DNA of 64,000 nucleotides from assembly GCA_963703315.1 (NCBI GenBank), contig OY969811.1, forward strand, positions 1,888,001-1,952,000, read 5' to 3'. This DNA comes from an uncultured cyanobacterium. GTDB taxonomy: Bacteria > Cyanobacteriota > Cyanobacteriia > Pseudanabaenales > Pseudanabaenaceae. The notes under the pieces were generated by a model. It did not search any database and was not told the origin of the DNA. It worked only from the letters and a program-made list of their open reading frames with translations. Positions within the stretch are counted from its first letter, which is position 1. Each line of letters opens with the position of its first letter. This document shows positions 1 through 64,000 of this stretch, piece by piece. The translations under genes were made by a program, and so were the position numbers.

Positions 1-167
1 CCATCACCCATCAAAAACATTTGCCAAGTTGGGGACAATAGGTTAAAAGGCAAACCTTTACGAATATCGGCTTCACTACCTTGCCACATCGGTTCTTCGA
101 TGCGATTCCATACAGAGATAGAGGGAGTTTTCGAGCTTAGGCTACTTGGAGGAGATGAAAGTTTCAT
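1..167 (-). CDS. ubiC: Cyanobacterial chorismate pyruvate-lyase (UbiC/Ycf21-like), 5' part; runs off the window
   Basis: Manual translation from ATG 167: MKLSS...WNRIEEPMWQGSEADIRKGLPFNLLSPTWQMFLMGDG, resembling the W..L.GDGS N-terminal motif of the family. Confidence 0.65.
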   Translation of the reverse strand, partial: MKLSSPPSSLSSKTPSISVWNRIEEPMWQGSEADIRKGLPFNLLSPTWQMFLMGD

Positions 168-250
168 ACAGGATTTCTCTTAACAATCCGTAACATATTC
201 CCCATTGTAGTCTAAACAAAAAGCAACTCGCTCCGCGAGTTGCTTTTTGT

Positions 251-1090
251 TCAAGACATTCTCAACAGCCTAATTTGAGCAACAATGAAAATTGCAGGAA
301 TGATCCGCCCGTAATTAGTGGCGATCGCCCTCCAACCGAGATCTGCAAAAAACAATCCCCAGAGCGCAGGTGTAATCACGGAAAATACTGTCCGCGCCGC
401 CGTATACTGCGTTGCCGCCGCCGCCATCCCCCGTTTCGCAAGATAGGTAGAAACATAGGCATTGAGCCGCGTTGCGATCGCGGTTCCACCAGCCTTCAAC
501 ACTTCGTAACCCACTTGATAGGATGCAAAGTGCCATGCCATCTGACGGGCGATCGCCGTAAGCACTGCCGAACGAATCACCGTACTCACCGCGATCGCAC
601 TACCACCCTTGACGAGTAAACTCATCGGATTGCGCTGAGCATCAAGGGGCAAGGATTTTTTTAAATCTGACTCCGTAATAGCTGCTTGTAGCGAATCATC
701 AATACTTGAGCGCTCTTGAGGCGAGAGTTTTTTCCATGAGTTGCTAATTAAATTCAGAAATAATTCAGACTCAATATCTTCAACGGTCTGATTTTTAGAA
801 TATTTAATATTTAAATGCTGACATACACGTTCTAAAACCTCACGGTAGCTGACATGATCAGTTTTACGTCGTAAAACCGTCAAACCATCAGCAGCTAGAA
901 ATCGAAATCGCTTGGCGATCGCCTCAATCAGTTCATCGCGATCCCAGCTTTGTAATTCTTTGATAGGTGGAGTCGCTAAATAATCAAGGGGATTGAACTT
1001 GCGCCGAAAGAGGATATCCGCAATTTGGGATAGCTCCTCATCGGTTGCTAACGCTAGCACATTGCTTAATTCGTCCATTGCCCCATCCAT
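251..1090 (-). CDS. YaaW/UPF0174-family protein
   Basis: FRFLAADGLTVLR, SYREVL, ATNYGRIIP motifs; start may be 1078. Confidence 0.75.
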   Translation of the reverse strand: MDGAMDELSNVLALATDEELSQIADILFRRKFNPLDYLATPPIKELQSWDRDELIEAIAKRFRFLAADGLTVLRRKTDHVSYREVLERVCQHLNIKYSKNQTVEDIESELFLNLISNSWKKLSPQERSSIDDSLQAAITESDLKKSLPLDAQRNPMSLLVKGGSAIAVSTVIRSAVLTAIARQMAWHFASYQVGYEVLKAGGTAIATRLNAYVSTYLAKRGMAAAATQYTAARTVFSVITPALWGLFFADLGWRAIATNYGRIIPAIFIVAQIRLLRMS

Positions 1091-1358
1091 TGATTTTTAA
1101 CGAACAGTATCTAAAGCTTACTTAAGCTTAAGAGATTCTAGTACTAATTCCTGAAATGACAAAGTTATATAAAGAACCAATTTCTTGTAGCGTGGCTTTG
1201 CCGCGCCACAAGAAACATGGCTGACTATGAAAATATTATAGGGTGCTTATTAATTGGTGATTTTGGTTATCGGTTTTAAGAACTGCGATCGCGATAAACG
1301 TTTGTGGGGTTCGCTTCAGTTAAACTAAAGATAGTTATTTTAAGAAAATTAAGTATAT

Positions 1359-3281
1359 ATGCGGTTAAGTGATGTTACCCACCCCAACCAATTGCATGGT
1401 CTGACGATCTCGCAATTGGAGTCCATAGCCAAGGAAATTCGGCAAAAACATTTAGAAACGATCGCTGCCACAGGTGGACATTTAGGACCTGGGCTAGGTG
1501 TAGTCGAGCTAACCCTCGCTTTGTACCAAACCCTCGATCTAGATCGCGACAAGGTAGTTTGGGACGTAGGACACCAAGCTTATCCCCACAAATTGATTAC
1601 TGGACGTTACAAAAACTTCCATACCCTGCGTCAAAAAGATGGCATCGCAGGTTATCTCAACCGTCGCGAAAGCGAGTTTGACCATTTCGGTGCTGGTCAT
1701 GCTTCCACCAGTATTTCCGCAGCCCTCGGCATGGCGATCGCCCGTGACTTGCAAGGCGAAAACTACAAAACTGTGGCGATTATCGGTGATGGCTCGTTGA
1801 CAGGCGGCATGGCGCTTGAAGCAATCAATCATGCAGGACATCTTCCCAAAACTAATTTATTAGTTGTCCTCAATGACAATGAAATGTCGATTTCCGCTAA
1901 CGTGGGCGCAATTCCCAAGTATCTAAATAAGCTGCGCCTCAGTCCCCCGATGAAATTTATTACTAACAATCTAGAGGGACAAATTCGCAATATTCCCTTT
2001 GTTGGTGAACAGATCAGCCCTGAGATCGAAAGAATCAAGGACAATCTCAAGATTGTGACAATGGTACAAAACAAAGTCGGAGCCGTATTTGAAGAACTTG
2101 GCTTTACTTACATTGGACCTGTTGATGGTCACAACCTCAAGGAATTGATCGACACCTTCAAGATGGCGCATACGCTCACAGGTCCCGTCATGGTTCATGT
2201 CAGCACTACCAAAGGTAAAGGCTATAGCTATGCGGAAGCCGATCGCGTTGGCTACCATGCCCAAAACTCCTTTGACCTCGCTACAGGCAAAGCGAAACCC
2301 TCGGCTTCCAGTAGTAAGCCAAAGCCTCCCAGCTATTCTAAAGTTTTTGCAGATACACTGATCAAGCTTGCTGAGCATGACAAGCGCATTGTCGCCATTA
2401 CCGCCGCCATGTCCACAGGCACAGGCTTAGATAAGTTCCAAGCCGCATTACCAAATCAATTTATCGATGTCGGTATTGCTGAGCAGCACGCCCTCACCGT
2501 CGCCGCAGGTATGGCTTGCGAAGGAATGCGCCCCGTTGCCGCGATTTATTCCACCTTCCTCCAACGTGGTTTTGACCAGATCATCCATGATATTTGCATC
2601 CAAGACCTACCTGTTTTTCTCTGTCTCGATCGCGCAGGTATCGTTGGTGCTGATGGTCCTACCCACCAAGGAATGTATGACATTGCCTATCTGCGCTGCA
2701 TTCCCAACATGGTGCTAATGGCTCCTAAGGATGAAGCCGAAATGCAGAACATGATCGTTACTGGCTTGACCCATCATGGACCGATCGCTATGCGTTATCC
2801 TCGCGGTAACGGTGTGGGCGCACCATTGCAAGATGAAGATATCGAGCCATTACCAATTGGTAAAGCGGAAGTATTGCGCGAAGGTAAGGATGTACTGCTT
2901 CTAGCCTATGGCTCAATGGTCTATCCTTCCTTGCAAGTTGCCGAACTCCTGAATGAGCATGGAATTAGCGCCACTGTGGTTAATGCCCGATTCGCCAAAC
3001 CTTTAGATACTGAGTTGATTCTGCCCCTTGCTCAAAAGATTGGGAAAGTAGTCACTCTTGAAGAAGGTTGCTTGATGGGTGGTTTTGGTAGTGCTGTACT
3101 GGAAGCTTTGAATGATGCAAATGTGCTGGCTCCCGTTTACCGCATTGGTGTTCCCGATATTCTCGTTGAACACGCTTCGCCAGAGCAGTCTTTCAATTCC
3201 CTCGGTCTATCCAGTGGTCAAATCTGCGATCGCATTCTTAATCAGTTTGCCTTTAATAAACAACCTGCAATTAGTAACTAA
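1359..3281 (+). CDS. dxs: 1-deoxy-D-xylulose-5-phosphate synthase
   Basis: [48 protein letters not shown]. Confidence 0.98.
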
Positions 3282-3402
3282 TTAAATGCGGAAACTAAAA
3301 ATGGTTATGCCATTTTTAGTTGAAAAACCTTGCGGGGTTTGTTTTTTAATTCAGGGAAATGTGACCACACTTCCCTGAATTAGTATCAGGAGAAGATTCG
3401 TA

Positions 3403-3999
3403 ATGGCTTATAGTGACTTCACATTAGCGCGAGTTAAGGAAGAACTTGGGTTAACCGTTAAAGAAGGCAAAAGTCTATTTGATAACATTTCCCCAGTAGC
3501 TCCCTCTGCATATCTTCAGGAAAGCTTAAAACGCGCTGAGTCCTTTGTGACTTTAGTTAATACTGAGAAAGTGAGATCAGAATTTTTGATTGCACCAATC
3601 TTGGGCGAAATCAGAATGCAATTACAACCAGAAATTAGCTTGTTCTCTGGAACTGAGTTTAATGTGGATGCCTCACTAGGGCTACAAGGCTTTTGTGATT
3701 TTATTTTGAGCAAATCATCGGAACAGATAGATATTACGGCTCCTGTAATGGCGATCGCGGAAGCAAAAAATGAAAGTATTCGCAGTGGTTTAGGTCAATG
3801 TCTAGCAGAGATGTTTGCCGCCCAAATCTTTAATCAACGTCATGGGCAACTATGCGATCGCATCTATGGCGCAGTCACTACAGGCAGTTTATGGCGCTTT
3901 CTGATCCTAGAAGATAATATTGCTTATATCGATCAACCTGAATATTTCATTGGCAATGTTGATAAAATACTTGGCATTTTGATGTTGCCATTCGTATAA
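3403..3999 (+). CDS. Cyanobacterial PD-(D/E)XK-like hypothetical protein (HsdR N-terminal-like)
   Basis: MAYSDFTL start, GFCDF...EAK, GLGQCLAEM.AAQ, YGAVTTG..W.F. Confidence 0.7.
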   Translation: MAYSDFTLARVKEELGLTVKEGKSLFDNISPVAPSAYLQESLKRAESFVTLVNTEKVRSEFLIAPILGEIRMQLQPEISLFSGTEFNVDASLGLQGFCDFILSKSSEQIDITAPVMAIAEAKNESIRSGLGQCLAEMFAAQIFNQRHGQLCDRIYGAVTTGSLWRFLILEDNIAYIDQPEYFIGNVDKILGILMLPFV

Positions 4000-4086
4000 C
4001 TATAGCTGCTGCCAATCTTGCCCAAAGCCAGAATTGAGTTGCGCCGCGAAGCGGTGCAACTCAATTCTGGCTTTGTGATTTCTATT

Positions 4087-4749
4087 TTAAATAAGACTGT
4101 TCTGAACTTTGCAAATTGCTTTTAAAACCTGTAATAGCTTTTCGGAAGATTCAGGTTCCATTAAATGTAGTGATGGCAATGGTTGATAAGTGGAATAAGA
4201 GTTTTGCTCAGCACTTTGTTGAATGTATACAAACTCGTAGTACACACCATTAGTCGTTAATCCCCATACCGCTTTTTGATTTTCTAAACTCTTATAGGCA
4301 TAAGTCAGTAATTGCGGTAAACCTTCCGATGCACTGACACTCGTATTCTTTGATTCGATCGCTAAAACCCAAAAAGCAATATCGTTGGCTCGCGGACGAT
4401 CTTTGTTAATACAGATGAGATCTAAGCGCCCTGTAATACTAATATCTTCATCTTCAATATTAATTCGATCTATTTCCTGTTCCATTCGCATCTTGATCGG
4501 CGCACGATAAAATCCTGCTAGCCTTAGTAATGGCAAAATCGACAAGGCTTTGACCATGCCCTCTAAAACTTTTCCATCCGTCAGATAATTTTTGAAGTCA
4601 TTCCGAATTTGAGTCAGTTCAGAAATTTCAAATTCCGACAATGGCTCTAATTGCAACAAAGATTTAAAAGAGCCATAGGAAAGCTCTTGAAATTTTAAGT
4701 AATGATAAACCTGATCTAAGGTCAAGGTACTAGCGTTGAGGACGGTCAT
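4087..4749 (-). CDS. Cyanobacterial PD-(D/E)XK-like hypothetical protein (HsdR N-terminal-like)
   Basis: GRLD...IESK, GLPQLLTY, WGLTTNG; ATG at 4749 preferred over TTG at 4761. Confidence 0.7.
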   Translation of the reverse strand: MTVLNASTLTLDQVYHYLKFQELSYGSFKSLLQLEPLSEFEISELTQIRNDFKNYLTDGKVLEGMVKALSILPLLRLAGFYRAPIKMRMEQEIDRINIEDEDISITGRLDLICINKDRPRANDIAFWVLAIESKNTSVSASEGLPQLLTYAYKSLENQKAVWGLTTNGVYYEFVYIQQSAEQNSYSTYQPLPSLHLMEPESSEKLLQVLKAICKVQNSLI

Positions 4750-4897
4750 TGTTTTTGCCAAAATGCTTAATCTGAATTATAGCTTTTGCCAGTCTAGTGA
4801 AGTAGGGGATTATTTCCCCGCCGAAGGCGGGGAAATAATCCCCTACTTCGCTGCTATAAAAAGATTTGGTATCTCTTCGTGCCGCCTAATCTCCTCG

Positions 4898-5296
4898 CTA
4901 TTGCAATGCATTAGTGACAACATTAGAGAATTTTTTAAGATAGACAAACCTTTGTAAGAACTTAACTAAAATTCCTACATAATCAATCTCAATCTGATTA
5001 ACTTTTAGCCAAATTGCAGTGAGATTAATTGCGAAACAGGTAATTCCCAAAAACATCAAAATAAATGTGGGAGCCATAACTACGCCGATGATGTACCAAC
5101 TAATTACATGGAAAATCATCAGTAAGGCGTAAATAATCGCGCTAGCACTAATTGTAAAAATTTGGACGGGCGATCGCTTTAAAATTGTAAACAAAATCGT
5201 TTGTGAAGTGGCGATCAAGTTAGCGGGTACGAGAAATGCACAGATGGCGATGCAGTGCGATCGCGAAAACTCATTTAAACAATGCAAATCGAGCAT
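4898..5296 (-). CDS. Conserved cyanobacterial membrane protein
   Basis: Hydrophobic ORF with EFSR.HCIAICAFLVPANL and HV.SW..IGVVMAPT. Confidence 0.7.
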   Translation of the reverse strand: MLDLHCLNEFSRSHCIAICAFLVPANLIATSQTILFTILKRSPVQIFTISASAIIYALLMIFHVISWYIIGVVMAPTFILMFLGITCFAINLTAIWLKVNQIEIDYVGILVKFLQRFVYLKKFSNVVTNALQ

Positions 5297-5448
5297 TCAA
5301 TTAATCCTTATCTATTCCCTCACAGATTTCTCAAAGATGAGTTAATCCATTGTTACGACTTTGTACACCGTAACATGATCATCTTATTTCTTGAGTATTT
5401 GTTACTAATCGCAAGAAAAATAAAAAAGAGGCGCTAAGCGCCTCTTTT

Positions 5449-6669
5449 TTATTTTTCTTGCGATGTTTTCTGTCTGACAATCCCAAATACTGATGTGTAT
5501 CCATGCAAAAACGTAGTTCCACCCACAGGACCAATTTCTCCTGAACAGAAAAAGCCACTCAATGGAATTAGCCCAGCGTGTCTTTGTAATAACTCAGAAT
5601 CAAAGTTTGGCTTTTCGTATAGCCTTTCACCACGACCCATACAGGAAAACATTAAAGCGGCGCTAGGAGATACATGGGGAGCTTCTAAACTTAATTGATT
5701 ACTGTAATTGACCAAAGCCTCTTCCAAATCTTCAGCCGAAGCTTTACGATCGCGCAAGTGTAGTTGAATCCTTTGCCCTGGACGCATCCGATCGCCCACA
5801 GCGATCGCTCCAGAGCGTGGATCAACGCCAATGATATTCCGAATCAAAAAGTCACCCTGTGATGGATTTACCTTAAATTCATTCATCACCACCCCAATAA
5901 ATAATGAGTGCTGGGCAAGTTCGCGATCGCTTTGACTTAAGTCACCCACCGTATCTTGCAACAGGCTCAGGGGTGGCTTACCCTCTAAACCTAAGATTAA
6001 ATTACGTTCACACTCAGAAACCTGCATAATCTTGCCAATCGGACGACACCCCTGAGCGACTACAGGATCAATTGTTATGCCTCCCCACAATGCCACACCG
6101 AGTAGCCCCGTACGATAAAGCTTATATTTACCTTCTTCATGGAAGCAAAATAACGCATTTGCCCCCATCCCCCCACTGCTGGACAAACCACCAACCTTCA
6201 CCGCATGGGGATAAGCAAAATCTAGCCCCTGAATTAGATCATTAACTGGGAATGAAAATGGATCGGCAACTAACACAAAACTAGGGGCAACCGATGGATC
6301 AACATTGGTTAATTTTTCCCAGCGATCGGGAGAGCTATCAAGATCAGGTAAGTCACTATCATCTAAATGAAATACTCTAGCTTCAGCATTTGGTAAATGC
6401 CCTACTAACAAAGCGATCGCGGGCTTGTCTTCAAACTCGCGACCATTACCAACTATGCCCCCACCAGAACAACCAATTAACTTTTTGATTGGCAGCTTAT
6501 CCGCAAGTAAGGGCAATAAACGAGGGTAATCACTGGCAAAGGCGGTAGAAATAAATAAAAACCCTAAATCGAGCGAGCAATCACCAAGCGCTGAAATAAC
6601 TTGCTGGGATATATCTTGCACCGCCGCTTCTAAAGATATCTTCGTCGAAAGACTACTAAACCACTTCAT
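5449..6669 (-). CDS. FIST N/C-domain signal transduction protein
   Basis: GCSGGG, VAQGCRPIG, FLIRNIIGVDP, FSC.GRG, GFFC.GEIGP. Confidence 0.92.
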   Translation of the reverse strand: MKWFSSLSTKISLEAAVQDISQQVISALGDCSLDLGFLFISTAFASDYPRLLPLLADKLPIKKLIGCSGGGIVGNGREFEDKPAIALLVGHLPNAEARVFHLDDSDLPDLDSSPDRWEKLTNVDPSVAPSFVLVADPFSFPVNDLIQGLDFAYPHAVKVGGLSSSGGMGANALFCFHEEGKYKLYRTGLLGVALWGGITIDPVVAQGCRPIGKIMQVSECERNLILGLEGKPPLSLLQDTVGDLSQSDRELAQHSLFIGVVMNEFKVNPSQGDFLIRNIIGVDPRSGAIAVGDRMRPGQRIQLHLRDRKASAEDLEEALVNYSNQLSLEAPHVSPSAALMFSCMGRGERLYEKPNFDSELLQRHAGLIPLSGFFCSGEIGPVGGTTFLHGYTSVFGIVRQKTSQEK

Positions 6670-6903
6670 ACGCCTAACCCAAAATTAAGTTCATTTTTAG
6701 ATTTGTTTCCAGATATTTACCTATAAATCACTTAAAAATTGCTTAGGTAGACTCTATATCTTTAATCTAAGCTTAATATTTAAGCTTACCTTGCAGCGAC
6801 ATTATTCCCCCATTTTTAATCAAGTCTTCGATCAAGACTTGGTGGGATGCTTAAATCACAGTAAAATATTTCTGGTAAAAATTTTTTGGTAGCAGTTGTT
6901 GGT

Positions 6904-7110
6904 AACTAAGTAAGCCTAATTAAATATAAAAACCTAAAAACCGTGATGTACGCTGCGCGTGCGCCACAATTTTTAGATATGGGTTTTACAGCACCTTCCG
7001 ATCCAATGAACCACTAGAACTTTTTGAAAGTGTTGCAAAGCAACACTTTCAAAAAGTTCCGAGTTCGGGTTTGAGCGCAAAGCGCTGTAATTATGCCGAG
7101 GTACTTAGTT
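6904..7110. mobile_element. MITE-like element with a second ~100-bp element nested inside (6987-7089)
   Basis: Outer inverted ends AACTAAGTA/TACTTAGTT; inner TACAGC...GCTGTA element with a central hairpin, related to 13695-13799 and ~28646-28734. Confidence 0.55.
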
Positions 7111-7218
7111 GACCAAAAGACTAGTTGCCAAGTTTAAGTTATATATAGTTTACAAACTTTACAAATACGTTTACAGATACATTTACTTTATTAAACCTAA
7201 GTCAACGGAAACAACTAT

Positions 7219-7719
7219 ATGCCACAGGATACAATCAGCAGCCTCATCAATTCTTACGATGCTACTGGAAAATATTTTGATCGGGATGCATTGGATACAC
7301 TCAAATCCTACTTTTCCACAGGAACTGCCCGTTTAAGTGCTTCGGCATTAATCACTGCTAATGCGGCTTCACTAGTGCGAAAGGCTGGTTCACAGTTGTT
7401 TGAAGAAGTTCCCGATCTCATTCGCCCAGGTGGTAACGCTTATACAACTCGCCGTTTTGCTGCTTGCCTACGTGATTTGGACTACTACTTGCGCTATGCT
7501 TCCTACGCTCTGGTTGCTGGCAATAATGATGTTTTAGACGAAAGAGTACTGCAAGGCTTGCGTGATACCTATAGCTCTCTAGGCGTACCCATCGGGCCAA
7601 CCGTACAGGGGATTCAAATCCTGAAGCAGCTTGTTTTTGACTTGGTGGGTGACAGCGCTGATTGGCTGGGCGCACCTTTTGACTACATGACTCGCGAACT
7701 CAGCGAAAAGAATATCTAA
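7219..7719 (+). CDS. apcF: Allophycocyanin beta-18 subunit
   Basis: Phycobiliprotein with RPGGNAYTTRRFAACLRD and PFDYMTRELSE C-terminus; stand-alone gene. Confidence 0.9.
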   Translation: MPQDTISSLINSYDATGKYFDRDALDTLKSYFSTGTARLSASALITANAASLVRKAGSQLFEEVPDLIRPGGNAYTTRRFAACLRDLDYYLRYASYALVAGNNDVLDERVLQGLRDTYSSLGVPIGPTVQGIQILKQLVFDLVGDSADWLGAPFDYMTRELSEKNI

Positions 7720-7831
7720 GCAAACAAAAAAACAAAGGAGCGCGATGCGCTCCTTTGTTTTTATTCTTCAAAATGATTTAAGATTGTTAATAATCGCGTA
7801 AGCTCGATTTTGTCTAGGAGAGATTTTATAT

Positions 7832-8911
7832 ATGGCTTTAGTACCAATGCGTCTGCTGCTCGATCATGCGGCTGAGAATAATTACGGCATTCCTGCGTTT
7901 AATGTCAATAACTTAGAGCAGATCCAAGCAATTTTGAAGGCTGCTGACGAAACCAACAGCCCTGTGATCCTGCAAGCATCTCGTGGTGCTCGCTCCTATG
8001 CTGGTGAAAATTTCTTGCGTCACTTGATTTTGGCTGCTGCCGAAACCTATCCTCATCTTCCCATCGTGATGCACCAAGATCACGGTAATGCCCCTTCAAC
8101 TTGCTATTCGGCAATTAAGCATGGCTTTACCAGTGTGATGATGGATGGTTCCTTAGAAGCTGATGCTAAGACTCCTGCTAGCTATGAGTACAACGTTGCT
8201 GTTACCTCAGAAGTAGTTAAGGTTGCCCATTCGATCGGTGCTAGCGTCGAAGGTGAACTTGGTTGCTTAGGTTCTCTCGAAACTGGTAAGGGTGAAGCTG
8301 AAGATGGACATGGTTTTGAAGGTGCTTTAGACCATTCTCAACTTTTGACCGATCCTGAAGAAGCTGCTGACTTCGTTGAGCGGACTCAAGTCGATGCTTT
8401 GGCTGTGGCGATCGGTACTAGTCACGGTGCTTATAAGTTTACACGCAAGCCTACTGGCGAAATTCTTGCCATTAGCCGCATTGAAGAAATTCACCGTCTC
8501 TTGCCTAATACTCACCTTGTCATGCATGGTTCTTCTTCAGTTCCTGAAGATTTACTTGCGATGATCAATGAGTATGGTGGTGCAATTCCTGAAACCTACG
8601 GTGTACCTGTTGAAGAAATTCAAAAGGGCATTAAGTCTGGTGTGCGTAAGGTTAATATCGATACCGACTGTCGCCTTGCGATTACTGCTGCGGTTCGTGA
8701 AGCTTTGGCTAAGAATCCTAAGGAATTCGATCCTCGCCACTTCTTGAAGCCTTCGATCAAGTATATGCAAAAAGTATGTGCCGATCGCTATGTTCAGTTT
8801 GAAGCTGCTGGTCAAGCTAGCAAGATTAAGCAAGTTGGTCTTGATGAGTTTGCGGCTAAGTACGCTAAGGGAGAATTGACCCAAGTTCGTCGTCAAGTTG
8901 TTAATGCTTAA
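7832..8911 (+). CDS. fbaA: Class II fructose-bisphosphate aldolase
   Basis: [27 protein letters not shown]. Confidence 0.97.
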
Positions 8912-9023
8912 GTATTAACACAGCTTTTCTAATAAAGCTTGTTTAACAATTAAAAAATATAAGGGACGCAATGCGTCCCTTATATTTTTTGAATATAATA
9001 CGAACCTCACCTAAATTTTGCTC

Positions 9024-9932
9024 ATGACTTCTTATTCGTTTTCTACGGCTGAGCCAAATAAAATCAATCTCACGAAAAAACCAAAGCTTTTGGTAGTTGA
9101 TGATGAGCAAGACAACCTTGATCTGCTGTATCGCACATTTCGTCGTGAATTTACTGTATTTCGAGCAGATGGTGGTCTTAAGGCATTAGAAATTCTTGCC
9201 CAAGAGGGGGAGATGGCAGCAATTATCTCTGATCAGCGAATGCCTGAAATGAATGGGACAGAGTTTCTCAGTCGTACAGTGTCCGATTTCCCTGATACGA
9301 TGCGGATCGTGTTGACTGGCTATACAGATATTAATGATTTAATTGATGCGATTAATTCAGGGCAAGTCCATAAATATATTACAAAGCCTTGGGAGCCTGA
9401 TCAATTAAAGTCAGTTGTCTCAGAGGCAACCCAACTTTATGATTTATTGAAGCAACGTTCTGAGGAGTTAAGCCGATCGCAGGCTCAGAATGTTTTGTTG
9501 TCAGTAATTGTCGAAATTGCTCAAAAATCCAATCAACTAGCAGAATGTATATTGCCTTTAGCAAGTGCATTTTGGCAGAATTTTAGAGCCGATGGGGTGA
9601 TTTTACAGTTGGTGGAAAATGGGGCTTTGACTGACACTCAAGCAATATGTGGTGAAAGTATCTGGGATTTGGCGACAGATCCTTTAGTGGAAACGGCGAT
9701 CGCTTCGGGGAAATCTCAAATTTCGCTAGCACCTGCACCAACGGATCAAGATCAACAATTCAAAACAAATTTAGCGATCGCCATTACTTTTCGTGAGCAG
9801 GTATTAGGTATCTTGTCTCTGCGCTGGCGACAGGCAAATGCGGTGAGCATGGATGATGTTGCCGCACTTCAACAATGTGCCGATGAGGTGGCGATCGCTC
9901 TAACCTGTATACGTTACTATGCCCAACTTTGA
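9024..9932 (+). CDS. Response regulator (REC plus GAF-like domain)
   Basis: VVDDE, SDQRMP, LTGY, KPW; C-terminal GAF-like segment. Confidence 0.88.
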   Translation: MTSYSFSTAEPNKINLTKKPKLLVVDDEQDNLDLLYRTFRREFTVFRADGGLKALEILAQEGEMAAIISDQRMPEMNGTEFLSRTVSDFPDTMRIVLTGYTDINDLIDAINSGQVHKYITKPWEPDQLKSVVSEATQLYDLLKQRSEELSRSQAQNVLLSVIVEIAQKSNQLAECILPLASAFWQNFRADGVILQLVENGALTDTQAICGESIWDLATDPLVETAIASGKSQISLAPAPTDQDQQFKTNLAIAITFREQVLGILSLRWRQANAVSMDDVAALQQCADEVAIALTCIRYYAQL

Positions 9933-10392
9933 AGCATCTTTAAAAACCATTAGTCAGACCGTTGATGAGAAACTGCTGGCTTTGGCGATCGCGATCGCCC
10001 ACAAAGCTCATGAGGGGCAGTTTGATAAAGCGGGTAAGCCCTATATTGCCCATCCATTAACGGTAATGGCGCAGATGGATACGCTGGAAAGTAAGATTGT
10101 CGCAGTGTTACATGATGCGATCGAGGATTCTGATCTGACGATTACCGATCTCGTGCAGCAAGGATTTCCTGATTTTATTACGGAGGCGATCGCGGCAATT
10201 ACGAAGCTCGATGGTGAGATTTATGAAGATTATATTGCGCGAGTGAAGGCTAATGCGATCGCACTAAAAGTCAAGATTGCTGATGTGACGCATAACATGG
10301 ATCTCAGTCGCATTGCGAAACCCACAGCCAAAGATTTTCAGCGTTTAGAGAAATATCAAAAAGTTCTCCAAAAGTTACAACAAGCCCTGTAA
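9919..10392 (+). CDS. Small HD-domain protein (RelA/SpoT hydrolase/Mesh1-like)
   Basis: AHEGQ.DKAG.PYIAHP, LHDAIED, VKIAD..HN. Confidence 0.85.
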   Translation: MPNFEASLKTISQTVDEKLLALAIAIAHKAHEGQFDKAGKPYIAHPLTVMAQMDTLESKIVAVLHDAIEDSDLTITDLVQQGFPDFITEAIAAITKLDGEIYEDYIARVKANAIALKVKIADVTHNMDLSRIAKPTAKDFQRLEKYQKVLQKLQQAL

Positions 10393-10508
10393 TACCAATT
10401 CACGAAAGTGTAACAACACTTTCGTGAATTAAAAACCAAACCCATCGCTTGTTATACCAAAACTAAAAATGGCTACGCCATTTTTAGTTTTGGTATAACA
10501 AGCGATGG
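10392..10508. repeat. Two-hairpin dispersed element; relatives at ~3293-3386, ~39077-39177 and a partial copy at ~55362-55425
   Basis: AATTCACGAAAGTG..CACTTTCGTGAATT hairpin plus AACTAAAAATGGC-NNN-GCCATTTTTAGTT hairpin. Confidence 0.75.
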
Positions 10509-10586
10509 AATCGTGATTGGCTTTTACTTTGCTAGCGATCGCCTTATGATATTTACGGATGAACATAAATACTGAAATCGCGGTTA

Positions 10587-11807
10587 ATGACTGCTCAAGA
10601 AATGTCCCAAACTACCCATAGTAAAACCCATAGCAAAAACGATAGGTCATGGAAGTTTTGGCAAGTAGTGCCACTTTATCCCTATGGTCAGAGACAGACA
10701 TTAAGACAAGAGGTAGTCAAAGACTCAGTTTGGACATTTGACCAGATTCAGGGAATTTTTTATGTAGTTGTGCCGATCCGAATGACAGTGGTGAAACTGG
10801 CGGTAGGGGGACTGCTCGTATATGCGCCTGTTGCCCCAACTCCTGAATGTATTCGGCTAGTCAATGAGCTTGTCGCTGAGCATGGAGAAGTTAAATACAT
10901 CATTTTACCAACGGTGTCAGGAATTGAGCATAAGGTGTTTGTAGGACCTTTTGCGCGGAAATTCCCTCAAGCTCAGGTTTATATCTCGCCACACCAATGG
11001 AGCTTTCCATTTAATTTACCTCTGAGTTGGCTAGGCTTACCTTGGGGACGCACCCATATTCTGCCCCAAGATGTGAACCAGACTCCCTTTGCCGATCAGT
11101 TTGACTATGCGATTTTAGGTTCCGTTGAGCTTGGTCTGGGTAGATTTGCAGAAGTAGCAATGCTGGATAAGCGATCGCAGACTCTTTTAGTCACCGATAC
11201 CATTGTTGCCATTCCTGAGCAGCCTCCCGAAATTTTGCAAATTGATCCCTATCCCTTGCTATTTCATGCTAGAGATAGTGCTACGGAACCGATCATCGAT
11301 ACTCCAACGAATCGAATTCGGGGCTGGCAACGCACTTCATTATTTTTATTCTATTTCCGTCCGCAGGTATTGGAAACAGTTCCATTTATACAGGCGATCG
11401 CCGATATTTTCAAAGCTCCAGAGCGATCGCGCAAAGCCTTTTTTGGGTTATTCCCTTTTAAATGGCGCGCAGACTGGTATCAATCCTTTGAGACTTTGCG
11501 TGGTAACGGTCGCATTTTTGTCGCTCCAATTCTGCAAACACTGATTCTCAACCGTGATCCTCAAGCCGCGATCGCATGGGCAGATAAAGTCGCCAGTTGG
11601 AATTTTGTGCGGATTATTCCTTGCCATTTTGATAATGCGATCGCTGCTACCCCCATTGAGTTTCGGCAAGCCTTTAGCTTTTTAGAAAAAGATTCTCAAT
11701 TTAAACCTGCTTTTAATCTACCTGAAGAAGATTTTGAAGTTCTCAAGCAAATTAATAACCTTTTGCAAGGCAATCGCATTATTGTCGAAGCAAAGGACAA
11801 AATCTAG
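10587..11807 (+). CDS. DUF4336 family protein
   Basis: IRMTVVKL..GGLLVYAPVAPT, EHKVF, RIIPCHF. Confidence 0.85.
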   Translation: MTAQEMSQTTHSKTHSKNDRSWKFWQVVPLYPYGQRQTLRQEVVKDSVWTFDQIQGIFYVVVPIRMTVVKLAVGGLLVYAPVAPTPECIRLVNELVAEHGEVKYIILPTVSGIEHKVFVGPFARKFPQAQVYISPHQWSFPFNLPLSWLGLPWGRTHILPQDVNQTPFADQFDYAILGSVELGLGRFAEVAMLDKRSQTLLVTDTIVAIPEQPPEILQIDPYPLLFHARDSATEPIIDTPTNRIRGWQRTSLFLFYFRPQVLETVPFIQAIADIFKAPERSRKAFFGLFPFKWRADWYQSFETLRGNGRIFVAPILQTLILNRDPQAAIAWADKVASWNFVRIIPCHFDNAIAATPIEFRQAFSFLEKDSQFKPAFNLPEEDFEVLKQINNLLQGNRIIVEAKDKI

Positions 11808-11840
11808 AATTAGCAATGCTTTGCATTGCTAATTCTAGAT

Positions 11841-12308
11841 TCAGGCAATCAGCCAACAAGTAAGCGCCGCCGCGATCGCATCTGCCGCATCGTCAGGACG
11901 GGGAATTACATCAAGACTGAGTTCTCTCTTTACAGCTTCCTGCACATCACTTTTATCCGCATTACCATGTCCCGTTAATGCTTGCTTAATTTGTGGTGGA
12001 GAGAACTCAATCGGTTCAATATTGTGTTGATTGAGAACTAAGACAATCACCCCTCTAGCTTGAGCCACATTGACCAAGTTTCCCATCCGATAAAAGAATA
12101 GCTTTTCCATGCCCACCACTTGCGGTTGGAACTGCTCCATCAGCGTATGCATATCTTCATAAATAGTCTTGAGGCGATCGCCAATTGGTGTTTGCTTCGG
12201 CGTAACGATAGTGCCAAATTCCAATAGTTTTGGGGAGGCAGGTTTCTCAACCTCAATCAAGCCAAATCCGACAATTGCTAACCCTGGGTCAATTCCTAGA
12301 ATTTTCAT
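11841..12308 (-). CDS. ruvC: Holliday junction resolvase RuvC
   Basis: ILGIDPG, EKLFF, QARGV, PDDAADA; true start MKILG at 12308. Confidence 0.95.
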
Positions 12309-12430
12309 GTGAGTGATCCTAGCACTCAATTGTCTACCCAAACCAAAAGAGAGTAGAGCCGCTACTCTCTTTTGGTTTGGGTGCAAAGCGCTGTAACATT
12401 TCTTTTATAGAGATTTTTGTAGAGATTTAG

Positions 12431-13612
12431 GTGAATTCAATGGCGATCACATTACCGAAAAAAATCATGCTGCTTGGTTCTGGTGAACTGGGTAAGGAGG
12501 TGGTGATTGCCGCGCAAAGACTCGGTAATACGGTAATTGCAGTGGATCGCTATGACAATGCCCCTGCGATGCAAGTAGCAGATCATCGAGAAGTGATCTC
12601 GATGTTGGATGGTGATGCCCTCGAAGCGGTAGTCAAAAAATATCAACCCGATCTAATCGTGCCAGAAGTGGAAGCAATCCGTACTGAGAAACTGCTGGAA
12701 CTAGAAGCACAGGGTTACACCGTCATTCCCACTGCCTCCGCCACCAACTTTACGATGAACCGCGATCGCATTCGCGATTTAGCCAGCCATGAATTGGGCT
12801 TACGCACCGCCAAATACGCCTACGCCACCAGCCTTGATGAACTGAAAACCGTTGCTGCCGAAATTGGTTTCCCAAATGTGATTAAACCCGTGATGTCTTC
12901 CTCTGGCAAGGGACAATCTGTTGTTAATTCTGCTGATGAACTGGAAACAGCGTGGAATTATGCGATCGCGGGCGGGCGTGGGGATACTGCCAAAATCATC
13001 ATTGAGGAATTTATCAATTTTGAAGTCGAAATTACTCTATTAACGATCCGTCAATGGCAAGGAGAGACTCTATTTTGTGAGGCGATCGGGCATCGTCAGG
13101 AACGAGGCGACTATCAAGAATCATGGCAACCTGTCGGCTTAACTCCTGCCCAAGTCAAGGATGCACAGGACATCGCTCGCAAAGTCACCGATAAACTCGG
13201 CGGCGCAGGTATTTTCGGCGTAGAATTTTTTATCACCAAAGACGAAGTAATTTTCTCGGAACTGTCCCCCCGTCCCCACGACACGGGCATGGTGACTCTC
13301 ATCTCCCAAAACCTCAACGAATTTGAACTCCATTTACGCGCAATTTTAGGTTTACCGATTCCCACGATTGAATTACTCAGTCCGTCCGCCAGTGCCGTTA
13401 TTCTTGCCAGCGAAACCAGCGAAAATATTTCCTTTATAGGTGTAGCGGAAGCCCTTGCGATTCCTAACACCGATCTGCGTTTATTTGGCAAACCCGATTC
13501 TCGCCCTTACCGCCGCATGGGTGTTGCTTTAGCCAAAGGAAAAGATGTCACCGAAGCTCGTCACAAGGCAACTGAAGCCGCTGCCAAAGTCAAAATTGTA
13601 GATTATCGCTAA
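12431..13612 (+). CDS. purT: Formate-dependent phosphoribosylglycinamide formyltransferase
   Basis: [37 protein letters not shown]. Confidence 0.97.
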
Positions 13613-13623
13613 AGGAAAAACTG

Positions 13624-13692
13624 ATGACAAGACCTGCCATTCATGCTGGTGAAACCTTAGCAGATGAACTAGGAAGCAACCCCAACCTGTGA
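13624..13692 (+). pseudogene. N-terminal remnant of a HigA-family antitoxin
   Basis: AAGGA RBS then MTRPAIHAGETLADEL (HigA-like HPGE.L.EE), running into repeat DNA. Confidence 0.6.
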
Positions 13693-13823
13693 TTTACAGC
13701 AGGTTTCGATCAAAAGAACCACAAGAAATTTTTTAAAAACGTTGCTTCGCAACGCTTTTAAAAAATTTCTTGGTTCGGGTTTGAGCGCAAAGCCCTGTAG
13801 GTGACAGGTTGGCGTAAGTCCTA
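13670..13823. mobile_element. Degenerate TAGGACTTACG-ended MITE with a nested TACAGC element (13695-13799)
   Basis: Right end ...CGTAAGTCCTA matches the 28748-28897 element; degenerate left end shares CCAACCTGT; inner element similar to 6987-7089. Confidence 0.55.
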
Positions 13824-13827
13824 TTAA

Positions 13828-14628
13828 CTATTGCCACATCCAGAGAGGCATCCCACTAGTTTCTGCTTCAAACTGGAAACGGGCGATCGCACTCTCTGAA
13901 CCACTGGGTAAAAATTTACTAACAAAGGTTTTAGGTGGCTTGATCGTAAATACTTTTGTGTTTTTAGGATCAAGTCCTGCTAGCTCTGAAGCCCAGATTC
14001 GCGCATCTTCTTCTGTGCCGAGGCGATCGACTAGACCAAGCTCAAGAGCTTGTTCACCCGTAAACACTCGCCCATCGGCAAACGATCGCACCACATCGGG
14101 GCTAAGTTTGCGACCTTCGGCAACGGTTTGCACGAATTGGTGATAGCTGCTGTCGATCAAAGATTGGAGAATTACTCTTTCTTCGTCAGTGATTTCGCGA
14201 TCGAAGGAGAGAATATCTTTGTAAGTGCCAGATTTGATTACTTTAAAGGAAACACCGATTTTGTCGAGCAGTTTCTCAATATTATTACCGCGCAAAATTA
14301 CACCGATGCTGCCTGTAATTGTGCCAGGGTTAGAGACGATGTAATCTGCACCAACGCCGATATATACGCCACCACTTGCGGAAATATTGCCAAAACTAGC
14401 GACAACTTTGACTTTCTCCCTGATTCGCTTGAGGGCGGCGTAGATTTCTTGGGAGTCGCCAACGGTTCCCCCAGGGCTATCGATCCGAAGTAAGAGGGCA
14501 GGAAATTTTTGTTCTTCAACAAATTCAAGGGCTTCAAGAACGCGAGTTCTGGTACTTGACCCGATCGCCCCTGTAATTTCAATGCGTGCGATTTTTTTGC
14601 GAAATTTACGTTTGAGGAAGCCGAACAT
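13828..14628 (-). CDS. sppA: Signal peptide peptidase SppA (S49, short form)
   Basis: IDSPGG, SASGGVY, TGSIGV, DGRVFTGEQA. Confidence 0.93.
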   Translation of the reverse strand: MFGFLKRKFRKKIARIEITGAIGSSTRTRVLEALEFVEEQKFPALLLRIDSPGGTVGDSQEIYAALKRIREKVKVVASFGNISASGGVYIGVGADYIVSNPGTITGSIGVILRGNNIEKLLDKIGVSFKVIKSGTYKDILSFDREITDEERVILQSLIDSSYHQFVQTVAEGRKLSPDVVRSFADGRVFTGEQALELGLVDRLGTEEDARIWASELAGLDPKNTKVFTIKPPKTFVSKFLPSGSESAIARFQFEAETSGMPLWMWQ

Positions 14629-14733
14629 TAAGTTATGGGTGGTGAGAATTGCTAAAAGGATCTATGGAAAGGAGCTATGAAAAGCGGTATTCTGATTATA
14701 TCAGCTAAATATTTCGTAATATATAAACCGCAA

Positions 14734-16086
14734 ATGCACGAGACTGACTTTCGTAGCAGCCTTCAGTCAGGAGGCGATCGCCGTAGACTCAAGACGATCA
14801 TTGTTTTAATCATTGTTTATGGATTGACAATTGGTTTGCATTTTGCTCCCTGGGGGCGTTGGGTACTACTCGGATTGTTTGGTATCCATGCTTTGCGGTT
14901 GATTTTTGCACCTCCTCTTCCTGCGATCGCCCCAATATCAGAATCATCGCAATTAACTGATGCAAATCAAGAATTACCATTTTTCTCTTTACTAGCTTCG
15001 GCAAAAAATGAAGAGGCAGTAATTGGCAATTTAGTTAAAAATCTCTGTCAAATTGACTATCCTAGCGATCGCTTTGAAGTCTGGATTGTTGATGACAATA
15101 GTAGCGATCGCACTTCCGATGTGCTGAATCTGCTCAAACAAAAGTATCCTCAATTAAAAACCTTACGACGTGGTGATGAGGCTCAGGGTGGTAAATCTGG
15201 CGCATTAAATCAAGTTTTAGCTTTAACTAAGGGCGACATTATTGGCGTGTTTGATGCGGATGCTCAAGTTCCTAAGGATGTGTTGCGATCGCTTGTGCCA
15301 GTATTCCAACAGTCCAAAATTGGGGCAGTACAATTACGCAAGGCGATCGCTAATGCCACCGATAACTGGTGGACAGCAGGACAATCGGCAGAAATGGCTC
15401 TCGATTTGTGTTTGCAAGATTTACGAGTGCGGGTCGGTGGTGTGGGCGAATTACGCGGCAATGGTCAATTTGTCCGCCGTACTGCCCTCGATGATTGCGG
15501 TGGCTGGAATGAGCAAACGATTACCGACGATCTTGACTTGACCATCCGTTTACATTTAACTGAATGGGATATTGCCTGTTTAAATTTCCCCGCAGTTCAA
15601 GAAGAAGGAGTCTTAACCTTTAAGCAACTATGGCATCAGCGCAATCGCTGGGCAGAAGGAGGATTTCAGCGCTATCTCGACTATTGGAACCTATTGCTAA
15701 GTGGCAAAATGGGTTTCGCAAAAACCTTCGATGCATCCTTGTTTTACATCAACCAGTATTTACTAACAGTTGCCTTTATTCCCGACACGATCGCGGCGAT
15801 CGCCTTGCGGCATAGTCCAATGTTACCGCCGATTGTGGGATTTGCCCTTGCCCTGAGTTCTTTAACAATGGCTTGGGGAATTAGACGCTCCTATCAAGTG
15901 TTATGGAGTCAAGCGATCGGGCAAACCATTTCGGGAATGATCTATATGCTGCATTGGATTCCTGTAATTGCCAGTGTCACCCTACGGATGTGTATCTTTC
16001 CTAAACGTCTAAAATGGGTGAAGACACAGCATCAAGGTGCTGGTGATAATCTTTTAGAAGAGATAGAACTTCAAGAGATTGCTTAG
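14734..16086 (+). CDS. mgdA: GT2 glycosyltransferase, probable monoglucosyl-diacylglycerol synthase
   Basis: GGKSGALN, FDAD, GELRGNGQF, TDDLDL, QRNRWAEGG.QRYLDYW, LKWVKT.H. Confidence 0.8.
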   Translation: MHETDFRSSLQSGGDRRRLKTIIVLIIVYGLTIGLHFAPWGRWVLLGLFGIHALRLIFAPPLPAIAPISESSQLTDANQELPFFSLLASAKNEEAVIGNLVKNLCQIDYPSDRFEVWIVDDNSSDRTSDVLNLLKQKYPQLKTLRRGDEAQGGKSGALNQVLALTKGDIIGVFDADAQVPKDVLRSLVPVFQQSKIGAVQLRKAIANATDNWWTAGQSAEMALDLCLQDLRVRVGGVGELRGNGQFVRRTALDDCGGWNEQTITDDLDLTIRLHLTEWDIACLNFPAVQEEGVLTFKQLWHQRNRWAEGGFQRYLDYWNLLLSGKMGFAKTFDASLFYINQYLLTVAFIPDTIAAIALRHSPMLPPIVGFALALSSLTMAWGIRRSYQVLWSQAIGQTISGMIYMLHWIPVIASVTLRMCIFPKRLKWVKTQHQGAGDNLLEEIELQEIA

Positions 16087-16157
16087 AATTTATTGGGTGA
16101 GGATGGTCGTCGCGAAGCGACGACCATCCTCATGTATTTAGCAGAAATTATAAAACT

Positions 16158-17324
16158 ATGCATGATTGGATTGTCATTGGTGCTGGCATCACAGGCATCT
16201 CGCTAAGTTACGAACTGCAAAAGGCAGGCTTTTCGGTATTGCTAATTGAGCAACATCAAAAGCTAGAGGGTGGCAGTAGCCTCGGCTATGGCGGTATTTC
16301 CTACTGGTCTGGCACAACCACGCTCACGCAACAACTTTGTCAAGAAGGAATTGCGCGTCAACGCCATTTGTCGGATGAGTTAGGGATAGATACCGAGTTT
16401 CGCGAAATTGATTTGTTATTGACGATAGAACCTGATGTCGATCCCCACTCAATTCTCTCGCAGTATGTTAATTGCGCGATCGCCCCAACTTTTTTAACTC
16501 CCCCAGAGTCTCATGAGCGTGAACCATTGCTCAATCCACAGGGGATTGGCGGAGCATTACTATTTCCCCATGCTCATATTAATCTCAATTCCTTTGCCAA
16601 AGCCCATAGCCAAGCTTTAGAAAGATTAGGCGGAAAAATTATTTATGCCAAAGTTGAGAAGTTATTGATTTCAGGCGATCGCGTGACAGGTGTAACCACT
16701 GAGCAGGGTGACTTCCATAGCGCTCAGGTTGTCGTTTGTGCAGGAGCCATGTCTCGCGCTCTTCTCAAAGCATCAGGGATTAATGCCCGAATCTACTATA
16801 CCCATGCGGAGGCGATCGATACGGAACCCGTTGATCTAGAACTACGCGCAATGGTAATGCCTGCGGATACAAAGCGTTATCAGCTAGAAGCGGCAACGAC
16901 AAATTCTGATCAAGACCAAATTTGGGACATTGCAGGACAGGAACTATTGCCTCCTTCCGTTGATGCTGGAGCAATTCAATTTGGCGATCGCTCGATTAGA
17001 TTTGGACAACTTAGCCGCGTGTTAACCGATCCCTACGCAGCGATCGATCCTATTCAAAGTGAAGCTGCTATTCGAGCAAACGTTAGTAAAATCCTGCCTA
17101 AAGTTGCCAAACTGAAGGGTAAATGGAGGCATTGCCTTGTTGCCTTTAGTAATGACAGCTTACCTCTCGTCGGTGCAGTTAGGGAATATGCCAATCTGCA
17201 TTTATTCTCAGGTTTTACAAGTCCGACAGTGTATGTACCACCCCTATCTCAAAGGTTTGCTGCCTACGCAAAAGGTAATCCCGACAACGTAATTCCTTTA
17301 CTATCTCCAAATCGGTTTATATAG
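16158..17324 (+). CDS. FAD-dependent oxidoreductase (DAO family)
   Basis: VIGAGITG Rossmann motif, D.LPLVG. Confidence 0.85.
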   Translation: MHDWIVIGAGITGISLSYELQKAGFSVLLIEQHQKLEGGSSLGYGGISYWSGTTTLTQQLCQEGIARQRHLSDELGIDTEFREIDLLLTIEPDVDPHSILSQYVNCAIAPTFLTPPESHEREPLLNPQGIGGALLFPHAHINLNSFAKAHSQALERLGGKIIYAKVEKLLISGDRVTGVTTEQGDFHSAQVVVCAGAMSRALLKASGINARIYYTHAEAIDTEPVDLELRAMVMPADTKRYQLEAATTNSDQDQIWDIAGQELLPPSVDAGAIQFGDRSIRFGQLSRVLTDPYAAIDPIQSEAAIRANVSKILPKVAKLKGKWRHCLVAFSNDSLPLVGAVREYANLHLFSGFTSPTVYVPPLSQRFAAYAKGNPDNVIPLLSPNRFI

Positions 17325-17429
17325 CAAAAAGATGAGTGGCGGCGCTTCGCGCCGCCACTCATCTTCTGGTTTTATGTCATAAGCAAAACTTGCACTTCTA
17401 TATGAAGATCTAGCTTTACCTAGTAACCA

Positions 17430-17470
17430 ACAAACCAATTAGCATCATGCGCTACATACTAAGCGATCGC
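17430..17470 (+). repeat. Direct repeat B, copy 1
   Basis: ACAAACCAATTAGCATCATGCGCTACATA is identical at 21980-22008; core CAATTAGCATCATGCGCTACA-N8-GATCGC also at 24072-24106. Confidence 0.9.
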
Positions 17471-17643
17471 GTAATCTTCGATAATCGATTGGTTTCAATT
17501 TTCGCATCCTTTAGTAATTCATTCCAATTATCGGGAGGATTACCACTTTCGAGCATCTTTTGGAAAACTCGATATGCATCTGTGCTGCTTTCATAGGCGC
17601 GTTTATTACCCTCATCATTGACCCAAGCAAAAACAATAATTTT
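17452..17643 (-). pseudogene. C-terminal remnant of a YhaV-family toxin
   Basis: KIIVFAWVNDEGNKRAYESSTDAYRVFQKMLESGNPPDNW, near-identical to the intact copy at 22617-23111. Confidence 0.85.
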
Positions 17644-17824
17644 GTTTATTAGAGCAAAACATTCACCAGTAAAGCTAGACGTGCAAACAGATGTTGGTGA
17701 ATTAGTAGAAGATTATGATGATCCCAAAGAAAAAATCTTAGAAGATCTTCGTCAGTCTTTAGAAGATGCTAAAGCAGGTCGAGTTCACGATATTTCTGAA
17801 CTTTGGGATGGAATTGATGTCTAG
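17642..17824 (+). pseudogene. C-terminal remnant of a type II antitoxin
   Basis: LFIRAKHS matches LFVRAKHS of 22284-22556; ends EDAKAGRVHDISELWDGIDV and overlaps a toxin start. Confidence 0.7.
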
Positions 17825-17945
17825 TGAAGATCCCAAATTGAAGATTCAGTTTACAGATGTTTTTAAGCGTCAAGTTCGAGATTTAGCAAGGCGCTATAGA
17901 CGTATTAAATTAGATATTCAACCAGTTTTGGATCAACCTAGTTAA
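17817..17945 (+). pseudogene. Truncated RelE/HigB-family toxin
   Basis: MSSEDPKLKIQFTDVFKRQVRDLARRYRRIKLDIQPVLDQPS*, N-terminal part only. Confidence 0.65.
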
Positions 17946-18225
17946 GAAAGCTTGGAAAAAAGATCCTTTTTCTTTTATCGAGAAGTTCATTCCGATGTTC
18001 TTTAATACAAATCTTAAAGATACTGCAAATAAGGCAGGAAATTACTAAGATAAATTTCATCTTAAAACACAAGAACAATAAAGACGCTTAGTGTCTTTAT
18101 TGTTCTTGTGATCATAAATCGTAGGATTTTCTGTATTTTTTGTCTTGATTTGCTAAAATTATTGAAAGGAATGAAGAACTCCGCCTCAATCTGACAGGGT
18201 ATCAAATTCTTTTTTACTAAAATGT

Positions 18226-19366
18226 CTTAGTACAGGACAAAAAGTTGCAAAAGTAGAGAGGAAGGGGTTTTATAAAAGATAACTACATCATTCGTAAAAC
18301 CCCTATGAAAGAGATTAACCTATTCCGCGAAAAATTGCAGCAACATCTGCACTGGAATGCAGCAAGACTAGCTTTTGTGTCTATATTCTTAATCGCACTA
18401 ATGCGAGTAAAGACAGTAAATCTAGCGGAAATCGCCACAGGATTTAGCGGTAAAGCCAAAGTCGAATCGCACTATAAGAGATTACAGAGGTTTTTCCGAG
18501 ACTTTGAAGTGGACTATGAAAGCATCGCGCTCATGGTTGTAAAAGTAATGCAAATACCCGAACCATGGATAATTTCCATAGACCGCACCGATTGGAAATT
18601 CGGTAAGACAGTGTTTAACGTGCTGACACTGGGGGTAGTGCATCACGGTGTCGCCTTCCCCTTGGTATGGATAATGCTGGATAAAAAAGGTAATTCAAAC
18701 ACTCGTGAACGCTGTGAATTGTGGAATCGATTTCTAGAAATATTTGGAGACCGCAAAATCGACTTTTTGACCGCAGACCGAGAGTTTGTGGGTGAAGAAT
18801 GGTTTGATTATTTGCTGTGTGACCCATGTACCCCATTTAGAATCCGTATTCGCAAAAACACCTTGCTTGACGATGGGCAAAAAGAACTACGGGCTGATGT
18901 TTGTTTTCAAGATCTCCAAGTTGGTCAATTGAAAGTGTTGTCCAAACCCAGAAAAGTTTGGAACCATTGGCTTAGTATAGCCGCTATGCGTCTGAAGGAT
19001 GGCGAGTTGTTAATTGTCACTACCGCTCATGACCCTGATACTGCTATTTCTGACTATGCCAAGCGTTGGGCTATTGAAACTTTGTTCGGGTGTTTTAAAT
19101 CCCGTGGCTTTTGTTTGGAGTCCACTCATCTTCAAGATTCGGAGCGCCTCTCTAAACTTATTGCTTTGCTTACTCTGGCTTTATGTTGGGCTTTTTCTTC
19201 GGGGCTTTGGCTTGCTCAATTAAACCCTCTCAAGCCTAAAAAGCATGGTCGTCTACCTAAAAGCATTTTTCGCCTTGGTTTTGATTCCCTCCGTCACTTC
19301 ATCTTTGACCTTCACATCAATTTTGAAGCCTTCTTTAACTCCATTAAATTTTTGTCCTGTACTTAG
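18226..19366 (+). mobile_element. IS4-family insertion sequence, 1141 bp
   Basis: TIRs CTTAGTACAGGACAAAAA / TTTTTGTCCTGTACTTAG (1 mismatch); 9-bp TSD CTAAAATGT at 18217-18225 and 19367-19375. Confidence 0.93.
18305..19366 (+). CDS. IS4-family DDE transposase
   Basis: IDRTDW, ADREF, YAKRWAIETLFGCFKSRGF (YREK-type motif). Confidence 0.93.
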   Translation: MKEINLFREKLQQHLHWNAARLAFVSIFLIALMRVKTVNLAEIATGFSGKAKVESHYKRLQRFFRDFEVDYESIALMVVKVMQIPEPWIISIDRTDWKFGKTVFNVLTLGVVHHGVAFPLVWIMLDKKGNSNTRERCELWNRFLEIFGDRKIDFLTADREFVGEEWFDYLLCDPCTPFRIRIRKNTLLDDGQKELRADVCFQDLQVGQLKVLSKPRKVWNHWLSIAAMRLKDGELLIVTTAHDPDTAISDYAKRWAIETLFGCFKSRGFCLESTHLQDSERLSKLIALLTLALCWAFSSGLWLAQLNPLKPKKHGRLPKSIFRLGFDSLRHFIFDLHINFEAFFNSIKFLSCT

Positions 19367-19493
19367 CTAAAATGTATTTACGCCCCATAGCATCGGGGTA
19401 TTTGTCCTCGTTGGTAAAATAAAACTGTAGTTAATTTAATACTTCATTCACAATTCCATTCACTTTTATGATAATCATTAGGAGTCCTAAACT

Positions 19494-19865
19494 ATGAATT
19501 CCGCTCAAGTTGCATCATTAGCTTTAGATATTTTACTCCAGATTTCGAGCAAGGTAGGGGATGGTGCATTTAAAAAAATTGGTGATCAACTTGTTTCTGT
19601 TCTTGAGAATAAACTTAGAAGAAAGCTTTTCCCAGATCGTTTACAAAATAATCCTGAAATACTAAAAGAAGTTGAACAGTCTATTGCCCAAAAATGTAAC
19701 GAAGATGCTCAATTCTTAGAAAAGTTGAAGAATCTAGTGGAAGATTGGAATATTCAACAATCAAAATATGTCAGTCAAAACACCGAAAAAGGTGTGAATA
19801 TGGTTAATAATATTAGCAGTGGAGGCAAAGCTGTAGGTCAAGAGATTAATAACTACTTTCGTTAA
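19494..19865 (+). CDS. Small helical protein, Bell-domain-like, with an N/G/Q-rich tail
   Basis: AGGAG RBS; ..K.GDGAF.KIGD.L...L..K..., ED..F...L..LVE, tail GVNMVNNISSGGKAVGQEINNYFR. Confidence 0.6.
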   Translation: MNSAQVASLALDILLQISSKVGDGAFKKIGDQLVSVLENKLRRKLFPDRLQNNPEILKEVEQSIAQKCNEDAQFLEKLKNLVEDWNIQQSKYVSQNTEKGVNMVNNISSGGKAVGQEINNYFR

Positions 19866-20757
19866 TCTTGGAGATACAGATTTAGAAGATACAGATTTAG
19901 AGCCATTGACACGATGGCAGAAAGTTACTACATACTTTAAAGCACTATCTTTTCTATCTTTAACACTTCTTCGATGGGCATTCTGGGGATGGAAGGCTGA
20001 CTACGCATTTCCTTTCTCTGCAATATCTGCATTAATATTTAGTTGTATCAATGGGGAACTTCCTAAGAATATAAATCGTTTACAAAGAAGGCTAAGAAAC
20101 AAGGAAATTATATTAACTAATCCTTCTCTGGAGCGTATTCAGAAACTTTACCGTCTCGAAAATCAAGGACTTGTATGCAAGGAAGTTATTGATATACTAG
20201 GATTAAATGGAGAAAAACTCGAAAAAATTGCATCAGTTCTTCAAGAATTAGATAACAAAACAAGAGAGATTCAACAGGAACTAGAACCTTATAAACCACA
20301 AAGATATAAAGATTTTTCTAAACTTCAAGATCGTTCATGGTCTTTTAATAAAAATCAAAATGATTATGTTGAGCTACAAAAGCTAACTAAAAAGCTTTCT
20401 AATGAGATGAAAGCTAGCAAAAATCCTGCTCAGATTTTAAAAGACGAGCGTAACACTTTCCTTGAAGACATTAGATCTAAAAAGATAATACTCTCAGCTT
20501 CAGGACTAAACCTCGCTTATCAATTTTTTAATTTAATTGCTAGTACAATTCCTGAAATAAGGTTTGATGGTAAATATCTAGGGAACCTTAAAGCAACAAA
20601 ATATCACTTTCATCCTCAATGTAGGGATTGGCAAAGTTTAGTTTATAGAGTCTTATATTGTGATGACAAGGAGATAATTGTTAGTAATACATCGCAAGAT
20701 TTCGAGGGCAAGCTTGGGTCTTGTTACTCTTGTCAAGGAAAAGGGAAAACAGAATAG
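19861..20757 (+). CDS. Hypothetical membrane/coiled-coil protein with a C-terminal His/Cys motif; no ATG near the 5' end, possibly reached by +1 frameshift
   Basis: Frame open from 19837; YLGN...KYHFHPQC...CYSC. Confidence 0.55.
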   Translation, partial: VNLGDTDLEDTDLEPLTRWQKVTTYFKALSFLSLTLLRWAFWGWKADYAFPFSAISALIFSCINGELPKNINRLQRRLRNKEIILTNPSLERIQKLYRLENQGLVCKEVIDILGLNGEKLEKIASVLQELDNKTREIQQELEPYKPQRYKDFSKLQDRSWSFNKNQNDYVELQKLTKKLSNEMKASKNPAQILKDERNTFLEDIRSKKIILSASGLNLAYQFFNLIASTIPEIRFDGKYLGNLKATKYHFHPQCRDWQSLVYRVLYCDDKEIIVSNTSQDFEGKLGSCYSCQGKGKTE

Positions 20758-20989
20758 TTGGTAGTAATAGATTTAAAGATTATGATTTAGTCTAAATAAC
20801 TTACTTAAAAAAATATAGGGATTTGTCATAACCAAATCGCAAAAACAGAAGGAAGACTTAAGAAATGAACATCATGTAGACAACCCCTTGATTGCCTAAA
20901 GCATCATATGGCAAAATATACATCCCAAATCAAACGCAAAATTAATGCGATTTTCAGGCTAAACAGTATACACTAAATTACTCTTACTT

Positions 20990-21071
20990 CGTCCGACTAG
21001 TTTGCACACTCAAATATGCAACTAGCAGAATGCAAAAAACAAGTTTTTCCCGTCATAGGCGCACGAGGCTA
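20990..21071 (+). repeat. Direct repeat A, copy 1 (copy 2 at 21752-21821)
   Basis: CGTCCGACTAGTTT(G/A)CA(C/A)ACT(C/T)AAATAT, 25/28 identical, followed by a weaker similar block. Confidence 0.75.
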
Positions 21072-21086
21072 AGATTTGCTAGGAAT

Positions 21087-21443
21087 TTAACTCGACGCTC
21101 TAGCAAAGCGTACCTGTTGCTCTGTAACTACCACGAAATTATTTGGTAACTGCTCAATATAAGCATCTAATAATCGCTGTAAAGCATTGATCTTGTTAGC
21201 ATTGCGCTCATCATCCAGTCTCAGCAAAACAACACCCCGATGTAGTTTTCTCTCCCAATAAACTTTCTCACCAAAATCCTTATCGCAAGTGATTAAAATC
21301 CAACTTTCATCAATAGCTTTTTGAAGAATAGTGTCATCATCAGTACCCCTCGCCTCTTCATAAACTGAGAAAACCTCATGATTCCGCTCTCTTAACCAAC
21401 GCGCTACCACAACACCAGTATTTTCATCAACTAAAAATCTCAC
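21087..21443 (-). CDS. DUF5615 PIN-like toxin
   Basis: FLVDEN, DD.IL, LIT.DKDFGE, HRGVVLLRL. Confidence 0.88.
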   Translation of the reverse strand: MRFLVDENTGVVVARWLRERNHEVFSVYEEARGTDDDTILQKAIDESWILITCDKDFGEKVYWERKLHRGVVLLRLDDERNANKINALQRLLDAYIEQLPNNFVVVTEQQVRFARASS

Positions 21444-21689
21444 CTAAGCAATCTCCGCTAGAGGCATAAAACTAGCGCTCTCCAAGGTGCGAGAGGCAAA
21501 TAGTAAACAAGCTCTTATATCTGCTTCAACTAGTCCCTCATATTCTTCTAAAATCTCGCCAACAGTTGCACCATGAGCAAGCAAATTTAAAATATACTCA
21601 ACAGTTAATCTTGTCCCTTTGATAACTGGCTTTCCAGTCATAACACTAGGACTTGTAGAGATACGAGACAGCAAATTCTTTTCTTTCAT
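21444..21689 (-). CDS. DUF433 antitoxin
   Basis: VMTGKPVIKGTRLTV...EILEEY..L...DIRACL. Confidence 0.9.
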   Translation of the reverse strand: MKEKNLLSRISTSPSVMTGKPVIKGTRLTVEYILNLLAHGATVGEILEEYEGLVEADIRACLLFASRTLESASFMPLAEIA

Positions 21690-21979
21690 GTTCTTTAAAC
21701 ATTTAGTTTAAATAATCATAATTATTCTAACAGTAGCCTAATATTAATCGCCGTCCGACTAGTTTACAAACTTAAATATCCATAAAAAGCAAGGCTTACC
21801 CCTCATTGATGCAAGATGCTAGCATGACAATAATTCAGCCTTAGCAAGGCTGATGCTCATGACAGTACAAATTTCTGAATCCCTTACTGTCAGTGAATCA
21901 GATTCTAACGTGTGATCCCCATATCTCAAAGCGATTGGTAAGCAAGGAAAAATATTTGCTTCATCTTTTTGATTCTTTC

Positions 21980-22020
21980 ACAAACCAATTAGCATCATGC
22001 GCTACATATTAAAAGATCGC
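21980..22020 (+). repeat. Direct repeat B, copy 2
   Basis: 29 bp identical to 17430-17458; GATCGC at the same offset. Confidence 0.9.
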
Positions 22021-22029
22021 TGCTACTAG

Positions 22030-22287
22030 CTACTGGTAAACATCTCTACGGTGACCAATTTTAAGCACCAAAACCAGTAGTTGACTATCCTGAATAGAGT
22101 AGATGATGCGATAGTTCCCAACCCGAATGCGCTAGAGGCTATCTTCGCCTATCAGCTTGACCACACCATCAGGACGTGGAACATCAGCTAAAGCATCGAT
22201 CTTTATTTTTATCCTTTGCTGCTCTTCAGTGGACAGAGATTTTAGCTGTTTGGCAGCTTGCTTCACAAACTCAATGCGATACGTCAT
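22030..22287 (-). pseudogene. RelE/ParE-family toxin with an internal TAG
   Basis: MTYRIEFVKQAAKQL...EDSL*RIRVGNYRIIY...IGHRRDVYQ; stop at 22132-22134; ATGA overlap with the antitoxin. Confidence 0.85.
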
Positions 22288-22556
22288 AGCCCAATTTCAG
22301 CCTTTAGACTTTCCCAAGAGATAGTACCTTCAGAATCAATAGATGCTAGAGCCGCTTTAGCATCTGCGATATCCTCAAGATCCTCATCAGCTTCATAGCT
22401 AACAGCATCTATATTCAAATCATCTTGAGAATGTTTTGCCCTCACAAACAAAAGAAAATCCAACACTTCGCTTAGCACATAATCTGAAGTTTGTTCGATT
22501 TCTTGGATTAGCGATCGCCTAACATCGCTTTGAGTAGAAGTTTCTGTGGTTAACAT
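22284..22556 (-). CDS. Type II antitoxin (DUF2281-like N-terminus)
   Basis: L.QEIEQ..D..L.EVLDFLLF, EDLEDIADAKAAL, ISWESLKAEIGL; coupled to relE. Confidence 0.75.
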   Translation of the reverse strand: MLTTETSTQSDVRRSLIQEIEQTSDYVLSEVLDFLLFVRAKHSQDDLNIDAVSYEADEDLEDIADAKAALASIDSEGTISWESLKAEIGL

Positions 22557-22616
22557 GGCTGCACATCTCTGATATATCTAACCATTTACATCTTAACACC
22601 TCTCAAAAGCGCATAA

Positions 22617-23111
22617 CTACTTGCCTTTGATTACCTTCTCCAATCTATGAGCCTTACCTTTTGCATCCCTTAATAGCTCACTCCAATTATCTGGAGGATT
22701 ACCACTTGCAAGCATCTTTTGGAAAACTCGATATGCGTCTGTGCTGCTTTCATAGGCGCGTTTGGTATTTTCATCATTCACCCAGACAAAGACAATAATT
22801 TTACTCTCTAAGTGATATCTAAAAACCAATCGATATTGCTGAAAAAACTTTGCTCTGAACCAGTGTTTATAAGCATCTCCAAGAGTAGAACCCTGTCGAT
22901 ATTCACTGCGAGTAGGATCTTGGGGAATTACTTCAAAGGCTAATTTAGCGATCGCCGCTAAACGTTTGGCAGCATTTTTCTTTTGATAATCCTGCGGATA
23001 CTTCTGACGTAAAGTTTCAACTTGGGTTAGCAGATCTTCTAATTGATCGAGAAAGAGCGAATGGGCAAATATGTTCCATCCATTGATTACTAACGGCTCA
23101 GTGACGGACAA
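22617..23111 (-). CDS. yhaV: YhaV-family toxin
   Basis: YRQG.TLG..YKHWFRAKFFQQYRL.FRY, WVNDE.TKRAY. Confidence 0.92.
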   Translation of the reverse strand: MSVTEPLVINGWNIFAHSLFLDQLEDLLTQVETLRQKYPQDYQKKNAAKRLAAIAKLAFEVIPQDPTRSEYRQGSTLGDAYKHWFRAKFFQQYRLVFRYHLESKIIVFVWVNDENTKRAYESSTDAYRVFQKMLASGNPPDNWSELLRDAKGKAHRLEKVIKGK

Positions 23112-23113
23112 AA

Positions 23114-23440
23114 TTATTCATCCTCATCAGCAAGTGGTGCATCAAGATCAATCACAACTTCCGAAACTAGGGAATGCACTCGACTTAACAAATCAGAGCT
23201 AATTGCTTGTATATTTTGGGGATTTTCAGCAATGTCTTGGGCAAGAAAATTGAGGAATTTGGCAATTATCGGGTCATTCTGCTCAACCCGCGAAATTAAC
23301 ACACTGCCGTCAGGTTGGATTGTGTAGCAAATTTTATCGCGTTTACTCAAGCCAAGTGCTTTGCGAATTGGTTCGGGAACTGTGGTTTGATAGCGATCAG
23401 TTAAAGTTGATTCTGCGTAGGGAGCTAAGATTGTGAACAT
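23114..23440 (-). CDS. prlF: PrlF/SohA-family antitoxin
   Basis: ESTLTDRYQTTVP..IRKAL.L.K.DKI.Y, FL.FLA.DI, DLDAPL. Confidence 0.92.
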   Translation of the reverse strand: MFTILAPYAESTLTDRYQTTVPEPIRKALGLSKRDKICYTIQPDGSVLISRVEQNDPIIAKFLNFLAQDIAENPQNIQAISSDLLSRVHSLVSEVVIDLDAPLADEDE

Positions 23441-23601
23441 AGCGACCTCGAAAAATTAAGTATACTTGTAGCAAAAAAGACTACAGTTTGTATCATTAAA
23501 GTAATGCAAATGCATTGTCTCTGTCAAGCCTAAGCTTAATAACCGCAAATTCTATATCTACAAGATTTTTCCCTATCAAAAGCCAACTAGGAGACTATGG
23601 G

Positions 23602-24033
23602 ATGACAGTATCAACTGAAAACCGACAAAAAGCAATTCAGCTAGTTGAGCAACTTCCCGAAGAATCTCTAACTGAAGTGATTGATTTGCTTAACAATTTA
23701 CATCAACGGACTAGTCAAGCTAATCCCTTGCCATCAGATAATTCTGAAGAGAAATTATTACAAGTCATTCATCGAAAAATCTCGCGGGAAGATCAAGATA
23801 GGCTCGATTACTTACGTCAACTCAATGAGGGCGGTGACGATATGACAGCAGCAGAATATCAAGAACTGTTAGATTTTGTGTCTCGTATTGAAAAGGATGA
23901 TGCAGAAAGAGTATCAGCAATTTTTCAATTAGCCCAAATCCGTAAAGTCGATCCACTGAGCTTAATTACCCAGTTTGCGCCACAAAAACGAGGCGATCGT
24001 GCCATCTTTAAGACGTTTACTAATTTTGGCTAA
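23602..24033 (+). CDS. Orphan antitoxin-like protein
   Basis: AGGAG RBS; QLPEESL.EV.D, EEKLL..I, EYQELL, ER..A...LAQIR; no partner gene follows. Confidence 0.55.
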   Translation: MTVSTENRQKAIQLVEQLPEESLTEVIDLLNNLHQRTSQANPLPSDNSEEKLLQVIHRKISREDQDRLDYLRQLNEGGDDMTAAEYQELLDFVSRIEKDDAERVSAIFQLAQIRKVDPLSLITQFAPQKRGDRAIFKTFTNFG

Positions 24034-24071
24034 CCTTCATCCACCAATTTTGTAATTTTTCGATAGGTAGA

Positions 24072-24106
24072 CAATTAGCATCATGCGCTACACATTGCAC
24101 GATCGC
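24072..24106 (+). repeat. Direct repeat B, copy 3, overlapping a plausible carB promoter
   Basis: CAATTAGCATCATGCGCTACA-N8-GATCGC; TTGCAC(24095)-N16-TAAAAT(24117). Confidence 0.8.
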
Positions 24107-24155
24107 CATGACGCTATAAAATGTAGTGCGAGTTACCTACGAAATACAAGATAAT

Positions 24156-27100
24156 ATGCCCCGCCGTAACGACATCCAAAAGATTTTGCTGATTGGCGCT
24201 GGTCCGATCGTGATCGGTCAAGCCTGTGAATTTGACTACTCAGGAACCCAAGCCTGTAAAGTTTTACGGGACGAGGGCTACTATGTGATCCTAGTTAACT
24301 CCAATCCTGCGACGATCATGACTGATCCCGCTACTGCCGATCGCACTTATATTGAGCCGATTACGCCCGAAGTGGTTGCCCAGATTATCGAGAAAGAGCG
24401 TCCTGATGCGATCCTGCCGACGATGGGCGGACAAACAGCACTGAATACGGCGGTGTCCCTCGCAAAAATGGGTGTATTGGAGAAATATGGCGTGGAGCTA
24501 ATCGGCGCAAAACTGGAAGCGATCGAGATGGCGGAGGATCGCAAGCTATTCAAAGAGGCGATGGAACGGATCGGCGTTGCCATGTGTCCATCAGGCTTGG
24601 GGACAACGATGGAAGAGTCCCGTGCGATCGCCCATGAAATTGGTACTTATCCCCTAATTATTCGTCCAGCCTTTACGATGGGCGGCACTGGTGGCGGCAT
24701 CGCCTACAACCAAGAGGAATTTGAAGAAATTTGTGCCTCTGGTCTGGAGGCTAGTCCTGTATCGCAAATCCTGATCGAGCGATCGCTGATTGGCTGGAAG
24801 GAGTACGAGCTAGAGGTGATGCGCGACTTAGCCGATAACGTGGTGATTATTTGCAGCATCGAAAATATTGATCCGATGGGTATCCATACGGGGGACTCGA
24901 TTACGGTGGCTCCTGCTCAAACCCTCACGGACAAAGAATATCAGCGCTTGCGTGATTATTCGATCAAGATTATTCGTGAAATCGGCGTAGAGACAGGCGG
25001 CTCAAATATCCAGTTCTCGATTAATCCCGAAAATGGCGAAGTGGTCGTCATTGAAATGAATCCCCGTGTATCGCGTAGTTCGGCTTTAGCATCGAAAGCC
25101 ACAGGCTTCCCGATCGCTAAGTTTGCCGCGAAACTTGCTGTGGGCTATACCCTTGATGAAATTTCCAACGACATCACCAAGAAAACTCCTGCCAGTTTTG
25201 AGCCGACTATTGATTATGTGGTAACGAAAATCCCTCGCTTTGCCTTCGAGAAATTTCCGGGATCTGAGCCAGTTCTCACCACGCAGATGAAATCGGTCGG
25301 TGAAGCAATGGCGATCGGGCGGACTTTTCAAGAGTCATTCCAAAAGGCATTGCGATCGCTTGAAGTTGGTCGCTTTGGCTTTGGTGGCGATCGCGAAGAA
25401 ACCTTACCCGATCTCGATAAAATCAAATACAGTTTGCGCGTACCGAACCCTGATCGCGTTTTCTCGATTCGTGATGGATTTTTGTCAGGTTTGTCAGTGC
25501 AAGCCATTTTTGAATTAACCAATATTGATCCTTGGTTCTTACAAAAAATGCGTGAAATTACAGATGTAGAACTTTCGCTCAAAGGTCGCAAGCTTGATAG
25601 CGTTCTCAAGGAAGAGATGCTCGAAACAAAACGTATGGGCTTTAGCGATCGCCAGATTGCTTACCTCACAGGCACAAATGAAGATGCTGTGCGTACCTAT
25701 CGCAAATCCCTTGGTATCATTCCCTCCTACAAAACCGTTGATACCTGCGCGGCTGAGTTTGAAGCGCTCACTCCCTATCACTATTCCACCTACGAAGAAG
25801 AATCAGAGATTTTACCTTCCACTAAGCGCAAGGTGATGATTCTTGGTGGTGGACCAAACCGCATTGGGCAGGGGATTGAATTTGACTATTGTTGTTGTCA
25901 TGCCAGCTATGCTTTACGGGCGGCTGGTTTTGAGACGATCATGGTTAACTCCAATCCTGAAACCGTTTCTACTGATTACGACACTAGCGATCGCCTCTAT
26001 TTCGAGCCATTGACTCGCGAAGATGTCTTGAACATCATCGAAGCGGAACAGCCTGAAGGTGTGATTATTCAATTTGGTGGACAGACTCCCCTCAAACTTT
26101 CTGTGCCTTTATTGCGATATCTCGAAGAGAATAACTCCACTACCAAAATTTGGGGAACTTCACCCGATTCCATTGATATTGCTGAAGATCGTGAACGCTT
26201 TGAAGCAATCTGTCAACAATTGGGAATCTTGCAGCCAAACAACGGCTTAGCGCGTTCTGAAGAAGAGGCAGTGGTAATCGCCCAACGGGTAGGCTATCCT
26301 GTGGTCGTGCGTCCTAGCTACGTTCTCGGTGGTCGTGGCATGGAAGTCGTTTATTCCGATGCTGAACTCGAAGATTATATGCGTCGGGCGATCATCATTG
26401 AGCCAGAACATCCTGTATTAATCGATCATTTCCTCGAAGGCGCGATCGAAGTTGATGTGGATGCGATCGCCGATCAACAGGGCAATGTTACCATTGGCGG
26501 CATTATGGAACATATCGAAGAAGCAGGTATTCACTCAGGCGATTCCGCTTGTTCGATTCCCACTTTCTCTTTACCCGCCGAAGTTCTCACGACGATTCGC
26601 ACATGGACAATTAGCCTTGCCAAAGCGCTAAATGTAATTGGTTTGATGAATATTCAGTACGCCGTCCAGTTGAATAACAATAATCCCAAAGAGAGCAAAG
26701 TCTTCATCCTTGAAGCCAATCCCCGCGCATCACGTACTGTACCTTATGTCAGCAAAGCAATTAACGTTCCCCTCGTTAACTATGCCTCACGCATCATGTC
26801 AGGTGCTACCCTTGCCGAACTTGGTTTAACAGAAGAGGTAATTCCCAAACATATCTCAATTAAGGAAGCTGTACTTCCCTTTGCGAAGTTTGCAGGAACC
26901 GATACGATTTTGGGACCTGAGATGCGATCAACTGGCGAAGTTATGGGCATTGATACTGAATTCGGTCGTGCCTTTGCTAAGGCTCAAATTGCCGCAGGAA
27001 CTCATCTTCCATTAGAAGGAACTGTATTTGTCTCGGTCAACGATCGCGATAAGAGCGGCATTTCCACCATAGCCGAAGCCTTTATTGAACTTGGCTTTAA

Positions 27101-27407
27101 GGTTGTGGCAACGGAAGGAACTCACAAGATCCTGCGCCGTAACAGCATTGACTCGAAGCAAGTTCTCAAGGTTCATGAAGGTCGTCCGAATATTAGTGAC
27201 GTGATGAAAAATGGTCAAATTCAATTGATCATTAATTCTCCTAGTGGCGAAGAAGCCAAGGTTGATGGCAAGATGATTCGCCGCACGGCACTGGCTTATA
27301 AGATCCCTGTAATTACCACCCTCGCTGGTGCTAAGGCAGCGATCGCCGCCATTCGTTCTTTACAAACTGACTCAATTTCTGTCACAGCACTGCAAGATTA
27401 CGCTTAG
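24156..27407 (+). CDS. carB: Carbamoyl-phosphate synthase large subunit
   Basis: MPRRND.., [17 protein letters not shown], duplicated ATP-grasp, MGS domain. Confidence 0.98.
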
Positions 27408-27449
27408 CATTCGCATAATTCATAAGATGGTCGGCGACCATCTTATGAA

Positions 27450-28634
27450 TTATGCGATACTACTCCGCTTGCGAGATTCTTTATAGGAAGTCGTCACATT
27501 GCGTAACCCCGACTTCACCATTTGCTGTTCTAAAATTGCAAAAAAGCGGCGGCGATCGCTGCCTGTGACGACTGCCTGATTATGTGCCTCCGCCAATGCC
27601 ACAGGATAGCCATAGCCTTTCTGTACCTGTGCCAAAATAATTTGTAAAGCCTGCGATCGCAGATTCACATCTAAAGCCGTCCATGCGGGCATCTCAATTC
27701 GCGCAATCTCTGTACCAACATGGAGATAGCAAAAATAAATCTGATGTTCACCATATTCTTGCAGAATCCGCGCCCGACTTTTCCAAAGAGGACTACATTC
27801 TCCTACCTTCAGTAAGCGATGCCATAATGTGCCATCTCGCAATGGTTGCAGTTGACTGCAAGGTGCGGAGTCTAGAGGTTTATCTGCACAATAGGTATGA
27901 CAATCTGGCTGCTCAAAAGGACAGAGTTGTAACCGCAAAAAATTAGTAGCTTCCGCAGCACGGGGCGCACTAATATATCCTGCGAGGGGAATTCTCTGTA
28001 CCTTCAATTCATCCCATGCCGCAAGAATATCTGGTAAAAGTTGCGATCGCGCCTCGGCAGGAATTTCATCTAATTCCCAATGTACTAAGCCGCCATCACT
28101 AAAGGCGAGCATGGGATGTGTTGAATTGGGAAGTGTTTCTATAGCTAAATTCGCTAATGTTACATTCTCCGCAACTGTGCGCTTAAGTGACATCCATTGT
28201 TCCGTCTGAATACCCCATTGACGTGCTTTATACAGATCTTCCGTTTTATAAAATACTTCGGGAACGTTATCGAGTAATGGATAAATCCCAGAATTGTAGT
28301 AAATCGCGACTCTGCCGATATTAATGAGATAGCAATAGGCAATTTCATGGCGACTAGGGGCAATTTGTGAACCATCCGTTGCTAGCACTATATGGGGAAG
28401 ACTCATGGGCGCGATCGCTTGAATTTGCGTTAAGGGTTCCGCAGGTTCCGCACAATTAAAAATTAAGTGATCATGGCATTGGGCAATTTGTTGCTGAAGA
28501 TTAGCTTGATTTACAATCGCTTGATGAAATAGTGTTTCTGCGCGATCGAGTTTGACTGTCAATTGCTGCGCCTCTCTTTGCAATTGTTCAGACATCCCTT
28601 GCATCTGTCCCATCAATTTCTGTAAGTCCAGCAT
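27450..28634 (-). CDS. NurA-domain nuclease
   Basis: ATDGSQI, ARIEMP.W, GYGYP..L.EAHNQAVV. Confidence 0.88.
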   Translation of the reverse strand: MLDLQKLMGQMQGMSEQLQREAQQLTVKLDRAETLFHQAIVNQANLQQQIAQCHDHLIFNCAEPAEPLTQIQAIAPMSLPHIVLATDGSQIAPSRHEIAYCYLINIGRVAIYYNSGIYPLLDNVPEVFYKTEDLYKARQWGIQTEQWMSLKRTVAENVTLANLAIETLPNSTHPMLAFSDGGLVHWELDEIPAEARSQLLPDILAAWDELKVQRIPLAGYISAPRAAEATNFLRLQLCPFEQPDCHTYCADKPLDSAPCSQLQPLRDGTLWHRLLKVGECSPLWKSRARILQEYGEHQIYFCYLHVGTEIARIEMPAWTALDVNLRSQALQIILAQVQKGYGYPVALAEAHNQAVVTGSDRRRFFAILEQQMVKSGLRNVTTSYKESRKRSSIA

Positions 28635-28747
28635 GGTCGTCCCTATACAGGCTGTTGAGGCTTATTTTTGAAAGTGCGGCTCTGCCGCACTTTCAAAAAT
28701 TTCTTTGGTTTTTAATCTAGCGCAAAGCGCTGTATATGTATATATGT

Positions 28748-28897
28748 TAGGACTTACGCAACAGCCCTGTAATAAATTACGGGCTAAAAGCTTAAACCCG
28801 TTGAAACGGGTTGATCATAGGAGTGTTTTAGTCTGCTTTAGCTGACTTTAGCTTTCAGCCAAGAACTTGAGTTCTTGGTTAGTTTGCGTAAGTCCTA
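28748..28897. mobile_element. 150-bp MITE
   Basis: Perfect TIR TAGGACTTACGCA/TGCGTAAGTCCTA (terminal TA could be the target duplication); internal hairpins. Confidence 0.75.
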
Positions 28898-29097
28898 TAT
28901 GTGTTTAGCTATAGCAAAAAAAACAAAAGAGAGTCGCGGCGCAACTCTCTTTGCGCCCAGCTACTTTATGTGCAGATATTTGCATGGCTTTTTCCAAGTT
29001 ATAGGCTGATCGCAAAATTGGCTATAGTGGCTATAGATATATACTGTGAGTTAAACCTTAGTTTTCACTCTCGTAAATAGCAGCCAACTTTTTCCCC

Positions 29098-30225
29098 ATG
29101 CTCTCTGCAAGCCCCGATCTGATATCTCTAGCCCGATCGCAAATTATTTTACTGACCCAAACTTTGGGTGCAGTCGCAAGCGCTATATATATCACCGAAA
29201 ATGTGGCGGATGGGATGCCCCCAAACCTAATCGAGGTAGCAGTTTTCCCTGAAGAAGGCGCGATCGCTTTGCCTGAGACTTTCTCTGCTGAGAGTTTGCC
29301 GATCCTGTCAATGGGGGGTGTGGGTTTGGTGAGACAGCGCCGCTTTGTCCTGCCTTTAATGTATGAAGAGTCAATTTTAGGCTTTTTGATGACAGGAAGG
29401 GACGATCGCGATTGGCTAGAGTATGAACAATCACAAATTCAACAAATTGCCAATACTTTAGCGATCGCCTGCGCTCTTGATCGCCGTAATCAATGGTTAG
29501 TTGCTAATCAACAACACAATTACGAACAACAAAGTAATTTCTTAGCTTCATTACTCCATCAATTGCGTAACCCTCTCACCGCGATTCGTACCTTTGCTCA
29601 GTTGCTATCAAAGCGGATTGTGGCTGAAGATCCTAATCAAAAATTTGTAACAGGTATTTTGCGCGAAACTCAGCATATTCAAGATCTCCTCACGGAAGCC
29701 GATCACCCTGCGCCACTTTTGCTCTCTCAAGCTGAAGGTGAAAAAGCACTTTTACCTGCGGCAATGGAACTAGTAGATGTTGATTTGACTAGCATTTTAG
29801 AAGCGACTATGAATTTTGCCAGTGCGATCGCTCAAGAGCGAAATATCCTATTTTTATCGAATATTCCATCCTATGTACCGAAGGTATTAGGCAATGAATC
29901 AGCGCTTAGAGAAGCGATCGGCAACTTAGTGGAGAATGCTCTCAAATATACATCTCCAAAGGGTTCAGTTTTACTAGGTGCAGATGTGAAGCCTGACACC
30001 GTTTATATTTATGTTCAAGATACAGGCGTGGGAATTCCTGAGGCTGATCTACCACGTTTGTTTGAGCGCAATTTTCGGGGACGGCAAGCTGGTGGTGATA
30101 TTTCTGGTACGGGACTGGGACTAGCGATCGCCAATGAATTAGTTCAAAAAATGGAAGGAAGTATTCACGTCATCAGTCAAGTTGGTAAGGGCAGCACATT
30201 TGCGGTTACGCTCAAGCGAGCATAG
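29098..30225 (+). CDS. GAF sensor histidine kinase (Hik2/CSK-like)
   Basis: LHQLRNPLTAIRTF, NLVENALKYT, DTGVGI, GTGLGLAI. Confidence 0.88.
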   Translation: MLSASPDLISLARSQIILLTQTLGAVASAIYITENVADGMPPNLIEVAVFPEEGAIALPETFSAESLPILSMGGVGLVRQRRFVLPLMYEESILGFLMTGRDDRDWLEYEQSQIQQIANTLAIACALDRRNQWLVANQQHNYEQQSNFLASLLHQLRNPLTAIRTFAQLLSKRIVAEDPNQKFVTGILRETQHIQDLLTEADHPAPLLLSQAEGEKALLPAAMELVDVDLTSILEATMNFASAIAQERNILFLSNIPSYVPKVLGNESALREAIGNLVENALKYTSPKGSVLLGADVKPDTVYIYVQDTGVGIPEADLPRLFERNFRGRQAGGDISGTGLGLAIANELVQKMEGSIHVISQVGKGSTFAVTLKRA

Positions 30226-30297
30226 ACAAATCAAAACCCCAAAGATGAGGGGCGGCGCGAAGCGCCGCCCCTCATCTTCTAGCGCAAAGCGCTGTAG

Positions 30298-30978
30298 TTA
30301 AAGTGCTAGTTCTAATAGAAAGCCAACGCGACTATCGTAAATGAGAGGCGATCGCCTCCATTCGATTTTTGTACCTAGGCGTAAATTATTGGTAATCGCG
30401 TAGCTAGAAGAAAGCGCCGTTGTACTCATCTCCAGATTGCCACTAGGAGAAGTAAAAGTATGGCTCAAACGTAAATCTGAACTATGGGGCGATAGTACTA
30501 AAATTCCTTGTAAGCCGACATCTAATCCTGAAATTTGGGGACGATCTAACTGGTTAAATTGACGATAGCCGACAATTGGCGAAATATTCCAGTAAGAACC
30601 TAAGGGAAACACATAGTAGCGAATATTTGCCTGAAGTTCACTTTCTCGACCACTAAACTCAGTCTGATAGCTACCACTCATTGTCAAAGGAGACTGCCCC
30701 ACAAATATATCTTCAAATCCCACCTCAGCACCTAACGCATGATCTCGTGACGTAATTCCAACTCTTAGCTTGGTATTAAAACTTGGGATATTATGAATAT
30801 CGTCTAAAAGGTTAGGAGGATTGTCGAGCCAACGTCTCAGCACTGGACTACTCTCAATCACCTGTCGATCAATTTCTAGATCATTAGCTCGTCGTGATAG
30901 TTTGGTGTCACCATAGGCTGCGGTGCTAATACTGAAATAGGAAATTGCAGCTATAGCGATCGCCCAATTTTTTGTCAT
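30298..30978 (-). CDS. Conserved exported cyanobacterial protein
   Basis: Signal-peptide-like start, SPVL.RW...P.LL.DI, RYY..PLGSY.N. Confidence 0.65.
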   Translation of the reverse strand: MTKNWAIAIAAISYFSISTAAYGDTKLSRRANDLEIDRQVIESSPVLRRWLDNPPNLLDDIHNIPSFNTKLRVGITSRDHALGAEVGFEDIFVGQSPLTMSGSYQTEFSGRESELQANIRYYVFPLGSYWNISPIVGYRQFNQLDRPQISGLDVGLQGILVLSPHSSDLRLSHTFTSPSGNLEMSTTALSSSYAITNNLRLGTKIEWRRSPLIYDSRVGFLLELAL

Positions 30979-31152
30979 AGTTTTTAAGATGTTGTTTGAG
31001 ATGTGATTTGAGGCTAACGGTAGGAGATATAGATAATTATGCACAGATTTTCTCATCAGTTACGGTGGATTGCGATCGCCATAATGCCGAAAACAAAAAA
31101 ACAGAGGCGATGCAAAGCATCGCCTCTGTTTTTTTTCTGGATAAGCAATAGC

Positions 31153-32853
31153 CTATTTAGCTACAGCTTTAGGCTCGGCTTCTAACTTTGACTTTTCTTC
31201 AGGCTTAGCACTTTCTGGTTGAGAGATATCTTTACGAGAGGTAAAGTAATCCCTTAGCTTCTTGGTAGGATTTTTTACTTCAAGAGCTTTATCTGCTTGA
31301 ACAGGTTCGGGTTTAACAGGTTCAGATTTTGGTGCTGTCTTAGGAGCATCGGGAGTAGATTTAGGAGCAATCACGGGTTTAACAGGTTCAGCAGTAGGTG
31401 CAGTCTTGACCTTGTTAATCACGGGCTTCACAGGCTCTACAACCACAGGTGCAGCCTTAACCTTAATGGGGGTAACTTTGACCGACTCAACTGCTGGTGC
31501 AACCTTAACGGCTGGTGCAACCTTAACTGGTTCTACTTTAACTGGTGCAACCTTAATTGGTTCAACAGGAGCAGCTTTTACCTTGATGGGGGCAATCGCT
31601 TCGGGAGTCGATTTAATCGGTACTACAGGAATTGTGGTGAATGAATTAGGAGACTGTACAGCTTTATCAATAGGTTTTACCTCTTCCTTTTTAGGAGCAG
31701 GTGCAGCACTAGGAACTACGGTGTTAGGGACTACTGTAACGGGAACTACTACGTTTGTTGTCTCTTTTACCTTTTCAGGAGTAGCAACAGGGGCAGGAGC
31801 TTTAACTTCAGGTGGTGTAACCACAGGAGCAGGGATGACCTCAACAGGTGTAGGAATAACCTCTGGAGCAGGTGGCACATAGTCAGGGTTGGCGATCGCA
31901 TCGATATTGGCAATCTTTTCACCACTTACCAAACGAGACAGCGTATCTTGACCATTGGGCTGAAAATCGATCAGATGGGCGGTACTGTTAAAGACATTAG
32001 GAATAGCATCGCCATCATCCTCTAGCAATTCCAACTTGACCCAGTTTTTACCTTTCTTAAAGCCCTTTAGGTAAATCGGCTCCCAGCGATCGAAGGTAAA
32101 GCTTTGACCATCAATAGTTGCGCGAACTTGCCAATCCTCAATCACCGCATCATCTTTGCCAAGTACATGGGGTGGTGTATTTTGCAGATAAAAATCAAGC
32201 AAGATTGGCTCCGCGCCATAGGTTCCCACAGGACGGCTATAGGTAAGCAAAGGTGTTTTGGCTTCGGGCATATTTTCGCCAGTTTTGGTCAAAACATGGA
32301 AAGTGACCTGTGCGTAGGCTCCTTTGTTTTTGAAACTTTCATGCCAAGGACGAGACGCAAAGGCACGAATTGTATGGGTTCCTGCGCTAAGGTGATCAAA
32401 AGTTGTAGCTTCCTTAAGATCATACAAACCTTTGTATTCTTGGTTATCCAAGGTCACATGGATATGAGGACCTAAACCAAAATCAGCATTTTTGAAAATT
32501 GGTAAATTCTTGACATCAAACTTGACTGCCACTTGCGTATCATTTAGCACCTCATCAGGTTTAGGGCTAATAATGCTGACCTGTGGCTCGTAGCGATCAA
32601 GGAGGCGGCTGAGGCGTTGAATTTCCTTAGGTGGTGAAACTTCGACAATATTGACAGTTTCAACTTTGGGGTTTGAAGTAGTGGCTTTACTAACAGTCTT
32701 ACTATCATCACCACAAGCTGTAAGGTAAAAGCACAAGGCGATCGCCATTACCAAACTAGATAACTTTTTCCAAGGGATATTTCGACAATAAGCTTGAACT
32801 CGCGAAGTCTTTGGCTTGTCTTCGGGTTGGTTAGAGTTTGCGATCGCGCTCAT
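31153..32853 (-). CDS. Putative lipoprotein with a long Pro/Val/Ala/Lys-rich tail
   Basis: LTAC lipobox, GLGPH.H..LDN, GTHT.RAFASRPWHESFKN; (V/I)KVAP repeats; start uncertain (32853 or 32868). Confidence 0.75.
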   Translation of the reverse strand: MSAIANSNQPEDKPKTSRVQAYCRNIPWKKLSSLVMAIALCFYLTACGDDSKTVSKATTSNPKVETVNIVEVSPPKEIQRLSRLLDRYEPQVSIISPKPDEVLNDTQVAVKFDVKNLPIFKNADFGLGPHIHVTLDNQEYKGLYDLKEATTFDHLSAGTHTIRAFASRPWHESFKNKGAYAQVTFHVLTKTGENMPEAKTPLLTYSRPVGTYGAEPILLDFYLQNTPPHVLGKDDAVIEDWQVRATIDGQSFTFDRWEPIYLKGFKKGKNWVKLELLEDDGDAIPNVFNSTAHLIDFQPNGQDTLSRLVSGEKIANIDAIANPDYVPPAPEVIPTPVEVIPAPVVTPPEVKAPAPVATPEKVKETTNVVVPVTVVPNTVVPSAAPAPKKEEVKPIDKAVQSPNSFTTIPVVPIKSTPEAIAPIKVKAAPVEPIKVAPVKVEPVKVAPAVKVAPAVESVKVTPIKVKAAPVVVEPVKPVINKVKTAPTAEPVKPVIAPKSTPDAPKTAPKSEPVKPEPVQADKALEVKNPTKKLRDYFTSRKDISQPESAKPEEKSKLEAEPKAVAK

Positions 32854-33041
32854 AAAAACTATGCTCAACTCACATTACACAGGCAAATATACCGAAAAAT
32901 GACCGCGTTGCTCATAAAGAAAGTACACAATTTTATGGCAATCTATGAAAACGCACCTGTAGAAAGCTTTTTCATAAATTGATCTATGCTAAAAGTTGTG
33001 TCTTTTCAAATATTTTTAAATATCTAGAGTTGTTTGTGCCA

Positions 33042-33917
33042 ATGCAAGTACGCCGTCAATCTGAATTTGCTCGTCATAAAGGCTATGCGATCGCCGCCCT
33101 CACTGATGCGCCCCAAAATATTTTAGAAACAATTGTCTGGTATAAGGAGCGTGAAGTTGCCCAGATGTACGCCAACGACTCACTAGATGCATTGAAGTCA
33201 AAACTGGCAAATGTCCAGCCGCCCAAAGATTTTTATGGTAGTTTGCAAAATTCTCGCACCAAACCTGCGCTGATCGCTGAAGTCAAAAAAGCCTCGCCTA
33301 GCAAAGGTGTATTTCGTGAAGATTTTGATCCTGTAGCGATCGCTAAGTCCTACGAAATTGGCGGCGCGAGTTGCCTCTCAGTATTGACGGACTCAGAATT
33401 TTTTCAAGGCGGCTTTGAAAATCTGCAACTAGTGCGCCAAGTCGTTGATTTACCCTTAATTTGTAAAGAATTTATTATTGACCCCTATCAAATCTATCTG
33501 GGGCGATCGCACGGTGCTGATGCAGTTTTATTGATTGCGGCGATTCTCACTGATGCGGAGTTAAGCGAATTCCAAGCCTTGATTCATCAATTAGGGATGA
33601 CGGCTCTAGTGGAAGTGCATACACAAGAGGAATTAGATCGAGTTTTACAAATTCCTGATGTACGTTTAATCGGCATTAATAACCGCAATTTAGAAAATTT
33701 CGTAGTAGAACTTGAACAGACTAAAGTTTTAATGGATAAGCTAGATCCAGCCATTAGAAATAAATATCTCTGGGTCAGTGAATCTGGTATTTACACCCGT
33801 CAAGATTTAGATTTTGTGCAAAATTGTGGTGCAAGTGCGGTATTGGTAGGCGAGTCTTTAATTAAGCAAGCAAATATTGAAGAAGCCGTTAAGAATTTGC
33901 TCCTTCCTTCCCAGTGA
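33042..33917 (+). CDS. trpC: Indole-3-glycerol phosphate synthase
   Basis: IAEVKKASPSKG, SVLTD, GINNRNL, VSESGI. Confidence 0.96.
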   Translation: MQVRRQSEFARHKGYAIAALTDAPQNILETIVWYKEREVAQMYANDSLDALKSKLANVQPPKDFYGSLQNSRTKPALIAEVKKASPSKGVFREDFDPVAIAKSYEIGGASCLSVLTDSEFFQGGFENLQLVRQVVDLPLICKEFIIDPYQIYLGRSHGADAVLLIAAILTDAELSEFQALIHQLGMTALVEVHTQEELDRVLQIPDVRLIGINNRNLENFVVELEQTKVLMDKLDPAIRNKYLWVSESGIYTRQDLDFVQNCGASAVLVGESLIKQANIEEAVKNLLLPSQ

Positions 33918-33995
33918 ATAATTAGTGGTGTGCGGCTAAGCCGCACACCACTAAACCCTTTTTTAAGGGTGCGGCTTAGCCGCACCCTTAAAAAC

Positions 33996-34139
33996 TTAGC
34001 GTAAGCGCATAATCTCATTGACCCAACGGAGGCGTTCGGCATGGGTGAGGTTGAAAATATCTTCCCTTGACCAATGGAAGTAAAAAGCAATGAAGGCTAC
34101 CTCTTCATACAACCGATCCGAGGGGTAGCCTATGATTCC
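33996..34139 (-). CDS. DUF6760-like tail-chaperone extension, no own ATG; probably translated by -1 frameshift
   Basis: GIIGYPSDRLYEEVAFIAFYFHWSREDIFNLTHAERLRWVNEIMRLR*; absent from the ORF track. Confidence 0.75.
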   Translation of the reverse strand, partial: GIIGYPSDRLYEEVAFIAFYFHWSREDIFNLTHAERLRWVNEIMRLR

Positions 34140-34432
34140 CCCAATGTAGTTACATTATGAGGCTGTAATTGACTAAATAAGTCTTGTAAATACAGAAAAT
34201 CAGGCAAAAATAACTGCTCTAGATATTCTGGTGTAACTTTGGTTAAGTTTCCTAATTTGGCGATCGCCTGAGCTAGTAATAAAAATACAAGATCGGTATG
34301 AGGATGGAGAGGAGATAAATCCTGCACAATCAATTCATCTTTAGCCGTTAACAGTTTCATCTTGCCCTGATCATGTAATTCACCATTAACGATGAATCCT
34401 TTTGGTAATCTAAACTCAAATTCTTTGTTCAT
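34130..34432 (-). CDS. Phage-tail/eCIS tail assembly chaperone-like protein
   Basis: EFEF.LPKG....G.LH..G.M.L.TAKDE...I.KLG.L..VT...LE.LF..D..YLQ; ends TTG GGG GAA TCA TAG. Confidence 0.75.
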   Translation of the reverse strand: MNKEFEFRLPKGFIVNGELHDQGKMKLLTAKDELIVQDLSPLHPHTDLVFLLLAQAIAKLGNLTKVTPEYLEQLFLPDFLYLQDLFSQLQPHNVTTLGES

Positions 34433-34452
34433 AATTAACAGAAGTAGCGTAC

Positions 34453-34635
34453 TGATAATGTAACGTGCGAAGTTGCTAAGACCCTCACCCCTAGCCCCTC
34501 TCCCAAAAAGGGAGAGGGGAACAAGAAAAACATCTTACTCCCCTTCTCCCTTTCTGGGAGAAGGGGGTGGGGGATGAGGGCAGTTTTTAATTTCGTAAAC
34601 CATTGATAATGTAACGTTACATTATCAATGGTTTA
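34453..34635. repeat. Repeat element with a CCCTCACCCC...GGGGATGAGGG composite hairpin, ending in a 40-bp perfect palindrome
   Basis: TGATAATGTAACGT at 34453 and 34604, its inverse at 34614-34627; palindrome 34596-34635. Confidence 0.7.
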
Positions 34636-37557
34636 TTTTTGACTTGGTGGAACTTCTGATGGTGAGAGTGTCCCCCCCGATCGCTGATTGGCTGAATTAG
34701 GAATTAATGGAGAATCGATCGCAGGTACTTCAGGAGGCAAGACAATCGGTGGGGTTTCCTCTGACTTAGGCGCAGGGGGCGGCGCGATCGTTTGGACAAT
34801 AAAAGAACGCATCACAATTTGACCATCGGGATTTGTAACTTGCAGCGTATAGGTTACTTCTGCGGATTTAGGACTGAGAGGAATAGCTAGTTGACCAACG
34901 GCGGCAATATTACCAGGGGCAGGAAGTAAATCAATTTTTGCTGCTGCGGAAGCTTCCACTTTCCAAGCTAGAGTCAAAATTGTGGGTATGTCTGGATTGA
35001 GATTGAAGGAATATTGCGGTAAGGCATCTTGTCCATTGACCTTGAGTTCGAGAATCTTGGCAGGATAAGGAGCAATTTTCGTGATCTCGGTTTTTCGGGT
35101 TACAGGAACCGCTTTAGGATCGGTGGGAGGTTTACTCGGTACGATCGCTAATTCAAAAATGTAATTGCCCGATGCCTTCGCTTCCGTAGGGACATTTTTG
35201 CAGATCAGTTCATCGTTAGTGCTTGTGCAGTAGGGGCGCAGCGATCGCGGTAAATCTTCGGTGATTAGATAGCGCAGAGGCGGACTCTTTACTTCTCCTT
35301 CAGGCGATCGCCCCACTAGAGTTAATTCTTTAACTTGACTTAGATTTGAGATGCGCCAGTTTAGCCTTACTTCATTATCTAGATCGGGCTTTGGTTGGGC
35401 TATACCTAACTTCACTGCACCTTTCGCAATACCCACCGATGTGAAAAATACTTGTTTGTCTAAGGCGAACTCATCGGTTCTATTAGTAGCATTAGTCGTA
35501 GTACTAGTCGGTGCTGAAGCAGGAGTATTATTATTCGCATTGCTGGGATTGTTTGCGTCAGAGGATGCAGGAGAATTTTCTGAGGGCTTTGCTTGGGTAG
35601 TGGCAGTTACCACCGTAGGTAAAACTGGCTTGGATTCTGTATATAGAGGTTTGGTCGATGCTAGTTCTAAAATCTGGGCTTGTGGCACAGGTTCCACAAG
35701 AATTTTTGTAGTTTTGAGCGGTGGGATTTTGCCAGTTTTAGGATTGTTAGAGGCTAAGTTCATCTGAAAAGTATACTGACTGGGCTTACGCGCATCAGTT
35801 GGTACATTTTGACATAGCAACTCGCGATCAATTACACAATATTCCTTCAATTCCGATGGAATGCCCTTGCTAAAGTTATATACAACAGGCTGACTGAGAA
35901 CTTTGTCATCATCAGATAGTCCTTCTACGCGAATTTCGCGCACTAGTTCAGGATTGCTAATCCGCCAGCGTAAACGGATGGCTTCGTTAGAAACTTCTTT
36001 ATAGGTCGATGATTCAGAAGTGAATTCCACTACTTGCGGCACATCGGGCGGACGGAAAAAGAACCACCAAATCAAAAAGATGATAAGACCAATTAATCCC
36101 AAAATGCCGATCAGAACTAAAACAAACTGCCACCAAGGACGAGCAGGCATGAGCAAGTTACCGATGTAGCGATCGTTGGGAATTACGATCCCCTGCTTAT
36201 CTTCCACTTCGACAATAAAGTTCAGATAGCGATCGCTTAAAAACCGAGGCTTACATTTTTTCGTGGTCTGAACTTCTATATTTGTCCTTGCCGTTCCATA
36301 GGGAGCAATTTTAATTTCTTCAGTAGTCAAGGTATAGAGCAACATTCCATCTTGTTCAGAGCTACTAGCTCTAAGAACTAATTCGCGGGCGATATTGCCA
36401 TGACTTTTAAAACGCATTTCATACAGAGAAGGCTGATTCTCCACCCGCGTTAGTAATGTCACTAACTGAATATCAAGCTGATATGTGGGCAAAATCTCAA
36501 AGTAAGCAATATCTAGTAATGCTAAATCTGGATTATTAGCGGAATGGACGCGAATTGTTGGAGCATAAATTCCTGCCCACACATCTAAGGGAGGCTTAAA
36601 AATCAGTGTAATCTGTCCTTGGGTATTAGGGTTAAGTGGTAAACCTTCGGCAGCTTCCACAACTCCTACTAGGGCTAAGCCTTCAGGATAGTAAATTGAG
36701 AACCATTTAGGATCTAGATCAGGTATAGTTACCCGAAAACGATCAACCCGTTCGGAGCGGTTGCTCACTAAGATGAGAAGCTGCCAAATTTCACCCGATC
36801 GCATTTGATGGGGATTACTTGAAGAACTGCGCGGTTGGGTAATAAAAGTAGGATCATTAACCCTAATTACTTCTTGAATCGATGGCAGGACAATTACGCG
36901 ACCTTTGTATTGAATCGGCGTATGTTCTGGATAATGCTGAGGTGCATCGATAATTAAGGTGTAATTATATTCATCAGCAGGGGTAGTCGGCGGTACTTGA
37001 ATCAGAAATACAACTTCGCAACTCTGCCCAATGCTTAGGGCTAAACTCTCTGATGGCAGCGCACACCAAGGATAAATTGAGCTAGAGTCTTGATCGAGCG
37101 CGACACTAATCACCGCACTGCGATCGCCCTGATTGGTAACGGTGACGCATAATTCAAAACTTTCGCCTGTAGCGATCGAGACTGTACTCGATGGGTTCAG
37201 GATGATCGATAGGGGTCGTAGTGATACCGATGCCGATGACGCATCAAAATTTTTGGGGCTTTGTTGACGGCGAAAGTCGATCGCATAGTAGGTCATATCC
37301 TGAATTTGCCGTACTTCCACAAATCCTTGAGCAATTAAATACTCAACCTCAAGCAGTGTCTCTTCTAATTCGGCTTCAAGGTGGATCGCGATCGCTTCTA
37401 GAGTTGCGTTCCGTTGACGCATAATCCAATTCATAATCTGCTGTTGTCGAGTGGATAGGGTCAAGATATCCACTTCACTCAATCCTGTATTCTGCTCTAT
37501 ACTCGGCTGTATATTACCATCAGCATTATTAGCAAATATGGTTCGGTCACTCCTCAT
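34633..37557 (-). CDS. Large single-pass membrane protein with repeated Ig-like (COG1470-like) domains
   Basis: HTH-like N-terminus, V.V.N.G/S...W...L.L.P repeats, TM WWQFVLVLIGILGLIGLIIFLIWWFFF, duplicated L.WRISN...C....L.C.NVPT modules. Confidence 0.7.
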   Translation of the reverse strand: MRSDRTIFANNADGNIQPSIEQNTGLSEVDILTLSTRQQQIMNWIMRQRNATLEAIAIHLEAELEETLLEVEYLIAQGFVEVRQIQDMTYYAIDFRRQQSPKNFDASSASVSLRPLSIILNPSSTVSIATGESFELCVTVTNQGDRSAVISVALDQDSSSIYPWCALPSESLALSIGQSCEVVFLIQVPPTTPADEYNYTLIIDAPQHYPEHTPIQYKGRVIVLPSIQEVIRVNDPTFITQPRSSSSNPHQMRSGEIWQLLILVSNRSERVDRFRVTIPDLDPKWFSIYYPEGLALVGVVEAAEGLPLNPNTQGQITLIFKPPLDVWAGIYAPTIRVHSANNPDLALLDIAYFEILPTYQLDIQLVTLLTRVENQPSLYEMRFKSHGNIARELVLRASSSEQDGMLLYTLTTEEIKIAPYGTARTNIEVQTTKKCKPRFLSDRYLNFIVEVEDKQGIVIPNDRYIGNLLMPARPWWQFVLVLIGILGLIGLIIFLIWWFFFRPPDVPQVVEFTSESSTYKEVSNEAIRLRWRISNPELVREIRVEGLSDDDKVLSQPVVYNFSKGIPSELKEYCVIDRELLCQNVPTDARKPSQYTFQMNLASNNPKTGKIPPLKTTKILVEPVPQAQILELASTKPLYTESKPVLPTVVTATTQAKPSENSPASSDANNPSNANNNTPASAPTSTTTNATNRTDEFALDKQVFFTSVGIAKGAVKLGIAQPKPDLDNEVRLNWRISNLSQVKELTLVGRSPEGEVKSPPLRYLITEDLPRSLRPYCTSTNDELICKNVPTEAKASGNYIFELAIVPSKPPTDPKAVPVTRKTEITKIAPYPAKILELKVNGQDALPQYSFNLNPDIPTILTLAWKVEASAAAKIDLLPAPGNIAAVGQLAIPLSPKSAEVTYTLQVTNPDGQIVMRSFIVQTIAPPPAPKSEETPPIVLPPEVPAIDSPLIPNSANQRSGGTLSPSEVPPSQK

Positions 37558-37681
37558 AGGACACAGGATTTCTTACTAGGACAGAATCTATTGTTATTAA
37601 ATATGAGTTGCGGCGCTTCGCACTGCAACTCATATTTAATAATAAGAATACAACTGAACGCTTCAGCAAAAGTTATCATGA

Positions 37682-39070
37682 TTAACTACATTTACCAATT
37701 GTGCCATCAGTCAAGGTTGCACCGCAAAAATTAGCACCTTGCAAAACCGCACCGCGTAGATTTGCACCACTGAGATTTGCTCCTGAGAAATTTGCCCTTT
37801 GCAAATTTGCCCCAACCAGATCCGCGCCACGCAGATCTGACTGACTGAGATTGGCATCCACTAGTCGCGCCCCACGCAAACGCGCTAGCCGTAAATTTGC
37901 ACCTGACAGATCAAACTTAGTTAGGTTGCGATCTTCAGCACCACGATTTACGATTTCCCAAACCACTTTCCATTTGCGATCGATAATTGTCTCTTCATTA
38001 ATGATGCTTTCTCGCAAATTCGCAAGACGGAGATTCGCTCCCTCTAAATTTGCATCTGACAACTGCGCTCCTTTAAAATCAGCTTCCGTCAGATTCGCCT
38101 TGGTGAGATCGGCATAGCGCAAGTTCGCATCATTAAATTTGACCCTTACTAGATTGCTACGTCTGAGATTGGTAATGAACAAATAAGCTTGAGTGAAGTT
38201 CACATCTTCCAAATTCACACCTGCAAGATTTGCCTTCTCAAAATTCCCCCCTGATAAGTCGGCTGCGACTAAAGTTTGCCCTTCAACGCGCTGATTCACA
38301 ATTTTCCAGACGAGAAACCACTTAGGGTCAAAAAAGGTATCACTATCGATTTTGCTCGATCGCAGATCGGTATGAAATAAATTTGCCCCTGCAAAGGTCG
38401 TTCCCTCCAAACTCGCACCTTCTAAATTTGCCCTTGTGAGGTTGACTTCACTAAAATTTGCTCGGCGCAGATTGGCACGTTTGAGCCGAGCATTAGTGAA
38501 ATCAGCTTTTTCCAGTTCGGCGAGTCCTAAATTAGCACTTTCGAGATTTGCACCATCTAGTTTTGCGGCGATGAGTTTGGCAAATTGTAAATCCGCATTT
38601 TTGAGAGAAGCTTGATTGAGAATGGCGCGTTCGAGGTTGGCATACTTCAGATTAGCCCGAAATAAATTTGCGCCTTCGAGTTTTGCTTCCAGTAAATTTG
38701 CATTTAAAAAATCTGCTCCTGATAACAGAGCGAAGCGCAGATCTGCTCCCAACATATTCGATCGCATAAATTTTGCGCCATCTAGTTTCGCCCCACGCAG
38801 ATCGGCTTTGCGAAGGTCGGCATCGCGAATATTTGCGCCGATCAGGTCAGCCCCTGCTAACCTTGCGTCAGGCAAGTCACATTCTGAACATTCCTTAGTT
38901 TTAACTAGCTGATCGATATGACTTTGATTTGCCGCAAAAACTGATGATGCAGAGGCGATCGCCCCTATCAAAAAAATAGCGATCGCCCTCTTGCTAAATA
39001 TTCTGTTACTAGATAATTTGCAGAAATTATTGATGCTCATCTTGATGATTTTACGATAATCAAATGCCAT
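37682..39070 (-). CDS. Pentapeptide repeat protein (exported)
   Basis: A(D/N)Lxx repeats, L..TKEC..CDL, KW..VW.IVN spacers; start uncertain. Confidence 0.92.
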   Translation of the reverse strand: MAFDYRKIIKMSINNFCKLSSNRIFSKRAIAIFLIGAIASASSVFAANQSHIDQLVKTKECSECDLPDARLAGADLIGANIRDADLRKADLRGAKLDGAKFMRSNMLGADLRFALLSGADFLNANLLEAKLEGANLFRANLKYANLERAILNQASLKNADLQFAKLIAAKLDGANLESANLGLAELEKADFTNARLKRANLRRANFSEVNLTRANLEGASLEGTTFAGANLFHTDLRSSKIDSDTFFDPKWFLVWKIVNQRVEGQTLVAADLSGGNFEKANLAGVNLEDVNFTQAYLFITNLRRSNLVRVKFNDANLRYADLTKANLTEADFKGAQLSDANLEGANLRLANLRESIINEETIIDRKWKVVWEIVNRGAEDRNLTKFDLSGANLRLARLRGARLVDANLSQSDLRGADLVGANLQRANFSGANLSGANLRGAVLQGANFCGATLTDGTIGKCS

Positions 39071-39252
39071 GACTTATATCAATTCACGAAAGTGTGACAA
39101 CACTTTTGTGAATTAAAAACTAAACCCAGTAAGGATTTTAAAACTAAAAACAGCGTAGCTATTTTTAGTTTTGGTACTATATATAGCGTTTCACAGTCTA
39201 GCTAAGCAAACGATCTATTTTTCCAGTATCTGTCATCGCTGTTTCTCAAATG

Positions 39253-40356
39253 TTATTCCACAAGTTGTGGAATAAATGGACCACTAATTTTAGGTTTGCC
39301 AACTACTTGAGGTAACAGTTTATCTAACACATACACAATAGGGACTGAAAACAAAATAGATACAATTGTTGCCAAGGCAGATACTAAGGAAATCACAAGT
39401 TCTGTGTGTTGAATATATGGATATATTAGCTTTGTATAAGATTCATTAATCAAGTGATGAAATATACCTGCTGTACCTAAAAGAATTAATGTATTTCTTC
39501 CAGTCCATAAGATTAAACTGTTTTGAGGTGTTAGTCTTGCTAAAAATATTATACATAATGATCCTGCGATTGCCGTAATTGGGAAAATAACTGGATTACC
39601 ATGCTGAGAAAGCGCCATGCTTACGCTGCTATTTAAGTTAATAGTTGCCCAAAATATTACACCAAAAACTATCATTACAAAAAAATTTTTAAACAAGGAA
39701 TTACATTTTTCGATAATCCCAAGATTGTTTAAAATCCTACCAAACTTATAAAATAGATAAGCAACAAAAGCTTCATGTAAGAACCAAAAGTTCAAGCCAA
39801 TTCCCATATTAGACACAAAAAACTTTTCATTACTTACTAAAATAATTCCAATTATATAGGATGTAAGTGCGTTAAGTATAAACCACCAATTCAAATTTGA
39901 GCTAGTAGTTTTTATATTGTTTATTACATATTTGTTAACTAGATAGTCGATGATTTCAACTGTAAAGAGGCAGACTAGAAACCAAGTCATAAAGTTAAAT
40001 ACTGGATAAGCTCTTAATATACTAACAATTCCAGATATATACAAAGGTAATCGAATTACTCGATTAGTTAAATCGCTATAAATCTGTAAAGGCAAAGAAA
40101 TAAAAAAATTAAAAAAGATAAAAGGTAAAATTCTTGTAGACAAACGTTGTTTTAGATTTAGTGAAAAGTTTTTTGAAAAATAGCCTGAAACAATGAAAAA
40201 TAATGGTATATGAAACCCATAAATAATTTTATGCTGGTATGACATAGAACTAATTCCCAATATCTCAAATTTTTCAATTATATGTCCATAAAAGACTAAG
40301 ATTATGCCATATGCTTTTGCAGTATCTAGCCAAAAAATTCTTTTACAATCCAACAT
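39253..40356 (-). CDS. Acyltransferase family 3 membrane protein
   Basis: RI.WLD.AK..GIILV..GH, FHIPLFFIVSGY, WFL.CLF, GRNTL. Confidence 0.88.
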   Translation of the reverse strand: MLDCKRIFWLDTAKAYGIILVFYGHIIEKFEILGISSMSYQHKIIYGFHIPLFFIVSGYFSKNFSLNLKQRLSTRILPFIFFNFFISLPLQIYSDLTNRVIRLPLYISGIVSILRAYPVFNFMTWFLVCLFTVEIIDYLVNKYVINNIKTTSSNLNWWFILNALTSYIIGIILVSNEKFFVSNMGIGLNFWFLHEAFVAYLFYKFGRILNNLGIIEKCNSLFKNFFVMIVFGVIFWATINLNSSVSMALSQHGNPVIFPITAIAGSLCIIFLARLTPQNSLILWTGRNTLILLGTAGIFHHLINESYTKLIYPYIQHTELVISLVSALATIVSILFSVPIVYVLDKLLPQVVGKPKISGPFIPQLVE

Positions 40357-40529
40357 TTTATCTAACTCTTTCTTAATTCAATACTTCGGACAAAATTAGG
40401 AGGTAATAGCACCCTTAAGAGCAAAGGATAGGGTGATTAGGATAAGAGTAATCAAATGAGAATCCAAGTCTAACAGGAAAATCTCAGTGGCATAAAAAGA
40501 GAGTTGCGGTGCAACTCTCTTTTTATGGT

Positions 40530-42278
40530 TTATTTAGCCGCTTTTTTGAGAGCAATAATTGCTTCAACTTCCGCAGTTTCTGGATTTGGATAAGCAGCCG
40601 TTACTGCCAAACCACGAATTGATTCAATCAAAGCCTTGGTTTCAGGAGGTGTTTTTGCTTTCTCAGCAGCAGGTAAGAAAGCTTGGACAATGCTCCATGT
40701 TCTATCTGCATCAATGTAGAAATAGCCAACATTGTTAGTAGGAAGTGTACTAATTACTGACTTAAACGTAGCATCATCATTGATCGTGCTGGCAGGTTTG
40801 GGTACGAACAGCGATACAATTGGAGAAGCTGTGATAAATACTGTGTCTGACTGCGACCAACCATGAGAAACGATCGCTCCAGGCGCACCCATAACTGACC
40901 ACTCAGTAACCGATACTCCACCTACCTCTTTCTTGCTGACATTCCCACCGTTCTTAGAAACCAAATCATCAAGCTTCTTAAACAAGGATTCGCCAGCCGC
41001 ACGATTGGTTGTTTGTAAAAGTAGGAGAGGGGCAAGACCTTGAGTCTGCGCTAAAATCCCTTCAGGCTTACCAGATACAGATGCAAAAGCAAATTCACCA
41101 TCCATCCATCCAAAGATTTCTTTATCAAGATCGAGATTCCAAGGAGGCGATTTTAGCTGAGTTCTGGCTTCATCAATACCTTTTTTGACTTCAGGATTTT
41201 TCTCCGCAGATTTGACAAACTGTTCCCATGAGTTCTTGATATTAAAGCCTGTGGTTACAGAAAATGCTTGAGAAGGAATTTGACCAGTAATCTTGTTGGG
41301 AGAGTTCTTGAGTCCAGAAATTGTAGCTGTATCGACTTTGCCAAGAGCTTTAAAGCGAATACCTGCATCATCAATCCCAACACCAAAATTTACAGATTTG
41401 AGCTTCTTCAATTGTTCCAAAGATTCTGGCGGAATTGTTTGTGCTTCAGGATTCAAAGCTGCTAGTTCAACAATAGATTCGCCAAAGTTAGGGATATAAA
41501 GCTGAATCACAGGATTTTTGAGTTTGAGATCGTCAGCACTCGCAGAACTGGCTAACGAAGCTTCTCCTTTGAAAGTATCGATCGCCTTTTGCGTTGCTTG
41601 TTCACGAGGAGTGACAATCAAATAGTCACCGATCATTGCTGTAGAACTTGCTTTGGAACCTTCTCCATATTGGGTAATTTTTACGCCCTTATAGTCCGAC
41701 TGTTTTTCTTTGCCTCCTGCCTTAGTTTTAACTTTAGTCGTCAAAAATTGCTCAGCACCAGCTTTGTCTTTGACTTCAACTACGACCAAAATATTTGGAG
41801 GTTCTTCAGCTACAGTCTCTTTTTTGTCTTGTACAAACTGAATCGAACCAGTATCACTCATCGGCACATAGCGAGGCTGAATTGTAGCTTGCGATTTGGT
41901 AGGAACAAGACCTGCTTTCTTCCCTGAAGGCAAAATGGCAACTGTTACATTTTTACCAATCCAAGGCTTGATATCTTTGTCATAGTCAAAGTCACCCGAT
42001 GAAAGATTTTTGCGGGTTTCCGCGATCGCTTGATCGTAAAGTTTTCTAGTTTCGGGAGTGAGAAACTGCTCTATTTGCGAAAGGGCTGCACCATCGGTTG
42101 ATATCGAAAATGCAGCTAAGGACTGTTTCGGTACAACGGTGAGCGTACCAGCAGTACTGCTAGCTGTAGGCAGAAGATTTGCAGGTTTATTGAAGAAAAA
42201 ATATGCACCTACACCACCCGCGACGACGACAGCCGCCCCACCAATAATCGGGAGTAAATTTGGTTTTGTTTCAGTCAT
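40530..42278 (-). CDS. DUF3352-like protein
   Basis: N-terminal anchor, DY.KDIKPW.G, YKGV.I, GWM.GEFA, GYFYID. Confidence 0.75.
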   Translation of the reverse strand: MTETKPNLLPIIGGAAVVVAGGVGAYFFFNKPANLLPTASSTAGTLTVVPKQSLAAFSISTDGAALSQIEQFLTPETRKLYDQAIAETRKNLSSGDFDYDKDIKPWIGKNVTVAILPSGKKAGLVPTKSQATIQPRYVPMSDTGSIQFVQDKKETVAEEPPNILVVVEVKDKAGAEQFLTTKVKTKAGGKEKQSDYKGVKITQYGEGSKASSTAMIGDYLIVTPREQATQKAIDTFKGEASLASSASADDLKLKNPVIQLYIPNFGESIVELAALNPEAQTIPPESLEQLKKLKSVNFGVGIDDAGIRFKALGKVDTATISGLKNSPNKITGQIPSQAFSVTTGFNIKNSWEQFVKSAEKNPEVKKGIDEARTQLKSPPWNLDLDKEIFGWMDGEFAFASVSGKPEGILAQTQGLAPLLLLQTTNRAAGESLFKKLDDLVSKNGGNVSKKEVGGVSVTEWSVMGAPGAIVSHGWSQSDTVFITASPIVSLFVPKPASTINDDATFKSVISTLPTNNVGYFYIDADRTWSIVQAFLPAAEKAKTPPETKALIESIRGLAVTAAYPNPETAEVEAIIALKKAAK

Positions 42279-42516
42279 ACATTAAGACCTAAAATTTATT
42301 TTGTTAATTACGAAGATTCAAGATGACAGTATAGTGCCTAACCCAAAATACCCATAGAGTTAATTAACCTATACATTGTGAGCCTGCTCACACTAAAATA
42401 ATTTTCTGTGTGAGCAGGCTAAGCCGTAACACACAAAATTATTTCCTTTAAAAAATCGCATTTAGAGATAAAGACGTAAAAACGAAAAGAGAGTTGCAGC
42501 GCAACTCTCTTTTCGT

Positions 42517-43263
42517 TTAACAATCAAGCCATGCGGGGATTAACTTCCATGCTTGATTCAGAGATTTATCTAAAGATTTGTAATTTGGCTCAAATTTGCT
42601 GACTAATTCCCAAAATTGATCCGAGTGATTCATGTGTGTCGTATGGCAAAGCTCATGAATCAATACATATTCCACTACCTTCGTTTCTAGAAAAAGTAGC
42701 TTGTAATTAAGACTAATATTGCGCTTGCTAGAACAGCTACCCCATAGAGTCTTTTGGCTCCGAATGGCAGTGGTGCGATAGGGTAAATTTAGGCGAGTAC
42801 TGACTTTGCGTAGCCAACTAAATAAATGCTTTTCTGCCTTTTTGATTAACCATTCCTTGAGAAAAAATTTGCAAGCTTCAATATCAGCAGTATTGCCACT
42901 GAGGACTAACTTAAGTTCGGTATTTTTTTCTTGGATATCAATAGCTCTGGTTTTAGTGGGAAGTAGCTGATATTCAATTTCCCAATCTTCACCAAGCGAT
43001 CGCAAATTAATGCGATCGGGCAACTGATGGGGCGCTTGTGACTGCAAAAAAGCTTCACGCTGATCAAGTTTGAGTTGATTGCGGACAATCCAATCTCGCT
43101 TCTGATGGATAAGCTCAGGAACCTGATGGCGATCATAATTAGTAGGAATCACCACCTCTAAACCAGCTTCTACTGAGAGCGAAAGGCGGACACTTTTAGC
43201 GCGATCGCTAACACGTACTGTATAGTCTGGTAAGTCTGTAATTACAGATTGGGAACGCGCCAT
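42517..43263 (-). CDS. YgjP-like (DUF45) metallopeptidase/hydrolase
   Basis: QKT.WGSCS, YVLIHELCH..HMNHS..FW. Confidence 0.9.
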   Translation of the reverse strand: MARSQSVITDLPDYTVRVSDRAKSVRLSLSVEAGLEVVIPTNYDRHQVPELIHQKRDWIVRNQLKLDQREAFLQSQAPHQLPDRINLRSLGEDWEIEYQLLPTKTRAIDIQEKNTELKLVLSGNTADIEACKFFLKEWLIKKAEKHLFSWLRKVSTRLNLPYRTTAIRSQKTLWGSCSSKRNISLNYKLLFLETKVVEYVLIHELCHTTHMNHSDQFWELVSKFEPNYKSLDKSLNQAWKLIPAWLDC

Positions 43264-43287
43264 AAATTTAATCTTGAGCCTTAAGCT

Positions 43288-44196
43288 TTAATCTTGTAGC
43301 AAAAGCGTACCGGGGTAACGCGCATTCAAACGTTCACGCTCACGATGGGCATTACTACGATTATTATAAGTCCGCACCTGAATATAATATTTTCCTTTAA
43401 AAATAGTCAAAAAGGCATCGGGGGCAAGCTCACGAATTTCCTTTAAAGTTTTGTCATTGATATTTGGAACCAGCACACGATAGATTGTGCCAATCGAAGG
43501 TTTAGGTGTAGGGGGAGTTGGCGTGGGAACTGGAGTTGGGGCAGGATTGGGAAAGTTGAGCAGGGAGGCGCTAATTACTTGAGCCGCTAAGCCTTGACTA
43601 CGCAACCTTGCAGCGATCGCATTAGCATTTTGAATACTTGATAACGGGGCTGCCAAAATTACCGAACGATTATTAAATGTGGCTAAAACTGCACCTTTGC
43701 CCGATAGAGCCTGCACCTGTGGAATAGCCAAGCTTGGGTCTTGGTTCAGTTCCACCAAAATCATTGCTGGCTGTAAATTTGCAGGTACATCATTCACCTT
43801 AGCTGAGAAAGAATGCACAACCGCATCTAAACCTAATTGACGGAGTTGATTGGCTCGAAATGTCGATGCTTTGGCATTGTCAAAACCACCAAAAAAAGTC
43901 ATCGAACCATTGAGATAACCACAGGGGACTGCCGCGATCGCTAAAAATTCTGGAAGTTTCGGTAAGGTATTCGCAGGACGATCTAATATGACGGCATAGC
44001 GTCGATTAGTTAATTGTGGGCAAGCATTTAAAACTGTTGGTGCAGATTGGGCGATCGCCGTAGATGGAAATACAAGACTATCAACCAAAGCCATACTAGT
44101 CATACAACTAGCAGCGATTAATACTCTAGACAAGCTATTTTTATGTCTAAGTCCTAAAGATTTCATATTAAATCGACCTATTCCCTCAAGAGTCAT
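43288..44196 (-). CDS. Hypothetical exported protein with SPOR-like segments
   Basis: Signal-like region, NA.A.A.RLRSQGL, APDAF.....IQV...NA; Pro/Thr linker. Confidence 0.6.
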   Translation of the reverse strand: MTLEGIGRFNMKSLGLRHKNSLSRVLIAASCMTSMALVDSLVFPSTAIAQSAPTVLNACPQLTNRRYAVILDRPANTLPKLPEFLAIAAVPCGYLNGSMTFFGGFDNAKASTFRANQLRQLGLDAVVHSFSAKVNDVPANLQPAMILVELNQDPSLAIPQVQALSGKGAVLATFNNRSVILAAPLSSIQNANAIAARLRSQGLAAQVISASLLNFPNPAPTPVPTPTPPTPKPSIGTIYRVLVPNINDKTLKEIRELAPDAFLTIFKGKYYIQVRTYNNRSNAHRERERLNARYPGTLLLQD

Positions 44197-44392
44197 GATT
44201 TCTCTAATCCCATGATTTCTATCACCAATAGTTGAGATATACCACTATATGTTGCGAATTGTCATGACGTTGTTTAACCTTTTCGGTCTTGGCTTACTGT
44301 TATAGCTGTCGCCATTAAAAGCGAGTAGCGGCGCAAAGCGCCGCCACTCGCTTTCATTTACAAATTGCCGTGCTGATAACGGAGTCAAGATC

Positions 44393-45073
44393 GTGGCAAA
44401 TAAAGAACATTTAATGCAACTGCAAAAAGGGGTAAGTAGTTGGAATTTTTGGCGATCGCAAGAACCTCGCTTACAAATTGATCTGATCGAAGCCAACCTT
44501 GCTTATGCAGAAGTTAGTAAGGCTAACTTTAGTGGTGCTGATTTAAATTTGGCAAATTTGGGAGGAGCAAATCTGATCGGCGCGAATTTGCGGGAAGCCA
44601 ATCTCACATTGGCAAATCTCAGTGGTGCAAACTTAAGTCTTGCTACATTTCAGGATGTCACGCTCTGCATGACCAACCTCAGTGGCACAAATTTAAGTTT
44701 GGCAAATCTCAACGCCGTTAACCTCACCCTAGCCAATCTTAGTGGTGCAAACCTAAGTGGAGCCATATTACGCAATGCCAACTTAATGGGGGTGAATTTC
44801 AGTGGCGCAGACTTAACTAATGCTGACCTTACCGATGCAAATCTCAGTGGCGCAAATCTGAATGGGGCAAATTTGAGCAATGCGGTACTTTGTGAAACGG
44901 AGTTAAGTGGGGCAGTCTTGAGTGGGGCAAATTTAACTAGGGCAAATCTCAGTGGGGCAGTGTTACGCAAAACTGATTTTAATGGGGCAAGACTCAAGGA
45001 CGCTGACCTGAGAAATACCGATCTTCATGCTGCCAACCTTGATGGTGCTTATTTAGAAAATGTTAAGCATTAA
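44393..45073 (+). CDS. Pentapeptide repeat protein
   Basis: MAN.EHL..L..GV..WN.WR followed by ANLSG repeats. Confidence 0.93.
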   Translation: MANKEHLMQLQKGVSSWNFWRSQEPRLQIDLIEANLAYAEVSKANFSGADLNLANLGGANLIGANLREANLTLANLSGANLSLATFQDVTLCMTNLSGTNLSLANLNAVNLTLANLSGANLSGAILRNANLMGVNFSGADLTNADLTDANLSGANLNGANLSNAVLCETELSGAVLSGANLTRANLSGAVLRKTDFNGARLKDADLRNTDLHAANLDGAYLENVKH

Positions 45074-45121
45074 ATTCGAGCATTAAAGTTGAGAAAGCTT
45101 GCAATGCAAGCTTTCTCAACT

Positions 45122-46066
45122 CTAGCCTTCCCAGATTTTTGCTAGGACTGTTTGAGCAGGAATGGCATTAAGTAACTGTCCTGCGATCGCCTGTACATAT
45201 TTAATCCGTTTTTCATGAATCGGTAAAAATGTACTTGCAGAGGTGTTTGATCCAAGAATGGCGACTAAGGCTGTACCAACGGCAACGCCTAGTTGCAAAG
45301 TATCCCCTTCAGCACTAATAAAGAGATTAGCGGAAGCAATAAAAGCGGTCAGCTTGCCAATATCGGTTGGACTAGCAATCAAAAGATTAGGGATTTTAGT
45401 ATTTAACTTCTTGAGTAAATCGGCATTATTGACACTATCGATCGCCACAATGGGTAAATCTGGCAATTTAGATTGAATGTCGATGGCAATCTCTGCCCAA
45501 CTTTCCGCAGGATAATTGGCATAAGCCCCACAATTAAGCAAGATAAACCCACTTTTTTGAATGCCTAAACGCTTCTGCTCATTGGTTGCCCAGTCCAAAT
45601 CGTTTTTAGGAAGATTAACTTTAATTGGTGGACAGGTTTTTTGAATATCGATGGCGATGAGCAGGTTATGGTTCTGCACTGCCAAATAGTCATTAGCGTC
45701 TTTAGCAATCACATCGGTCAATAAAAAGTCTCCCTGCCCAGCAAAGGAGATCCGCTTAGGAATACCGCTTAACCACAACAGGATATTAGTCGATAATTTT
45801 GACTGCGTAATGAACGCGGCATCATATTCGCGATCGCGGATTGTGCCGAGTAAGTTACCAAAATCCGCCAGAGAGTTACGATCATTGAAATCAAATTTCA
45901 AGACTCGATTGACAGATTGGCTAATTCGATAAGCGGCGATCGCGCGTGGCTCGACCACTACATCAATCTCGGCATTGGGATACTGTTGTTTGAGTGTGTC
46001 CAGTGTCGGGAAAAACAATAACTGATCGCTAGTCCCACCTGGAACCAATGCCAGTATTCGCATCAT
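45122..46066 (-). CDS. Glycosyltransferase family 9
   Basis: RILALVPGG..DQLLFFPTL..LK..YP.A.IDV. Confidence 0.85.
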   Translation of the reverse strand: MMRILALVPGGTSDQLLFFPTLDTLKQQYPNAEIDVVVEPRAIAAYRISQSVNRVLKFDFNDRNSLADFGNLLGTIRDREYDAAFITQSKLSTNILLWLSGIPKRISFAGQGDFLLTDVIAKDANDYLAVQNHNLLIAIDIQKTCPPIKVNLPKNDLDWATNEQKRLGIQKSGFILLNCGAYANYPAESWAEIAIDIQSKLPDLPIVAIDSVNNADLLKKLNTKIPNLLIASPTDIGKLTAFIASANLFISAEGDTLQLGVAVGTALVAILGSNTSASTFLPIHEKRIKYVQAIAGQLLNAIPAQTVLAKIWEG

Positions 46067-46283
46067 ATTTATACATCTCTAGACGAAGACCGTAAGCCAT
46101 AATACTTTGTTTTTGGGAGTTGATACAGACACCAAACATACAGGGCTTCAAAAATTCCGCAAAATTATACTTTTGAGAGAGGGGCTAGGCTAGCGATCGC
46201 GATGTTATCGAAAAATTTCAATTTTTTTGCTCAAGCTATTGTCTAAATGTACAAACTAGTATTATTATAAATAACGGTTAAAT

Positions 46284-46357
46284 GGCGAGTGTAGCCAAGT
46301 GGTTAAGGCAGTGGTTTGTGGTACCACCATTCGTGGGTTCAATTCCCATCATTCGCC
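46284..46357 (+). tRNA. tRNA-His(GUG)
   Basis: G-1, acceptor GCGAGTG/CATTCGC, D-loop AGCCAAGTGGTTAAGGC, anticodon arm GTGGT-TTGTGGT-ACCAC, GGTTCAATTCC; CCA not encoded; hairpin terminator at ~46361-46394. Confidence 0.96.
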
Positions 46358-46509
46358 CTCAAAAAAGACACCCGCAATGCGGGTGTCTTTTTTTGTAATT
46401 AATTTGTAATTACGTTTCTGCGATTTATAGCAATTCTTGTTAGAACAAAAAACCAAAAGACGAGATGCGGCGCAGAGCGCCGCATCTCGTCTTTTGGTTT
46501 TGCATTAAA

Positions 46510-47466
46510 TTAGTTAAAAAAGACAATCCAAACAGGAAGCATAAAAATTATGCCGATGAAGGAGAAGGCGATCGTGCTAATCAGTAAATCGCGATCAAGA
46601 TTGTAAACTTCAGCAAGAATCAGTACCGACAAACCAGTGGGTGTCCCTGACATCAAAGTAAGAATCAGGCGAGGATCACTTCTGAGTCCAAAAGCTGTTG
46701 CCCCTAGCCCGATCGCTAAAGGCACAATTCCCACACGCAGAAATGCGGCGATCGCTGCTGATTTCAAACTTGTCCATTTTTCGATTTTGCCGAGTCTTAA
46801 ACCCACCAGTGACAAAGCAAAGGCGATCGTTACCCATACGCCCATATCCAGACTTGATTCGATCACTTCAGGCAATCCAATCGGTCTGGTATACCAACCA
46901 ATCGCAAAAGCCCAGAGACTAGGCACAGTTGCCACATCTAGCAATAACTTCCACCAAGGCGGCTTCACATCACTCTTACCAAAGTAACTGGCAATAAAAA
47001 CCGCAATGCCATAATTACCCGCCACATTACTAGCAATACTGTATAAAACTGCCCAGTCTGCAAAACTAGAGCTTGTGAGAGAGTTGGTCAGCGTTAACCC
47101 CACAAAACCAGTGTTTCCTAGCATCGTTGCCAAAATAAAGCTACCAAGACTAGAGCGATCGCTATCTTCCTGTTTGGCAAATTGCCAACCAATTAGCGCC
47201 AATAACCAACTGATAATTAGGGTAGCGATCGCCACATAGGGAATGTAAGGCGTGTCGGAAAATTGTGTATGTCTGGCAAGGACAAACAGTTGTAATGGTA
47301 CTCCCACCCAATACAGACCAACGCCTAACAATTTGGAAGTCTGAGCAGGGGCAAATCTGGAAGCTATTAATCCAACGCCTGTCCATACCATTAGGGGGAT
47401 ATAAGCATTGATCAGATCACCAAAATGGAAGATAGACCAGAAGTCGTTAGAGTCACTTAGCAGCAT
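46510..47466 (-). CDS. AEC (auxin efflux carrier) family transporter
   Basis: GNTGFVGL, many TM helices, PTGLS.LILAEVY.LD; start uncertain. Confidence 0.85.
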   Translation of the reverse strand: MLLSDSNDFWSIFHFGDLINAYIPLMVWTGVGLIASRFAPAQTSKLLGVGLYWVGVPLQLFVLARHTQFSDTPYIPYVAIATLIISWLLALIGWQFAKQEDSDRSSLGSFILATMLGNTGFVGLTLTNSLTSSSFADWAVLYSIASNVAGNYGIAVFIASYFGKSDVKPPWWKLLLDVATVPSLWAFAIGWYTRPIGLPEVIESSLDMGVWVTIAFALSLVGLRLGKIEKWTSLKSAAIAAFLRVGIVPLAIGLGATAFGLRSDPRLILTLMSGTPTGLSVLILAEVYNLDRDLLISTIAFSFIGIIFMLPVWIVFFN

Positions 47467-49285
47467 TCAAAATCCATTCGGTAATACCATCGGCAAGGGT
47501 TGTAGCAAGTAACTTTTGCTGTTGTGGATCGATAATCCATTCAAATTCAACGGGATTAATCATAAACCCTAATTCCAAAAGTACTGATAGCGTATTGGTG
47601 GGGCGAATAAGCGCCAAATTATTCCAAAAAACACCATAATCATTACGATTCAGCTTTTTGGTAATGTAGCTATTGATAAACTTAGCCAAATCTTGAGACT
47701 GCGGGTTGTACCAAAAAGCACTAGCCCCAGATGTGTTAAGTGCATCACCATCATCGGGAAGAGCATTGTAATGAACACTAATCGCGATCGCTGGTTCCTC
47801 CTGCTCAATTTTAGCAACCCTTGGCGACAAATCAATATCCGCATCATCGGTGCGCGTCATAATTATTTTTGCACCGCGATTTTGTAATTCTTTCTCTAGT
47901 AATTTGGAAGTTATTAGGGTCACATCCTTTTCAGGATAACCTGTTGCGCCCCTTGAGCCTAAATCATTTTGGCTACCATGTCCTGCATCTAATAAGATCT
48001 TGATCCCTTGAAGCGGTTGAGATACCTGTGCGGTATCCCTATTGATTTTGGGAGGATGCTTAAGGGAGATAATTAGATTTGTGCCTTGATACCGCACCTT
48101 ATAGCCCCATTGCTGTTTAGTTCTGAGGTTAATGGTATAAGTTACTTTGTCTGGCTCAGGTTGTACCCAATCGAATTTGTCAATAATTGATTCAGGATCT
48201 ATAGAAATCGTATCTGTTTGAGAAGTTACATTGTAGAGAGTGAAAGCAAATTGGCGATCGCTTTGACTAATGGAAATTGGCACTGGAACTTCGAGGGGAA
48301 CAATCACTTCAGTCCAAATATTCCCAGTATTATTTCTGTCAATCAGCCGTTTGGTATTAATACTCCGAATAATGGAGTGGGGTGATACTTCTGATACTTC
48401 AATTTTCGTCAAACGTTCTCTCACCCAGCCACCATAATCAAGTCTGAGCCAATCTCCTTGTTTACCCGTAATCACAGCTTTAGTGCCTTTCGGTAAAGGC
48501 GTGAGCCTTGAGAAATCGCTACTTGCACCTGTTCGCGCATCGGCGATCGCCGTTACTTCCGCAACTTGGATATTTTTAGAAGACAGAATTTCGATATTCC
48601 CGATCGCTTTTTCTTGGACAAGGCGATCGCCTAAGCGCATTTCGTATAAAGGCTGACCTAATTGACCAGCCTCTTCAAAGGTTGTACAGCCGCGAAAATA
48701 ACCTGAGGGAGATTCGGCAATCGCGGTGTTATTTCCTGTCAAGACTGAAGAATTGGCTGGTAGTTGAATATTGCGCCGACGGGGTAATAATGGAACTTCC
48801 TGATCGCCAACTCTCACCGTCACTTTGGCGCTAGGCGTAGCGATCGCATCGAAGCAAATGCGCTCATTCGGTTGTCGGGCTATATTTACAGAGGGAAACA
48901 GAGAATCTTTGATCAAGCCAAAATCTTTGGGCGGTAGAGTAATGCGCGACTCTCGTAAGACTTTGACTTGAATTTGTCGCTCATTTTGGCGATCGCCGTT
49001 AGTACTAATGTACTTAATCTCAAAATTATTTTCCCCCAACTGAAGCGGCAAACTCGGCGCGAAATGACCTGCATCACTACGGGATATCACCTTGCCATTA
49101 ATGCTGACATTGCCATCTTTCGGCGCAGTACCAATAAAAAATAGGCGATCGCTAACGGTAGTATGTTGCACAGGTGGATAGGTGAGATGCAGTTGCGAAG
49201 GTGGGATAAAGTTTTGAGCGCCTATGGCTGTAGCAAACATAAAGCTCAACATCCCAACCACAAAAAGTCCGATCAATCGCCGCAT
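47453..49285 (-). CDS. N-acetylmuramoyl-L-alanine amidase (Amidase_3 with SH3-like domain)
   Basis: LLDAGHG, PEKDV, ISVHYNA, VLLELGFM.NP. Confidence 0.92.
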   Translation of the reverse strand: MRRLIGLFVVGMLSFMFATAIGAQNFIPPSQLHLTYPPVQHTTVSDRLFFIGTAPKDGNVSINGKVISRSDAGHFAPSLPLQLGENNFEIKYISTNGDRQNERQIQVKVLRESRITLPPKDFGLIKDSLFPSVNIARQPNERICFDAIATPSAKVTVRVGDQEVPLLPRRRNIQLPANSSVLTGNNTAIAESPSGYFRGCTTFEEAGQLGQPLYEMRLGDRLVQEKAIGNIEILSSKNIQVAEVTAIADARTGASSDFSRLTPLPKGTKAVITGKQGDWLRLDYGGWVRERLTKIEVSEVSPHSIIRSINTKRLIDRNNTGNIWTEVIVPLEVPVPISISQSDRQFAFTLYNVTSQTDTISIDPESIIDKFDWVQPEPDKVTYTINLRTKQQWGYKVRYQGTNLIISLKHPPKINRDTAQVSQPLQGIKILLDAGHGSQNDLGSRGATGYPEKDVTLITSKLLEKELQNRGAKIIMTRTDDADIDLSPRVAKIEQEEPAIAISVHYNALPDDGDALNTSGASAFWYNPQSQDLAKFINSYITKKLNRNDYGVFWNNLALIRPTNTLSVLLELGFMINPVEFEWIIDPQQQKLLATTLADGITEWILNAAK

Positions 49286-49404
49286 AATTTCTATTGCTCA
49301 TCCAAAATAGCGATGCACTGCATCATTATTCAATACTATCGTCATTAACGGGAGGGGCGGCGCAAAGCGCCGCCCCTCTCTTTTCGGCTCGAATCGTTAT
49401 ATTC

Positions 49405-49519
49405 TATAGCTGTAGTCACTTGCATTAGGACAAATCAAAACCCAAAAAGCAAGTGGCGGCGCTTCGCGCCGCAACTTGCTTTTTGGTTTTATGTCCTAAC
49501 AAGACTGGCGACAGCTATA
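49405..49519. repeat. Fullest copy of the GCGGCGC-NNN-GCGCCGC hairpin element family
   Basis: Ends TATAGCTGT/ACAGCTATA; related hairpins near 4040, 17340, 30250, 37610, 44330, 46467, 49357, 57605, 59768. Confidence 0.75.
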
Positions 49520-49551
49520 AGTCTAGTAAATTCTAAAAATATTAATAAAAA

Positions 49552-50493
49552 ATGAAAATTTTAGTAATGGGTGGCACGAGATTTATCGGTGTGTCACTGG
49601 TGAAGTTATTGGTATCACAAGGACATGAAGTAACTTTATTTAATCGCGGCAAAAAGCCTTCACCCGTTGCAGATCTGCGGACAATTATTGGTGATCGCAC
49701 TGATGCCCAACAACTAAAAGACAAACTCAGTGGTGAATCCTTTGATGCGATTTTTGATAACAATGGGCGCGAACTCAGCGATACCCAGCCCCTAGTCGAA
49801 ATTTTTCGCGATCGCCTCCAGCATTTTATCTACATGAGTTCCGCAGGTGTCTATCTGGATAGTGATATTTTGCCGTACCACGAAACCGATGCCACTGACC
49901 CCAAAAGCCAACATAAGGGCAAACTCGATACCGAAGCCTATTTACAACAAGTTCGTGCGGAATCGGGATTTCCCTATACTTCGATCCGTCCTACCTATAT
50001 TTATGGTCCCCAAAACTATAACGATGTGGAAGCTTGGTTCTTTGATCGGATTGTGCGCGATCGCCCCCTTCCCATTCCTGCTAATGGCAAATTCATCACT
50101 CAACTTGGTCATGTCGAAGATCTCGCCAGTGCGATGGCAGCAGTCTTAGGCAATCAAAAGGCGATCGGTGAAATTTACAATATTTCTGATACTCGCTATG
50201 TCACTTTCATCGGACTTGCCAAGCAATGCGCGATCGCCGCAGGCAAAGATCCTAGCCAGCTAAACTTTGTCTATTACAACCCCAAAGACTTTGACTTTGG
50301 CAAAAAGAAAGCTTTTCCCTTCCGCTTGCAGCATTTCTTTGCCTCAGTGAACAAGGCTACACAAGATTTAAACTGGCATCCCAAGTACGATCTACTCTCT
50401 GGTCTGAAGACTTCCTTTGAGCAAGATTATCTTCCTTCCAAGCGCGATCAAGCAGAAGTGGATTTCTCAACAGATGAACAAATTCTGAAGTGA
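49552..50493 (+). CDS. NAD-dependent epimerase/dehydratase family protein (CSP41-like)
   Basis: GGTRFIG, DNNGRE, SSAGVY, RPTYIYGP, DFGKKKAFPFR. Confidence 0.9.
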   Translation: MKILVMGGTRFIGVSLVKLLVSQGHEVTLFNRGKKPSPVADLRTIIGDRTDAQQLKDKLSGESFDAIFDNNGRELSDTQPLVEIFRDRLQHFIYMSSAGVYLDSDILPYHETDATDPKSQHKGKLDTEAYLQQVRAESGFPYTSIRPTYIYGPQNYNDVEAWFFDRIVRDRPLPIPANGKFITQLGHVEDLASAMAAVLGNQKAIGEIYNISDTRYVTFIGLAKQCAIAAGKDPSQLNFVYYNPKDFDFGKKKAFPFRLQHFFASVNKATQDLNWHPKYDLLSGLKTSFEQDYLPSKRDQAEVDFSTDEQILK

Positions 50494-50580
50494 GTTCTTT
50501 CGGCACTGGACAGTTATTGTGGAATTCATGCAGCTAAAAAAGATGCCAATACGTTGATCACGATTTAGCTGACCAGTGCC

Positions 50581-51273
50581 TTATGCTTGGGCTTGCAATT
50601 GTTCAATTTCCAGAATCACGCGGTTTTGGCTTGACGTAAGATGATCACGGATTGCCGCTAGAGCTTGCTCGACATTGCGTTGGGCGATCGCTGCATATAT
50701 TTGTCGATGCTCAGAGCGAATTTCTAAAACTTGGAGATTGCGTTGAATCGTTTGGATGCGTAACAGTGCCATCTTGTCGAACAATTGATCGAGCAGAATT
50801 GCTAACCAAGGATTGCCTGAACATTCAGCGATCGCCCGATGAAACTGATAGTCTATATGAAGTAATTGATAACTGGTGAGTTGATTAGGTTGTTGAGCGA
50901 TCGCTTTTTCGGCTTGTTGGATGATGGCTTCGATTTTTTCTAACTGGTCAGGTGTAGCGTGTTTACAAGCCTCTGATACCGACTCCTGCTCTAACACAGA
51001 TCGACAACGATAGAGATTTCTGGCATCTTCAGTGGAGAAACTGATTACCCGTAAGTTCCCATTTCCATCTGCAACAATAAGTTGTTCTTTCTGTAACTGT
51101 TGCAATGCCTCGCGAATCGGGGTGCGACTAACTTGCAGTTTTTCGGCGATTTGGGTTTCCACTAAACGTGAGTCAGCCGTAAACTCACCCGACAAAATTG
51201 CCGATCGCAATACTTGGTAAGTTTGTTCGCGCAAAGACTGGGGACGCTGAATTGGAGCAGATGAAGAAAACAT
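50581..51273 (-). CDS. GntR family regulator (FCD domain)
   Basis: RLVE..IAE.L.VSRTPIREAL, D.QFH..I...SGN, EH..I..AI. Confidence 0.93.
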   Translation of the reverse strand: MFSSSAPIQRPQSLREQTYQVLRSAILSGEFTADSRLVETQIAEKLQVSRTPIREALQQLQKEQLIVADGNGNLRVISFSTEDARNLYRCRSVLEQESVSEACKHATPDQLEKIEAIIQQAEKAIAQQPNQLTSYQLLHIDYQFHRAIAECSGNPWLAILLDQLFDKMALLRIQTIQRNLQVLEIRSEHRQIYAAIAQRNVEQALAAIRDHLTSSQNRVILEIEQLQAQA

Positions 51274-51304
51274 GGGTTAGAAAACTCCTAATGAAATATT
51301 TTTA

Positions 51305-51324
51305 TGTATACAGTATATTGTATT
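51305..51324. promoter_or_regulatory. Putative GntR operator TGTATACAGTAT
   Basis: Between the divergent gntR and hydrolase genes; same motif at 54178, 59666 and 60189-60200 (reverse). Confidence 0.7.
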
Positions 51325-51370
51325 CATGATCTGTGATACCACAGAAATAATTATAAAAAAAATCCGAGCT

Positions 51371-52630
51371 ATGATCGTAACACTTTCCAGACAATCAACT
51401 CTAAGCCTATCAATAAACGGCGATCGCCTTGATCGCCATCTTGCGGAACTTGCAGAAATAGGTAAGCTAGCTAATGGGGGCGTATGTAGACTGGCTTTTT
51501 CCGATGCCGATGTGCAGGCGCGATCGCTGATCAAAAGTTGGATGCTGGAAGCAGGGATGACCGTGCGCGGTGATGCAGTCGGGAATATCATTGGCACGTA
51601 TGCTGGTACGGAGTCAGGGATGGCGGCATTGGCGACAGGTTCGCACATTGATACAGTGCCTGTGGGAGGTCGCTATGATGGCTGTCTGGGTGTTTTAGCA
51701 GGAATTGAAGTAGCACGAGTATTTCAAGAAAATCAGTTCCGTTTACGCCATCCTTTGGAAGTAATTGTTTTCTCTGACGAAGAAAATAGCGTCATTGGGT
51801 GCAAAGCGATCGCAGGAAATGCCCCCACCGATCCCGAACGCTATCGCCGCAAAGATGGTACATCCATTCAGGATTGTTTAGCCAAAGTTGGTGGTGATTG
51901 GAATGCTGTAGCAACAGCAAAGCGCGATCGCAATGACATTGCTGCTTTTATAGAACTGCACGTCGAGCAAGGTGGGGTATTGGAAGCGCTAGATAAACAA
52001 ATCGGCGTAGTTACGGGCATAGTTGGTCAATATCGCTTTATGGTGCAGATCATCGGTCGTCCCAATCACGCAGGGACAACGCTAATGAATATGCGAAAGG
52101 ATGCTCTTGTGGCGGCTTCTCAACTTGTACTTGCCATCAATCGTTTGGGAATGACAACTAAAGGCGATCAAGTGGCTACAGTGGGACATCTCACCGTTTC
52201 CCCTAATGCCACTAATGTTGTACCTGCCCATGTTGATTTGAGCATTGATCTGCGCGATCTATCAGAAGAAAATTTACGGTTTCTAATTGATCAGATTGAA
52301 CAAGAATGTAAGGCGATCGCTAAAAATACGGGTACAGAAATTACAATTGAGCAGAAGCTTCATGTTTTACCAACTCCAGCTAAATCGGAACTCATGGAGG
52401 CGATCACCAAAGTTTGCGAAGACCTTGAACTTAGTTATGATTATTTACCGAGTCGGGCGGGGCATGATGCCCAAGAGATCGGACGTTTTACGGATATGGG
52501 GATGATTTTTGTACCAAGTCGTGACGGTATTAGCCATTCTCAAGATGAATATACTTCTCCTGAACAATGCGCTCAAGGGGCAAATGTTCTATTACATACA
52601 CTTTTGGCGATCGATAATTGCTATCCCTAG
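51371..52630 (+). CDS. M20 Zn-dependent hydrolase (allantoate amidohydrolase/N-carbamoylase family)
   Basis: GSHIDTV..GG.YDG, DEE, ELHVEQG, NHAGTT, AGHDAQ, GISH. Confidence 0.88.
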   Translation: MIVTLSRQSTLSLSINGDRLDRHLAELAEIGKLANGGVCRLAFSDADVQARSLIKSWMLEAGMTVRGDAVGNIIGTYAGTESGMAALATGSHIDTVPVGGRYDGCLGVLAGIEVARVFQENQFRLRHPLEVIVFSDEENSVIGCKAIAGNAPTDPERYRRKDGTSIQDCLAKVGGDWNAVATAKRDRNDIAAFIELHVEQGGVLEALDKQIGVVTGIVGQYRFMVQIIGRPNHAGTTLMNMRKDALVAASQLVLAINRLGMTTKGDQVATVGHLTVSPNATNVVPAHVDLSIDLRDLSEENLRFLIDQIEQECKAIAKNTGTEITIEQKLHVLPTPAKSELMEAITKVCEDLELSYDYLPSRAGHDAQEIGRFTDMGMIFVPSRDGISHSQDEYTSPEQCAQGANVLLHTLLAIDNCYP

Positions 52631-52716
52631 TTGTCAATCCTCCCAGTGAATAATTTTGGGTGCGCGGCTCCGCCGCGCACCCAAAATTATTCACTATCAA
52701 ACTTAGGTAAATCTTA

Positions 52717-54072
52717 ATGGGTACAGTTCTCGTCAAAAATATTCATACTTTGGTGACAATGGATCGCGATCGCCGCGAGCTTCATAATGCAGCAATTTTT
52801 GTGCAGGATCAGGCGATCGCACAGGTCGGACTGACCGAAGATTTACCTAAAGATGCGGATCAAGTTCTCGATTTGCAAGGAAGACATATTGTCATGCCGG
52901 GGTTAGTCAATACTCACCACCATTTCTACCAAACCCTTACCAAAGTAGTTCCCGATGCTCAGAATTGCGATCTATTCAACTGGCTAAAAACACTCTATCC
53001 AATTTGGTCAAAACTAACTGCTGAAGGTGTCTATGTGAGCGCTCAGATGGCTGCCGCCGAACTAATGCTCTCTGGCTGTACCACTGCGAGTGATCATCTC
53101 TATATCTATCCCAATGACTGTACCTTAGATGATGAAATTGCGGCGATGCAAGCGATCGGCATCCGCTTTCATGCCAGTCGCGGCAGTATGAGTGTCGGAG
53201 AGAGTTTAGGTGGATTGCCCCCTGATAGTTTAGTAGAAAAGGAAGCAGATATTCTCAAAGACTCGCAACGATTGATTGAACAGTATCATGATTCCTCTCG
53301 TTATGCGATGTTGCGAATGACCTTAGCTCCCTGTTCACCTTTCTCCGTTTCCCCTGACCTCATGCGCGAGTCGGCAACGATGGCGCGATCCTATACCAGT
53401 GTGAGACTGCATACTCATCTTGCGGAAAACCAATCCGATATCGACTACAGTTTGCAGAAGTTTGGAATGAGTCCTGAAGACTATGCGGAATCAGTCGGTT
53501 GGCTTGGTGATGATGTTTGGCACGCCCATTGTGTGAAGTTAAGTGATCAAGCGATCGCCAAGTTTGGACGCACTGGCACTGGAGTAGCACATTGTCCTTG
53601 CAGTAATATGCGTCTGGCGAGTGGCATTGCCCCCATTCGTAAAATGCTTAATCATGGTGTGCCTGTGGGCTTGGGGGTGGATGGTTCCGCTTCCAATGAC
53701 ATTGGCAACTTGATGCAAGAAGCTAGAACTGCTTTTCTCTTAGCAAGAGTTGGTAGTTGCGATGCCCAGTCAATGAGTGCTAGAGATGTTTTAGAAATTG
53801 CCACCTTAGGCGGCGCGAGGGTATTGGGAAGAGATGACATCGGCGCGATCGCCCCCAATATGGCGGCAGATTTTATTGCGATTAATGTTGATCGTCCAGA
53901 GTTCGCAGGCGCACATCGCGACTTAGTATCGGCTTTGATCTTCTGTCCTGTCGGCAATGTGGATTACAGTTTTATCAATGGGCGAATGGTAGTGGAACGT
54001 GGACAATTAACTACCGTCGATCTACCGATTCTAATTGAACGGACAAATAAATTGTCACTAGCCATGTTGTAG
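52717..54072 (+). CDS. 8-oxoguanine deaminase
   Basis: NTHHHFYQ, SRGSMS, PCSPFS, HTHLAE, GVDGSASND. Confidence 0.85.
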   Translation: MGTVLVKNIHTLVTMDRDRRELHNAAIFVQDQAIAQVGLTEDLPKDADQVLDLQGRHIVMPGLVNTHHHFYQTLTKVVPDAQNCDLFNWLKTLYPIWSKLTAEGVYVSAQMAAAELMLSGCTTASDHLYIYPNDCTLDDEIAAMQAIGIRFHASRGSMSVGESLGGLPPDSLVEKEADILKDSQRLIEQYHDSSRYAMLRMTLAPCSPFSVSPDLMRESATMARSYTSVRLHTHLAENQSDIDYSLQKFGMSPEDYAESVGWLGDDVWHAHCVKLSDQAIAKFGRTGTGVAHCPCSNMRLASGIAPIRKMLNHGVPVGLGVDGSASNDIGNLMQEARTAFLLARVGSCDAQSMSARDVLEIATLGGARVLGRDDIGAIAPNMAADFIAINVDRPEFAGAHRDLVSALIFCPVGNVDYSFINGRMVVERGQLTTVDLPILIERTNKLSLAML

Positions 54073-54123
54073 AGTTGGGCGATCGCCAAAGAATGAAACG
54101 CTCTTTCCTCCTTTGATCTGTAT

Positions 54124-54192
54124 GTATTGTTGTATACAGAAACTTTCTTGCTACTAACCTTAAATACAGGTTAGTTCTGTATACAGTATACA
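54124..54192 (+). promoter_or_regulatory. NtcA-like box (54124-54137) plus GntR-type operator (54178-54192)
   Basis: GTA-TTGTTGTA-TAC and TGTATACAGTATACA upstream of the ABC transporter. Confidence 0.6.
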
Positions 54193-54214
54193 TATTTAGC
54201 TTTGCAGAGAGATA

Positions 54215-55351
54215 ATGCTTCATACTTTCAAGAAACAGTTACACAGAATTCTCTTTATTGCAGTTTCCACAACAGTACTTGCTGCTTGCAACAGTGCGCC
54301 ACCAAGCACAACCTCTGGCGATAAGCCTTCAACAACTGCAACAACGACCAAATCAGTCAATCCTGATCAGAAAGCCAAACAAGATATTCGTGTGCAGCTT
54401 CCCTTTCTGAAACAAAGTCTTGATGCACCTCTAATTTGGGCGATCGAAAAAGGCTATTTTGCAGAGGAAGGACTAAACGTCAGTTACGAGCGTGGTTTTG
54501 GGAACGCTGATACCATTAGTAAGTTGGGTACTGGCAAGTACGACATGGCATTTAGCGATGTCTACAATGCGATGGAGTTTAATGACAAAAATCCTAATGA
54601 TAAGATTCTTGCTGTAGCCTTTTATCAAAACAAAGCTCCTTTCTCAATTGTTACTTTCAAAGCAAATGGAATTAAAAGCCCTGCCGAACTATCTGGCAAA
54701 AAGCTTGGTGCGCCCGCAGGTGATGGACCTCGCAAGCTATTTCCTCTTTTGGCGAAAGAAGTGAAAATCTCTCCCGATTCAGTCACTTGGGACACAATGG
54801 AACCGAAGCTGCGGGAAACCTTTTTGCTACAGGGTAAAGTTGATGCAGTCAGTGGTTTTTATACTTCAGTTGTTCCATCATTGATCAAAGGTGGAAAGAC
54901 GATGGAGGATATTCAAATCTTTTTCTATGACGAATATGGCTTAGATTTTTATGGCAATGGGATTTTAGTCAAACAAGATTTCATGACCAAAAATCCTGAA
55001 GCCATCAAAGCTTTCCTCAAAGCCTATTTTCGAGCCATGCAGGAAGTTATCAAAGATCCTAGTGCCGCCCTTGATCTAGTTGTATCCACCGATCAAAGTA
55101 AGTTGATGGATCGAGATGCAGAGAAGCTACGTTTAAAACTCGCCCTCGAACGGATGTATGTGACTCCAGAATTAGAAGCATCTGGTTTGGGTGGTGCGGA
55201 CATGAAACGGCTCGATAAGAGTATCGCTCAAACCGTTGAGGGTTTTAAATTGAAGCCTACTACCTCTGCGGATTTGTTTACCGATAAGTTCTTGCCGCCT
55301 AAAGAACAACGGATGGTTCCTCCTGCTAGCGATCGCAAACCATTGCTCTAA
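54215..55351 (+). CDS. ABC transporter substrate-binding lipoprotein (NMT1/THI5 family)
   Basis: LAAC lipobox, A.EKGYFAEEGL.V, LDFYGNG. Confidence 0.88.
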   Translation: MLHTFKKQLHRILFIAVSTTVLAACNSAPPSTTSGDKPSTTATTTKSVNPDQKAKQDIRVQLPFLKQSLDAPLIWAIEKGYFAEEGLNVSYERGFGNADTISKLGTGKYDMAFSDVYNAMEFNDKNPNDKILAVAFYQNKAPFSIVTFKANGIKSPAELSGKKLGAPAGDGPRKLFPLLAKEVKISPDSVTWDTMEPKLRETFLLQGKVDAVSGFYTSVVPSLIKGGKTMEDIQIFFYDEYGLDFYGNGILVKQDFMTKNPEAIKAFLKAYFRAMQEVIKDPSAALDLVVSTDQSKLMDRDAEKLRLKLALERMYVTPELEASGLGGADMKRLDKSIAQTVEGFKLKPTTSADLFTDKFLPPKEQRMVPPASDRKPLL

Positions 55352-55457
55352 TAGCAAAACAGATACCAAAACAGAAAATGGCATAGCCATTTTCTGTTTT
55401 TAAAACCCTTACTGGGTTTGGTTTCATTACTCCACTCAATAAAATGGCATAACTAAA

Positions 55458-56282
55458 ATGGTTCAGCCTCTAACTTCCTCTTCTACTGAAACTGCTACTC
55501 ATTCTATGCCCTTGCTAGAATTTGATCGGATTGGTTTGGAATATCCATTTGGCGAATCGATGCGTCGGATTATTCAGGAAATCTCGCTCGACATCCAAGC
55601 AGGTGAATTTGTCTCTTTTGTCGGTCCTAGTGGATGCGGCAAAACCTCGATTTTACGGATGGTTTCAGGCTTAAGTCCAACTAAAATTGGTGAGTTACGT
55701 TGTCATGGTCAACCAGTCACAAAACCACTCAAAAATGTGGGTATTGCTTTCCAGAATCCCGTATTACTACCTTGGCGACGGACTATTGATAATGTATTAC
55801 TGCCCTTAGAAGTAGTCCATCCCTATAAGCGCGATTTCAAAGTTAATCATGCTCATTATGTGGAAATGGCACAAAAATTATTGCAGGCAGTGGGTTTAAA
55901 GGATTTCCAACAGCAGTTCCCTTGGCAGTTGTCGGGTGGTATGCGGCAGAGAGCTTCTCTTTGTCGTTCCTTGATTCACCAACCAGAAATTTTACTATTA
56001 GATGAACCCTTTGGGGCGCTAGATGCCTTTACCCGTGAGGAAATGTGGGTAATGCTGCAAAAGTTATGGATGGAAGCAAAGTGTGTGGGAATTTTAATTA
56101 CCCATGATTTGAGAGAAGCTGTATTTTTGTCAGATACCGTTTATGTGATGAGTCCACGCCCCAGTGAGATTGCTTTCAAGCTGAAAATTGATCTGCCGCG
56201 TCCAAGAACCTTAGAAATGTGTCTCAGTGATGAGTTTGCTCATCTTGCTGCCGAACTACGTCGTCATATTCACAAAAACTAA
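55458..56282 (+). CDS. ABC transporter ATP-binding protein (NitT/TauB type)
   Basis: GPSGCGKT, LSGGMRQR, DEPFGALDAFTRE. Confidence 0.93.
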   Translation: MVQPLTSSSTETATHSMPLLEFDRIGLEYPFGESMRRIIQEISLDIQAGEFVSFVGPSGCGKTSILRMVSGLSPTKIGELRCHGQPVTKPLKNVGIAFQNPVLLPWRRTIDNVLLPLEVVHPYKRDFKVNHAHYVEMAQKLLQAVGLKDFQQQFPWQLSGGMRQRASLCRSLIHQPEILLLDEPFGALDAFTREEMWVMLQKLWMEAKCVGILITHDLREAVFLSDTVYVMSPRPSEIAFKLKIDLPRPRTLEMCLSDEFAHLAAELRRHIHKN

Positions 56283-56401
56283 ACTATCTAAAAGCTGTAG
56301 TGAAGTACGGGATTGTTTCCCCGCCTTCGGCGGGGAAACAATCCTATGTACCTCGCTTGCTTGAAAAGCGCTATATATGAAAATGATCCTCAGGAGAAAA
56401 T

Positions 56402-57211
56402 ATGCAGGGAACTATTGAGAATGCAAGGCAATCGCCTAAGAAGTTTGATTTTGATGCTTTTCTGAATACGAAATCGGCGACGGTCATCTTGCCAGCGATC
56501 GCCACAGTTGTATTATTTGTGATCTGGGAAGTTGCAGTATGGGCATTGAAGATTCAGCCTTTTAATTTACCTGCTCCTTCCAAAATTTTAGAAGCAACCA
56601 TCAAATTTGCACCTCAGCTTACCGAAAACTCTTTGAGAACAATCTGGACAACCTTTGCGGGTTTTGCGATCGCTAGCATCGTCGGTGTAGTTTTAGGCTT
56701 TCTAATTGGTTACTCTCGATTCATTTATCTAACTTTCTATCCATTACTAGTTGCCTTTAATACAATTCCGAAGTCAGCACTAGTGCCATTGTTAGCGGTT
56801 TGGTTTGGAGCCAATGCTATTCCTGCGATCGTCACCGCATTTTTGCTAGCATTTTTCCCGATCGCGGTTAATGTTGCCCTTGGTTTAGAAACCATTGAGC
56901 CTGAGATGAAAGATGTTTTACACGCTTTGGGAGCATCTAATTTTGAGATATTCCAGAAAGTTGGCTGGCCGCATACCTTACCCTATGTATTTGCCTCTCT
57001 CAAAATTGCGGTTTCCTTTTCCTTTATCGGAGCCGTAATTGCTGAGTCGATCGCTTCTAATGCAGGTTTAGGCTATCTGATCGTACAGGCAGCATCGGAC
57101 TTTAATGTACCTCTTGCCTTTGCAGCATTGATTGCCCTTGCGATCTTAGGGGTGATGCTATACGCCTTATTTGTCGCTATAGAAAAGAAAGTTATCTACT
57201 GGGCAAGATAA
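56402..57211 (+). CDS. ABC transporter permease (NitT/TauC type)
   Basis: LPAPS, PK.AL.PL...WFG, GAVIAE, GLGYLI. Confidence 0.92.
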   Translation: MQGTIENARQSPKKFDFDAFLNTKSATVILPAIATVVLFVIWEVAVWALKIQPFNLPAPSKILEATIKFAPQLTENSLRTIWTTFAGFAIASIVGVVLGFLIGYSRFIYLTFYPLLVAFNTIPKSALVPLLAVWFGANAIPAIVTAFLLAFFPIAVNVALGLETIEPEMKDVLHALGASNFEIFQKVGWPHTLPYVFASLKIAVSFSFIGAVIAESIASNAGLGYLIVQAASDFNVPLAFAALIALAILGVMLYALFVAIEKKVIYWAR

Positions 57212-57265
57212 TCCTCTAACAAGCAATAAAAAAGGCTCGCCTAGGCGAGCCTTTTTTATTGTTTG

Positions 57266-57442
57266 TTATCTAGGTTTTGGCAACCATCCCAAATGGCGAT
57301 AGTTTGGGTGGAGATAATCTTTGGGTTCACGGCTGTCAATTACTTCTTCAAATTTTGGCAGATCATCTACCTCTATAAATATTAGGCGATCGTCATAATT
57401 TCGATCTTTGGGTTGCTTGATATTTTTACTAAGAGTTTGCAT
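57266..57442 (-). CDS. Candidate 58-aa small protein
   Basis: MQTLSKNIKQPKDRNYDDRLIFIEVDDLPKFEEVIDSREPKDYLHPNYRHLGWLPKPR*; stop lies beside a bidirectional hairpin. Confidence 0.45.
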   Translation of the reverse strand: MQTLSKNIKQPKDRNYDDRLIFIEVDDLPKFEEVIDSREPKDYLHPNYRHLGWLPKPR

Positions 57443-57695
57443 AGCTTTGTTTTAACTCATAAATTTTAATTTCTATTTGTATTATAAACTACATTTATTT
57501 CAAAACAAGCTGAGAGTTGTTATTCAATGACATTAATGAATAATTAATGAATATATGGTTAGCTATAGCTAAATAAATTAAGACATCAAGCCCATAAGAG
57601 AGGGGCGGCGCTTTGCGCCGCCCCTCTCTTATGGTATAAAACAGCAAAAGCCTTGCATTGCAAGGCTTTTGCTAAAAATGAACTTTTGCTTGTTT

Positions 57696-59600
57696 CTAGA
57701 AACTAAACTGAGTGCGGAGATTACCGACAAATACAGTTGGGTTAGTCGAGAAACTATTAGGATTGAAAATTGCGTAGAAGGCAGGGACGATCGCAATATT
57801 TTTACTGATTGGATAGTAGTAAGACATCTCTACGTCATACTGGGTTGCACCATTCCCACCGCCAGAAGCAAGGAAATTTCGACCACTGCTATAGCTGTGA
57901 GGTACAACAAAGGAAAGTACGCCCAATGCACCTTCCTTAAATAGATCTGGAAAAGCTAAACCAAATTGATAGGCATTTACATTTACACTACCACCAGCGA
58001 TCGCGGGATTAATTGGCGAAATGTTAGTACTACCGTAGGAATAGCGACCAAATACACCAAAACCTTTTGTAATCAACCAATCAAAGTTAAGGATAAACGT
58101 ATCTGCGGTCGCATTATTGATACCGCCACCTTGACCATCATCCGCAATCCCGTATGGCAGAGGTTCAGCAGTAGCGCCAGTAATCCGATTAGCAAGAGGT
58201 GGGATAAGAACGCCAGTGGTTTTAATATTGGAATGAGTGTACAAGAACCGAAAGTTGGCATCACGACTTGGCGAATATACTAACTCTGCCGACAGTGTAT
58301 TTGTACCTCCAAACAAACCTTGTTGAGGATTGCTAGAAGTATTGAAGTTAGGATTAGTCGCAGGGAGAAATTCTGTGTTTTCACCAAGATAACCAGCAGT
58401 AAATTTAAACTGAGGATTAATCATCCAAGTGACAATTGCACCTGAACCGCGATCGACAGCATTCGATAAAGTACTGCCATTGGAGTTAAAGCTAGTTGCA
58501 CCCGTCAAGAAATTAGTGAAGCGGTTCCCATCAAAATAGCGATAGAAGTTTAAACGAGGACCGATCGCCAGATTGACATTATCAGAAACAGGGAAGCTAT
58601 AAAATAACTCTCGAATATTAAAGGTATTAGCAGTTGGTACACCTGTCTGATCTAGAAACGGTGTCCCCCAAGAGTTAAAGAAACCGTTGGATGCAAAATT
58701 ATTGGCAGGAGAGTTACCATTACCTGTTACCAGTTGAGTTACTAAAGCATCTTTGCCAGTAAATGAGGTGGTTAGGGTGAGAAATAGATAGTAACCAAAG
58801 GTGAGATTAGGACGGATTGCTGTGGTCGTTAAAGGCTGTCCAGTGATACTGCGTGCGCCAGTCTCTCTAATCACATCTCCCGAAGCGGTGGCTCCAGTGA
58901 GATTAAAGAAAGCAAGTCCACTCAGTTTTGTCGTTGTAGAGAACTGCTGTGCTTCGAGCTTAGCTGTTTTTGCATCAAGGGCATCCACACGACCGCGTAA
59001 AGTTGCCAATTCAGCCGCAAATTCTTCTTGCAACTTCTGTAAAGTAGCAAGGTCTTCCTTTGATACTTTGTCCGCTAGCCCTGCGGAAATAATTTCATTA
59101 ATTTTATCCAAACAGGCATTCAGTCCCGCCGCAAATTCATAGCGAGCTAGGGCTTTGCTGCCACGAAAAGTCCGATCAGGATAGCCTGCGATACATCCAT
59201 ATCTTTCTACTAGAGATTGCAGAGCCGTGAATGCCCAATCGGTTGGACGCACATCAGACAACTGGGATACCGAGGTTACTGAGGCAACATCAGTCGTCTC
59301 AGTGAGCTTGTCTACTTCCAGATTGCTAGTAGCTGATTCTACGGTTAGGTTTGGTTGAAGAGTGGTAGCAGCTTCTTGGCGGTCAATTAAATTACTAATT
59401 GATGGCGTAGCTGTCGGTGCAGAATTTGATAAATTATTCGGTAAATTAACTGTTGAGAGATTAGTGGATAAATCTTTTGATAAAGTTTCTGACGTTTGAG
59501 GTGCAGCTTTTACAGGTGCATTGCCCAAAGTAGATAACACAGCAGACATCGTGACAAACATCGCTAGACAAGAGCGCGAACTATTGAAAGCCTTTGACAT
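57696..59600 (-). CDS. SLH-domain/OprB-type outer membrane porin
   Basis: VSQLSDV.PTDWA..ALQSLVERYGCIAGYPD, QFSTTTKL.G, terminal RTQFSF. Confidence 0.93.
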   Translation of the reverse strand: MSKAFNSSRSCLAMFVTMSAVLSTLGNAPVKAAPQTSETLSKDLSTNLSTVNLPNNLSNSAPTATPSISNLIDRQEAATTLQPNLTVESATSNLEVDKLTETTDVASVTSVSQLSDVRPTDWAFTALQSLVERYGCIAGYPDRTFRGSKALARYEFAAGLNACLDKINEIISAGLADKVSKEDLATLQKLQEEFAAELATLRGRVDALDAKTAKLEAQQFSTTTKLSGLAFFNLTGATASGDVIRETGARSITGQPLTTTAIRPNLTFGYYLFLTLTTSFTGKDALVTQLVTGNGNSPANNFASNGFFNSWGTPFLDQTGVPTANTFNIRELFYSFPVSDNVNLAIGPRLNFYRYFDGNRFTNFLTGATSFNSNGSTLSNAVDRGSGAIVTWMINPQFKFTAGYLGENTEFLPATNPNFNTSSNPQQGLFGGTNTLSAELVYSPSRDANFRFLYTHSNIKTTGVLIPPLANRITGATAEPLPYGIADDGQGGGINNATADTFILNFDWLITKGFGVFGRYSYGSTNISPINPAIAGGSVNVNAYQFGLAFPDLFKEGALGVLSFVVPHSYSSGRNFLASGGGNGATQYDVEMSYYYPISKNIAIVPAFYAIFNPNSFSTNPTVFVGNLRTQFSF

Positions 59601-59645
59601 AACTCCTCAAACCAATTACATAAGCGACGAAAATACGAATTCAAA

Positions 59646-59733
59646 AATCGCAGTAACTTGAATACTGTATACAGTATTCAAGTTACTGCGATTAAACTGG
59701 AGAATCGCGATCGCTTTCTGTATTGATGATTAC
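59646..59733. promoter_or_regulatory. 48-bp perfect palindrome centred on the GntR-type operator, plus an NtcA-like box (59720-59733)
   Basis: AATCGCAGTAACTTGAATACTGTA|TACAGTATTCAAGTTACTGCGATT; GTA-TTGATGAT-TAC. Confidence 0.65.
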
Positions 59734-59805
59734 AGTCAATCCAAAACCAAAGGAACCAATTTTTAGTGGCGCTGCGAAGCCGCGCCACTAAAAACTTGCC
59801 GAAAC

Positions 59806-60165
59806 CTAACTACCGCGATAGGTGCTGTAAGCCCAAGGTGATACCAGTAAGGGGACATGGTAGTTAGCATTGACATCAGAAATACCAAAGCGAATGGGAA
59901 CGCGACTTAGGAAAGGGGGCTGGGTTTGAGATATTTCTAGACTTGCAAAATAGTCACTCACATTAAACCAAATTTCATAAATACCTGACTGCATCTCCGC
60001 ACCACTTAGTAATGGCTGATCGGTTCTGCCATCTTGATTGGTATACAGAGTTTTGAGTAAGGTCTTTTTTTCGTGATTGTCAGTTAACCACAACTCAATC
60101 TGCATATTTCTCGCAGGCGATCCATTTACTGTATCGAGAACATGGGTTGAGAGTTTTCCAGTCAT
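59806..60165 (-). CDS. uraH: 5-hydroxyisourate hydrolase
   Basis: MTGKLSTHVLD, TN.DGR, YHVPLL.SP..YSTYRGS. Confidence 0.95.
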   Translation of the reverse strand: MTGKLSTHVLDTVNGSPARNMQIELWLTDNHEKKTLLKTLYTNQDGRTDQPLLSGAEMQSGIYEIWFNVSDYFASLEISQTQPPFLSRVPIRFGISDVNANYHVPLLVSPWAYSTYRGS

Positions 60166-60200
60166 AGTATATTGTATTTGATAATTGCATACTGTATACA
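60166..60200. promoter_or_regulatory. Putative GntR operator region
   Basis: ATACTGTATACA at 60189-60200; AGTATATTGTATT at 60166-60178 is identical to 51312-51324. Confidence 0.65.
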
Positions 60201-60233
60201 ATAACTTAGCCTATAACTTCAACATTGCTACTT

Positions 60234-60626
60234 ATGACCACATCTAACGGGACAAGACGAGTATTTATCTGCGGTTCAGCATTGCGAGGACAGCCTGATC
60301 ATGGCAATTTGCAAGATGCCAAATTTATCCGTACTGCTAATACCCAATCACGTTATCGACTTCATGCGGCTGGCGACGGTTGGCATCCTGCGATTTATGA
60401 AGTAGAAACAGGGGGGATTTCCATCCCTGGGGAAGTCTATGAGATGCAAGCCGATGAATTTGACTACCTCGCTAGTAATGAGCCTCCTCATATGTATCCT
60501 ACAGATGTTTATTTGGAAGATGGAGAAGTATTGACAGCTTTCTTCTATCCTCAAGAGTTAATCGAAAAGTTTAATTGGAAAGACATCTCTCATCTTGGTG
60601 GTTGGGCTGCTTATAAAAGTGCATAG
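60234..60626 (+). CDS. Gamma-glutamylcyclotransferase-fold protein resembling the allophanate hydrolase C-terminal domain
   Basis: F.CGS..RG...H..L, T...YRL, SI.GEVY, V.L.DG, DIS..GGW.AY. Confidence 0.75.
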   Translation: MTTSNGTRRVFICGSALRGQPDHGNLQDAKFIRTANTQSRYRLHAAGDGWHPAIYEVETGGISIPGEVYEMQADEFDYLASNEPPHMYPTDVYLEDGEVLTAFFYPQELIEKFNWKDISHLGGWAAYKSA

Positions 60627-60664
60627 ACTAAAAGAAAATGGCTCGCTTTGCGAGCCATTTTCTT

Positions 60665-61735
60665 TTAGTCTATGCGAGCGATCGCCGCAACTGGACCACC
60701 GCCAGAGGGTCCTTGATGTTCAGCACCTCCAGATACATAGACCATCGGATCTTGGACGATAGAAGCCACTACTGCTCCCACCACAGCCCTTGCCATGCGT
60801 GTATGGTTGATATCAGAGTCATCCATCATCGTATGTCTTCTCCCCAAAAGCTCTCCCGTTGGGTCAGCCTCGGCTTTAGCAAATATATTGATGACCCGAT
60901 CGCTTGTTTGACCTGTGGAGGCGATCGCCTTAGTTACAGCTTGAGCATCCAGAGCGTGTTGCATCACACTATGACCAATCACAAAGTTACTAGTGGATGT
61001 CGGGGCATTCCCTAAGACCAAAATCTCGCAATTGCGTAACTCCACCCCTGCGGAGGTGGAAGCAACCGTGGAGTACAAAGCATAATTTTGGCAAATATCT
61101 GCCTCTGTAAGATCTTCTAGTCGAACTTCACCCAAGGCGACCGCTACACCTAGCGCTGAGGCTCCACGCGAGTAACCCATTGACTGATAGCTGCTTACCG
61201 ATTTACTAACTGATTTCTCTTTTGGAGATTCATCTAGCAAGCGATCGCGACTGGTGACAAGGGGACATTTGATCTGGACAAAATGCACATCGTCTTTAGC
61301 GATTCCTGCGGTAGCGATCGCCTGATTAACTGCCGCAGCAACTTCTTTAACCATTGTTAACGATCCAATTTCCGCAGGGGTAAAATCACGGGTATGAATC
61401 ACTCCCAAGGTTAAAGCCATACGGGTTGGGGTGTCTGTCGATGAAGGTTGACTTGTAAAAATTGTCAAATGCGGGCTTAAGGCTCCCTCAGTACCGCCCG
61501 ACATGACATAGACAATCGCTGCCGCTTGCTCCTGTCCGACAAAATTAGCGAGGTAGTTTTTTAAGGTTTGGACAGCAAAGCCGCGTGTGAAGTCATTCAC
61601 ACAGCCATTTCCTTCTGTCTTGCCCATAATCGCCACAATGTGCTGGGGATTAATTTTGCCTGAAGCGATCGCTGCTTCTAGAGCCGTGAGATCATCAGGG
61701 CTATTTTGAGGAAGCTTGTATACATCAACTTTCAT
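60665..61735 (-). CDS. atzD: Ring-opening amidohydrolase, cyanuric acid hydrolase (AtzD/TrzD) type
   Basis: GKTEGNGCVNDFTR, MSGGTEG, VQIKCPL, SMGYSRGASALG, STSAG, DSDIN.TR.ARA, YVSGGAEHQGP. Confidence 0.85.
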   Translation of the reverse strand: MKVDVYKLPQNSPDDLTALEAAIASGKINPQHIVAIMGKTEGNGCVNDFTRGFAVQTLKNYLANFVGQEQAAAIVYVMSGGTEGALSPHLTIFTSQPSSTDTPTRMALTLGVIHTRDFTPAEIGSLTMVKEVAAAVNQAIATAGIAKDDVHFVQIKCPLVTSRDRLLDESPKEKSVSKSVSSYQSMGYSRGASALGVAVALGEVRLEDLTEADICQNYALYSTVASTSAGVELRNCEILVLGNAPTSTSNFVIGHSVMQHALDAQAVTKAIASTGQTSDRVINIFAKAEADPTGELLGRRHTMMDDSDINHTRMARAVVGAVVASIVQDPMVYVSGGAEHQGPSGGGPVAAIARID

Positions 61736-61771
61736 TTTTTTATTGGAGATAGGGTTTTGTGTTGCCGTTCC

Positions 61772-62674
61772 TTATGCTGGTTTATGGTGCTTGTGCCAAT
61801 GATGGGCAATGTCAATACGGCGACAAATCCAGACGCGATCGCGGCTCTGCACATAGTCTAAAAATCTCGCCAAAGCCGCCGCCCGTCCTGCTCTGCCCAC
61901 TAAGCGACAATGTAAACCGATGCTCATCATTTTGGGAGAGGTGTCGCCTTCGTCGTAGAGAACATCAAAGGCATCGCGCAAATAGGCAAAAAACTGATCG
62001 CCCGAATTAAAGCCTTGGGGCGTGGCAAAACGCATATCATTATTGTCGAGGGTATAGGGAATAACTAGGTGCGGCTTGCCATATTCATAGTTCCAATAGG
62101 GAAGGTCATCGGCATAGCTGTCGGAATCATAGAGAAATCCACCTTCTTCCACAACTAAACGGCGTGTATGCTCACTAGTCCGCCCCGTATACCAGCCGAG
62201 CGGACGTTCCCCTGTTACTTGTGTATGAATCGCGATCGCCTTTTGCAAATGTTCTCGCTCTTGTTCAGGAGAAAAATATTTGTAATCAATCCAACGATAG
62301 CCATGACTAGCAATTTCCCAATCTGCTTCCAGCATGGCGGAAACAGCTTCAGGGTTACGAGCGAGCGCCATCGCAATACCATAAATAGTTACAGGAATAT
62401 GGCGATCGCAAAACATCCGATATAAGCGCCAAAATCCTGCACGACTACCATATTCATAACAGGATTCCATATTCATGTGACGCAATCCATTAAAGGGAAC
62501 TGCGCCCACAATTTCTGATAGAAAAGTTTCAGAGGTACTGTCTCCATGCAGAATACAAGTTTCGCCACCTTCCTCGTAATTAATCACAAACTGGACAGCC
62601 ACACGAGCATTATCTTTCCATTTTGCATCAGGAGTAAATCTCCCGTAGCCAATCATGTCTCTTGGATATGTCAT
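61772..62674 (-). CDS. puuE: Allantoinase PuuE
   Basis: YPRD..GYG, NYEEGGE, YEYGSRAGFWR, GWYTGR, GLHCRL.GR. Confidence 0.95.
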   Translation of the reverse strand: MTYPRDMIGYGRFTPDAKWKDNARVAVQFVINYEEGGETCILHGDSTSETFLSEIVGAVPFNGLRHMNMESCYEYGSRAGFWRLYRMFCDRHIPVTIYGIAMALARNPEAVSAMLEADWEIASHGYRWIDYKYFSPEQEREHLQKAIAIHTQVTGERPLGWYTGRTSEHTRRLVVEEGGFLYDSDSYADDLPYWNYEYGKPHLVIPYTLDNNDMRFATPQGFNSGDQFFAYLRDAFDVLYDEGDTSPKMMSIGLHCRLVGRAGRAAALARFLDYVQSRDRVWICRRIDIAHHWHKHHKPA

Positions 62675-62715
62675 GGTTATATATGGGTAATTCCTAATTC
62701 GTAATTCGTAATTGA

Positions 62716-63216
62716 TTAACTACTAATCGCTAAAACCAAACGCCATCTAGCAATTTCGATAATTTCGGCGATCGCCGTTTGCTTCTCTACTTCCAGATTA
62801 TTCTGAAGTCTTTGCTCAAAAGCAGCAAGAATACTATCTTTGGTATGGTTGCGAACAGCGATGATAAAAGGGAATGAGAACTTCTCTTTATAGGCTTGAT
62901 TAAGATTTTGAAAGCGATCGTATTCTGCGGCAGAGAGTTGATCGAGTCCGATGGTGGATTGCTCCTGTACTGAAGCTTCCGCCATTTTGAACTTACTGCC
63001 CAGATCGGGGTGAGCGCAGATGAGCTTTAATTTCTCAGCATCACTCATTCTCAAGACGATCGCCGCCATGACTTGGTGCAGATTTTGGACATCGATAAAA
63101 GGACGCGATCGCCATGCTTCGGCGGCTATTTCGGGTGTGTGTTCAAAGATCGAACCGAGGGCTTCAATAAATTCTGACTGACTCATTTGGTTGAGAGTAT
63201 TGATCGTATAACTCAA
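62716..63216 (-). CDS. uraD: OHCU decarboxylase
   Basis: IFEH.P.IA, AHPDLG, S..EQ...GL, Y..KF.FPFIIAV. Confidence 0.93.
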   Translation of the reverse strand: MSYTINTLNQMSQSEFIEALGSIFEHTPEIAAEAWRSRPFIDVQNLHQVMAAIVLRMSDAEKLKLICAHPDLGSKFKMAEASVQEQSTIGLDQLSAAEYDRFQNLNQAYKEKFSFPFIIAVRNHTKDSILAAFEQRLQNNLEVEKQTAIAEIIEIARWRLVLAISS

Positions 63217-64000
63217 TGCAATGGTCCTCCACTGATAATTTTGGCGATCGCACTGGTGACATCTAAGGGACTTTCCTGCGAGAGTTGGTCATACCACTTT
63301 TGGGTAACTTCAGGATCTTTGCCATGAATAGCTTCCGCCCGATTACGCGCTTTATTCACGATTTCAGTAGTGCGGACTTTGCGTTCCTTTTCGTAACGCA
63401 TCAGGGCATCGGCAACACTTACATTAGTTGATAATAGATAATTAGCGATCACAAAGCTATCTTCGAGAGCTTGACATCCACCCTGTCCGAGATCTGGGCA
63501 AGTCGCATGAGCTGCGTCCCCCAAAAGAGCTACCCGACCCTTGACCATTTTTTCAATAGGTCCTACATCATGGATTTCTACCCTCGCAACATTCTCAGGA
63601 TCGAGACGATCAATTAGTAACTGCACAGGCTTTGCCCAGTCTTGAAAATATTCCTTGAGTTCTATTTGATAGTTAGCGCGATCATTAGTTGTACCTTTGG
63701 GGAGTGGCACATCAAAAAAGAAATAGAAGCGATCGCCAGCAACAGGCATCATCGAGGCGCGTTTATGTTCTCCCACATAGATCGACCACATATCCGCAGG
63801 GGCAAGATCATCACTAATCGGAACCAATCCATTCCAATTTACATAGCCTTGATAGGTTGGTTCAATTGTTTCATTGAGAACATATTTCCGTAACAGCGAA
63901 CGCACTCCATCGGCAGCGATTAGCACATCGCCCGAGGCCGCACTTCCATCTTCAAATTTAGCGGTAACATCGCGATCGCTTTCTATGCAATCAATACATT
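63213..64000 (-). CDS. hpxO: FAD-dependent urate hydroxylase, 3' part
   Basis: AADG..S, YVNWNGLV, YVGEHKRASMMP, LGDAAH.T.PDLGQGGCQA.ED; frame open to the window edge; ATGA-coupled to uraD. Confidence 0.9.
   Translation of the reverse strand, partial: CIDCIESDRDVTAKFEDGSAASGDVLIAADGVRSLLRKYVLNETIEPTYQGYVNWNGLVPISDDLAPADMWSIYVGEHKRASMMPVAGDRFYFFFDVPLPKGTTNDRANYQIELKEYFQDWAKPVQLLIDRLDPENVARVEIHDVGPIEKMVKGRVALLGDAAHATCPDLGQGGCQALEDSFVIANYLLSTNVSVADALMRYEKERKVRTTEIVNKARNRAEAIHGKDPEVTQKWYDQLSQESPLDVTSAIAKIISGGPLH

Follow-up and report, generated by a model that had tools for sequence, protein, structure and literature searches.

A conserved element in front of carB in Pseudanabaena whose extra copies are likely scars of insertions jointed at HIP1

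Toxin-antitoxin (TA) genes punctuated by a direct repeat lie upstream of carB in the 64,000-nucleotide stretch of Pseudanabaena DNA analyzed here (the window), and the question they raise is how such modules come to gather at one chromosomal place. The initial annotation proposed that a trans-acting recombinase repeatedly adds TA cassettes at an att/dif-like site. The three-copy direct repeat itself was confirmed: the exact 21-bp core CAATTAGCATCATGCGCTACA was found on the plus strand at 17436, 21986 and 24072 (the annotation had the third position right and was one base off for the others, at 17435 and 21985), and any match to it was seen in 0 of 100 shuffles. A search of the 4.57-Mb genome allowing up to 4 mismatches returned these three copies only. 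As annotated, copies 1 and 2 are identical over 29 bp, N8-GATCGC comes after every core, and the core's reverse complement reads GTAGCGCATGA-TGCTAA before a variable stretch. The core holds a dyad, TAGC-N7-GCTA, with a conserved centre, present mostly as a single copy per genome. A perfect octamer of HIP1, an eight-letter palindrome common in cyanobacteria, was observed at copy 1 only, with AAGATCGC at copy 2 and ACGATCGC at copy 3. An Rfam search at E values up to 5 gave no match over any core copy. The interval from the left host gene to carB contained the following features:

16158..17324, plus strand: FAD-dependent oxidoreductase (DAO family), the left host gene
17319..17375, strand not given: REP-like hairpin, member of an abundant genome repeat
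17430..17470, plus strand: copy 1 (core 17436-17456, N8 TACTAAGC, perfect HIP1 GCGATCGC at 17463-17470)
17452..17643, minus strand: 3' remnant of a second yhaV, its stop codon inside the core
17640..17937, plus strand: truncated RelB-like antitoxin and RelE-like toxin pair (clusters c1/c61)
18217..19375, plus strand: IS4-family element region (element 18226-19366, 21-bp inverted repeats, 9-bp target duplication CTAAAATGT)
19494..20757, plus strand: two ORFs, 123 aa and 283 aa
20990..21782, minus strand: DUF433 and DUF5615 (PIN-like) TA-type pair region (pair at 21087-21689)
21980..22020, plus strand: copy 2 (core 21986-22006, N8 TATTAAAA, GATCGC)
22030..22556, minus strand: RelE/ParE toxin (22030-22287) and RelB-like antitoxin (22284-22556)
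22617..23440, minus strand: yhaV toxin and prlF antitoxin, intact
23599..24065, plus strand: c10 gene (weak DUF2281) and 3' remnant of an HNH gene
24072..24136, plus strand: copy 3, the resident element (core, N8, GATCGC 24101-24106, TATAAAAT 24115-24122, GTA-N8-TAC 24123-24136)
24156..27407, plus strand: carB, carbamoyl-phosphate synthase large subunit (a name that we take from the initial annotation and the type of sequence)

The blocks between the copies had been described as largely TA genes, which holds for block 2 (about two-thirds TA, rising to about 90% if the c10/HNH module is counted) but not for block 1, where the TA share is only about a quarter and the remainder is mostly the IS4-family element and the two ORFs, for which Pfam, NCBIfam and PADLOC gave no convincing family. 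The IS4-family element is a later insertion into the array, and its empty joint (18216 to 19367) was seen in runs X4 and X5. The annotated placement of copies 1 and 2 at the 3' ends of toxin genes was borne out, the yhaV-remnant stop codon lying within copy 1 and the relE stop 10 bp from copy 2. The RelE/ParE toxin gene contains an in-frame stop at 22132-22134, with no alternative letter in run X1, and the DUF433/DUF5615 pair sits between a separate 31-bp direct repeat whose ends are not at HIP1. Several of these arrangements recur in relatives: the yhaV-remnant/core joint of copy 1 was found in loci L015 and L041, the relE joint of copy 2 in L073 (there with a perfect HIP1), the c1/c61 pair intact in L028, L056 and L069, and the relE/relB pair directly adjoining the carB-proximal copy in many relatives. 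Neither edge of yhaV/prlF carries a site copy here while relatives do have one, and the c10/HNH module lacks about 370 bp relative to L023. Many loose contig ends fall at the REP-like hairpin, and the oxidoreductase had no match upstream of the site in the loci compared. No contig bridging oxidoreductase to carB was found, and the empty allele of this exact array was therefore not seen.

Comparison with relatives tied the core to carB, a gene with one match in 59 of 61 cyanobacterial genomes. With at most one mismatch allowed, 44 of 47 congeners have the core, which sits once before carB there and also in three related genera; extra direct copies were observed in 10 genomes. Its distance to the -10-like box TATAAAAT is fixed at 22 nt in genera g1, g28, g31 and g34, and the same 22 nt separate copy 3 from the box before carB, in agreement with its annotated position at the likely carB promoter. 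The 21-bp core is a conserved element before carB and likely part of its promoter; counting against this role, a scan with promoter consensus sequences gave no sigma-70 match at copy 3. In NtcA-type sites the consensus GTA-N8-TAC stands some 22 nt upstream of the -10 box. At roughly this distance the core has GCA-N8-TAC, with a conserved spacer that is atypical for an NtcA site, and the perfect GTA-N8-TAC box of the genus lies after the -10, not before. The dyad was not found before carB in 25 other-family loci with a located carB start. An arginine-regulon operator was also considered, as the dyad's best non-REP match lies before argG, but this match was dropped because it sits directly upstream of a conserved RNA-like block, presumably SRP RNA, at its -10 position. 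A viral match (L048) and metagenome matches (L080, L095) had unrelated flanks and were taken as chance, and two 3-mismatch word families and matches L054 and L055 were set aside because they are not before carB.

We next consider the joints at which extra copies meet their neighbours. Among the 18 resolvable extra copies (L022 and the second L029 copy, both at contig ends, were left out), 12 ended at HIP1 beside the core, five extended some 45-95 bp beyond the core, to an end in the promoter or first codons of carB, and one ended within the core, at an 8-bp microhomology (ATCATGCG) with the start of a PD-(D/E)XK gene. Loci L033, L074 and L077 repeat other loci, and the distinct partners joined at HIP1 number eight. 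Five of these eight had an informative site-free homolog, and all five carried their own HIP1 at the joint (at most one mismatch allowed). Individually, HIP1 was present in four of five site-free homologs for the region upstream of c1, seven of ten for c17 joint A, one of four for c17 joint B, three of five for the relE flank (one of these being a decayed site copy) and the single homolog of the thioredoxin locus; both c17 joints are inside the gene. The joints thus lie 9-14 bp beyond the 21-bp core, at HIP1, or further into the carB promoter, outside the dyad spacer. The N8 was not linked to the right-hand module and only weakly to the left flank (nearer than average in 12 of 17 rows). Because the joints fall at HIP1 and site-free partners carry it too, HIP1 is likely the crossover point and the dyad a passenger. 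A contig of run X6, in which the left side of copy 1 is joined to the carB promoter inside HIP1 (17464 to 24101), was also found, and copy 1 would be an older carB-proximal copy. The missing perfect octamer at copies 2 and 3 counts against the HIP1 reading. When all shared-segment ends in the arrays were taken together, a perfect octamer was present at 20 of 254 (null mean 13.5, maximum 23), not clearly enriched, and most module edges are therefore non-HIP1 or decayed.

These joints bear directly on whether the single Xer-like tyrosine recombinase of the genus uses the dyad as an att/dif-like target, with modules integrating as pdif or tandem islands do. The dyad with its conserved centre and mostly single copy would fit such a site, as would its 8/11 likeness to the XerC arm (as that arm was quoted in the initial annotation) and the conservation of one Xer-like gene among congeners (46 of 47); no cyanobacterial dif had previously been predicted (PMC3025954), and since the core is invariant, a crossover within it would leave no sequence trace. 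The mapped joints at HIP1 or the promoter, the N8 not tied to the right-hand module and the constant distance to the -10-like box of carB in four genera nevertheless make this reading quite improbable. All copies within a locus are direct, whereas pdif sites are inversely oriented according to a reference title in PMC6449649. In the available text of that paper dif is a 28-bp site of two 11-bp arms, with a conserved XerD arm and a more variable 6-bp centre; here it is the XerD-side arm that varies, the centre being almost invariant. With dnaA as origin proxy (GC skew was uninformative), the core lay at 0.09, 0.23, 0.13, 0.02, 0.06, 0.16 and 0.16 of the chromosome from dnaA in seven chromosome-scale contigs, opposite dnaA in none. 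With one Xer-like query, site and gene occurred together in g1, g28 and g34, but the site was present in g31 without a match to the gene, and the gene in g29, g33 and g36 without a site found. Its position and the mapped joints led us to reject the site as a cyanobacterial dif. One 13/16 look-alike, located about 115 bp ahead of the Xer-like gene, had a poor score and lies within a small ORF.

An integron remnant, in which IntI would act in trans on the site as an attI-like or secondary target, was suggested by IntI matches in 27 of 47 congeners and by a GTT triplet that many copies have after the dyad, as read on the minus strand. The source genome has no IntI match, those placed elsewhere are at least 150 kb from the site, the modules lie on both strands, and the arrays tested yielded no attC-like hairpin (null mean 0.4), while the same crude scan gave two plausible attC elsewhere in the source genome. 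Genome-wide, neither a conserved left-arm motif nor an attC-like structure had convincing matches. Already largely refuted by the joint mapping, an integron origin is very unlikely.

The array as a whole does show gain and reshuffling. Among loci, shared segments kept their orientation in 318 of 320 cases, and TA modules are common to several species and reshuffled between them with orientation fixed. Small ORFs within 2.5 kb of carB at 20 loci numbered 44 upstream versus 14 downstream, and breakpoints are scattered across hundreds of bases left of carB. The gathering of TA and other small-gene modules at this place and their reshuffling between genomes are supported, and a trans-acting recombinase using the dyad is not, the joints being at HIP1 or in the promoter. 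The copies do mark some old insertion joints; many modules, however, change without a copy at their edge.

In our best explanation, which we hold to be probable, the core is a conserved carB-front element, likely part of the carB promoter, and insertions jointed at HIP1 likely left its extra copies as scars; the TA genes likely accumulate by HIP1 recombination and not at a dedicated integrase site. A crossover at HIP1 would separate the upstream element from the -10 box, so insertions would persist chiefly if the new piece brought a further copy of the element at its end, and the passenger dyad thereby likely restores the split promoter. Such a piece would derive from the carB-upstream region of another Pseudanabaena, and each event would strand the old copy to the left and set a new copy beside carB in direct orientation. 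Natural transformation would be the route, with carB or a shared TA gene pairing by homology at one end and HIP1 or other microhomology closing the other; later deletions, IS insertion and point decay would wear down the older part. Transformation with a homologous anchor and a HIP1 joint is in our judgment the most likely route, and comEC and dprA, genes of the competence machinery, occur as open frames in the source genome. Repeats of that genome also speak for HIP1 joints: 46 of 100 locus-specific non-coding repeats end at HIP1, against a null mean of 4.6 and maximum of 13 in 200 draws that treat HIP1 as no better conserved than its surroundings in old duplications, and many of these repeats flank small two-gene modules. 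Sequence comparison of relatives showed that nearest neighbours change along carB, with four-fold-site divergence of 0.19-0.24 in the first 198 nt versus 0.28-0.56 later, a pattern that selection near the start could produce as well as donor co-transfer.

A dedicated host activity that cuts or exchanges strands at methylated HIP1, excising core-bearing HIP1-to-HIP1 circles and reinserting them at other HIP1s without a long homologous anchor, would give the same joint position by a different route. It would suit the copies joined at HIP1 to non-carB loci. For the extra copies at the non-carB loci L009, L056, L058 and L065 carB cannot be the anchor, a point against our best explanation. Many repeats of the source genome bear HIP1 at both ends, which also suits such an activity. 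Plasmid recombination in PCC 7002 (Akiyama 1998), described as efficient and site-specific, and the precise insertion of SDR5 into HIP1 (Elhai 2008), both as cited in the available text of PMC4390886, point the same way. We still judge this activity unlikely, since six of the 18 extra copies end off HIP1, one at unrelated microhomology, breakpoints span hundreds of bases left of carB, and with 8,189 HIP1 sites in the genome an enzyme acting without an anchor would require an extra specificity signal. An apparent excised-circle joint in run X2 (22607 to 21982) runs on into the carB promoter and was rejected; run X1, which may be the source sample, had no joint between copies, which is no evidence of absence as contigs drop rare forms.

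Deletion between HIP1s, plasmid recombination at HIP1 and transformation boosted by HIP1 have been reported in the sources available in part, among them smtB excision at HIP1 in Synechococcus PCC 6301 (Gupta 1993, via PMC13756078, PMC4390886 and PMC5861425), and the accessible text of these three papers leaves HIP1 function open. A literature search that took in few subscription papers and no supplements returned nothing on HIP1-jointed TA arrays or the carB site. As far as those accounts go, the smtB, PCC 7002 and SDR5 cases resemble ours in a crossover in GCGATCGC common to both partners; unlike them, the carB locus presents repeated natural TA gain at one chromosomal place in many species, and some of these events duplicated an upstream element of the host. 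Homology-facilitated illegitimate recombination, described in pneumococcus, Acinetobacter and Pseudomonas in the texts available to us, would explain one-sided oriented gain and scattered breakpoints by a long anchor and a short-identity joint; in the Pseudanabaena case, as read from sequence, a genome-wide palindrome would supply most joints. Acinetobacter pdif modules and the chromosomal dif, as far as PMC6449649 was available, share TA pairs between short sites and an array without an integrase, whereas the site here lacks a conserved XerD-side arm, has an invariant centre, occurs in direct copies, is jointed outside the dyad and lies away from the terminus.

Integrons and CALINs grow in a polar manner, as does this array, and tRNA-targeting islands carry a replacement fragment, leaving a duplicated block on the side that restores the split target, as here. 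This array differs in having neither attC nor an IntI or island integrase, and what an insertion would restore here is an upstream element, not a tRNA. A tentative wider reading, which we judge rather unlikely, is that Pseudanabaena builds integron-like TA arrays without an integrase, through a recombination activity directed at HIP1 that employs this palindrome as a universal att site. A host promoter containing HIP1 would then be a landing pad that renews itself, every arriving module replacing the upstream element that it displaces; if true, the stranded copies would be an ordered record of acquisition and HIP1 would have a biological job. The locus supplies natural joints at base level with HIP1 in both partners, some inside a gene, and is a substrate for asking whether HIP1 and its methylation admit foreign DNA homologous on one side. 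It also offers a possible account of how TA modules circulate among Pseudanabaena species without integrases, and a caution that short direct repeats flanking cyanobacterial islands need not be att sites.

Core-gene neighbours around carB were similarly variable on both sides (22 clusters in 35 loci upstream, 21 in 34 downstream), and variable upstream neighbours were accordingly rejected as a site-specific feature. Non-operon tandem neighbours were retained in 22 of 51 pairs, and argG, the single control gene, was fully syntenic.

We observed the 21-bp core with its TAGC...GCTA dyad as an exact match at three positions in the window (17436, 21986 and 24072); 100 shuffles gave no match. Every core is followed by N8-GATCGC (N8 being eight variable bases) and copies 1 and 2 have 29 bp in common. 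The direct repeat described in the initial annotation is real. A search of the 4.57-Mb source genome (G000) returned these three copies only, even at ≤4 mismatches. This genome is rich in HIP1, the common cyanobacterial 8-letter palindrome (8,189 octamers), and the octamers of copies 2 and 3 are imperfect. Copy 3 is the resident copy in front of carB, and the blocks between copies contain the following:

Block 1: yhaV remnant; truncated RelB/RelE-like pair; IS4 element; two unassigned ORFs; DUF433/DUF5615 pair
18217-19375: IS4-family element (9-bp target duplication); two sequencing runs have the empty form
Block 2: relE with an internal stop and its antitoxin; intact yhaV-prlF; c10/HNH remnant

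Within the window, the relB-yhaV and prlF-c10 intervals have no core copy. The IS4 element is a later insertion, and both the element and its 9-bp duplication were absent from runs X4 and X5. A separate 31-bp direct repeat (20990-21020 and 21752-21782), without a HIP1 end, brackets the DUF433/DUF5615 pair, and an exact 14-mer of it is confined genome-wide to the window locus. Near this repeat, runs X4 and X5 contained a joint of 21733 to 20989 with 14 added letters.

With ≤1 mismatch, the core was observed in 44 of 47 congeners; the remaining three genomes are 73-94% complete. It also occurs in three other genera (g28, g31 and g34), and none of 24 genomes from other families had it. Where carB is the next gene, the distance from the core to TATAAAAT was 22 nt in all four genera, and substitutions across the core spared the dyad. 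This pattern suggests an upstream promoter element or a factor-binding site. The core is similar to an NtcA box, from which it differs by one mismatch. No Rfam family matched the core, and a sigma-70 consensus promoter scan was negative at copy 3. A perfect GTA-N8-TAC at 24123-24136, directly behind the carB -10-like box, was retained in most congeners, and its placement would suit repression. A dyad match near argG failed as a lead to the core's factor; it adjoins a conserved RNA-like block directly 5' of argG (L099-L128, 30 of 30 loci fetched), presumably the SRP RNA. In one record titled Oligoflexia (L024), which is probably mis-binned, the site was accompanied by a 90% match to the start of carB.

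The proposal that the core is an att/dif-like site was not supported, as nearly all joints fell at HIP1 or past the core and the core was never opposite dnaA (0.02-0.23 of the chromosome away in seven chromosome-scale contigs). The core does not behave as dif. A single Xer-like gene was found in G000 and is conserved in 46 of 47 congeners, with no clean co-occurrence of gene and site across genera. Its product (507 aa; L049:6115-7638, G000 1.754 Mb) has an additional partial catalytic-like domain at the N-terminus. Neither a serine resolvase nor IntI was found in G000, and a hairpin scan detected no attC-like hairpins in the arrays. The same scan gave two plausible sites elsewhere (G000:C1:653036 and 2747821), both in a genome without an IntI match. 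At G000:C1:4367693-4368154 we noted a 419-aa frame with an apparent TetR-like N-terminus (by eye) and a weak phage-integrase-like domain. Kono et al. (PMC3025954) did not succeed in predicting a cyanobacterial dif, and the carB core does not fill this gap.

Extra core copies were verified in 10 genomes, with four cases at arrays away from carB (L009, L056, L058 and L065). Among 18 resolvable copies (two contig-end copies were excluded), carB-side similarity ended at HIP1 in twelve, ~45-95 bp beyond the core in five, and within the core in one, the last with ATCATGCG microhomology to a PD-(D/E)XK gene start. The HIP1 joints involved eight distinct partners, including one added from metagenome loci. 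Five partners had site-free homologs, with HIP1 at the joint in 4/5, 7/10, 1/4, 3/5 (including one decayed site copy) and 1/1; two of these HIP1 joints interrupt a c17 gene. On an X6 contig the left side of copy 1 changes to the carB promoter inside HIP1. N8 was weakly linked to the left flank. It varied among copies joined to one shared module, and such variation is not expected from a fixed crossover in the dyad spacer. Perfect octamers occurred at 20 of 254 array segment ends (null mean 13.5, maximum 23), no clear enrichment, and this together with the imperfect octamers of copies 2 and 3 counts against joining at HIP1. An apparent excised circle in run X2 was the relB-site-carB arrangement. 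The extra copies of L040 and L047 contain the carB upstream region as far as the last base ahead of the start codon, where they switch, with L079 switching a few bases earlier, possibly by promoter capture. Beside guaA, a 2.6-kb toxin-antitoxin (TA) array with a site copy is present in a relative, G006 (L056:4740-7340), and absent in G000 (G000:C1:3256040); a perfect HIP1 lies ~10 bp inside its right edge.

The region upstream of carB is a gene-gain hot spot, with 44 small ORFs upstream versus 14 downstream (20 loci, 2.5 kb each side). The same modules recur, reshuffled, between carB loci in near-fixed orientation (kept relative to the site in 318 of 320 shared segments). Relative to yhaV-prlF, the c10/HNH module is on the left in L041 and on the right in the window, and relE-relB adjoins the carB copy in L032, L037, L045 and L069. 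Copies mark some old insertion joints, but module changes frequently have no copy alongside. One clade retains a stretch of ~100 bp to the left of the core, with variable cargo beyond. Core-gene neighbours varied on both sides of carB, unlike those of argG, the single control. Similarity to relatives ends at the carB stop codon (window 27407) and the genes that follow in 35 loci form 22 clusters, suggesting that carB moves as a unit with its upstream element.

A crossover at the promoter HIP1 would cut the -10 box off from the upstream element. Persisting insertions would accordingly bring a new copy at their right end or have a left joint outside the element; in the latter case no duplicate would remain. 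Insertions restoring the element would give direct orientation, one-sided growth and the same modules circulating among carB loci. The scattered breakpoints and non-HIP1 microhomology would fit transformation with a homologous anchor and a short joint, a route known in other bacteria (PMC6382021). Both comEC and dprA are present in G000, and HIP1 raises integration in PCC 7002 according to bioRxiv 10.1101/2024.09.10.611283. The carB mosaicism is compatible with transformation, though not decisive for it, and a HIP1-directed enzyme may act instead, above all for the copies away from carB.

Known precedents include HIP1-flanked excision, HIP1 plasmid recombination and SDR5 insertion (as cited in PMC13756078, PMC4390886 and PMC5861425), and we found no description of HIP1-jointed TA arrays or of the carB element in the literature covered, mostly non-subscription papers. 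The carB array is likely HIP1 recombination in a new form, with the att/dif reading unsupported.

The HIP1-end pattern is genome-wide in G000. Forty-six of 100 locus-specific non-coding direct repeats (CRISPR region and hairpins left out) end at HIP1 with ≤1 mismatch, against a null (mean 4.6, maximum 13) that takes no account of HIP1's own conservation. Many HIP1-ended repeats flank TA-sized two-gene modules, and relatives of the carB-array modules were observed at 88 places. More arrays of small two-gene modules between HIP1-ended local direct repeats were observed on G000:C1:

~61 kb; 1.370, 2.190, 2.732-2.748, 2.973, 3.468, 3.671, 3.727, 4.014 and 4.510 Mb: HIP1-repeat arrays

The word GCGATCGCTGTTTGAT is repeated at several of these. 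A CRISPR-like array at G000:C1:380900-384600 has unusually heterogeneous repeats that hold a HIP1-like word.
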